Below are positions 1-29,756 of a stretch of DNA of 29,756 nucleotides, in pieces. The stretch is taken from positions 1 to 29,756 of IMG/VR virus record IMGVR_UViG_3300017766_003214; one strand, written 5' to 3'. The DNA is from a virus. Taxonomy: Duplodnaviria > Caudoviricetes. A program made the position numbers and the translations under genes. How positions within the stretch are numbered: the first letter of the stretch is position 1; every line of letters begins with the position of its first letter. The notes under the pieces were generated by a model. It was not told the DNA's origin. It made no database searches and worked only from the letters and a program-made list of their open reading frames with translations.

Positions 1-1
1 C

Positions 2-91
2 CGCCTCTACATCGCCGCGAAGAAGCTCGGCCTGCGGATCGCAAAGAAGTACAAAGCCCGAGGCCCTAACAAGGTACGCATCAAACGATGA
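2..91 (+). CDS. 3' end of a truncated basic hypothetical protein (...RLYIAAKKLGLRIAKKYKARGPNKVRIKR*)
   Basis: Open frame from the window edge to TGA at 89-91, overlapping the next ATG (ATGA coupling at 88-91). Confidence 0.6.
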   Translation, partial: RLYIAAKKLGLRIAKKYKARGPNKVRIKR

Positions 92-534
92 GCGACCCAA
101 CCCGATACCGCGTGGCCAACAACCAGGCGCAACTGACCCTTGGCGGCAACATCCTCGCCGTTGACCCCGCTGGCCCGCTGGTCATGTACGACGACTACGC
201 CCGCCTTAAGGCCGAGGTCGAGCGGCTGCGGTTTGCGGAAGATTTGCTGAAGGATGAGAACCAGCACCTCCATAAAGAACAACCTTTGCCCGATGGCTGG
301 AACTCCGCAGTAGCCAAGGCTTGCGACTTGTTAGCCGAAAAGGAAAAGGAAATCGCCCGCCTCAAGGCCGAGGTCGAGCGGCTGAACGGCGAGCTCGGCG
401 AGCTGGAAGGCATCCGGTCCTACCTCAAGTGGAACGGGCTCCAGGCTGATCTGAAAGACTGGCTCGACTGGCGCGCCGGTCGCAACGGATCCGAGATCCC
501 TTTCCCCAAAGACTTCCTCCCACCCAATGCCTGA
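88..534 (+). CDS. Hypothetical coiled-coil phage protein with duplicated ARLKAEVERL segment
   Basis: 148-aa ORF overlapping both neighbours, GC3-rich codons, internal repeat. Confidence 0.75.
   Translation: MSDPTRYRVANNQAQLTLGGNILAVDPAGPLVMYDDYARLKAEVERLRFAEDLLKDENQHLHKEQPLPDGWNSAVAKACDLLAEKEKEIARLKAEVERLNGELGELEGIRSYLKWNGLQADLKDWLDWRAGRNGSEIPFPKDFLPPNA
198..384 (+). repeat. 31-bp direct repeat (198-228 and 354-384)
   Basis: CGCCCGCCTYAAGGCCGAGGTCGAGCGGCTG, 30/31 identical, in frame. Confidence 0.9.
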
Positions 535-1411
535 CCTAACTCACGCGGATCGCGGCTCGCCCTTCCAGGCGCCGCCGGCGACTCCTTACAACATCATCAG
601 CTTCGGCGCCGGCGTGCAGTCCAGCACGATGGCCCTCATGGCTGCCAAGGGCCTGATCGGGCCGATGCCGGACGCCGCGATCTTCGCGGATGTCCAGTCC
701 GAGCCCGAGTCCGTCTACACCTGGCTCGATTACATCGAGAAGCAGCTGCCCTTCCCCGTGATCCGGGTGTCCAAGGGCTGCCTGGAGAAGGACGCCCTGG
801 TCGTGAAGGAATACCTCAAGCGGCCCGGCGAATACTGGGTCAAGTCCCTGATCCCTGCTTTCGTCAAGAATGAGGACGGGTCCAAGGGCATCGTCGGCCG
901 GGCGTGCACCGCCATGTACAAGGTCGAACAGATCATCAAGGCCACCCGCCAGGCCGCCAAGATCAAGCGAGGCCAGAAACATGTGACTGTCACCCAATGG
1001 ATCGGGATCTCCTATGACGAGATGCAGCGCATGAAGCAGCCGTCCACCGCCTGGACATTCCACCGGTGGCCCCTGGTCGAGCTCAAGATGACCCGCCAGG
1101 ATTGCCTGGACTGGATGGCAGCCAACGGCTACCCCAAGCCGCCCAGGTCCAGCTGCGTGTTCTGCCCCTATCACTCCAACAAGGAGTGGATCCGGCTGCG
1201 CGATGAGGAGCCCAAGGAATTCGCACGGGCCGTGGAATTTGAGCGCCAGATGCACGCAGCCAACGCCCGCACAGTCAATCTGCGCGGGGTTCCCTACCTT
1301 CACGCCAGCCTGAAGCCCCTGGATCAGGTCAACCTGGAAGCCGGCGCCGCCGATCCCAAGCAGCGCAACTTCGACTTCAACCAGGAGTGCGAGGGCATGT
1401 GCGGAGTCTGA
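527..1411 (+). CDS. PAPS reductase/DndC-like adenine nucleotide alpha-hydrolase (PP-loop) protein, possibly Fe-S binding
   Basis: N-terminal ISFGAGVQS PP-loop, AIFAD, RACT..YKV, WIGISYDE..R, PPRSSCVFCPY, C-terminal CEGMCGV. Confidence 0.8.
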   Translation: MPDLTHADRGSPFQAPPATPYNIISFGAGVQSSTMALMAAKGLIGPMPDAAIFADVQSEPESVYTWLDYIEKQLPFPVIRVSKGCLEKDALVVKEYLKRPGEYWVKSLIPAFVKNEDGSKGIVGRACTAMYKVEQIIKATRQAAKIKRGQKHVTVTQWIGISYDEMQRMKQPSTAWTFHRWPLVELKMTRQDCLDWMAANGYPKPPRSSCVFCPYHSNKEWIRLRDEEPKEFARAVEFERQMHAANARTVNLRGVPYLHASLKPLDQVNLEAGAADPKQRNFDFNQECEGMCGV

Positions 1412-1415
1412 TCAC

Positions 1416-1625
1416 ATGAGCGACACCAACGAACGAAAGCTGATCGCCAGGATCGCCGACCAGGACCTGATCATCCGGCGTCTGATCGGCGCCGGCAACG
1501 ACATGGCTGCGGCCCTGGGCGAGGGCTGCGCCCACGATGAGGACGGCTGCGATGCCTGTGTCGCCGCCGTGGCCGTATGGGACCGGCTCTACCGGGAGAT
1601 CAAAAGAAACGACAAGGCCCCGTAA
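1416..1625 (+). CDS. Small hypothetical protein (CAHDEDGCDAC, possible metal site)
   Basis: 69-aa ORF 4 nt after the previous stop, ending in a terminator. Confidence 0.65.
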   Translation: MSDTNERKLIARIADQDLIIRRLIGAGNDMAAALGEGCAHDEDGCDACVAAVAVWDRLYREIKRNDKAP

Positions 1626-1641
1626 ACCGGGGCTTTTTTGT
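1614..1641 (+). terminator. Rho-independent terminator
   Basis: GCCCCG-TAAAC-CGGGGC stem followed by TTTTTT. Confidence 0.85.
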
Positions 1642-1662
1642 GCCCCAATCTTTTTTGAAAAT

Positions 1663-1705
1663 AAGTGCAAATTACACTTGCATGCCCTGATAACACAGCC
1701 ATGTT
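1663..1705 (+). promoter_or_regulatory. Putative promoter TTGCAT(1678-1683)-N16-CATGTT(1700-1705) with an overlapping operator-like palindrome AAGTGCAA-A-TTACACTT (1663-1679)
   Basis: AT-rich tract just after a terminator; same geometry as five other sites in the window. Confidence 0.6.
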
Positions 1706-1710
1706 CCCAT

Positions 1711-2227
1711 CTGTCGCCGTTAACCCGGCACGCGTTTTTTGACAGTCCAACCAAACCGACAAGACCTGGCATAGGCCAGGCACACAACCCAGCTGGGCAA
1801 CCAGCTGGGCCACTTTACCGGCCCCGTACGGGGCCACCAACCGCATGAACCGACAACACCAGACTCCCTCAAGAGTCCGGGCCGGTAGCCCTCCAGGCGA
1901 CCCGGCCCGTCATGCGGATCCTTTACGCCCGCTCCTGCGGGCTTGACTAGCCGGATACTGAGACCGCCCGCGCCCACTACATTTCAGGGTACACGGCGGT
2001 TTCTACGAACCGGCAGTCTTCACTTTCCGGCAGCAATGCCGGCGATCCGGTTCACCCTCCCGCGCAAGCGGGCGCCAAGCCGGCCAGAAACCAATAACCT
2101 GGAGCCCTCGGATCAGTAATGGTCCTCGGTACATGACAGGGCGCCGATAGCAATCGGCCCAGATGCCGTAAAACGCCTACGGGGGACATCGTCCGTATCC
2201 GGCCACGCGCGCCTCATCTCCGCGTGG
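1711..2227 (+). ncRNA. Candidate large structured non-coding RNA or structured leader; family not recognised
   Basis: More than 12 consecutive or nested stems, four closed by GNRA loops on the + strand (GCAA 1797-1800, 2033-2036, 2064-2067; GTAA 2116-2119); multibranch closure CCGCATGA 1841-1848/TCATGCGG 1910-1917; no convincing ORF. Confidence 0.7.
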
Positions 2228-2242
2228 TGTCTCTTTCTACTG

Positions 2243-2653
2243 ATGCGTAAGCAGCAGCCGACCCCCGTGGACACGGGCACACAGTCCACCGACGCCGGCG
2301 CGGTCAAAGCCGCCGGCAAGCCGAGCAAGTTCACGCGAGGCAAGGATGTCACCTTCAAGGTGAACTCCAAGCTGACCACGAACCTGATCACCCTCGGGCA
2401 TCTCGCGTACCAGGCCCTCGAAACGCCCGGTACCGACATCGACCTGGCGCTCTCCAAGCGTCTCTGGGTCCGCAGCGTCAAGTCGCTCATCGCTCTCCGC
2501 CTCGCCGGGGGCGGCAGCGTCCCCGCCATCAAAGGCGTGGATGTTGTCGCTTTCTACGGGGTCGAGGGCGTGAAGCCCAGCAAGACCGAAGCGGACATCA
2601 AGCGCCTGGAGGCCAGGATCGCGAAGCTCAAGGCCAAGCTCGGCAAGAAGTGA
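2243..2653 (+). CDS. Basic hypothetical protein with C-terminal coiled coil
   Basis: 136 aa, strong GC3 codon bias, Lys-rich C-terminus, followed by a hairpin. Confidence 0.8.
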   Translation: MRKQQPTPVDTGTQSTDAGAVKAAGKPSKFTRGKDVTFKVNSKLTTNLITLGHLAYQALETPGTDIDLALSKRLWVRSVKSLIALRLAGGGSVPAIKGVDVVAFYGVEGVKPSKTEADIKRLEARIAKLKAKLGKK

Positions 2654-2657
2654 ACCC

Positions 2658-2691
2658 ACGGGGCGCTCATCCAAAACGATGGGCGCCCCGT
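2658..2691 (+). other. 14-bp intergenic hairpin (processing, stabilising or weak terminator element)
   Basis: ACGGGGCGCTCATC-CAAAAC-GATGGGCGCCCCGT with one U-G pair; only a weak U tract follows. Confidence 0.65.
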
Positions 2692-2725
2692 CCTATTTAT
2701 GAGGGGCGATCCCTTTTTCCCAACC

Positions 2726-3133
2726 ATGAAACACAACCAACCCGGCAAGTGGACCGCGAGCGAGCTCGCCGACCATGCTGCCAAACAGGTTCCGGCTTAC
2801 CTTAACAAGCCGACCGAACGCCTGGTGCGGTATTACACCACGCGACAGATCCTGGACAAGCCCAACCGGACCGACGCCGACAAGCGCCGGGCCGTCTACG
2901 GCGAACGCCAGTTGTACCAGCTCCTGCTGGCCCTCGTGTTCAACTACGCGGGCCCGGGCGCCATCGAGGCCCACAGTCGCGGATACTTCCGCTTCCCCAC
3001 GACCTCGCAGACCGGCACGGAGCACGCGCTCCGGGATCTGTATCTCCAGGCAATCGGGCCCGGTGGCATCGCCAACAACGCTTACACGCTGAAGGTGAAG
3101 ACCAAGTGGCTGCCGAAGGGGGGTTCCAAGTGA
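2726..3133 (+). CDS. MerR-type helix-turn-helix DNA-binding protein
   Basis: WTASELA...TERLVRYYTTRQILDKP...RRAVYGERQLYQL resembles the MerR winged HTH; start moved to the ATG at 2726 (CCAACC-ATG context). Confidence 0.75.
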   Translation: MKHNQPGKWTASELADHAAKQVPAYLNKPTERLVRYYTTRQILDKPNRTDADKRRAVYGERQLYQLLLALVFNYAGPGAIEAHSRGYFRFPTTSQTGTEHALRDLYLQAIGPGGIANNAYTLKVKTKWLPKGGSK

Positions 3134-3594
3134 GCACCCCGGAGCTTAACCCGATCGAACCCAAGGTGCTGGAAGCCTTCTCCTATGTGATCGTCACGGC
3201 GGTCGAAGGCGGCCATTACACCCGGGACGATTACCGCGAATGGACCCAGTACGCGCATGCGGACGGCCCGGACGGGTTTTTCCAAGCTGCCGTGACTGTC
3301 TACCCCAACCGGGTCGGCAAGTACGACAGCGATGAGAAGCCCGACCCCGTGCGCGTCACCGCGGACTGGTTCGCCCGGCGCATCGCGCAGGGTTTCCTGC
3401 GCGGGATCGACAAGAAGTACCCCGGGCTCGCCTGGCCTCGCAAGCCGGCCGAAGGCCCGGAGATCCCGCCGGCGCTGTTCGACAAGGCAGCCCGGCTGCT
3501 CATCGGCGATGAAGATGTCGCCGGGGAGATCGATGTCATCGACGCCGGCGCGCTGCTTCAGGTAGCCGTCTACGGCGAGGTCATCTACGGATAA
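3130..3594 (+). CDS. Conserved phage hypothetical protein (AxEGG ... DAxxxxQxAxYGEVIYG type)
   Basis: GTGA overlap with the upstream stop; C-terminal IDAGALLQVAVYGEVIYG resembles a recurrent phage protein motif. Confidence 0.75.
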   Translation: MSTPELNPIEPKVLEAFSYVIVTAVEGGHYTRDDYREWTQYAHADGPDGFFQAAVTVYPNRVGKYDSDEKPDPVRVTADWFARRIAQGFLRGIDKKYPGLAWPRKPAEGPEIPPALFDKAARLLIGDEDVAGEIDVIDAGALLQVAVYGEVIYG

Positions 3595-3597
3595 CAA

Positions 3598-3656
3598 GGG
3601 CGAAACGCACCGGCACGGGCCGGGCGTCCCGGCGTCTCGCGCCGGCTGACGAGCCC
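3598..3656 (+). ncRNA. Type II hammerhead ribozyme; predicted cleavage after C3628 (GUC)
   Basis: Stem II GGGC 3598-3601/GCCC 3653-3656; GAAA 3602-3605; stem III ACGC-a-CCGGC/GCCGG-GCGT; GTC 3626-3628; stem I CCGGCG-TCTCG-CGCCGG 3629-3645; core CTGACGA 3646-3652. Confidence 0.92.
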
Positions 3657-3694
3657 CGTCAGTTAATCCAAACCAACCAAAAAACCGAAAAAAC

Positions 3695-4114
3695 ATGATC
3701 AAAAACCTCAACCCCGATGTCCTCAAGGCCCTGGCCGTGGACATCGACGCCGCGCTCAAGGCTGTCGCCGACAAGCATGGTCTCAGCATCACCACCGGCA
3801 ACAGTCGTTATGACGACCTGACCGCCGAAATGAAGCTGAAGATCAGCACGATCGATGACACCGGCGTCACCAACACGCGCGAACGCAACGCGCTCAACAC
3901 CTGGTCCGATCACCTCCTGAACGGGCTGCAGTACGGCGACAAGGTCACGCTGCTCACCCGCAAGGGCAAGCTGCAGTACTCTGTCGCCGGCTATGTCAGC
4001 CGGTCCGGTAAGCTGCAGATGACCGGCCCGGACCAAAAGACCTGGCTGTTTGACGCAGCCGCGGTCGTGGCGCAGATCAAGGACGGCAAGGCGTCCGTGT
4101 CCAAAGCCTCCTAA
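3695..4114 (+). CDS. Phage hypothetical protein
   Basis: 139 aa, A/C-rich leader, typical codon bias. Confidence 0.8.
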   Translation: MIKNLNPDVLKALAVDIDAALKAVADKHGLSITTGNSRYDDLTAEMKLKISTIDDTGVTNTRERNALNTWSDHLLNGLQYGDKVTLLTRKGKLQYSVAGYVSRSGKLQMTGPDQKTWLFDAAAVVAQIKDGKASVSKAS

Positions 4115-4115
4115 C

Positions 4116-4544
4116 ATGGGCCTGGACATGTTCGCCCTGTCGTGTGACCCGGCCAAGGTCACGCGCACCGATCTGGGCGTGGATCAGCTTCCCTCGTGGC
4201 ACCCGGACACCCCGGCTGACGCGACCATGATCCACACCTGGCGCAAGCACCCGGACCTCCACCAATGGATGACCGACCTGTACTTCCGTAAGGAAGCGCT
4301 GGAAGGCCCCATCACCGAAGCTGAAATGGGCCCGGCCTTCAACATGGGCCAGTTCGTGCGCCTCACGGATCACGACCTGGATCAGCTTGAAGCCGCTGTC
4401 GAAGCCGGCGCGCTGCCCAAGGCCGCCGGCTTTTTCTGGGGCGTCAGCACCCCGGACGACCGCAAGGACGACCTGGCCTTCATCAAGAAGGCCCGGAAGG
4501 CCCTCAAGGCCGGCAAGGCGGTGTTCTACACCTCGTGGTGGTGA
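4116..4544 (+). CDS. Conserved phage protein of the MGLDM...WRKH...YxSWW type
   Basis: Starts MGLDMF 1 nt after the previous stop; HTWRKHPDLHQWM, GFFWG and FYTSWW motifs. Confidence 0.8.
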   Translation: MGLDMFALSCDPAKVTRTDLGVDQLPSWHPDTPADATMIHTWRKHPDLHQWMTDLYFRKEALEGPITEAEMGPAFNMGQFVRLTDHDLDQLEAAVEAGALPKAAGFFWGVSTPDDRKDDLAFIKKARKALKAGKAVFYTSWW

Positions 4545-4564
4545 TCGGTTTGGTTGGCTGTCTC

Positions 4565-4595
4565 GGGCCCGGGGTTCATCCCCCGGGCCTTTTTT
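4565..4595 (+). terminator. Rho-independent terminator
   Basis: GGCCCGGGG-TTCATC-CCCCGGGCC followed by TTTTTT. Confidence 0.88.
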
Positions 4596-4713
4596 GTGCC
4601 CGGCGCTGTCAGCACATGATCACGAAAACGACCCTTTCCGGTTCGGAAAACCCATTTTGGTTATCCGAACGGACATAAAAGGCCCGTTCCTGTGATCATA
4701 CGCTGACAGTAGA

Positions 4714-4971
4714 TTAGATCAGCCGGCGCCAGCGCGGCAGATCCTGCCGGGCCTTGCGCAGCTTCAGCCGGTACCGGCGCATCACCTGGGCCTTGCGCGC
4801 GCGCCGATCCGCAGCCCGGCGCCGGCTCTCAGCCACCTGGCAGCGCTGCTTGTCCAGGCGGTCTTGGTACCACGCGAACATCGACCCCACCGGCCAGGCC
4901 GGCAGCTTCAGGCGCCGGATCACGCGCGGCACCGATCCCACAGGATCGAGAAATTCGCTGTTTTCGGCCAT
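4714..4971 (-). CDS. Small Arg-rich hypothetical protein (start uncertain)
   Basis: 85-aa minus-strand frame (MAENSEFLDP...) with plausible codon use; no recognisable motif. Confidence 0.4.
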   Translation of the reverse strand: MAENSEFLDPVGSVPRVIRRLKLPAWPVGSMFAWYQDRLDKQRCQVAESRRRAADRRARKAQVMRRYRLKLRKARQDLPRWRRLI

Positions 4972-4974
4972 TAT

Positions 4975-5330
4975 TTTGAGGAAAGTTCCTCGTTTTGGGA
5001 ATTTCATGAAACCCCAATGTTTTTGAGACATCCCGGAAAGACAAGCCCATCAGCTGACACTAGCGTGGTCGGCTGCCTTTCCACGCTGCCTTGCACGCCA
5101 GGCGTGCGCAACCTCATGCAGATCAGCCCCATGCAGCCAGGCGTAGATCGGCCCGGTGATCGCCTGACTTGCGCGCGAGGAAGCTTTTCCTTTCCTGTCT
5201 ACGCATCAAACCCCCGTAAACATTAGAGGAAAGTGAGTCTCCCTACGGGATAGGTTAAGACGCCCTAACGGGCTGTCGTTAACCCCCTTAGCCCTGACGG
5301 GCAGGGGGCACGACCCGTTAACTCTGATCT
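4975..5330. other. Palindrome-rich non-coding region (candidate origin or regulatory hub)
   Basis: GAGGAA-AG-TTCCTC 4978-4991, TTTCATGAAA 5002-5011, TCCCTACGGGA 5240-5250, GCCCTAACGGGC 5262-5273, GCCCTGACGGGC 5291-5302. Confidence 0.45.
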
Positions 5331-5369
5331 CGCGTAGGCCGGACCCCATCCTCACAACCTGGACAACCC

Positions 5370-5804
5370 ATGAAAGTCATCCTGATCGTCAAAGGACACC
5401 CCAGACCTCAACCCAGGCCCAGGTTCATCAAGGGCAGAGCTGTCAGCTGCGCCGATCCCCTGGCAGCCGCCTGGAAAGCCCGGATCAAAGCCGCAGCTTC
5501 CCAGGTCCACCTGGAGCTCCCCAAAGGCCCTCTCAGCTGCAGCATGTGGTTCCGGATGCCAACCAAGGACCAGGCCAGGGCCGAGAAACCTCACACCCAG
5601 GTCCCGGACCTGGACAACCTGGCTAAGCTGGTCCTGGACGCGATCCAGGACACCGGGCTCCTGGTCAACGACTCCCAGGTCGCCAGGCTCAACCTGGACA
5701 AGACCTGGGCGCCCCTGGATCACTCCGGAGTCATGGTTGAGCTCGAAACCTGGGAACCCTCAGATCAGCGCGCAGAGCTGCCAAAGCCGGGCTGGCTGGA
5801 GTAA
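5370..5804 (+). CDS. rusA: RusA-family Holliday junction resolvase
   Basis: GHPRPQPRPR N-terminus; PDLDNLAKLVLDAI and LVNDSQV catalytic-region motifs. Confidence 0.9.
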   Translation: MKVILIVKGHPRPQPRPRFIKGRAVSCADPLAAAWKARIKAAASQVHLELPKGPLSCSMWFRMPTKDQARAEKPHTQVPDLDNLAKLVLDAIQDTGLLVNDSQVARLNLDKTWAPLDHSGVMVELETWEPSDQRAELPKPGWLE

Positions 5805-5859
5805 GGGGTATCAGGCCCCAGGCCAGGAGCTCAAAAGGCTTCCTGGGGCATTTGCGGGC

Positions 5860-6429
5860 CTACTTTTTCTCCCCGTTTAGGTCGATTACCCCGTCTTTTT
5901 GCGAAACTCCCGCTTTTACCGCGCTTTTCAGGTGATCGAAGGTTTGCCGGCCCCGCGTCACGAATTCCTCCAGCTCGCTCACGCTCATCTGGTGCAGCTG
6001 CTTGCCGGACTGTTTCAGCCCTAGCTGCAAGCTCGCAGCCACCGCGCTCAACCCGTGCCCGGACGCCTCCAGCGTCCACTTGGCTGCCTGGAACCGCACC
6101 TGGGCCGGCGAAGCCGGATCGGTCATCAGCTGCTGGATCACCGACCAGGCCCTGGTTGCCCCAGCTGTCTTGATCTCCGTGTCCCGGCGCAGCTCAACCA
6201 CCTCCCGGATCCGCGGATCAGCCAGCAGCTGCTTGGCAGCCGGGCCTGGATCGGCGTAGCCGGCCGCTTCAGCTGCCAGCTTGGCATCGCCGCCGTTGCC
6301 AATGTACAGGTCGCAGAAGCCCAGCTCCTGGTCGGTCAGCGCAGCTGATCCGGCTGCCGGCTTGACCTGGAGCTCGCCTTTCCAGGAGTCCTTGGCCTGG
6401 GTCACATTCATGGGGGTCTTAGGTGTCAT
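5860..6429 (-). CDS. terS: Terminase small subunit-like HTH protein
   Basis: LTDQELGFCDLYIGNGGDAKLAAEAAGYA...AKQLLADPRIR matches the TerS N-terminal HTH pattern, followed by an oligomerisation-type helix pair (VRFQAAKWTLE). Confidence 0.78.
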   Translation of the reverse strand: MTPKTPMNVTQAKDSWKGELQVKPAAGSAALTDQELGFCDLYIGNGGDAKLAAEAAGYADPGPAAKQLLADPRIREVVELRRDTEIKTAGATRAWSVIQQLMTDPASPAQVRFQAAKWTLEASGHGLSAVAASLQLGLKQSGKQLHQMSVSELEEFVTRGRQTFDHLKSAVKAGVSQKDGVIDLNGEKK

Positions 6430-6438
6430 AGGGAAAGA

Positions 6439-6882
6439 TCAGCGCGCGAGCTCCTGGACCCGGCGCGCGGCGTCATACCTGGCTGCCGGCAGATCAGGGT
6501 GCCAGGCGTTGAACCGGTAGCGCCGGAAGCCCTCATAGCCCAGGTTCCAGGCAAGCCAGGTCTCACAAGCCAGGGCCGGCCGGCCGATGTCCCTGGTCAG
6601 CCTGGCGCGCAGATACGACAGCCAGGTCTCGGCGTAGGCCCGGGCTCGATCCGGGATCGAAGCTGACCGGTAAGGCCAGGTCGGCAGCCCGGCAGCCTTG
6701 CGCAGCCGGCTGCAATCAGCCCAGGCGGCAGCGTGCCATTGCAGCACGCCCTTGGCTGCGCCCCGGTCGCCGTCTATGTTCCGGCTGCCGGTCTCGATCG
6801 TCTCGACCGCCTGGACCCACCGGCCCGGCACCGGCTCGGCTACGACTGAGGCCAGGGCTAGGGCGCATAGGGCGATCGGCAT
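6439..6882 (-). CDS. Lysozyme-like/lytic transglycosylase protein with hydrophobic N-terminus
   Basis: AVETIETG (candidate catalytic Glu), GDRGAAKGVLQ and AWNLG motifs; signal-like MPIALCALALASVVA. Confidence 0.7.
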   Translation of the reverse strand: MPIALCALALASVVAEPVPGRWVQAVETIETGSRNIDGDRGAAKGVLQWHAAAWADCSRLRKAAGLPTWPYRSASIPDRARAYAETWLSYLRARLTRDIGRPALACETWLAWNLGYEGFRRYRFNAWHPDLPAARYDAARRVQELAR

Positions 6883-6887
6883 GGCGC

Positions 6888-6917
6888 AGCCTACGCAGCG
6901 TAGGGCGCAGCATGCAA
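6888..6917 (-). promoter_or_regulatory. Putative leaderless promoter TTGCAT-N18-TAGGCT-N5-ATG with palindrome CCTACGC-A-GCGTAGG (6890-6904)
   Basis: Read on the minus strand directly upstream of the ATG at 6882. Confidence 0.45.
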
Positions 6918-7143
6918 GGGCAAACCCGGCAGCATACCCACCCCACCTATCGGCGCCCTCGCTCTAGTATCTCGCGCGCGTGCAAGGGAGATCCACCCAC
7001 CCACGCACCACCCCATCCACCCCATGCACACCCATCCACGGGTCAACCCCCGCCTACGCCCCCGGATTTCTCTACTCTTTTTCATCTCCCCGCGCGCGGA
7101 AAAATCCGGCGGCCCAAAAAACTTTGTCCTACATTTTGAGCCG

Positions 7144-7171
7144 TTGCACTTATTCGCAAGTTTCACACCTT
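7144..7171 (+). promoter_or_regulatory. Putative promoter TTGCAC-N16-CACCTT, 6 nt before ATG 7178
   Basis: Recurrent motif geometry; heads the morphogenesis operon. Confidence 0.6.
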
Positions 7172-7177
7172 GTCACC

Positions 7178-9117
<1,940 letters not shown>

Positions 9118-9118
<1 letters not shown>

Positions 9119-10689
9119 TGCCAAAGAAGGAAGACGATGACATGCTTCAGCAGCTCCTGGCTGCCGAGCGCATGTTGCGCATGCGCAAGGCGCGCGAGAG
9201 CGTCATCGGCTTCACCAAGTTCACGATACCGGACCCGGAGGCGCCGGACGACACCTCGCGCAGCCGGTATCAGCCTGTCAAGCACCACGAGGTGATCGCT
9301 GCGGCCCTGGAGGAGGTGGAGGCCGGGCGCATGCCCAGGCTGATCATCACGATGCCGCCTCGGCACGGGAAGTCCGAGCTCGCGAGCCGCCGGTTCCCGG
9401 CGTGGTTCATGGGTCGCGATCCGTACCGGCAGCTGATCTTCTCGACCTACAACGACGACTTCGCCCAGGACTTCGGCCGGTCGGTGCGCGCGACCATGCG
9501 GTCCACGGAATTCCAGCAGATCTTCCCGGCGTGCAAGCTGCGGACGGGCAGCCAGGCCAGCGACAAGATCCAGACGGAGGAGGGCGGGATGCTCAACTTC
9601 GTGGGACGCGGCGGCGGTCTGACGGGCCGCGGCGCGGATCTCCTGATCATCGATGACCCGATCAAGGACCGCGAGGAGGCGGACAGCAAGAACCTCCGGG
9701 ACAAGCTCTGGGCCTGGTTCACGGAAGCTGCGATGACGCGACTGATGCCTGGCGGGCGTGTCGTGATCATCATGACCCGGTGGCACGAGGACGACCTGAT
9801 CGGCCGCCTGACGGACCCAAAGAACCCGTGTTTCAACGCGGATGAGGCTGGCAGCTGGAAGATCCTGGCGCTGCCGGCGATCGCGGACGAGGACGATGCG
9901 ATGGGCCGGAAGCCTGGCGAGGCCCTGTGGCCGGAGCGGTTCCCGCTGCCGGTCCTGGAGGCGCAGCGCCGGATCAACCCCCGCGGCTTCTCGGCCCTGT
10001 ACCAGGGCAAGCCCACGCCGGACGATGGCGACTATTTCAAGCGGGATTGGCTGAAGACCTACGACCACCCGTCCCAGCTGCCGGCGAACCTCCGGATCTA
10101 CGGGGCGTCCGACCATGCGGTCTCGGTGGCCCAGGACGCGGACAAGACTTGCCTGGGCTGCGTTGGGATCGATGAGGACGACAACATCTGGGTGTTGCCG
10201 GACCTGTTCTGGCGCCGGGCTGCCACGGACGCGGTGTGCGATGGGCTCCTGGATCAGTTCCGGCGCAACAAGCCGCTGCTCTGGTGGGCGGAGCACGGGC
10301 ACATCTCCAAGGCGATCGGGCCGTTCCTTCGGAAGCGCATGCAGGAGGAACGGATCTACTGCGCGATCGATGAGGTGGTCCCGGCCAAGGACAAGCAGAC
10401 GCGCGCCCAGGCGATCCGCGGCCGCATGGCGATGGGCAAGGTGTACTTTCCCAAGTTCACGACCTGGTGGAATGACGCCCAGCTGGAGCTTCTGAAGTTC
10501 CCTTCGGCCCGGCATGACGACTTCGTGGACTGGATCTCCCACATCGGCATGGGGCTGTCGCTCCAGGTGCCGGCGGGCATCAAGCACAGCGAGCCCAAGG
10601 GGCCTCGCACCGGCTCCCTGGCCTGGGTCAAGCACTCCTCCAAGATGAGGGAGTGGGGCGAAAACAGGTTGCGGATGTTCTGGAGCTGA
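9118..10689 (+). CDS. terL: Terminase large subunit
   Basis: Walker A MPPRHGKS, Walker B LLIIDDP, coupling motif IMTRWHEDD, nuclease HDDFVD; TGATG overlap with the upstream gene. Confidence 0.96.
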
Positions 10690-10696
10690 CGATTTT
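10669..10696 (+). promoter_or_regulatory. Putative promoter TTGCGG-N16-GATTTT, 6 nt before the portal ATG
   Basis: Recurrent motif geometry. Confidence 0.5.
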
Positions 10697-10702
10697 ACCA
10701 TC

Positions 10703-12832
10703 ATGGAAAACAACGAACCTATCGAAACTGATCTCCCGGACACGGACTCCGCGTCCGAGGGCGAACCGAGACGCGCCGGCATCAAGCGCGAGCCGGACGA
10801 AAACTTGCGTGCCTCGCGCCGCGCGCTCGTGACCGAGTGGACCGGCAAGATCACGCGCGCCAAGAAGCATTGGGATCTGGCGCACCGCCGGATGAAGGAG
10901 GACTCTGATTTCTACATGGGCAAGCAATGGCCCTTTCACCGCGGCGATGACGATCGCTATGTGGCGAACCTGGCGCAGCGCCATGTGCAGACGCGCGTGG
11001 CCGCGCTGTACGCGAAAAACCCCAAGGCGGTCGCCAAGCGCCGGCGCGTGCTGGACTTCCAGATCTGGGAGGGCAACGCCAGCGAGCTGATGTCGGCCCA
11101 GGTGGCGAACGACCAGTCGATGATGTTCATGGGCGCGCCGAACCCGGCGTCCATGGCCCTCATGCAGGATGTGCAGCAGGGTTTCGAGAAGCGCCGTAAG
11201 CTGGACAAGGTCGCCGAGACTCTGGAGATCGTGTTCAAGCACACCCTGGAGCACCAGAATTTCAAGATCCAGATGAAGCAGCTGGTCCGGCGCGTCTGCG
11301 TGACCGGCGTCGGCTTCGTCAAGATCGGCTACCATCGCGTGATGGGCAACCGCCCGGAGGATGTGGAAAAGATCACCGACATCACCGAGCAGCTGCGCAC
11401 GCTTGAGCGCCTTGAGCTCGACCAGCGTGACGGCAAGTTCGATGAGAACCAAGCCAAGGCCGAGCAGCTCCGGCTGCTCATGAAGGAGATCCAGGAGAAG
11501 GTCAGCGAGGGCGAGACGATCACGGACGAAGGCCTGGTGTTCGACTTCCCCCAGTCGCAGAACATCATCGTGGACACGCGCTGCCGCCAGCTCCAGGGCT
11601 TCATCGGGGCCGAGTGGGTCGCCCAGGAATTCCTGCTTACTTGCAACGAGGTGAAGGAGGTCTACGGGGTTGACCTGGGCAAGACCTACACGCGCCAGGA
11701 GCAGCAGATGACCGAGCCCGGCATGTCCGAGAAGACCAGCGACGACCTGGCCCGGATCTGGGAGGTCTACAACAAGCGGGACGGGATGAAGTATGTGATT
11801 GCGGACGGCTACCCGGACTTCCTCCTGGAGCCCGGCTGCCCGGACATCAAGCTGCGCCGGTTCTGGCCTTTCTTCTGCCTCCTGTTCAACGAGGTCGAGA
11901 ACGACCGGGACATCTACCCGCCGTCCGACATCCGGCTCCTGAAGCCGATCCAGATGGAATACAACCTGGCGCGCCAGCGGCTGCGCGAGCACCGCAACGC
12001 CAACCGGCCCTTGTATGTGACCCCGATCGGCATGCTGTCCGAGGGTGATGTGAAGAAGCTCATGGACCGGCAGCCCAACGAGGTGATCCAGCTGAACAGC
12101 CTCCAGCCCGGCCAGGCGGTCAACCAGGTGATCCAGCCGATGCAGCCGATCCCGATCGACCCGTCCCTGTACGACACCTCCATGCTGATGGAAGACTTGT
12201 TCCGCGTGGTCGGCAGCCAGGAAGCCAACCTGGGCGGCGGCACCGGCAACACGGCGACCGAGGTCTCGGTGGCCGAGTCCAGCCGCATGAGCTCCCTGGG
12301 CTCGCATGTGGACGACCTGGACGAATTCTTGACGGACCTGTCCAAGGCCGCCAGCCAGGTGCTCCTGACCCACATGGACCCCATGACGGCTGCCAAGATT
12401 GCCGGCCCTGGGGCGTCCTGGCCGACTCTTTCGGCCCAGGAAATCGCCGATGAGATCTACCTGGAGATCGAAGCCGGCAGCTCCGGTCGCCCGAACAAGG
12501 CCACGGAGATCGCCAATTTCGAGCGCCTGGCGCCCCTCCTGATCCAGATCCCCGGCATCGACCCGACCTGGCTGGCCAAGGAGGCCATCAAGCGCATGGA
12601 CGATGGCGTGGACATGACCGAGGCGGTCAAGGCCGCGATCCCGTCCATCGTGCAGCAGAACGCCCAGAAGCAGATGGACCAGGCCCAGATGGCCGGTGGC
12701 CCTGAAGCCATGGGCGGCGCGCCGATGCCCGGGCCGGAAGCGGCCGCTCCTGGCGCCCCTCCCGGCGGGAACGCCCAGGTGCCGAACATGCCCCAGCCGA
12801 AGATGTACGGGCTGCCCACCGCCCCCCAATAA
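10703..12832 (+). CDS. Portal protein (podovirus/P22-like)
   Basis: 709 aa directly after TerL; GVGFVKIGY, TATEV and Q/P-rich tail typical of such portals. Confidence 0.88.
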   Translation: MENNEPIETDLPDTDSASEGEPRRAGIKREPDENLRASRRALVTEWTGKITRAKKHWDLAHRRMKEDSDFYMGKQWPFHRGDDDRYVANLAQRHVQTRVAALYAKNPKAVAKRRRVLDFQIWEGNASELMSAQVANDQSMMFMGAPNPASMALMQDVQQGFEKRRKLDKVAETLEIVFKHTLEHQNFKIQMKQLVRRVCVTGVGFVKIGYHRVMGNRPEDVEKITDITEQLRTLERLELDQRDGKFDENQAKAEQLRLLMKEIQEKVSEGETITDEGLVFDFPQSQNIIVDTRCRQLQGFIGAEWVAQEFLLTCNEVKEVYGVDLGKTYTRQEQQMTEPGMSEKTSDDLARIWEVYNKRDGMKYVIADGYPDFLLEPGCPDIKLRRFWPFFCLLFNEVENDRDIYPPSDIRLLKPIQMEYNLARQRLREHRNANRPLYVTPIGMLSEGDVKKLMDRQPNEVIQLNSLQPGQAVNQVIQPMQPIPIDPSLYDTSMLMEDLFRVVGSQEANLGGGTGNTATEVSVAESSRMSSLGSHVDDLDEFLTDLSKAASQVLLTHMDPMTAAKIAGPGASWPTLSAQEIADEIYLEIEAGSSGRPNKATEIANFERLAPLLIQIPGIDPTWLAKEAIKRMDDGVDMTEAVKAAIPSIVQQNAQKQMDQAQMAGGPEAMGGAPMPGPEAAAPGAPPGGNAQVPNMPQPKMYGLPTAPQ

Positions 12833-12848
12833 GGGGGAAGTGGCTGGA

Positions 12849-12876
12849 TTGCAAAGCCACGGCACCGACAGAAGAT
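12849..12876 (+). promoter_or_regulatory. Putative promoter TTGCAA-N16-GAAGAT, 7 nt before GTG 12884
   Basis: Recurrent motif geometry in the intergenic gap. Confidence 0.55.
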
Positions 12877-12883
12877 CGGTGTC

Positions 12884-13951
12884 GTGGACAACCAGACGCT
12901 AACAGATCCCGCTGCGGCCCCGTCAGCTGCAGCCACGCCCGAAACGACCCAGGCTCCGGCCGAGGTCACGCAGTCTCCGGCCCCGGAAAACGGGTCCGGG
13001 CAGGAGACGGCACAGACGCTAAACGCAGAGACCGCCAGTTCGTCGCCGGCGGCCGACAAGGACGCTAAAAAGGAGACTTTGCTTGATGTCGTGAAAACGG
13101 CGTTTGAGCCGAAGGCTCCCGTGAATTCGTCCACCGCGAAGGTACAATCGACTCCCGCGCCGGGACAGCCTAACGATGCACAGGGCAAGGACAGCCAGGT
13201 GCAGAAGGACGGCTCCGAAGCGCAGTCCGATGTGCCGTTCCACAACCATCCCCGATGGAAAGCGATGATCGCTGAACGCGAAAGCTTGAAGCCGGCGGCT
13301 GAGCAGTACGGGAAGATCACGACATTCATGCAGACCAACGGCCTGACCCCTCAGGAAATGGCCGAAGGCATGACTGTCATGGCGCTCATGAAGACCAACC
13401 CGGCGGCTGCCTACCAGCAGCTGCAGGGCTATGTCGCGAACCTGGCCAGGTTCACGGGGGATGTACTTCCCCCGGAGCTCAAGGCCAAGGTTGATGAGGG
13501 CCTGACCGATCCCGAGACGGCGAAGCGCCTCGCGCAGCTTGAGGCCGAGCGTGAGTTTTCATACGCCCGTCAGGTGGAGCAGCAGCAGCGCTACCAGGCT
13601 GAGCAGGAGATGATCGCCCGCCAACAGGCGGCCGACAACTCCCAGCAGATGGTCGCCGCCGTCATGCGTTGGGAACAGGCAGAACGGGCGAAGGATCCCG
13701 ATTGGTCCCAAAAATACGAGATGGTGCAGGACCGGGTGAAGGCTCTCCTGGCAACGCAGCCGGCTCGCAATCCATCGGACGCAATCCAGCTCGCACAACG
13801 CGCGCTGGCCGATGTGAACGCGCGCCTCAGGCCGCTTGCAGGGAGGACGATGCCGCTCAGGACCCCAGCCAGCTCTTTGTCGTCCGCTTCCGCAACGCCG
13901 GCTCCAAAGTCCCTCGCGGACCTTGTCCGGATGGGGCTGCAAGGCTCCTAA
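12884..13951 (+). CDS. Capsid scaffolding protein
   Basis: Between portal and capsid genes; disordered N-terminus, PFHNHPRW motif, coiled coils, short C-terminal amphipathic helix. Confidence 0.8.
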   Translation: MDNQTLTDPAAAPSAAATPETTQAPAEVTQSPAPENGSGQETAQTLNAETASSSPAADKDAKKETLLDVVKTAFEPKAPVNSSTAKVQSTPAPGQPNDAQGKDSQVQKDGSEAQSDVPFHNHPRWKAMIAERESLKPAAEQYGKITTFMQTNGLTPQEMAEGMTVMALMKTNPAAAYQQLQGYVANLARFTGDVLPPELKAKVDEGLTDPETAKRLAQLEAEREFSYARQVEQQQRYQAEQEMIARQQAADNSQQMVAAVMRWEQAERAKDPDWSQKYEMVQDRVKALLATQPARNPSDAIQLAQRALADVNARLRPLAGRTMPLRTPASSLSSASATPAPKSLADLVRMGLQGS

Positions 13952-13975
13952 CTCAAACACGAACCAGATACTACC

Positions 13976-15100
13976 ATGGCCCTCTATCCTCTCACCCTCG
14001 ACAACATCGTCGCCTCGGCCCTCGACTTCCATGTGAAGTCGGATGCCTTCAAGCAGACCATCCAGGAAAAGCCCCTGATCGGCGTCTTCACCAAGCGCCA
14101 GCAGACCTTCCCGGGCGGCAAGGGCGACATCACCCTGCCGATCTCCTTCCAGTCCGAGCTCCCCGCGATCTCCGGCTACGAAGGTGACGACCAGGTCTCC
14201 TACAGCAACCCCCAGAACACCCGCCGCGTTTCCTACCCCTGGAAGGAAATCCACGCCGGTATCAATGTCACCCTCACCGAGCTCAAGATCGATGGCATCT
14301 CTGTCACCGACTCCGTGACCGGCGAGAACACCAGCAAGCACAGCGGCCGTGACGCTACTGTCCTGACCAACATCCTGAAGGCCAAGCTGGACGACATGAC
14401 CGAAGGTTGGGCCCGCAGCTTCAACACGATGCTCTGGAAGGACGGCACGCAGGACGCCAAGCTCGTTCCGGGTCTCTCCAGCTTCATCAAGCCGGGCATC
14501 GAGATCACGGGCGGTACTGTCGATCTCAACCAGGTCGGCACCACCGGCGGCCTGTCCCGCGCGGCGAACCCGCTCTGGCGCAACCGGTCCGGCAAGTTCG
14601 GCTATGTCGCCGGCCAGACCAACATCATCGATGGCCTCCGCAAGGAGATCCGTCAGCTGAAGCGCTACGGCGGCAAGCCCACCACGATCCTGTGCGGCTC
14701 GGCCTTCCTGGAGCTGCTGGAGAAGGAGATCCACAACAAGGGCTTCTACTCCATGACCGGCTTCTCCAAGGGCACGAATACTGTCGGCATGGGCGCCACC
14801 GAGCTCCTGGGCGTCGGCGAATTCGTCTACGACCCGACCCTGGACGACCTCCCCGGCTACAACGCCACCCAGAACGGCGATGTGGACGGCGAGGAAAGCA
14901 ACGGCAACCGCAGCAGCTTCTGCTATCTCATCGATACCGATGCGATCCAGATGTATGTCATGGACGGCGAAGACAAGAAGACCCACAACCCGGCCCGCCC
15001 TGAGGACAAGTATGTCATCTACAAGGCGATGACCTGGACCGGCGGCATGGTGGCCAAGCAGCTCTCGGGCTGTGGCGTCTACCAGGCCTATGTGGACTAA
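13976..15100 (+). CDS. Major capsid protein
   Basis: 374 aa after the scaffold, very strong codon bias, followed by a terminator; HK97-like layout (YPWKEIHAGI, LWKDGT, LWRN). Confidence 0.9.
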   Translation: MALYPLTLDNIVASALDFHVKSDAFKQTIQEKPLIGVFTKRQQTFPGGKGDITLPISFQSELPAISGYEGDDQVSYSNPQNTRRVSYPWKEIHAGINVTLTELKIDGISVTDSVTGENTSKHSGRDATVLTNILKAKLDDMTEGWARSFNTMLWKDGTQDAKLVPGLSSFIKPGIEITGGTVDLNQVGTTGGLSRAANPLWRNRSGKFGYVAGQTNIIDGLRKEIRQLKRYGGKPTTILCGSAFLELLEKEIHNKGFYSMTGFSKGTNTVGMGATELLGVGEFVYDPTLDDLPGYNATQNGDVDGEESNGNRSSFCYLIDTDAIQMYVMDGEDKKTHNPARPEDKYVIYKAMTWTGGMVAKQLSGCGVYQAYVD

Positions 15101-15125
15101 TCGGTAGCAGCCAGTCCTACACAAT

Positions 15126-15153
15126 GGGGGCCCTTAGGGCCCCCTTTCTTTTT
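15126..15153 (+). terminator. Rho-independent terminator after the capsid gene
   Basis: GGGGGCCC-TTA-GGGCCCCC followed by TTTCTTTTT. Confidence 0.9.
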
Positions 15154-15179
15154 GCCCATCAACCGGGCCGGGGCAGGAT
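15152..15179 (+). promoter_or_regulatory. Putative promoter TTGCCC-N16-CAGGAT, 9 nt before ATG 15189
   Basis: Recurrent motif geometry, placed to restart transcription after the terminator. Confidence 0.5.
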
Positions 15180-15188
15180 CATCCAGGT

Positions 15189-15506
15189 ATGCAAAAAGCC
15201 ATCGCTGAGATCCTCCTGAACGGCAGCGTTCAGAATACTGTCACCAAGATCATCACCGCGGCCGAGGTCCCGATCCTGCGCGAGATCCACGGCTCCGATG
15301 CCGTTGTCAACGGCCAGGGTCTGGTCACGACCAAGCGCACCCAGGCCCAGGAAACCGCCCGCCTGAAGTCCGAATACGGCGCCCAGGTGTTTTCCAAGGT
15401 CTACGCCGGCACCTACCCCCAGCTCCCCGCCACTTTCGGCGAGGTCGGCCTGGACATCGAAAAAACCGAGACCAAGCCCGCTAAGAAGGTCGCGGCTGCC
15501 GAATAA
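15189..15506 (+). CDS. Hypothetical virion-associated protein
   Basis: 105 aa between capsid and adaptor genes; TAAEVPILREIHGSDAV. Confidence 0.75.
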   Translation: MQKAIAEILLNGSVQNTVTKIITAAEVPILREIHGSDAVVNGQGLVTTKRTQAQETARLKSEYGAQVFSKVYAGTYPQLPATFGEVGLDIEKTETKPAKKVAAAE

Positions 15507-15509
15507 GCC

Positions 15510-16211
15510 ATGGCCCGGGGAACCAGCTTGCTGGCCCTGCGCGACCAGCTGAAGGCGGAGATCGGGGCGTCCCCGAATGTCGCCATGGGCGTCAACACGA
15601 TCGAGCAATTCGACAACCTGTTGCGCCGGACCCAGCAGCGCCTGTGGAACGACTTTGACTGGAGCTTCGCGCTGATCGAGCGCGATGAGCCCATGATCAA
15701 TGGGCAGCGCTACTACACCTTCGATCCGGACATCGATTTCGACCGGATCCTGGAGTCGCATGTCAAATACGGCAACATCTGGCACCCGATCGACTACGGC
15801 ATTGGCCCGGCCCAGTACAACAACCACGACTCCGACAACGGCGAAAAGACCGAGCCGGTGGTCCGGTGGCGCCATTACGAGGGCAACCAATTTGAGGTCT
15901 GGCCGGTGCCCACGACCAACAACCAGGTCGTCCGGTTCAAGGCGGTCAAGAAGCTGGCGCCCCTGGTCAACACGACCGACATCGCGCTCCTGGACGACAC
16001 CCTGATCGTCCTGTACGCGGCTGCTGAGTACCTGGCGCGCACCAAGGCGGCGGACGCCACGGCCAAGCTGAGCCAGGCCCAGGCCCATTTCAACCGCCTC
16101 AAGGGCCTCGGCCTCAAGACGGACCGGTTCATCTATGGCGGCGGCGTGGATCGCGCCGAGCGCCTACGCATCGTTGGCGGTCGTTTCGTCCGGGATGACC
16201 GGCCCTACTAA
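15510..16211 (+). CDS. Head-tail adaptor (tail tubular protein A-like)
   Basis: Position and size (233 aa); DFDWSFA, FEVWPVP and LIVLYAAAEYL motifs. Confidence 0.78.
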   Translation: MARGTSLLALRDQLKAEIGASPNVAMGVNTIEQFDNLLRRTQQRLWNDFDWSFALIERDEPMINGQRYYTFDPDIDFDRILESHVKYGNIWHPIDYGIGPAQYNNHDSDNGEKTEPVVRWRHYEGNQFEVWPVPTTNNQVVRFKAVKKLAPLVNTTDIALLDDTLIVLYAAAEYLARTKAADATAKLSQAQAHFNRLKGLGLKTDRFIYGGGVDRAERLRIVGGRFVRDDRPY

Positions 16212-19200
16212 TGCCGTACATCGTTGTCGAGAGCTTCAAGGGCGGCCTGGATCGCCGGCGGTCGGACCTGGTGTCCGCGCCCGGGATGCTGATCAAGGCC
16301 GAGAATGTCCATGTGACGCGCGGCGGCGAGATCGAGAAGCGCAAGGCGTTCGTGGCCGTGGACGCCGGCGTGGACACGGATCACAACAACCCGTTTGAAG
16401 GCACCTTCGGGATGGAGTCTACCGGCGATGGAATTACTGTTTTTACGACCAGCTACACTACCAACACCTGGTACAACGCCCAAAAAAACATCCGGTTTTG
16501 CTTTGCAGAAGTATCCGACATCATGGATCCGCTGGCGCAGCCGATGCCATTCCCGACCGGTTTGTATGTGAAATATTCTGGGATTTCGGAGATTTATTCT
16601 CCGGCTGTTATTCCCAATCTTAGCATCAGTTCGCCAATCCCGTTTTTTGCACAAAGCGGGTTCAGAGCCAGTTTTGATCCTCCGGTAGGATCAAACCTTG
16701 TGAACGATTTTGAAGTCGCAGCCCTGGCAAATGAAAACGAACAGGTGTGCATTTTCACATGGGATGGATATTCATGGGCAGCCAGATGCATCGCAACTCC
16801 GCTCGGACGGCCTGGTCGTTTTGGTAGTGTTATTTTGAATTTTGCATCCGGACAACTTTGGGGCAGCGAAGGATCGATTAGCTGGAAAATCGGACAATCA
16901 TCCCGCACGACCCTGCCTATTGGTTCCGCAAAAACCGATATCGCTTACATTTATGACAACGATCAGCGCGCTCCGACTCTTGTGGAAGGTGCGCTCATCA
17001 ACTCCAAAGTCTACTACTCAAACAGCGGGGTAAATCCAAGCAAGCTGATCAGAGACAGTTATGTTTACAATGATGCGTCCATGCTTTCGGATGCCTACAC
17101 AATTGCAATTTATCGTCCAAAATCGTGGACGGACGAAACATCCATCAACGAAAGACAGGGGGTACAGGTGGTGGGTATCGGCTCAAGTGTTCCTGTCAGA
17201 AAAAGCCTTAAAAATTACATAGAGACGATCTACGAAAACATCGTTGTCGTTGAAGTCGATCACCCTGAGGGCGTTGCTTTGACCGGGATCGTTTATTCGA
17301 CTGTCTACGGCGGCAAGTCGTTCGTCCTGGCGAAATTCGCCAACGGGGATGTCCTGCCGTTTTATGACGGCAAGCTGGTGGGCGCGTTCACGGACGGCGT
17401 CTACCGCGAATACTACGGCGGCCTGTATCGGTTCATCGAAAGCATCAAGGACCTGGCCAAGGAAGGCATCGACCTGGCCAAGACCAATTTCGACAACGAC
17501 ACGAGCAATGACGACCCGATCAGGCAATACACGATCACGACCACCCAGACCCAGGACGGCACCAGCATGACGATTGCCGGCCCGATCAATGCCGACTTCA
17601 AGGTGGACGCCTTCATCGACAGCCCGTGCTCGTTCACGATCGAGACGATCCAGAAACCGGTAGCCCCCATCGCCGACCTGAGGGCCACAGCCAGCATGAC
17701 CCTGGCCGGCGGATCCAACGGCTCCGCGACCACCGGCCTGACGCTGCGCAAGATCGGCTATTACGGAAATGTCGTCCCGCCGATCAGCGGCATCTTCGTG
17801 ACGACCGACTATGACGACCCCAGCGTCAACATCGCCGGCGCCATCGAGCTCACCGGCCTAAATCGTTCCGGCAGCGAGACGATCGCCTATCCGTTCACGG
17901 GATACACCAGTCCCGATGCCTGGAACGAAAATCAGGGGCTGGCCTACGCGATCTCGTTCTTCATCAACTCCAATACCCCTGTCACCGGATTTTATTCAAA
18001 TTACGCGAATTACGGGCGCGGGTGGGCGGTCAGAGACCCTGGCAGCTTCACGATCACCAGCACGCCCAAGCTCGGCGGCCCCATGAACGGGCGAGGGGTC
18101 TGGATCGAATTCACTTCGCCGATCAACATCCTGAACCCGAACCCCCTGGACAATGTCTTCATCGAGGAATTGATCGACCCGACAACCACGCGCATCAGCC
18201 CGTTTGATCCGACCAGGTGGGTCGCCCGGCTCGGGTATTCCTACCAGGAATACCCCACGACGACTACCTACGGCAAGCTGACCAACGGAGCCAGAAATTC
18301 GGTTGACTCCGTGGTAGCCAACGGGGTCGAGCTCCTTTCGGACATCGACCCGTTCACGATGGGGTCTGCAACGCCTGACAAAGCCCAGTATTTCAGCACA
18401 AACCTTGAGCAGCTGAATTTCGATGTGATTAACAGCATCAACCATGGGTCGGCCACGCACGGATACTCGGCCGCAAAAGAAGGTGATAAGATCATCGTTT
18501 CATCCAATGTGCTTGGCTCTGCCGGCAACAACAAGTCCATCAGAGTCACGACCAGCGGTACTGTGACCCGGCCTGGCATGGTCAATTTCGGTGGAGGCCG
18601 GGACAATTACGATGGCGCCGGCAAGATCATGCGCATCAATTTCAAGGGAACCCCGGAGGTCGGCAACAAGTGCTGGATCATGATCACCGATCCGACCAGG
18701 CCTGGAACCCCGTACAAATTCGGCGCCACCCGCATGGCAGGGAAAAAGGGGGTATTTTGTTTCACCTACAAGGGCAAGCAATACATCGGCGTCGGATCGG
18801 TCCTTTATTTCTCATCCCTGAACAACCCTACCAAGTGGGACACCTACGACATCGGGTCAGGGTTCATCGACATGGCCAACAACTTTGGCGGCCGTGACGA
18901 CCTGACCGGGGCCGGCGTCTACCAAAACAACATCGCGGTGTTCACCGAGCGAAACTGCCAGCTTTGGTTCTTCGACCCGGATCCTAACCAGAATTCCCAG
19001 CGCCAGGTCCTGGACAACACCGGCTGCCTGGCAGCCAACAGCGTTGTGTCGGTAGGAGCCACGGATCTTTTTTACCTGTCGTACAACGGCATCCGGTCGC
19101 TCCAGTCCCGCGAGAGCACGGACGCGGCCTACGCCAACGACATCGGCTCTCCGATCGATGAGATCGTGATCGGCATCCTGGCGAGCCTGACGCCCGAGCA

Positions 19201-19741
19201 GCGCGCTGCAGCCAAGGGCCTAATCGAGCCGGTTGATGGCCGGTACTGGATCAGCATCGGGACGCGCCTGTTCGTCCTGTCGTATTTCAAGGGGTCCGGC
19301 ATCCTGGCCTGGAGCGAGTATGTGCCAGGGATGACGATCGATGAAATGGTCGCATTTAAAAACAAGGTCTACATCCGATCCGGGAACAAGATCTACCTGT
19401 ACGGGGGCCCCGGCGGCTCCCAATACGACAACTGCCCGGTCGTGGTGGAAATGCCCTACCTGGACGCCAACAAGCCCGGCACATTCAAGGCCGTCAACGG
19501 CGTGGACATCACCTGTGAAGGCACCTGGAAGGTGTTCATGGGCTTCGATTACACCAACGCCAGCGCCCGGGATGAGATCGCCACCTTCACCCAGCCGTCC
19601 TTCGCCCTTGGCAAGATCCCGGCGACCGGCATCGGCACCCACATTGGCGTCCGGTTCACCAGCGATCACGCCGGCTACTCAAAGCTGGCAAATGTCCTTG
19701 TCCACTATGATGAGCTTCACTCCAAACACGACGCCGGATAA
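16211..19741 (+). CDS. Tail nozzle/stabilisation protein (tubular protein B-like) with large insertions
   Basis: N-terminal FKGGLDRRR, C-terminal propeller-like region (LYFSSLNNPTKW, NTGCLAANSV, FYLSYNGIRSL, AWSEY); TAATG coupling. Confidence 0.78.
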   Translation: MPYIVVESFKGGLDRRRSDLVSAPGMLIKAENVHVTRGGEIEKRKAFVAVDAGVDTDHNNPFEGTFGMESTGDGITVFTTSYTTNTWYNAQKNIRFCFAEVSDIMDPLAQPMPFPTGLYVKYSGISEIYSPAVIPNLSISSPIPFFAQSGFRASFDPPVGSNLVNDFEVAALANENEQVCIFTWDGYSWAARCIATPLGRPGRFGSVILNFASGQLWGSEGSISWKIGQSSRTTLPIGSAKTDIAYIYDNDQRAPTLVEGALINSKVYYSNSGVNPSKLIRDSYVYNDASMLSDAYTIAIYRPKSWTDETSINERQGVQVVGIGSSVPVRKSLKNYIETIYENIVVVEVDHPEGVALTGIVYSTVYGGKSFVLAKFANGDVLPFYDGKLVGAFTDGVYREYYGGLYRFIESIKDLAKEGIDLAKTNFDNDTSNDDPIRQYTITTTQTQDGTSMTIAGPINADFKVDAFIDSPCSFTIETIQKPVAPIADLRATASMTLAGGSNGSATTGLTLRKIGYYGNVVPPISGIFVTTDYDDPSVNIAGAIELTGLNRSGSETIAYPFTGYTSPDAWNENQGLAYAISFFINSNTPVTGFYSNYANYGRGWAVRDPGSFTITSTPKLGGPMNGRGVWIEFTSPINILNPNPLDNVFIEELIDPTTTRISPFDPTRWVARLGYSYQEYPTTTTYGKLTNGARNSVDSVVANGVELLSDIDPFTMGSATPDKAQYFSTNLEQLNFDVINSINHGSATHGYSAAKEGDKIIVSSNVLGSAGNNKSIRVTTSGTVTRPGMVNFGGGRDNYDGAGKIMRINFKGTPEVGNKCWIMITDPTRPGTPYKFGATRMAGKKGVFCFTYKGKQYIGVGSVLYFSSLNNPTKWDTYDIGSGFIDMANNFGGRDDLTGAGVYQNNIAVFTERNCQLWFFDPDPNQNSQRQVLDNTGCLAANSVVSVGATDLFYLSYNGIRSLQSRESTDAAYANDIGSPIDEIVIGILASLTPEQRAAAKGLIEPVDGRYWISIGTRLFVLSYFKGSGILAWSEYVPGMTIDEMVAFKNKVYIRSGNKIYLYGGPGGSQYDNCPVVVEMPYLDANKPGTFKAVNGVDITCEGTWKVFMGFDYTNASARDEIATFTQPSFALGKIPATGIGTHIGVRFTSDHAGYSKLANVLVHYDELHSKHDAG

Positions 19742-19743
19742 AC

Positions 19744-20127
19744 ATGTGCACATTACAAGTTCTTGAAGATCCAAGCAATTTGAGCGCAAAACAAAATCGC
19801 CAAGTAAATGCCTTGTTTCCGGGCGCCAGAACCAGCCCTGTTTTCCAGCAGATGCAGGACGCTTACAAGGCCAGGAAAAACGCCCCACCCATCCTTAATT
19901 TCGGCGGCCCGGCTGCGCCAGGATCGGTTCCTCAATACGACCCATCAAAGAAACCAACGACATTCTTTGAGGCGAAGCCAGTCCAGCCGGCCTCGCCCGG
20001 CGGCCCCCAGGCGCAGCCAGGGCAATCACCGGCAACGGCTCCGATCGCGTCCATTTTCGACCCAACGAAAAACACCTCAAGCAAGCTTGCAGGAGGCATC
20101 GCAGGGACCATGAAGATTGTGCCATGA
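19744..20127 (+). CDS. Small Pro-rich virion protein with Met-Cys start
   Basis: Fills the gap exactly; ATGA overlap with the next gene. Confidence 0.6.
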   Translation: MCTLQVLEDPSNLSAKQNRQVNALFPGARTSPVFQQMQDAYKARKNAPPILNFGGPAAPGSVPQYDPSKKPTTFFEAKPVQPASPGGPQAQPGQSPATAPIASIFDPTKNTSSKLAGGIAGTMKIVP

Positions 20128-20603
20128 GGATTGCTGATCTCACATTCGACAGCGTTAAACATGTCGCGATCAACATGCGCTCCAAGGACCGCGAGGAGAT
20201 CTTTGCAACGCGCTGGAGCGAGGATCCGGAGGTCGTGGCCGAAATGATCGAGACATTGAAGCCGATCGGGTTTGTGGCCCTGGCTGATGACGGCGAGCCT
20301 GTCTGCGTCCTTGGGGCCTATGAGATGTGGCCCAAGGTCTTGTCGGTTTTCATGTTCGCCACGGACAGGTGGAACGAGGTTTCGCTTGGAACGACCAAGG
20401 CCGTCAAGCGAACCCTGATCCCCTACGCATTGTCGGAGAAATTCATCCGGGCCGAGTGCAAGTCGCTCTCAACGCACGAGGACGCGCACCGGTGGCTTGA
20501 GTCGCTCGGCGCCTCCAAAGAGTCGGAGCACCCGTGCTACGGAAAAAACGGGGAGACATTCTTCACTTACAGCTGGACCTACCCTCCGGCTAAAACAAAC
20601 TGA
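20124..20603 (+). CDS. GNAT-fold protein, T7 gp13-like
   Basis: VAINMRSKDREEIFA, AHRWLESLGA and YGKNGETF motifs; position before the ejection proteins. Confidence 0.78.
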   Translation: MRIADLTFDSVKHVAINMRSKDREEIFATRWSEDPEVVAEMIETLKPIGFVALADDGEPVCVLGAYEMWPKVLSVFMFATDRWNEVSLGTTKAVKRTLIPYALSEKFIRAECKSLSTHEDAHRWLESLGASKESEHPCYGKNGETFFTYSWTYPPAKTN

Positions 20604-20608
20604 CGATC

Positions 20609-21220
20609 ATGTGTTTCGGAGGAGGAGGAGATTACGGCGCGCAAGCGCGCGCTGACGAGGAAGCTCGAAAGGCTCGCATCGCTGCGGGCATGGCGTCGAT
20701 CAACAGCACCTTCAAGCAGTTCAACCCGGATTTTTACGCCCGCCGTGAGAACGCCGTGAAGGAAACCCTGATGCCTCAGCTGAACGACCAATTCGACAAG
20801 ACCAAGGAGCAGCTTCAGTACAACCTGGCGCGATCCGGGCTGACCGACTCAAGCGTCCGTTCGGCGAACGAGGGTGAGATGAGACGCCAGATGGCCATGA
20901 ACGAGGCCACGATCGCCGGCCAGGCCACGGATGCAGCCAACCAGGCGCGAGCACAGGTCGAACAGAACCGGGCCGAGCTGATCGGCCAGCTCAACGCAAC
21001 CAGCGACTCTGGCCAGGCAGCCCAGAACGCGCTGTCGCGCGCCACGATCGCGTCCAACCAGCCGTCCATCTCCCCGTTGGGTATGATGTTCCAGAACACC
21101 ACCGGCCTCCTGGGGGCTGCCAGCCAAGCCGGCGCCTACGACCGGAACGCCCCCGGCCTCAAGGCCTTCGGGTTCCCGCGCAGCTCGATCGGCGTAGGCA
21201 AAGAAAGGACTGTTTCCTGA
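20609..21220 (+). CDS. Internal virion/ejection protein
   Basis: MCFGGGG start, LARSGLTDSS, Ala/Gln-rich helices. Confidence 0.72.
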   Translation: MCFGGGGDYGAQARADEEARKARIAAGMASINSTFKQFNPDFYARRENAVKETLMPQLNDQFDKTKEQLQYNLARSGLTDSSVRSANEGEMRRQMAMNEATIAGQATDAANQARAQVEQNRAELIGQLNATSDSGQAAQNALSRATIASNQPSISPLGMMFQNTTGLLGAASQAGAYDRNAPGLKAFGFPRSSIGVGKERTVS

Positions 21221-21221
21221 C

Positions 21222-22073
21222 ATGTGCGACATCGCTTCAGTAGCTATTATCGCGACCGCCGCTTCCGTGGCGGCCCAGGCTAAGGCTCAAAAACAAGTCA
21301 GAGAAGCCCAGCGCAGGGCCCAGCAAGCCGAGCTGGAAAGGCAGCGCGTAATGCGCGAACAGGCCAGCGCCTTGTTTAATGAGTCCCTGGCCTCAGAGGG
21401 CAAGGACGCCACCATCAAAGCCGAGGATGAGGCGATCGCAAAACGCCAGGGCGATGTTGCTGAGGTTCAGGAGACAGCCCCTACCACGGACATTGGTTCG
21501 TCCTACGGCAATCAATCCCAGATCGTCTCCGATGAGTCGCGCGTCCGCACCGCAGCCGGCAAGGCTGCAGCCAATCTAGACGCCAACGCCAAGGCAAAGC
21601 TGGCGGCGTTCGGGGACGCCGGGCAGCTCAAGGCTATCAAAAACGCCAGGGCCAGCCTGGACCAGGGGATCATTGCCCGCAATCAAGCCGGGTCTGCTGC
21701 CGCGTTTGATGTTGAAATGGCTTCTGCCGGCCAGGCCGGTGATCGGATGAAGAACATCGGGGCCGCCTTGTCGTCCGTAGGTGGACTGGCCGGCATGGCT
21801 GCAGGATCCGGTTGGGGCAACAAGACGGCAGAACAGGTAGCCAACGCCTCCCTCGACAGCTCCGGCTTCATTAACTCCCTGGACGGGGCTGACAGCCTTA
21901 GACCCGTAGGCGATGGCAACTATCTGCACATGCAGACCAACAGGATCATTCCTGGGTCTGACCTGAATTGGAACCACTTTGCAGCCCCACAGGTCAACAA
22001 CAACCCGGCTGTCTTCAAACCATTTCAGGCTGCTGCTGATTGGTTCAAGTCAGACAAAAATGAGATCAAATAA
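21222..22073 (+). CDS. Internal virion/ejection protein (T7 gp14-like)
   Basis: MCDIASVAIIATAASVAAQ hydrophobic start, coiled coil, Gly/Ala-rich segment. Confidence 0.72.
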   Translation: MCDIASVAIIATAASVAAQAKAQKQVREAQRRAQQAELERQRVMREQASALFNESLASEGKDATIKAEDEAIAKRQGDVAEVQETAPTTDIGSSYGNQSQIVSDESRVRTAAGKAAANLDANAKAKLAAFGDAGQLKAIKNARASLDQGIIARNQAGSAAAFDVEMASAGQAGDRMKNIGAALSSVGGLAGMAAGSGWGNKTAEQVANASLDSSGFINSLDGADSLRPVGDGNYLHMQTNRIIPGSDLNWNHFAAPQVNNNPAVFKPFQAAADWFKSDKNEIK

Positions 22074-22075
22074 TC

Positions 22076-23212
22076 ATGGCTGATTATTCCGGATACATCC
22101 CCCGCCAACAGCAGCAGGACCCCAACATGGCGGCCTGGGCGCAGATCAGCGGCAACATCGCCAACATCTTCGGGCTCGATCCGGCCAAGGCCGCCGAGGC
22201 CCGCCGCGGGCTGCAGCAGGAGGATTACAACGAGCTGCGCAACCAGGCGCAGATCCGGCAGCAGCTGGCCAACAAGCGCATGGGCGAGCTGTTCAAACGG
22301 ATCAATCCGATGACCGGTGAATTCGACAACCCTTCCGATTACCAGGAGTACGCCAGCCTGACCGCGGAAATGGGCAGCAACCCCAACACCCGGCTTGGGA
22401 CCGGCTTTGGCGCCAACGAGCTCAAGATCCGTCTGGACGCCGAGGATCGCAGGAACGCCGAGGCTGATCGCAGGGCCGGCGTGAAGCGTGACGCCGACAC
22501 CAAGGAAGCAGCCGCCAAGGTTGCCGCCGCAAGAAGCAAAGATGCTGGCAATAAATGGCGCAGAATGGACCTGACAGGACATTCTAAGGTAGGCGTTTCA
22601 TCCAAGGCGGCTGTTGATGAATTGTGGGCCTTGTTGATGGAAGGCAGGGAGGGTGCTCCTAAATACGATCAATCCCAAGGGTTCACAGCTGTGACGCCTG
22701 AAACCAGAGGGCTTCCTGATGACCAAAAACGGCGAGTATTTACGGCTGGTTTTCAAAATTGGCTTAGCAATTCCGGGTACGGCAACCGCCTTTATCCGCA
22801 ACCAATTAGACAAAAAATGCGTGAGGAATTCACGGATTTTGAAGACGAAAAAAAGTCGATCGCCGCGATCCTCGTGGACAGGTTCACGGACCCCAGCACC
22901 GGTCAAAGGCTTGTCTCTGATGATCAGATCAGGGATCTGACCGAGCGGATAATCGCCAGGGAATTGACCACATCTTACGAGCAAAACAAAGACAAGGCCG
23001 ACGAGGTCGCGAGAATTTCTGATGTAAAATCCATGAAGGAATTCCTTCAAAATCAAATGCAGCTTCCGCCTGAAAAAAGGTCTAAGTCGGTCCTCTACAG
23101 GGTCAAGGTGCCCGGCCCTAGAAACGAATACACCTACGAAGATTACGATCTTGCGTGGCTTCTTGATCCCAAGAACGCACGAGACAAAGAGCACCCATTG
23201 TTTAATAAATAA
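22076..23212 (+). CDS. Putative ejection protein
   Basis: 378-aa helical protein in the ejectosome position. Confidence 0.65.
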   Translation: MADYSGYIPRQQQQDPNMAAWAQISGNIANIFGLDPAKAAEARRGLQQEDYNELRNQAQIRQQLANKRMGELFKRINPMTGEFDNPSDYQEYASLTAEMGSNPNTRLGTGFGANELKIRLDAEDRRNAEADRRAGVKRDADTKEAAAKVAAARSKDAGNKWRRMDLTGHSKVGVSSKAAVDELWALLMEGREGAPKYDQSQGFTAVTPETRGLPDDQKRRVFTAGFQNWLSNSGYGNRLYPQPIRQKMREEFTDFEDEKKSIAAILVDRFTDPSTGQRLVSDDQIRDLTERIIARELTTSYEQNKDKADEVARISDVKSMKEFLQNQMQLPPEKRSKSVLYRVKVPGPRNEYTYEDYDLAWLLDPKNARDKEHPLFNK

Positions 23213-25743
23213 TGGCTCAAAGGGAAAAAACATGGGCTGAAATCGTTGCCGAACAACAGTCCCGTCTTTCGCCCCCAGTTGCTCAGCCCCAGGCCGCGCA
23301 GCCTACGGGCCCGGTTGTTCCGCCCGTAGCGATGCCTTATTACAGCTTTAAGGGGTTGGTCATGAACCCTGGCGACCCCATCGCGGCAAGGAGCCAGAAC
23401 GAGCTTTCATCGTTCAACGCCGACAACTCAGGCCTTGAATACTTTCCATCCGAAGGAGGCGGCTACACTTTTTTAAATCCGCAGACCGGTGAGTATGGAT
23501 TGTTTGACGACAAGGAAGCCACGGATCGCCTTGCCAAGGACCGAAGTTCCGTCACCGAAGGCACGCCCAAGACTGTGCTGCCGGTCGGCACCAGGTGGAA
23601 CAAAGTCACCAAAGACCAATTTCAAAAAACAGGAAAAGGACCAACCAGCGCCCAGGAATTTTTCCTGGTTCCGCAAGATAAGCCGGTTCCTGAGAACTAT
23701 TTTAAATACAATCCGGATGCGTGGATGGATCTTGCAAGCGATCCAGTCGTGATCGCCAACGCAAGGTATCTCCACAAAATGGACAATGATGGAAGTAATT
23801 TTGAGCAGGACCGGGATTATTACATCAAGAAAGCCGTGGAAGGGATGCGGCGTCAGATCCTTGAAGCTCATTACGGCAAGGGCAACCTTGCCCAGGCTTT
23901 TTACGATAACGAGCCCGAGAAAGAGGCACCCAAGGTGCTTCCAAACCAGCTGCCTGTTGGCGTCCCTGGCGTACCGGCCCTGCAACTCCCCCTCCCGGGC
24001 CTTCCAACATTGTTCGGGGCGTACAACGCAGCCGGCGGTAGCGCGCTTGACGCAGCCTCCGGGGACAGGATGTGGGACTTTGGCCAGGCGCTGCTTGATC
24101 AGGCCGACAAGTCAAAGCGAACCAGCCTGGCTGAAGCCTCGCAGCGCGTGAACCCACGCCGAATTACCCAGAAGGCAACCCAGCCGGCTGATGTTGGAGA
24201 CGGATCCGAGGTGTCTAATTTCGTCAACAACCTGATCACATCCAGATACTCGGCCGATCAGATCGCCAAGATGACCCACGAGGAGAAAATGAAGATCGCG
24301 TATGACGCGACCGGCGAATTTTACCGAGACAAGGCCAAAGGATCCCTTGCCCAGGCCTTTGCTCTCAACAAGACAAAGAAAGAAGGGATCTGGGAATTCC
24401 AGACTGAGGAAGCCTACAGCCCTGACTGGAGCCTGTCCAAGTTGACGCAGCAAGCAGCCAGCTCGTTCGTGCCTACGGCTGCCCCCATGCTTGCCTCGAT
24501 GTTCGGCAGCATGGCTACCGGCGGCCCCTTGGGTGGAAAGGCCGCCTCAGCTGCCGTGACTTACAAGCTTTCGACCGACTCTGAGTTCATGAGCCAGCTC
24601 AATCAATGGGCTTCAAAGAACGGCATCGACATCAATCGCGATCCTGAGGTCGTGATGCAGCAGATTGTGGACATGTCCGCTAATGACCCGGAAGGGTTTT
24701 CAAAGCAGATCCGCGAGATGGTGCACCATGCGCGAGTATCCGGCGCCCTGGAGTCCGGTGTGGCGTTCGGCCTGAATGAAGGCCTTGAGCACATCAAGAT
24801 CCCAGGAGCCAAGGAAGGGTCTGTTTTGGAGGCCTTGAGGAAGCTTGGAAATAAGGACATTTCACAGGTCCTAGCCCCCCGCGCTGCGAGCATGCTGCAG
24901 GAGACTGGCAAGGAGGCCCTGGAAGAATACCTGACCGAGGTGCTTGTCGGCCTTGGCAAGGGCGTAGATCAGCAAGTCCAGAAGGGCGACCCGTTCTGGG
25001 AGGCTACGAGAAAAAGCGCCAGGGAGCTCATTGAGTCGTACAAGGGTGATGAACCTAACGCCGAGTCCGAGCAGCGAAACTCGGCAGCGCAGATCGGCGC
25101 CTACATGAGCATCCTCATGAAGACATTTACCGGCAAGGGCAACCCGGACACGGCGCTGATCAGGCAAGCAAGAACTCAGGCCGCCAGGGCCTTGGCTGAA
25201 AAGTACAGAGGCCAGCCCCTTGGCACCGCAGAAAAAATCGAGCTCGCCCTGGCTAACATGGAAAACGCAGCTTCATCTGCTCGCCTGGACAAGATCAACG
25301 AGATCATGATCCTGGATGGCCACGGCAGCCTGTGGAACCGGACCGGCCAAGCCGAGCTCCCGCCCCTTCAGTTGCCGGACAATGTTCAGCCTCCCCCTGC
25401 AGCCAGATCGTCTGAGGACGAAATGAGGGCTGTTCAGAAAGAGGCTGAAGAAGCGCAAGCTCGTGCCGAACAGGACGCCAAAGAAAGGGCCGCAAAAGAA
25501 GCCGAGGAACAGGCCCGCCGCGACTCCTTCAACGAGGAGACGGCATCCTATCAACGAGCGCGGGATCTTGAAAATGAAAGCGTCCTGGCATTTCAGGAGC
25601 TACAAAAGGCGAACAAAGAGTACCAACAGGCCCTCAATGAATACAGGCCTGACTCAGACGCACCTGAGTTTCTGAGAATTCGTCAGGCGCTTCTTGATGC
25701 CAGGGCGAAATACGATGAAATCGAGCGCCGGCGCGGCAAGTGA
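23212..25743 (+). CDS. Large putative internal virion protein
   Basis: 843 aa; Gly/Ala-rich hydrophobic segment, QETGKEALEEYLTE motif, C-terminal coiled coil; TAATG coupling. Confidence 0.7.
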   Translation: MAQREKTWAEIVAEQQSRLSPPVAQPQAAQPTGPVVPPVAMPYYSFKGLVMNPGDPIAARSQNELSSFNADNSGLEYFPSEGGGYTFLNPQTGEYGLFDDKEATDRLAKDRSSVTEGTPKTVLPVGTRWNKVTKDQFQKTGKGPTSAQEFFLVPQDKPVPENYFKYNPDAWMDLASDPVVIANARYLHKMDNDGSNFEQDRDYYIKKAVEGMRRQILEAHYGKGNLAQAFYDNEPEKEAPKVLPNQLPVGVPGVPALQLPLPGLPTLFGAYNAAGGSALDAASGDRMWDFGQALLDQADKSKRTSLAEASQRVNPRRITQKATQPADVGDGSEVSNFVNNLITSRYSADQIAKMTHEEKMKIAYDATGEFYRDKAKGSLAQAFALNKTKKEGIWEFQTEEAYSPDWSLSKLTQQAASSFVPTAAPMLASMFGSMATGGPLGGKAASAAVTYKLSTDSEFMSQLNQWASKNGIDINRDPEVVMQQIVDMSANDPEGFSKQIREMVHHARVSGALESGVAFGLNEGLEHIKIPGAKEGSVLEALRKLGNKDISQVLAPRAASMLQETGKEALEEYLTEVLVGLGKGVDQQVQKGDPFWEATRKSARELIESYKGDEPNAESEQRNSAAQIGAYMSILMKTFTGKGNPDTALIRQARTQAARALAEKYRGQPLGTAEKIELALANMENAASSARLDKINEIMILDGHGSLWNRTGQAELPPLQLPDNVQPPPAARSSEDEMRAVQKEAEEAQARAEQDAKERAAKEAEEQARRDSFNEETASYQRARDLENESVLAFQELQKANKEYQQALNEYRPDSDAPEFLRIRQALLDARAKYDEIERRRGK

Positions 25744-25771
25744 CACCTACTAAATGTGGTATTAAAATGAA

Positions 25772-25799
25772 TTGCTTAGGCATTTGACCCCAAGAAAAT
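25772..25799 (+). promoter_or_regulatory. Putative promoter TTGCTT-N16-GAAAAT, 6 nt before ATG 25806
   Basis: Recurrent motif geometry in an AT-rich gap. Confidence 0.6.
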
Positions 25800-25805
25800 C
25801 CAACC

Positions 25806-28800
25806 ATGGCCGTAAACATTTCCGAGAGACTGAAAACGCTTATTCAGCAGGGCGCCAACATTCCGCCGGCTGCGAGCGGAACCGCCCCTGAAGGCGGCCC
25901 TTCTCTCGCCCTTCCGCTCGATCCTTCTTTCGCTGCCGGCGTTGCCGAGCGCGTCAAAGCGGAAACACCCAGCGCGCAATTCGCCGCGCAGCAAGGCGCC
26001 CCGGCCCTGCCGACCAGCGGCGTGGACACGATCCTGAACCCGTTCGTGCAGCCCGAGGGCGTGCCGATGGGCGCTCCGACTGATCTATCATCTTTGTTCG
26101 GCATGGGCGCCGCCGGCCTCGGCCCGGTCTCGCCGGCTCCGATGTCCTCGCCCGCCCTGGGCGCCGGGCTCCCGTCCTATGACGCCGGCATGGCTCCGAC
26201 CATGGCGCCGTCCGTTTCCCCGTTTGCCCAGCCCCAGGTTCCGCCCCAGCTGGCGATGGGCCAGGCCCAGGGCCAGGCGATCACCGGTGCCACGACTCTG
26301 GCTGATCTGGTTTCCCGTGGCCTGGGCGGCCAGATGCCCCAGGCTGCCCAGATCCCCCAACTGGCCGCTCAGCCCTTTGCCCAGGCGATGCCCCAGGCGA
26401 TGCCCCAGGCTCCGGTTGCCGCTCCCCAGATGGCGCCCCAGGGTGCTTTCCCCCAGGCCCCTGGGATTGCCCAGCCCGCAGCCCCGTCCGGCATGGCGTC
26501 TTTGTTTGCGCCGCCCCCCGCTCCGCCTCAAGTTCAGTCCCCGCAGCAGCCCTATGGACAATTCGCCCCAATTCAGCCCCCGGTTCAAACGGCGGGTCAG
26601 CCCCAAGTTCCCGCTGCTCCCGCCCCCGCGCCCTTCCCGACCTTCGCCCAGCCCCCGGCAGCCCCTGCTCCGGTCGCTCCGGCTCCTGTTCAACAGGCTG
26701 CTCCGGCTCCCGCCCCGGTAGCCCAGGCTCCCGCCCCGGCGCGCCAGCAGCCGACCAGCCGCGGCACCCCGCTGCAGACCGATCCGAACGCCGTCAACCC
26801 GGCCGAGGACTTCCCGGAAGCCCTGGCTGCGCGCCGCGCCAACCAGCGCGCGGACGGCAACGACCCCGGCCGCCCGTACCAGCCGGCCCCCTACGAGCGC
26901 CCGGACGAACCGGCGCCGATCGAGCAGCCCGAGGAGCAGCCGGCCGAAGCCCCGGTCGAGCCCGAGCTGGAGCCGGCCATGGCCGCGTCTCCGCTGCAGA
27001 ACGCGCAGCCCACCACACCGGCCCTGGTCAACGGCGAGCTAATGATCTCCGGCGGCAACCGCCGTTTCTCCCGTGGCGGACCGGTCGGCGATGACGCCGG
27101 CGGCAAGGGCGTCTCGCCCAATCTGCTGCAGCGCGTGGGCCTGACCCGCGCCATCCTGAGCCAGTTCGTGGACCGGTCGGTGATCGGCACCATGACTGTC
27201 CCGGATCGCCCGATGGACAACGCGGACGATGTCGCCGCCCTGGCCTACGAATACCTCCGCAAGCAGCCCCAGGAAAACTTCATCGCGGTCATCCTGGATG
27301 GCCAGGGCCGTCCGATCCAGATCCTGCGCCATACCCTGGGCAACATCAGCTCGACCAATTTCATGCCCCATGTGATTGCCGGCGTAGCTGCCAGCACCCG
27401 TGGCGCCCGGACTGTGTACATGGTGCACAACCACCCGTCCACCACCACCCGCTTCTCCAATGCCGATGTCATGGCGGCCCAGAACCTGTACAAGACGATC
27501 GAAGCCATCGGCATGCGTTTTGGCGGTTCCCTGGTCGTGACTGACGGCGATGCGGCGCAAGGCACGATGCGCCCCAAGTACATCTTCCACCCCGGCGGCG
27601 AGGATGTTGAAAAGCTTCCGATCCCGATGGCCGGGAACGCGGACACGGCCCCAAATCTTGACAGCGTCAAGGAGGTCGTGCCGTTTGACGATCGCCCGGA
27701 AACGACCGAAACAACGGCCAACATCCAGGTCGTCGAACGCCTGTTTGAGGTCCGCAAAGAAGCCCTGTTCCCGCGCATCACCAGCCCCCAGGAAGCCGTC
27801 CTGCAGATCCCGCCCCTTCTCAGGAACCAGTCCGGTGTCGCCTTGATGGACAATGCCGGTCGCCTGGTCGGCGTGATCCCGATGAGCATCGGCGAGATGC
27901 GGAATGTGTCGTCCTCCGGCAGCATGATCTATCCGTCTCAGGGCCAAAACCGCGACTACATCAGCAGCGAGGAAGATCGCGCTCCTGGCGAGGTAGACAA
28001 GCGCGCCTACAAGCGAACCCAGTTCAGCAAAGACACCCAGCCCGGTGCCTGGAACAACCCGCTCGCCATGCTCATGGCTGCGCTGGAGCGATCCAACGCC
28101 GAGCGCGTGATCATCAGCATCGGTGCCGATGAAATTGGCACCTCGGGTAGAGACATCCGATCTGAAGCCATCAAAAATCTGCAGAAAGCCCTGCTGCGTA
28201 CCGGCGGAAAGAAGGTCTCGATCGATGATGTTATCAATAACAAGAAAAACTTCCCCGACTTGGTGCTCAAGGACACATTTTACAACGGCAGTTATTCGAC
28301 ATCGCCTGATGAAAAAGGCGGCCGTCTCAGCACCGGCCGGCGCCTGGGCTTCAACGAGGAAGGTTCCGCCTACGGCGACCAGGGCCAGGAGGGCGACCAG
28401 GCCCCGATCGAGCGCGAAGCCCCCCAGTCCCTGGGCGATGTCGTCAGCCAGGGCATGGAAGGCGAAAATGTAGCCGAGACCAACCCGGACGACCCCAACG
28501 CCGGGGCTGAATTTGCCCGCCAGGAGCGCGAGGCCGGTGCCCGCGTCAATCCTCCCAGCGGCTTGGACAACGCCAAGCCGGCCGAGCCGGTCATCAAGAA
28601 GCCGCGCAAGCCTCGGGCCAAGAAGGCCGCGGCTCCGGGCGTCAATGTCTCCGCCTTCCCCCGCCTGGACGCCACGCCTGGTGCGTTCGGCCGCCTGTCC
28701 GGCGAGCAGCTGAAACAGTTCGGCCTATCGGACGCCATGCTGGATCAGTTCATCGAGCACTCCACCTATGGCCAGGTCATGTCCGGTGTCGAGTCGGTTA

Positions 28801-29756
28801 AGACTAACGATGACGCAGCCCACATCGTGGCTGCCATGCGCAAGCGCCCTCAGGAGCAGATCGTGCTGCTGATCACCGATAAGAACGGCAAGCCCCTCCA
28901 GATTGCCGTCCATTCCCTGGGCGGCCCGGCTTCCGCCGGCTTCAACCCTGGCATCCTGATCGGCGCCGCCGCCAGCACCCCTGGCGCCGCCAAGGTATGG
29001 TTCATCCACAACCACCCGTCCGGCAAGAGCTCCCTGTCCCCGGCCGACCTGAGCGCTGGCAACGCAGTCGAGAACCTGTGCAAAGCCGCCAACCTCCGGT
29101 ACATGGCTACCATGGCCGTGGCCGGCTCCAATTACGCGGTCATGGACAACAGCGGAGCGATCATGGGTGGCCAGAAGATCCCCCCGCATCCGCGCAAGTT
29201 CAGCATCCCGCTGACCGAGCGCATCTTCTCCTACCGCGTTAGCCAGAACACCCCGGCTTTCGCGGACCCTGCCGTCGCCGGCCCCGAGATGAAGCGCATC
29301 TTTGGCGAAAGCCAGCCTGGCATCATCCTGGCCGACAACTCCAACCGCCCGGTCGCGGCGATCCCCCTGGACGGCGATGTCATGCAAGCCATGCGCGCGA
29401 TCCTGCCCGGCGAAAACCCGAACAAGCAGACTGGTTTCGCCAAATACGCAGCCGGCGTCGAGCGTTCCGGCGGGGTCAACATGTTCATCTACACGGCTGA
29501 CTTGCCAATGGATCTCGCGATCAAGGTCATCGAGAACATGAGCAAGGTCGCCAACGCGACCAAGGTCACGGCCCTGGATGCTCTGAATTCCAACGAAGTC
29601 ACCTTGTCTCGCCACATCATCGGCTACGCATCTGACTTCAAGGAGCCCGGCTCCAGCTACAACGCCGGCCAGGACGCCCAGGAGGGCGAAGCCGATGCGC
29701 CGCAGTCGATCGAGGATGTCGTCAATCAGGGGCTCTCCGAGCCCCAAAAAAAAAAG
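25806..29756 (+). CDS. Giant polyvalent-type protein (1317 codons visible, 3'-truncated) with Pro/Gln/Ala-rich N-terminus and tandem RadC/JAB domains
   Basis: Hand-translated frame MAVNISERLKTLIQQG... with no stop found to the window end; PQENF...VHNHPSTTTRFSNAD (HNHPS 27426-27440) and PQEQI...IHNHPSGKSSLSPAD (HNHPS 29007-29021). Confidence 0.88.
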   Translation, partial: MAVNISERLKTLIQQGANIPPAASGTAPEGGPSLALPLDPSFAAGVAERVKAETPSAQFAAQQGAPALPTSGVDTILNPFVQPEGVPMGAPTDLSSLFGMGAAGLGPVSPAPMSSPALGAGLPSYDAGMAPTMAPSVSPFAQPQVPPQLAMGQAQGQAITGATTLADLVSRGLGGQMPQAAQIPQLAAQPFAQAMPQAMPQAPVAAPQMAPQGAFPQAPGIAQPAAPSGMASLFAPPPAPPQVQSPQQPYGQFAPIQPPVQTAGQPQVPAAPAPAPFPTFAQPPAAPAPVAPAPVQQAAPAPAPVAQAPAPARQQPTSRGTPLQTDPNAVNPAEDFPEALAARRANQRADGNDPGRPYQPAPYERPDEPAPIEQPEEQPAEAPVEPELEPAMAASPLQNAQPTTPALVNGELMISGGNRRFSRGGPVGDDAGGKGVSPNLLQRVGLTRAILSQFVDRSVIGTMTVPDRPMDNADDVAALAYEYLRKQPQENFIAVILDGQGRPIQILRHTLGNISSTNFMPHVIAGVAASTRGARTVYMVHNHPSTTTRFSNADVMAAQNLYKTIEAIGMRFGGSLVVTDGDAAQGTMRPKYIFHPGGEDVEKLPIPMAGNADTAPNLDSVKEVVPFDDRPETTETTANIQVVERLFEVRKEALFPRITSPQEAVLQIPPLLRNQSGVALMDNAGRLVGVIPMSIGEMRNVSSSGSMIYPSQGQNRDYISSEEDRAPGEVDKRAYKRTQFSKDTQPGAWNNPLAMLMAALERSNAERVIISIGADEIGTSGRDIRSEAIKNLQKALLRTGGKKVSIDDVINNKKNFPDLVLKDTFYNGSYSTSPDEKGGRLSTGRRLGFNEEGSAYGDQGQEGDQAPIEREAPQSLGDVVSQGMEGENVAETNPDDPNAGAEFARQEREAGARVNPPSGLDNAKPAEPVIKKPRKPRAKKAAAPGVNVSAFPRLDATPGAFGRLSGEQLKQFGLSDAMLDQFIEHSTYGQVMSGVESVKTNDDAAHIVAAMRKRPQEQIVLLITDKNGKPLQIAVHSLGGPASAGFNPGILIGAAASTPGAAKVWFIHNHPSGKSSLSPADLSAGNAVENLCKAANLRYMATMAVAGSNYAVMDNSGAIMGGQKIPPHPRKFSIPLTERIFSYRVSQNTPAFADPAVAGPEMKRIFGESQPGIILADNSNRPVAAIPLDGDVMQAMRAILPGENPNKQTGFAKYAAGVERSGGVNMFIYTADLPMDLAIKVIENMSKVANATKVTALDALNSNEVTLSRHIIGYASDFKEPGSSYNAGQDAQEGEADAPQSIEDVVNQGLSEPQKKK

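Follow-up and report, generated by a model that had tools for sequence, protein, structure and literature searches.

The structured stretch described here is the 5' part of a 2.9-kb operon of a freshwater phage, and it holds four separately folding RNA units in a row. These are swappable RNA genes behind a promoter-like site, joined by CUUU linkers and filling slots whose contents are exchanged among related phages. On balance we favour the view that the transcript is cut by host RNase into small stable RNAs. The window (the whole stretch of DNA analysed, 29,756 nucleotides) is a 29.8-kb tailed-phage fragment with genes for a terminase, a portal, a major head protein and RusA, and a PAPS-reductase-like gene. 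The region in question lies between a terminator-like hairpin, which ends the upstream operon, and a 136-codon ORF (Table 1).

A preliminary description had taken this region for one large non-coding RNA of about 520 nucleotides. The relatives argue otherwise. Unit C is found in 6 of 8 arrays and D-E in 4 of 8, other units, tRNAs and ORFs are inserted in the row, and predicted pairing lies mostly inside units. This turnover, together with the mostly within-unit pairing, therefore speaks against a single large RNA.

Table 1. Features of the array operon and its surroundings, in window positions
Feature	Positions	Strand	Support or remark
Intrinsic-terminator-like hairpin and T run, end of upstream operon	1617..1639	+	sequence; same layout in all relatives
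Imperfect palindrome over the -35 hexamer	1663..1679	.	conserved pairing columns in alignment
Promoter-like site CTTGCAT-N16-CATGTT-CC; putative start near 1712	1677..1707	+	hexamers in 8/8 arrays
Unit A, constant leader	1711..1816	+	8/8 arrays
boxA-like element CGTTTTTTGACAGT	1733..1746	+	invariant in 8/8 arrays
5' arm of predicted long-range helix (18 bp and one bulge)	1741..1759	+	invariant leader linker
CUUU joint A|B	1813..1816	+	unpaired probability ~0.96-1.0
Unit B, constant: 5' hairpin and three-way junction, end AUC-CUUU	1817..1924	+	8/8 arrays; z -6.3
CUUU joint B|C	1921..1924	+	five different units follow among eight arrays
Unit C, optional: 5' hairpin and long interrupted hairpin, end UUCA-CUUU	1925..2026	+	6/8 arrays
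CUUU joint C|D	2023..2026	+	tRNA-Glu gene follows in L005 and L124
Unit D-E, optional	2027..2236	+	4/8 arrays; 9/27 pairs change both sides
CUUU joint before first ORF	2233..2236	+	end of a tRNA-Glu gene in L002 and L005
136-aa basic orphan protein, first ORF of the operon in the window phage	2243..2653	+	
Type II hammerhead-like candidate ribozyme, putative triplet GUC 3626-3628	3599..3654	+	Rfam RF02276, 20.1 bits (cut-off 37)
3' arm of predicted long-range helix	4545..4562	+	between last early stop codon and terminator
Intrinsic-terminator-like hairpin and T run, end of array operon	4565..4595	+	

Folding and turnover of the units

The evidence supports a non-coding, structured RNA on the + strand that covaries and is absent from Rfam 15, and to this extent the preliminary description holds up. 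The stems it listed are present in the sequence, the one at 2166-2182 as a 5-bp stem in the predicted fold. The interval 1700-2240 folds at -237 kcal/mol, with z -7.59 on the + strand against 100 dinucleotide shuffles and z -3.31 on the - strand. The claim that GNRA loops favour the + strand is also borne out: they cap 4 of 10 tetraloop hairpins on that strand and 0 of 10 on the other; for the remainder of the window the figure is 12 of 231. When 200-nt tiles are scored instead (15 shuffles each), those over the array give z -3.5 and -3.8, which is within the top ten of 148 tiles and not the lowest. The tiles at 4501 (-5.8), 3701 (-4.8) and 2501 (-4.6) score lower. The first of these is the strongest-folding tile of the window and contains a long imperfect inverted repeat (~4605-4710) that lies directly after the terminator of the array operon. 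L124 has a 41-nt version of this repeat, which is possibly an origin or a regulatory site.

Expected pairs fall within units (A-A 25, B-B 30, C-C 29, D-D 43), and those for A-B, A-C and B-C are about 0. The exception is a contact of the 5' end with D, with some 14 expected pairs; since arrays can lack D, it cannot be a general one. Covariation among homologues, by which the preliminary description would judge such a fold, is present in two units. Both partners change in 13 of the 28 pairs of C, where 95.8% of cells remain paired (6 sequences, 55-97% identity), and in 9 of the 27 pairs of the D core (4 sequences, 66-77% identity). For C and for D alike the covariation score lies above all 500 shuffles and all slid controls, for sets of sequences that are few and related. 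Units C and D are real RNA folds. A and B are too conserved for covariation to say much: only 2 of 30 pairs in B change on both sides and 4 of 47 in A, all four of them in the hairpin at 1788-1809.

The comparison covers eight distinct arrays from viral and metagenome contigs, namely that of the window and those of L001, L002, L003, L004, L005, L037 and L124. L039 is grouped under L001, L006, L036, L041 and L042 under L004, and L040 under L005. The L037 contig ends inside its array, and L038, whose length and coordinates are as in the window, was left out of the count. Read from the promoter, all eight arrays split into units at CUUU, AUUU or GUUU, and the order of units is collinear in every one. 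D and E always occur together. Further folded units are found outside the window: F in three arrays, G in two, H in one and I in two (L001 1665-1756, L002 2356-2628, L003 1706-1861, L004 1967-2072, L005 2769-2914, and L037). F and H fold with z -3.6 to -6.2 and G and I weakly, and none has an Rfam match at cut-off.

These units share their slots with other kinds of gene. Eight complete tRNA-Glu or tRNA-Asp genes occupy the same slots in four arrays (L002, L003, L005 and L124), where tRNAs and structured RNAs other than tRNA are thus clustered; the window's own array has no tRNA gene. Small ORF cassettes take the slots of RNA units in three arrays. At L003 1864-2096, L005 2690-2990 and L124 2444-2745 the arrays repeat one kind of tRNA gene in diverged copies (three Asp or two Glu) and do not combine different tRNAs. 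GAA is not the phage's preferred Glu codon, despite the copies of tRNA-Glu. Repeated copies of one type may serve to evade tRNA-cutting defences.

Leader A consists of a 5' hairpin, the boxA-like run, a single-stranded A/C linker, two hairpins and CCA-CUUU, and in 5 of 8 arrays its 5' hairpin exists in a version longer by 46 nt. D-E has two invariant cores, CCAGAAA.CAAU.ACCUGGA and GACAGGGCGCCG, together with variable stems capped by GYAA and a final hairpin with a conserved loop. The arms of D vary freely yet remain paired, and their caps are GUAA or GCAA. By eye in the alignment, the invariant GGCG of D at 2140-2143 could pair with CGCC at 2210-2213 in the conserved loop of hairpin E. Searches for D elsewhere gave little. 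A loose pattern for the unit hit 16 stretches in viral contigs, of which 4 come from the known relatives and 12 are unrelated chance matches. Unit profiles matched only contigs already known among the loci of 77 PAPS-reductase and 80 terminase relatives, a covariance model of D found nothing convincing in 38 loci or 4 MAGs, and in the candidate host family, with 101 genomes searched, it gave 3 weak matches of 20-25 bits that look like coding DNA.

Promoter-like site, leader and the two ends of the operon

The pattern CTTGCA(T/C)-N16-CATGTT is conserved in all eight arrays, and a generic promoter scan found no promoter. In its strict form the pattern occurs in 14 of 20 rRNA-operon leaders (loci with enough upstream sequence) from the family of G004, a MAG titled Opitutaceae that carries a terminase-portal-capsid relative (L138). 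It occurs in 0 of 8 and 0 of 10 leaders of two control groups, the only two used, and once in the two strands of the window, for a pattern that was drawn after both sets had been seen. Judged from the promoter match, the host is probably a member of the Opitutaceae, so that the site points to a host for an uncultured phage group. Terminase neighbours were also tried as a host marker and rejected, their best matches being in MAGs of several phyla. By eye, the phage genes have no evident Shine-Dalgarno sequence. The palindrome over the -35 hexamer is a possible repressor site. Host RNA polymerase would start near 1712 at this promoter of host rRNA type.

The leader that follows is laid out like an rRNA leader, yet its boxA-like run departs from the boxA consensus. 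In host-family rRNA leaders a promoter is followed by a hairpin and by boxA, within which a long helix begins, as the predicted helix of the phage does in its boxA-like run. This order agrees with the account in the sections available of PMC10250234. The phage run is identical at 13 of 14 positions to the rRNA spacer boxA in 3 loci of G004's family. The consensus C at position 4 is replaced by T in the phage, and the rRNA boxA elements read in the candidate host family keep the C. This C is described as critical in the portion of PMC5725501 at hand, where the chromosomal mutant tested is the double change C4T/T6C. Open-access text yielded no relevant paper on boxA at phage tRNA genes. Compared with a candidate-host 16S rRNA, the arms and loops have no long complement, at most 8 nt.

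The far end of the operon is complementary to the leader. The duplex of the two arms has an energy of -31.3 kcal/mol, and the next best among 5933 tiles has -18.6. Both arms are identical in all 6 loci that reach the operon end, over spans of 2822-3406 nt (L005, L040, L006, L039 and L037 are too short to reach the 3' arm), and the terminator stem beside the 3' arm varies while the arm itself stays invariant. Because the arms never vary, covariation lends the pairing no support. We found no paper in open-access text on long-range pairing in phage early transcripts. After full transcription, 4545-4562 would pair with 1741-1759 and close the RNA in the manner of an rRNA leader-trailer helix. According to parts of PMC10250234, such a helix of more than 17 bp is needed for 30S biogenesis in E. 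coli.

The likeness to an rRNA operon is one of promoter, hairpin, boxA-like run and a strand predicted to pair with the far end, here over 18 bp. The differences are that no rRNA is enclosed, that the helix is about half the length of the host's, and that boxA has T for C at position 4. The loop here would hold small RNAs, five ORFs and a hammerhead-like element instead.

Linkers, proposed cutting and competing readings

It is important to realize how closely the linkers follow the units. All 4 CTTT in 1711-2240 are at unit boundaries, where about 1.2 would be expected in the interval from the window rate of 2.2 per kb, and the linkers at the joints are predicted to be unpaired. A stem of at least 5 bp begins within 4 nt at 19 of 29 distinct non-tRNA unit starts versus 9 of 127 other NTTT sites; the 29 starts are related and not independent, and the tRNA starts have no such stem. 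Hairpins at 5' ends stabilise cut RNAs. All eight tRNA genes end in CCA-(C/A/G)UUU, and an RNase E/G protein is encoded in 21 of the 21 candidate-host-family genomes searched. The RNase E motif is a single-stranded RN-WUU in the text available of PMC5222698, and 13 of 22 distinct joints fit it, these joints having been picked by their TTT; the other 9 lack its purine. An available section of PMC2190699 sets out a model in which RNase E cuts 1-3 nt behind CCA, and adds that RNase P is able to work in its absence.

We believe that a host enzyme of the RNase E/G type would cut in the U-rich linkers, as it does behind the CCA ends of tRNAs. Most non-tRNA units open with a hairpin of 5-9 bp and end in a closing stem, and these would then protect the products. 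The arrays themselves may vary through recombination between collinear relatives, with no dedicated integrase. At the joints there is no repeat family and nothing repeated beyond four bases, and the attC-like junction of an integron-type array is absent. No integrase family is found among the ORFs scanned in the window, nor among 26 ORFs scanned in the 99%-complete relative G005 (two of them from L124). G005 does have a helicase and an AAA_24 ATPase, the latter presumably a mark of Sak4-type recombinases.

RNA-labelled sequencing runs bear on this as well. Eleven runs hold part of 1500-2800, all as contigs, and we examined seven, six of them RNA-labelled; X1 is probably DNA. Unit D is in contigs of 5 of the 6 RNA-labelled runs, from five studies. 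The runs were selected because this stretch is in them, and DNA may be present among their sequences; they show presence in RNA libraries only. Pieces of D are free of differences in X7 (2039-2202), X8 (1981-2165) and X10 (2040-2177), and variants in X3, X7 and X9 keep its pairs (2113 U>A with 2122 G>U; 2125 C>U, giving G-U; GUAA to GCAA). The contigs cover D, C and downstream ORFs, with no information on strand, end or level, and X3 also covers most of 2416-4560 and the head genes at near identity. Positions 4801-7200 in X3, and A and most of B in most runs, are uncovered; these gaps were not counted as evidence. Two joints are crossed uncut, C|D by X8 1981-2165 and the last joint by X9 2129-2313.

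Such contigs are what would be seen if the units stayed on one uncut RNA, a modular leader or scaffold with optional domains from which only the tRNAs are excised, and the collinear order and the constant presence of A and B fit this as well. We nevertheless consider it unlikely. Excision of tRNAs would break the uncut RNA because tRNA genes sit between units in L005 and L124, there is little predicted pairing between units, and new 5' ends are the best explanation for the hairpins that open directly behind the linkers. The end complementarity can be given another meaning, which we regard as quite improbable: a short terminator-ended 3' RNA would act in trans, pairing with the leader and with A/C-rich translation starts and so damping early expression, and the other units would be unrelated to it. 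A stop codon, an invariant G/U-rich 18-mer and a terminator are indeed the layout of a small RNA, and for the arm the start of ORF 3695 is a possible second partner (-18.2 kcal/mol). Its best partner by far, however, is the non-coding leader with no start codon nearby, and a separate 3' RNA would need a promoter or processing site of its own.

The original idea of one large RNA of a new class, with a single tertiary fold and the 136-aa protein as partner, draws on the strong overall folding, the GNRA loops and the lack of an Rfam match. It is largely refuted by the turnover of units, and we give it very little weight: C is missing from 2 of 8 arrays and D-E from 4 of 8, unrelated units, tRNAs and ORFs are inserted, and in 5 arrays (L002, L003, L004, L005 and L124) tRNAs or ORF cassettes separate the protein from the RNA units. 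The proposal that the protein is a dedicated RNA partner is unsupported, in view of the same separation, of its presence without D-E and of its lack of a known fold, although the protein comes after the array in each of the 7 cases where the locus extends far enough. The protein has 17 homologues, none annotated, belongs to no Pfam or PHROG family and has no PDB sequence or fold match; in the viral library only its own record matches, and there is no relative in genome contigs and no Atlas match. A ribbon-helix-helix fold was considered for it and rejected (model pTM 0.50, four helices). It is equally hard to credit that the hairpins act as DNA, as recombination junctions or single-strand cassette signals with the inverted 18-mers as protein-binding sites. 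Sharp boundaries of exchange and invariant inverted arms would suit this, but the covariation tolerates G-U pairs and the GNRA loops are on one strand only, the one-base gap between the arms suits an RNA bulge better than a protein site, and there is neither a junction repeat beyond four bases nor an integrase. We attach next to no credence to unit B as a small peptide gene, with a 5' hairpin, an A/C-rich linker and an AUG (position 1845) laid out as in the ORF cassettes. The AUG is invariant in 8 of 8 arrays and the opening frame is shared, but the stop is not conserved (19-77 codons, reading into whichever unit follows) and the AUG lies inside an invariant 8-bp stem.

Relation to known systems

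The novelty claimed in the preliminary description stands against Rfam 15, in which the window has 0 matches at the gathering score. In agreement with it, there is no match at family cut-offs to GOLLD, ROOL, RNase P, tmRNA or group I/II introns, and 6S, SRP, Y RNA, riboswitch and ribozyme families of Rfam 15 also stay short of their cut-offs in the window. Within the region itself nothing falls below E 8 (the best, at E 8 and 9.4, are terminator-level noise), and there is no tRNA or tmRNA. In the relatives' arrays only tRNAs reach cut-off. A blastn search of annotated phages returned 4 records with a 36-nt match at E 0.2, which is chance, and a plasmid search found none. Several resemblances were considered and rejected: fragments like Y RNA, c-di-GMP-I and the cobalamin riboswitch are not conserved or go unscored by Rfam, and MISL is absent from the main text of PMC5737381 as available. 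For self-cleaving ribozymes (hammerhead, HDV/theta, twister, pistol, hatchet) the array has no Rfam match, and their catalytic motifs are absent from it as a set, in a search run without a positive control. For the survey of structured RNAs in viruses of PMC10690425, the search for the unit motifs covered four supplementary files and found none of them; the units may be among its candidates, its remaining archives lying outside the search.

The array is likely a processed tRNA and stable-RNA operon akin to the T4 cluster, carrying several new RNA families. The stable RNAs of T4 are co-transcribed with tRNAs and processed by host RNases. Here too, stable RNAs would be grouped with tRNAs, as RNAC and RNAD are in the T4 cluster. 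Unlike T4, a 44-kb phage has at least 7 distinct folded units (B, C, D-E, F, G, H and I) that are optional and exchangeable, and the promoter is of rRNA type. RNAC and RNAD are phage stable RNAs of unknown function that the consulted part of PMC9697503 classes as late, whereas the operon here would be early. GOLLD and ROOL, in the main text available of PMC5737381, are likewise structured RNAs that phages carry in the neighbourhood of tRNA genes; each is one large fold, in contrast to the independent optional units of this array, which have no Rfam match. Theta (HDV-like) ribozymes at phage tRNA 3' ends are, in the literature at hand, another structured RNA of phage tRNA arrays, but no HDV-like match was found here by Rfam or by a descriptor (run without a positive control).

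The role of the released RNAs is the weakest part of our proposal. We suggest only tentatively that they would be accessory factors in host takeover or counter-defence, like the tRNAs that share their slots; this role is favoured because the units trade places with tRNAs and small early ORFs. A bolder version seems to us rather unlikely. It would have an rRNA-operon mimic, with host-type promoter, variant boxA and leader-trailer helix, frame a hot spot for swapping non-coding RNA genes, with at least 7 new RNA families as interchangeable anti-defence or host-takeover tools and D-E as a new class of tertiary-folded functional RNA.

Phage accessory regions are familiar as rows of tRNAs and small protein genes. 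The exchangeable cargo here is largely non-coding RNA, with presence and absence variants, sharp boundaries and covarying folds; therefore each unit can be made and tested alone in vitro. This makes the array a compact model in which to ask what the stable RNAs that phages carry beside tRNAs do (T4 RNAC and RNAD, GOLLD, ROOL), a question of long standing, and whether end pairing in the style of rRNA has been taken over by phages for transcripts of their own.

A few observations concern the rest of the window. Outside the array, 3599-3654 has catalytic cores in the order of type II hammerheads (RF02276); unlike the members of that family it scores below the Rfam cut-off, and it is a candidate ribozyme only. 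The cores GAAAC, GUC and CUGACGAG are present in the window, L001, L002, L005 and L124, and the same pattern has no match in L003 and L004. In the window as in L124 (4587-4651) the element separates two early ORFs and immediately precedes an A/C-rich translation start. The X3 contigs stop at 3602 and resume at 3645, around the element, which is a weak hint only. Between the 136-aa ORF and the next ORF, a 14-bp hairpin at 2658-2691 is conserved in relatives and is a possible processing or stabilising signal. At the far end of the window, 25806-29756 is a very long ORF with RadC-like JAB domains, among virion or injected proteins.

What the first reader, a model, noticed from the sequence alone, without database searches (positions are those of the whole stretch)
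1741..4562. Closed-loop transcript: complementary ends enclose ncRNA, five genes and a ribozyme
Seen: 1741-1759 pairs with 4545-4562 (18 bp, one bulge); the 3' arm fills the gap between the last stop codon and the terminator. The same arm also complements CCAACCAAA-aaa-CCGA (3673-3688), the leader of the gene just downstream of the hammerhead cut. Inference: a coherent RNA-level system in which end pairing holds the two ribozyme products together, forms a processing or circularisation stem, or switches partners to occlude the 3695 start. A DNA-level inverted repeat is the alternative. This is the best candidate for an undescribed system here.
Basis: partly seen in the sequence, partly recalled or inferred. 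Interest (0 to 1): 0.8.

Follow-up and report, generated by a model that had tools for sequence, protein, structure and literature searches.

The report
Phage early operon mimics rRNA operon
An operon of this uncultured phage starts with a near-copy of the leader hairpin and boxA signal of bacterial ribosomal-RNA operons, and a complementary sequence 2.8 kb later, just before the terminator, is predicted to pair back with it, so the phage likely borrows the host's rRNA transcription machinery to get through a string of small folded RNAs and early genes.

Summary
The arms are real: 1741-1759 pairs with 4545-4562 (18 bp, one bulge; 0 of 300 shuffles as strong). They are kept in 13 of 13 related phage loci that hold both ends, with one compensatory change, while the 2.7-3.4 kb interior is reshuffled. 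The hammerhead and its gene are present in only 6 of 13, so the ribozyme-centred closed-loop reading fails.

The 5' arm begins inside a boxA-like 14-mer (1734-1747). It is one base from Opitutales rRNA boxA and the best boxA match of 59,484 window positions. The hairpin before it matches an Opitutales 16S leader. Host 23S leader-trailer helices also start within boxA and close about 3 kb. The feature is therefore best read as an rrn-type boxA plus leader-trailer helix around a phage array of structured RNAs (tRNAs in relatives) and early genes.

Likely function: Nus-factor loading, then capture of boxA by the trailer just before the terminator. Against: boxA position 4 is U, not the critical C; covariation is one event; no RNA evidence spans the arms. 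This scan noted boxA/leader-trailer layouts in at least 27 other genomes (unchecked AI notes). My nine literature searches found no paper on it.

The parts
1617..1639 (+). Terminator-like hairpin and T-run closing the upstream gene cluster
   Evidence: Sequence; hairpin 1617-1633 listed
1648..1705 (+). Putative host-type promoter: A/T-rich upstream tract, TTGCAT (1678-1683), 16 nt, CATGTT (1700-1705)
   Evidence: Same layout in 7 group A loci and in the unrelated phage L416; not found by the strict sigma-70 scan; inferred
1706..1733 (+). Leader hairpin (boxB-like position) resembling an Opitutales 16S rRNA leader hairpin
   Evidence: 17 of 22 identical to L362/L365/L371, 1 of 1000 shuffles as good; L229 19 of 23, 0 of 1000; 6 of 7 pattern matches in that family precede boxA and 16S
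1734..1747 (+). boxA-like element GTTTTTTGACAGTC (host: GTTCTTTGA[C/A/T]AGT[T/C]); position 4 is T instead of C
   Evidence: Rank 1 of 59,484 positions with a matrix from 52 Opitutales boxA sites; rank 1 in 12 of 12 group A/B relatives
1741..1759 (+). Leader strand (5' arm) of the long-range helix; overlaps boxA positions 8-14
1760..2240 (+). Array of structured RNA modules ending in (A/C)CTTT linkers: M1 to 1816, M2 1817-1924, M3 1925-2026, M4 from 2027; relatives insert tRNAs and other modules
   Evidence: Fold z = -7.9; module split; M3 has 11 of 28 pairs with two-sided change; tRNAs in relatives; no Rfam match at gathering score
2243..2653 (+). g1, 136 aa, basic, no known family; first gene, followed by a hairpin
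2658..2700 (+). Internal terminator-like hairpin with a weak tail; group B loci L241 and L234 have a full T-run at this place
2726..3133 (+). g2, 135 aa, MerR-like helix-turn-helix lead
   Evidence: Pfam MerR_1 E = 0.078; Atlas score 0.89, a lead only
3130..3594 (+). g3, 154 aa, phrog_2355, unknown function
3598..3656 (+). Type II hammerhead ribozyme, predicted cut after GUC 3628; travels with g4 and is dispensable for the arms
3695..4114 (+). g4, 139 aa, unknown; its A/C-rich leader 3668-3694 gives the weak second match
4116..4544 (+). g5, 142 aa, widespread unknown protein; replaced by another gene in L023/L241 and L234
4545..4562 (+). Trailer strand (3' arm), between the last stop codon and the terminator
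4565..4597 (+). Intrinsic terminator closing the unit
   Evidence: hairpin sequence varies among relatives while the arm does not

Best explanation
The two arms are predicted to form an rRNA-operon-type leader-trailer RNA helix that starts inside a boxA-like signal, and the phage likely uses that signal to load the host Nus complex on RNA polymerase until the trailer, made just before the terminator, would pair with boxA and release it. Shown by sequence comparison: the arms; their position after a leader hairpin and boxA and before the terminator; their conservation; their likeness to Opitutales rrn leaders. Inferred steps: (1) host polymerase starts near 1709-1712; (2) NusB-S10 binds boxA and holds the leader strand at the RNA exit channel while the transcript loops out, as modelled for E. 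coli rrn; (3) this carries polymerase through 0.5-1.3 kb of mostly untranslated RNA and internal hairpins and helps the modules fold; (4) the trailer emerges about 35 nt before the termination point and pairs with boxA positions 8-14 and the adjacent strand, which would strip the complex and could also create an RNase III site. The hammerhead is an independent cassette that sets the 5' end of the g4-g5 message.
For: Arms kept in 13 of 13 loci that hold both ends; 127 of 130 inner-helix cells paired; one A-U to U-A change (4 group B loci), one U.G, and a G-to-A change in L029 that moves the bulge. In 9 group A loci boxA plus the 5' arm is invariant and the 3' arm differs once, while flanks show 5-7 variants. 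The trailer stays behind the stop codon when the last gene is replaced. The helix forms in the minimum-energy fold of the whole predicted transcript in 3 of 3 loci tried. The boxA matrix ranks 1734 first of 59,484 positions, and groups A and B differ at the position that also varies in hosts. The leader hairpin matches the 16S leader of one Opitutales family with boxA left out of the comparison. In 10 of 12 Opitutales operons the spacer boxA segment pairs 2975-3081 nt downstream, the continuous helix beginning at boxA positions 7-12. Four other phage records carry canonical boxA plus CCAAC right behind a promoter-like site. NusB and RNase III are over cut-off in 5 of 5 Opitutales genomes, Rho in 4 of 5. 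The looping model is from PMC10250234 and PMC4807359 (passages read).
Against: Position 4 of boxA is T in every phage locus but C in all 52 host sites used; PMC5725501 Supplementary Table 2 calls C4 critical in E. coli. The exact phage 13-mer occurs in 92 of 401 Verrucomicrobiota genomes, with reversed-pattern counts of similar size (read from the table, not summed). Covariation is a single event; group B has three broken cells and a weaker helix (-17.8 to -22.5). Several loci are near-duplicates (L229/L030, L017/L029). The helix is shorter than host 16S helices. The host is inferred; a phage tRNA matched only 1 of 201 Opitutales genomes, at 82%. In E. coli the rrn complex mainly chaperones folding rather than antiterminating (PMC4807359). 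Release of the complex by the trailer was not found described in the passages I read and is my inference.
Confidence: 0.55

Rival explanations
1. The helix is an rrn-derived processing or stabilising stem only. The boxA is a decayed relic, and its U6 run now serves as a cleavage, pause or attenuation site; RNase III or end protection, not Nus loading, is the function.
For: C4 is replaced by T in all phage loci. A stem closes just before the U run in the six leaders folded. Modules end in U-rich linkers like those behind the tRNAs. RNase III is present in 5 of 5 Opitutales genomes.
Against: boxA positions 1-7 are not paired with the trailer in the window, yet G1 and exactly six T are invariant in all 25 (partly redundant) rows, which suggests a protein site. 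Group B helices are only about 14 bp, some with a mismatch.
Confidence: 0.25
2. The 3' arm plus terminator is a 3'-derived small RNA whose G/U-rich seed represses A/C-rich start regions of early genes, or pairs in trans with module M1.
For: The arm complements 3673-3688 (-15 to -19 kcal/mol in 6 loci). Many early start regions are A/C-rich. A seed-plus-terminator shape gives a sub-threshold suhB/MmgR hit (19.7 bits against 41).
Against: The arm co-changes with the 5' arm, and the 5' arm is the best partner in all 9 group A loci scanned.
Confidence: 0.1
3. One reading: end pairing holds the two hammerhead products together or circularises the RNA.
For: Where the hammerhead is present (6 of 13 loci), the helix would physically link the two products.
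Against: 7 of 13 loci keep both arms without it. The arms are internal to the predicted transcript. No back-joint (contigs only, weak).
Confidence: 0.04
4. The arms are inverted DNA sites (operator pair, looping or inversion), perhaps bound by the MerR-like g2.
For: The mismatches do not favour one strand: one G.U on the plus strand, one A.C that is G.U on the minus strand. g2 has an HTH lead.
Against: The two copies differ by a one-base indel in 12 of 13 loci at the same junction, on either strand. Spacing to the promoter varies (27-75 nt). No relative is inverted. The match to rrn RNA signals needs no DNA role.
Confidence: 0.06

Closest known systems
[quoted passage not shown]
   Same: Promoter, short hairpin, boxA, then a leader strand that pairs with a trailer about 3 kb later; tRNAs inside (in relatives); sequence matches Opitutales rrn leaders and spacer boxA
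   Different: Encloses phage RNA modules and protein genes, not rRNA; one boxA, with U at position 4; helix only 14-19 bp; trailer abuts the final terminator
Lambdoid nut sites (boxA-boxB, N protein)
   Same: Phage boxA behind an early promoter, upstream of internal terminators; a small basic first gene followed by a terminator-like hairpin
   Different: Hairpin lies before boxA (rrn order); no N homologue shown for g1; a long-range trailer is not part of nut as described in the passages read
RAGATH-24 RNA (Rfam RF03049)
   Same: Its consensus begins UUGACAGuCCaa, the same letters as the 5' arm. In L406, L416 and L441 it starts inside a canonical boxA, and its GUCC is paired
   Different: Its closing helix is local (about 70-100 nt); those phages show no outstanding long-range partner; the window does not match the model
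Hammerhead ribozyme type II (RF02276)
   Same: Conserved core GAAA, GUC and CUGACGA with three stems
   Different: Scores below the gathering threshold; an optional cassette here

Membership tests
rrn-type boxA/leader-trailer system | boxA-like sequence shortly behind a promoter | tested here: met
   13 of 14 identical to Opitutales spacer boxA; rank 1 of 59,484; promoter inferred
rrn-type boxA/leader-trailer system | C at boxA position 4 | tested here: not met
   T in all phage loci; C in 52 of 52 host sites used; critical in E. coli. Not filed as a member for this reason
rrn-type boxA/leader-trailer system | Hairpin in the boxB position before boxA | tested here: met
rrn-type boxA/leader-trailer system | Leader strand overlapping boxA pairs with a distant trailer | tested here: met
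   covariation limited to one event
rrn-type boxA/leader-trailer system | Encloses an rRNA | tested here: not met
   No Rfam match in the window
rrn-type boxA/leader-trailer system | NusB-S10 binding; RNase III cleavage | not testable with these tools
   Genes present in Opitutales; activity on this RNA untested
Lambdoid nut/N antitermination | boxA followed by boxB, and an N-like protein | tested here: inconclusive
   Hairpins lie on both sides of boxA; g1 has no family, Atlas or PDB match; no structure was obtained
RAGATH-24 (RF03049) | Match to the covariance model; local closing helix | tested here: not met
   No hit in the window at E up to 5; hits in L406, L416, L441
Hammerhead type II | Core motifs and three stems | tested here: met
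   Alignment; 6 of 20 pairs with two-sided change; 20.1 bits, below 37
Hammerhead type II | Self-cleavage | not testable with these tools
   No assay possible
Invertible DNA segment | Both orientations found | tested here: not met
   One orientation in all relatives; no inversion joint

The most novel reading that the evidence does not exclude
The trailer is a built-in off-switch for antitermination. A deliberately weakened boxA (C4U) is loaded with Nus factors, possibly with help from g1 as an N-like protein, stays tethered through a swappable cassette of new small RNAs, tRNAs and early genes, and is stripped by an anti-boxA strand at the one terminator that must work. RAGATH-24 would be the short-range form of the same boxA-capturing helix.
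Probability: 0.22. Interest if true: 0.82.

Novelty: new variant of a known kind. Interest (0 to 1): 0.57.

Why it matters
How rrn-type Nus complexes leave RNA polymerase is not settled in the passages I read. A compact phage unit in which an anti-boxA strand sits directly before a terminator makes the release-by-pairing idea testable without deleting essential rRNA. It also suggests that phages reuse the whole rRNA-operon layout, not only boxA, to express exchangeable RNA and gene cassettes. It points to an Opitutales-type host, gives a first functional hint for RAGATH-24, and exposes several unclassified structured RNAs.

Tried and rejected
Rfam on the window: nothing at gathering score; only sub-threshold hits in 1500-5400. 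No tRNA or tmRNA in the window.

Searches for more relatives: a short 5'-arm pattern scan gave no relatives among the 120 loci returned, of about 410. g3 found nothing in genome contigs. 70 of the 80 metagenome g5 loci (L038-L107) are distant, apart from the truncated L056, and show no trailer after g5. Seven more distant phage loci sharing g3 have no comparable boxA site (best 4.8-12.9 bits against 16.3). Of 46 matches to a relaxed boxA-CAAC pattern, 13 were this family and 4 were promoter-proximal in other phages; I treat the other 29 as chance. I read the context of one of these, L412, which appears to lie antisense to genes.

RNA runs: metatranscriptome contigs of 4 studies lie at 1981-4560, apart from one short foreign piece; none covers the 5' arm or spans both arms. 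X1 and X6 contigs stop at 3602 and 3601 near the hammerhead, but X1 has a loose end there and no DNA run was shown to bridge the place, so this is not counted. X1 also covers structural genes, so DNA or whole-infection RNA cannot be told apart.

Host assignment by tRNA was inconclusive. The 18-mer boxA-CCAAC pattern was in 0 of 401 Opitutales genomes. A promoter regex fitted only 4 of 32 Opitutales rrn leaders, so promoter likeness is not used as host evidence. No structure for g1 was obtained, so its fold is open. The supplement of PMC5737381, probably the source of RAGATH-24 (recalled), could not be read and may bear on the boxA link; its main text does not mention RAGATH or boxA.

Full report
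Context. The window is a phage contig with terminase, portal and major head genes and RusA. The finding lies in a unit bounded by a terminator-like hairpin at 1617-1639, a putative promoter at 1678-1705 and a terminator at 4565-4597. That it is an early operon is inferred from the host-type promoter and the small unknown genes.

Observation. The arms pair as stated: 5 bp, a bulged U, 13 bp. A 13-bp exact inverted repeat alone is reached by 14 of 200 shuffles. The full duplex is reached by 0 of 300 and stands 11 kcal/mol above the next partner in 28 kb. The second match at 3673-3688 is real but weak (-18.2 against -31.5). The hammerhead is a type II with an intact core.

Relatives. Scans with g5, RusA, g3 and arm patterns gave 12 relatives that hold both ends. 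With the window that makes 13 loci, some near-identical. All 13 keep both arms, 2720-3402 nt apart. Of the 130 cells of the ten inner pairs, 127 are paired. One column changes from A-U (9 loci) to U-A (4 loci), one cell is U.G, and three are broken. The trailer is never the perfect complement: a one-base bulge sits at the same junction, on the 5' strand in group A and on the 3' strand in group B. In the 9 group A loci boxA plus the 5' arm is invariant and the 3' arm differs once, whereas the neighbouring segments have 5-7 variants. The interior is exchanged freely: RNA modules and tRNAs come and go, the hammerhead with g4 is present in 6 of 13, and g5 is replaced in two loci with the trailer still directly behind the new stop codon. 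The helix is in the minimum-energy fold of the whole predicted transcript in the 3 of 13 loci tried. The ribozyme is therefore not part of the system.

What the 5' arm is. It starts inside GTTTTTTGACAGTC (group B: GTTTTTTGAAAGTC). I recalled boxA, noted the idea and tested it on bacterial rRNA loci. A search for the strongest leader-trailer helix, made without reference to boxA, landed at a boxA-like word in 29 of 42 operons (loose pattern, one spurious). Of 30 Opitutales loci, 28 were usable: 24 gave a canonical leader boxA at the helix, and 28 spacers gave GTTCTTTGA(C/A/T)AGT(T/C). A matrix from these 52 sites ranks 1734 first of 59,484 window positions (16.3 bits; next 14.5), and ranks the homologous site first in 12 of 12 relatives. 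The 28 nt between the -10 box and boxA, compared without boxA, match the 16S leader hairpin of three genomes of one Opitutales family (17 of 22; 1 of 1000 shuffles; L229 19 of 23, 0 of 1000). In that family 6 of 7 pattern matches precede boxA and 16S. In 10 of 12 whole operons the spacer boxA segment pairs 2975-3081 nt downstream, with the continuous helix starting at boxA positions 7-12, as in the phage (position 7-8 in group A, about 11 in group B). Four other phage records have a canonical boxA plus CCAAC directly behind a promoter-like site. In the three scanned it opens Rfam RAGATH-24 with a local helix, and no long-range partner stands out in the three records scanned for one.

Against. 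Position 4 is T, where all 52 host sites have C and where E. coli needs C (PMC5725501: section 8 and a supplement passage read; C4A and C4T/T6C are listed there, and I did not see C4T alone tested). The phage word is not enriched in Verrucomicrobiota genomes. The host is inferred from the leader match and one named homologue. Covariation is one event. RNA data are contigs that neither span the arms nor show joints.

Mechanism. For E. coli, PMC10250234 (passages) describes boxA anchoring the leader strand at the exit channel until the trailer emerges. PMC4807359 (passages) describes the Nus/SuhB loop and finds folding, more than antitermination, to be its main role at rRNA. PMC13753749 (passages) shows that B. 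subtilis NusB binds a boxA ending in UUUGAAA. I infer the same loading here, useful for a long untranslated array and for internal hairpins that carry full T-runs in some group B loci. The trailer leaves the polymerase about 35 nt before the termination point and covers the 3' half of boxA, so it would release the complex exactly where termination is needed. That last step is my inference. My odds: rrn-derived boxA and leader-trailer architecture about 0.85; working Nus recruitment with release about 0.55.

Novelty. It works like an rrn leader, but I do not file it as a member (C4 not met, no rRNA enclosed). Nine literature searches (listings only, apart from the papers named above and passages of PMC12360218) showed no paper on a phage boxA with a leader-trailer helix. 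The library lacks most subscription papers. This scan's own notes list 29 findings in at least 27 other genomes with similar layouts; I saw 8, and one is marked as partly fallen. They are unchecked AI notes, seen after my reading was written down, and are not counted as support. Look-ups by place, by sequence and by Opitutales/RAGATH words found nothing. Particular to this case are the whole-operon span, the trailer abutting the terminator, the U4 boxA and the link to RAGATH-24. Verdict: a real feature and a new variant of a known kind; interest 0.57.

Noticed in passing
window 4606-4709: A 104-bp imperfect palindrome (32-nt arms, 78%) right after the terminator. A related GATCA...GATCAT palindrome is kept in L017 and L234. 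Origin- or operator-like; function unknown.
   Followed up: partly
L406 2687-2793, L416 5001-5107, L441 4760-4833 (-): Rfam RAGATH-24 begins inside a canonical boxA 14-16 nt behind a promoter-like site, at the head of small-gene regions punctuated by repeated terminator-like hairpins.
   Followed up: partly
window 1925-2026; L001, L002, L003, L005: Module M3 is a hairpin plus a long interrupted helix with 11 of 28 covarying pairs and no Rfam family. At least six other module types are exchanged between relatives.
   Followed up: partly
L002, L003, L005, L015, L032, L433: One to three tRNA genes sit in the same array between U-rich linkers; the window has none.
   Followed up: partly
L024 9105-9195 (-): A more distant phage has a type II hammerhead between early genes and the same CTTGCA promoter style, but no boxA site.
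   Followed up: partly
window about 27420 and about 29005: The very long ORF at the window's right end holds two HNHPS motifs, which I recall as typical of JAB/RadC domains; read from the sequence only.
   Followed up: no
window 527-1411: PAPS-reductase-like gene (phrog_424); one named relative comes from a Verrucomicrobiales MAG.
   Followed up: partly
window 1711-1715: The 5' CUGUC can pair with GACAG of boxA before the trailer is made (group A folds). This could mask boxA early; it is not well kept in group B.
   Followed up: partly

Follow-up and report, generated by a model that had tools for sequence, protein, structure and literature searches.

Why would a candidate self-cleaving ribozyme be followed directly by six bases that pair with its own catalytic core? 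This question is raised by positions 3598 to 3663 of a 29,756-nucleotide stretch of viral DNA (IMG/VR record IMGVR_UViG_3300017766_003214), the whole of which is referred to here as the window. The role of hammerhead ribozymes between small phage genes and the control of their cleavage are stated to be open in excerpts of PMC3088659 and PMC6765202. The phage is of the tailed type, with a terminase large subunit (9109), a P22-like portal protein (10703) and a major head protein (13976). Its other genes include a phosphoadenosine phosphosulfate reductase-like gene (527-1411; phrog_424, E 1e-47), a gene for a collagen-repeat protein with a CBM_5_12 match, which lies between the genes of the small and the large terminase subunit (6980-9118), and, after the virion genes, a very long open-ended reading frame of more than 1300 amino acids with matches to RadC-like JAB domains (25806-29756).

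The element lies in a plus-strand run of small genes, which ends at an intrinsic-terminator-like hairpin with a U tract (4565..4594) that was found by a terminator scan and closes the unit. The gene upstream of the ribozyme (3106..3594, with the stop codon TAA at 3592-3594) encodes a product with a weak match to phrog_2355, a family of unknown function (E 1e-4), and relatives of this protein share 70-88% identity. An A/C-rich leader (3664..3694), which is unpaired in the computed folds and shows no evident Shine-Dalgarno motif on sequence inspection, precedes the downstream gene (3695..4114). This gene encodes a protein of 139 amino acids and unknown function, for which no Pfam or PHROG family was matched; the protein has three relatives, and its Atlas matches at 0.90-0.91 are clusters of hypothetical phage proteins, in which 15-28% of the members carry PF27402, a lead only. 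The final gene of the predicted transcription unit, assigned from the list of open reading frames and synteny, is located at 4116..4544. Five loci were found via the upstream protein, one of which (L005) is a weak match. Ribozyme and tail are kept in L001 and L003, and the whole stretch 3596-4114 is absent from L002 and L004; the ribozyme and the downstream gene thus form a cassette. The cassette behaves as an insertion/deletion unit, which is bounded by the upstream stop codon. Locus L511, which was reached via the downstream protein (66% identity), has a 254-nt insert ahead of the ribozyme; its stem III shows compensatory changes, and stem I, core and tail are unchanged. Recombination of the cassette at the cleavage site was considered and dropped, as stem III of L511 is homologous and carries compensatory changes.

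With regard to RNA data, one run contains 0.66 of the words sampled from 2200-4600. The contigs X1 and X2, assembled from RNA runs of two studies, end at 3602 and 3601 and restart at 3645 and 3687, respectively, and X1 has a loose end at the ribozyme; both contigs break elsewhere too, and the structural genes are equally patchy in X1, so that these breaks do not bear on cleavage. Further upstream, the stretch 1630-2240 is poor in open reading frames and rich in short inverted repeats, and it shows 71-78% identity in L002, L003/L510 and L511. An Rfam search of 1600-2300 gave no convincing match, and the stretch is possibly an unannotated structured RNA or a regulatory region. A T-run followed by GACAGTC (1735-1747) is also seen before transcription units of related phages, among them upstream of the ribozymes of L167 and L208; the motif contains TTGACA, yet no sigma-70-type promoter was called there.

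Judged from its sequence, the plus-strand stretch 3598-3656 has all the parts of a type II hammerhead motif and is flanked by a phage gene on either side; a structural scan returned it as the single such element in the whole window. It begins with the 5' strand of stem II (GGGC, 3598..3601), recognized by sequence, fold and structural scan, and the core segment GAAA (3602..3605; G12, A13, A14 and A15.1 by sequence and RF02276 alignment). Stem III (3605..3627) is formed by pairing of 3605-3608 with 3624-3627 and of 3610-3614 with 3619-3623; A3609 is bulged, and the loop 3615-3618 varies in L003 and L511. The predicted cleavage site after C3628 of a GUC triplet (3628..3629) follows from the hammerhead consensus in the methods of PMC3088659. 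Stem I (3629..3645) consists of six G-C pairs and a 5-nt loop and is identical in L001, L003 and L511; the loop starts with U3635, seven bases past the predicted cut. The second core segment, CUGACGA (3646..3652; C3 to A9, with C3650 as N7), is also the 5' arm of the anti-core hairpin, and the 3' strand of stem II (GCCC, 3653..3656) is looped out in the hairpin fold. Together with U3627 and C3628, the two core segments agree at every position with the type II core consensus C3 U4 G5 A6 N7 G8 A9, G12 A13 A14 A15, U16, H17, which was likewise taken from the methods of that paper. In the minimum-energy fold of 3595-3656, all three stems adjoin the core, stems I and III being closed and stem II open. 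Site-specific self-cleavage after C3628 is predicted.

An Rfam search of the whole window gave no match, and a narrow search with 161 bases matched RF02276 (Hammerhead_II) with 20.1 bits (E 0.046), below the gathering threshold of 37. Among the 50,697 records of cultured phages, none had a match covering 80% of the element. The subtype with a short loop I and a 4-bp stem II is abundant in viral contigs, where about 1900 stretches were estimated for one pattern, and it may be under-annotated, as the member at 3598-3656 scores far below the RF02276 threshold. An adenosine directly 5' of stem II (A3597 here) is found in 163 of 164 relatives with the tail and in 175 of 180 without it (338/344) and was outside every search pattern; the U seven bases past the cut was part of three of these patterns. 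A rate-enhancing A·U tertiary contact is described in excerpts of PMC9217987, and A3597 would, by analogy, be the partner of U3635 in such a contact.

The earlier note had described GCTGACG (3645-3651) and CGTCAGT (3657-3663) as the arms of a 7-bp helix that traps the core. Both arms are present where it had placed them, and six Watson-Crick pairs run from C3646-G3662 to G3651-C3657 around the loop AGCCC (3652-3656). The seventh pair is a G3645·U3663 wobble, which is not conserved and would compete for G3645 with C3629, its partner in the closing pair of stem I. The conserved helix has 5-6 bp and not 7, and the tail (3657..3663) consists of CGUCAG (3657-3662), invariant in L001, L003 and L511, and the non-conserved U3663. 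The hairpin loop contains the 3' strand of the 4-bp stem II, so that the active fold is excluded, as had been claimed; two mutually exclusive folds, both conserved, are present, as expected of a switchable ribozyme. A transcript ending at 3656 adopts the hammerhead fold (-33.0 kcal/mol), and transcripts to 3663 or 3700 adopt the hairpin fold. For transcripts with ends at 3659-3663 and more sequence on the 5' side, pairing with 3587-3590 is predicted, which is not conserved. Constrained folds have energies of -37.8 kcal/mol (hammerhead) and -40.2 kcal/mol (hairpin), a predicted preference of 2.4 kcal/mol for the hairpin, and the probability of stem II drops from 0.82 to 0.035 once the tail is included. 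The energy model leaves out core and tertiary contacts and hence overstates the off state, and the true gap is likely to be smaller. In the family, the predicted stem II occupancy is 0.005 for elements with the tail, 0.28 for those without it and 0.57 when the tail is held open, and the nearest-neighbour fold balance favours the off fold in the precursor by a median of -3.2 kcal/mol (89 elements; interquartile range -5.3 to -1.6). Stem II of tailed elements is no stronger than that of tail-less ones (p=0.62); a correlation between hairpin and stem II energies (rho 0.41, 0.76) was set aside, as the two share bases and depend on G+C content. In the 3' product, freeing the core and the stem II strand costs 7.1 kcal/mol with the tail and 1.4 kcal/mol with the tail held open; the family medians are 6.65 (tailed), 1.61 (tail held open) and 2.8 (tail-less).

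To determine how common the tail is, pattern scans without a tail term were combined with scans requiring TCAG, whose 5' neighbour was left free. This gave 378 distinct elements, all of which passed a pairing filter on the three stems; matches failing the filter were dropped before counting (e.g. 11/132 loci). The tail-unselected scans, which contributed 244 elements, covered 83 stretches (complete), 121 of about 390 and 132 of about 1900, and one TCAG-requiring scan covered 127 of about 740, so the survey counts are samples. Relatedness was handled by clustering and paired comparisons rather than by a tree. TCAG is the most enriched 4-mer right after stem II (43 occurrences in the 244 listed elements versus a mean of 2.5 in six later windows). 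Among the matches listed, it is located at tail positions 2-9 in 58 of the 244 tail-unselected elements, and the tail is missing from 186. Of 241 de-duplicated relatives, 40 have a perfect CUGAN complement at 4-8 nt of the tail, versus 0.12 per background window, the background being equal windows further downstream; the tail thus exceeds chance. Tailed elements are present in 35 of 40 loci of genome collections, a scan that required the tail and from which no frequency follows; the titles of these loci name Alphaproteobacteria, Acidobacteria, Actinobacteria, Bacteroidetes, Chloroflexi, Clostridia and others. Among the matches listed, none of 126 long-loop type II hammerheads, most of which form a pseudoknot, has the anti-core tail versus 49 of 237 short-loop elements (p=2e-10). 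The 3' product of the long-loop subtype has its own pseudoknot and mostly a stem II of 2-3 bp.

The earlier note had pointed to covariation in homologues and to conservation of the complement as informative for its proposal, and both turned out to be strong: where the partner lies outside stem II, N7 pairs with its tail partner in 97 of 99 elements. The combinations are C-G in 52, U-A in 38, U·G in 7, C·A in none and others in 2 (p=3e-20). The link persists with one element per cluster and state at 80% identity (42/33/7/0 in the same order, p=2e-16) and with clustering at 70% identity (24/22/7/0, p=4e-9). Tail-unselected elements alone show 23 C-G, 19 U-A and 1 U·G of 43; of 51 control elements that lack TCAG and have N7=C, A follows in 29 and G in 9. 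Furthermore, the link holds inside each stem II class, and compensatory switches occur between copies on one contig in L174, L177, L365 and L399. Seven U·G combinations versus no C·A point to pairing of RNA. By this pattern of substitutions, the anti-core pairing is judged to be under selection in short-loop phage hammerheads. A second class comprises 86 elements in which the complement is provided by the stem II strand; the link is weaker there and C·A occurs 7 times. In 73 elements, including those of L311, L267, L303 and L399, the 3' strand of stem II is GGUC or GAUC and forms the anti-core together with a following AG; the loop has 3 nt, and a single base is linked by covariation to N7 as well as to the 5' strand of stem II.

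The position of the hairpin relative to the neighbouring stems is informative as well. A Watson-Crick pair at the seventh position occurs in 10 of 168 tailed elements versus about 30 expected (0/3000 permutations), and a C opposite the closing G of stem I in 1 of 63. Extension inwards is favoured, with a C opposite G8 in 20 of 32 elements versus 21% in the background. Judged from these frequencies, it is the geometry of the hairpin and not its strength that is constrained, and the seventh pair of the earlier note lies outside the design. With stem I largely spared by the hairpin, the product would retain its 5'-terminal pair. Start codons follow at a median of 23 nt past the hairpin end in tailed and 22 nt past stem II in tail-less elements, which would fit a hairpin that is still present while the mRNA is translated.

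Several other roles of the tail were considered and rejected. Among short-loop elements, 4 of 90 with and 7 of 173 without the anti-core tail could form a pseudoknot of at least 4 pairs between loop I and the 3' tail, which does not exceed the permuted sequences; the same test detected 96 of 126 long-loop elements versus 36 permuted as a positive control, and such a pseudoknot was rejected as the reason for the tail. Pairing of loop I with the 5' flank did not exceed permutation either. The hairpin is absent from the 13 terminator-like sites in 1400-5400 and is followed by UUAAUCC, which speaks against an intrinsic terminator. Freeing of the ribosome site was dismissed because its opening energy is 5.5 in tailed elements, 5.3 with the tail held open and 5.7 in tail-less elements (p=0.83, 0.67), and blocking of circularization because tailed elements are located in loci with several ribozymes no more often than tail-less ones (16/58 versus 60/183).

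The explanation that we favour, and to which we give close to an even chance, is a cut-then-lock device: only after the ribozyme has folded and cut would its core be captured by the tail. In transcript order, stem II is complete six bases ahead of the tail. The native fold, aided by the putative A3597·U3635 contact, would cut after C3628 and split the polycistronic message. The products are predicted to be held together only by the 4-bp stem II and this contact; pairing of the tail with CUGACG would remove the stem II strand, thereby releasing the products and preventing their re-joining. The downstream mRNA would consequently start with a base-paired 5'-OH end, two flush hairpins and an open leader. 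On uncut RNA, the hairpin is predicted to lower the active fraction, so that the tail would act as a partial brake, which we take to be a cost or a secondary use and not the main selected role. Catalytic speed appears to be selected, since the A at position -1 is kept in 163 of 164 tailed elements and a weakened ribozyme would be a cheaper brake. The kept A, the geometry, the start-codon spacing and the rise of the product cost from 1.4 to 7.1 kcal/mol together fit cutting followed by locking, which is further supported by the covariation of the pairing, the distribution of the tail between long-loop and short-loop elements (0/126 versus 49/237) and the inward rather than outward extension. 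On the other side, the energies taken at face value leave 1-2% of the RNA active, with a half-time of minutes, which fits a brake as the main effect, and the intact stem I also fits an off state that is poised to switch back. In addition, the tail is missing from roughly three quarters of short-loop elements, which means that locking is not required. The lack of enrichment in multi-ribozyme loci and the unchanged strength of stem II in tailed elements also count against this explanation.

It is conceivable, if rather doubtful, that slowing is itself the function: hairpin and active fold would exchange quickly without any outside signal, and the tail would set the cleaved fraction or the delay, and hence the ratio of polycistronic to monocistronic message. 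The low predicted stem II occupancy of tailed elements, the avoidance of outward hairpin extension and the variable hairpin strength (loops of 3-10 nt, wobbles and the wide interquartile range of the fold balance) are in line with such a timer, and attenuation by flanking sequence is known naturally for the HDV ribozyme (PMC3553993, in excerpts). However, a single change in the core or of the A at -1, which is nearly invariant, would slow cleavage more cheaply, inward extension is favoured and not capped, and the off state is overstated by the energy model. The earlier note had instead restricted cleavage to a co-transcriptional window or placed it under the influence of ribosomes stopping at 3594. 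A strict window is not supported: during transcription of six nucleotides at 20-50 nt/s, 0.2-5% of the RNA would be cleaved with rate constants of 1.2-10 per min and 11-26% with 60 per min. The elongation rates and the two higher rate constants are assumed, and 1.2 per min is the lower bound that the available part of PMC3088659 gives for one type II ribozyme. For the second proposal, a ribosome terminating at 3594 would cover A3597 and GGGC while the tail traps the core, so that stem II is blocked or unwound and upstream translation decides whether the message is cut; we regard this as unlikely. The two mutually exclusive folds differ little in energy, and the stop codon lies 3 nt ahead of stem II here and in L003 and overlaps stem II in L511/L203, where the upstream gene is a different one. 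Ends of open reading frames fall into the 19-nt stem II window in 71 of 107 tailed elements (control windows: 2-8 per group, 2-6 for the tailed elements), but equally in 93 of 117 tail-less ones, and compact gene packing explains this adjacency. A stop within 12 nt is, if anything, rarer with the tail (71/107 versus 95/119, p=0.024, in the direction opposite to the proposal; 24/35 versus 93/116 in the tail-unselected sets, p=0.17), and of the 58 elements whose tail lies outside stem II, 18 lack an upstream stop within 30 nt. With upstream stops no commoner in tailed elements, modulation by ribosomes is not supported as the purpose of the tail; ribosomes may nevertheless modulate folding at 3598-3663. 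In short-loop type II hammerheads as a whole, 164 of 224 have the end of an open reading frame at -12 to +6 nt of stem II, and the stop codon often overlaps the conserved A.

An off state that ends when the hairpin is opened, be it by an antisense RNA, by a protein of phage or host or by a ribosome that initiates on the downstream gene, would agree with the predicted dominance of the off fold and with the suggestion of regulated cleavage in phage hammerheads by Perreault et al. (PMC3088659, in excerpts). The loop, however, varies widely in length and sequence and thus offers no fixed recognition surface, and in three quarters of the cases the hairpin ends at least 20 nt from the start codon, so gating by such a factor is very unlikely. 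The two arms are also a perfect inverted repeat in DNA, and they might represent a DNA palindrome, serving as operator or recombination site, or a by-product of template switching that keeps the arms matched. Template switching produces concerted changes, and C·A occurs 7 times in the 86 elements whose partner base lies inside stem II, both of which count in favour of an origin at the DNA level. Outside stem II, the absence of C·A next to seven U·G favours pairing of the sense RNA (binomial p=0.016) and U4·G variants exist (3 versus 0.5 in the background); in addition, the spacer of 3 to about 10 nt is unlike that of an operator, and the repeat persists where stems I and III have fully diverged. 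We therefore regard an origin at the DNA level as extremely improbable.

Taken together, the second fold of a known ribozyme class is real, selected and apparently undescribed: a conserved fold that excludes catalysis is found in about a quarter of the short-loop subtype and is missing from the pseudoknot subtype. A product lock, a brake and a translation-gated switch can be told apart by means of six bases and one compensatory pair, and any of the three, if true, would be a natural design principle for which no precedent was found in the literature covered. Should the improbable gating by translation apply, there would be a widespread natural class of two-state phage hammerheads, six extra bases would make a translation-gated ribozyme switch, and translation of one gene would determine if the following gene is released as a stable message of its own. 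If any of the three readings is true, the tail would furthermore be a compact part for ribozyme insulators. In insulators of the RiboJ type, the 5' end ahead of the downstream gene is set by self-cleavage and carries a hairpin before the ribosome site. RiboJ is synthetic and its hairpin is appended, whereas the phage hairpin is built from the catalytic core itself.

With the type II hammerheads of PMC3088659 and RF02276, as far as excerpts of the paper show, the element shares the topology, the core consensus, the GUC site and the location between small phage genes. In the published consensus, however, the 3' tail forms an activating pseudoknot with a long loop I, whereas the element at 3598-3663 has a 5-nt loop I and a 4-bp stem II, and its tail pairs with the core instead. 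A core-complementary tail is not mentioned in the covered part of the text and supplement of PMC3088659, whose alignments (Dataset S1) may contain such tails without annotation, and no description of such a tail on phage hammerheads was found in the literature covered, which lies mostly outside subscription journals. Activity in cells has been shown for three type II ribozymes of D. vulgaris (PMC8782182, in excerpts). These have a long loop and a tail complementary to it, and their printed 39-nt fragments contain no anti-core tail; they are therefore no test of it. Natural sequences next to a ribozyme that pair with some of its nucleotides, and thereby compete with its active fold, have been described in other systems, namely the blocking of the HDV ribozyme by upstream sequence (PMC3553993, PMC2396440), the attenuation of the sBYDV hammerhead (Miller and Silver 1991, as cited in PMC1636495) and the viroid hammerheads that are kept in rod-like folds (PMC1636495), all according to excerpts of these papers. 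These attenuators belong to replicating RNA pathogens and act over a long range or from upstream, whereas the phage tail forms a minimal local hairpin 3' of the core, is encoded in DNA and recurs, with covariation, across many unrelated phages and contigs of numerous bacterial groups. The closest engineered likeness are the cis-blocked hammerheads of Kennedy, Liang and Smolke 2013 (PMC3553993), in which, in the designs seen in excerpts, a complement in cis prevents the active fold and in some cases targets the core between stems I and II. Those blockers are synthetic, are placed 5' of the ribozyme and act from the start, whereas the phage blocker is located 3' and emerges after the ribozyme is complete.
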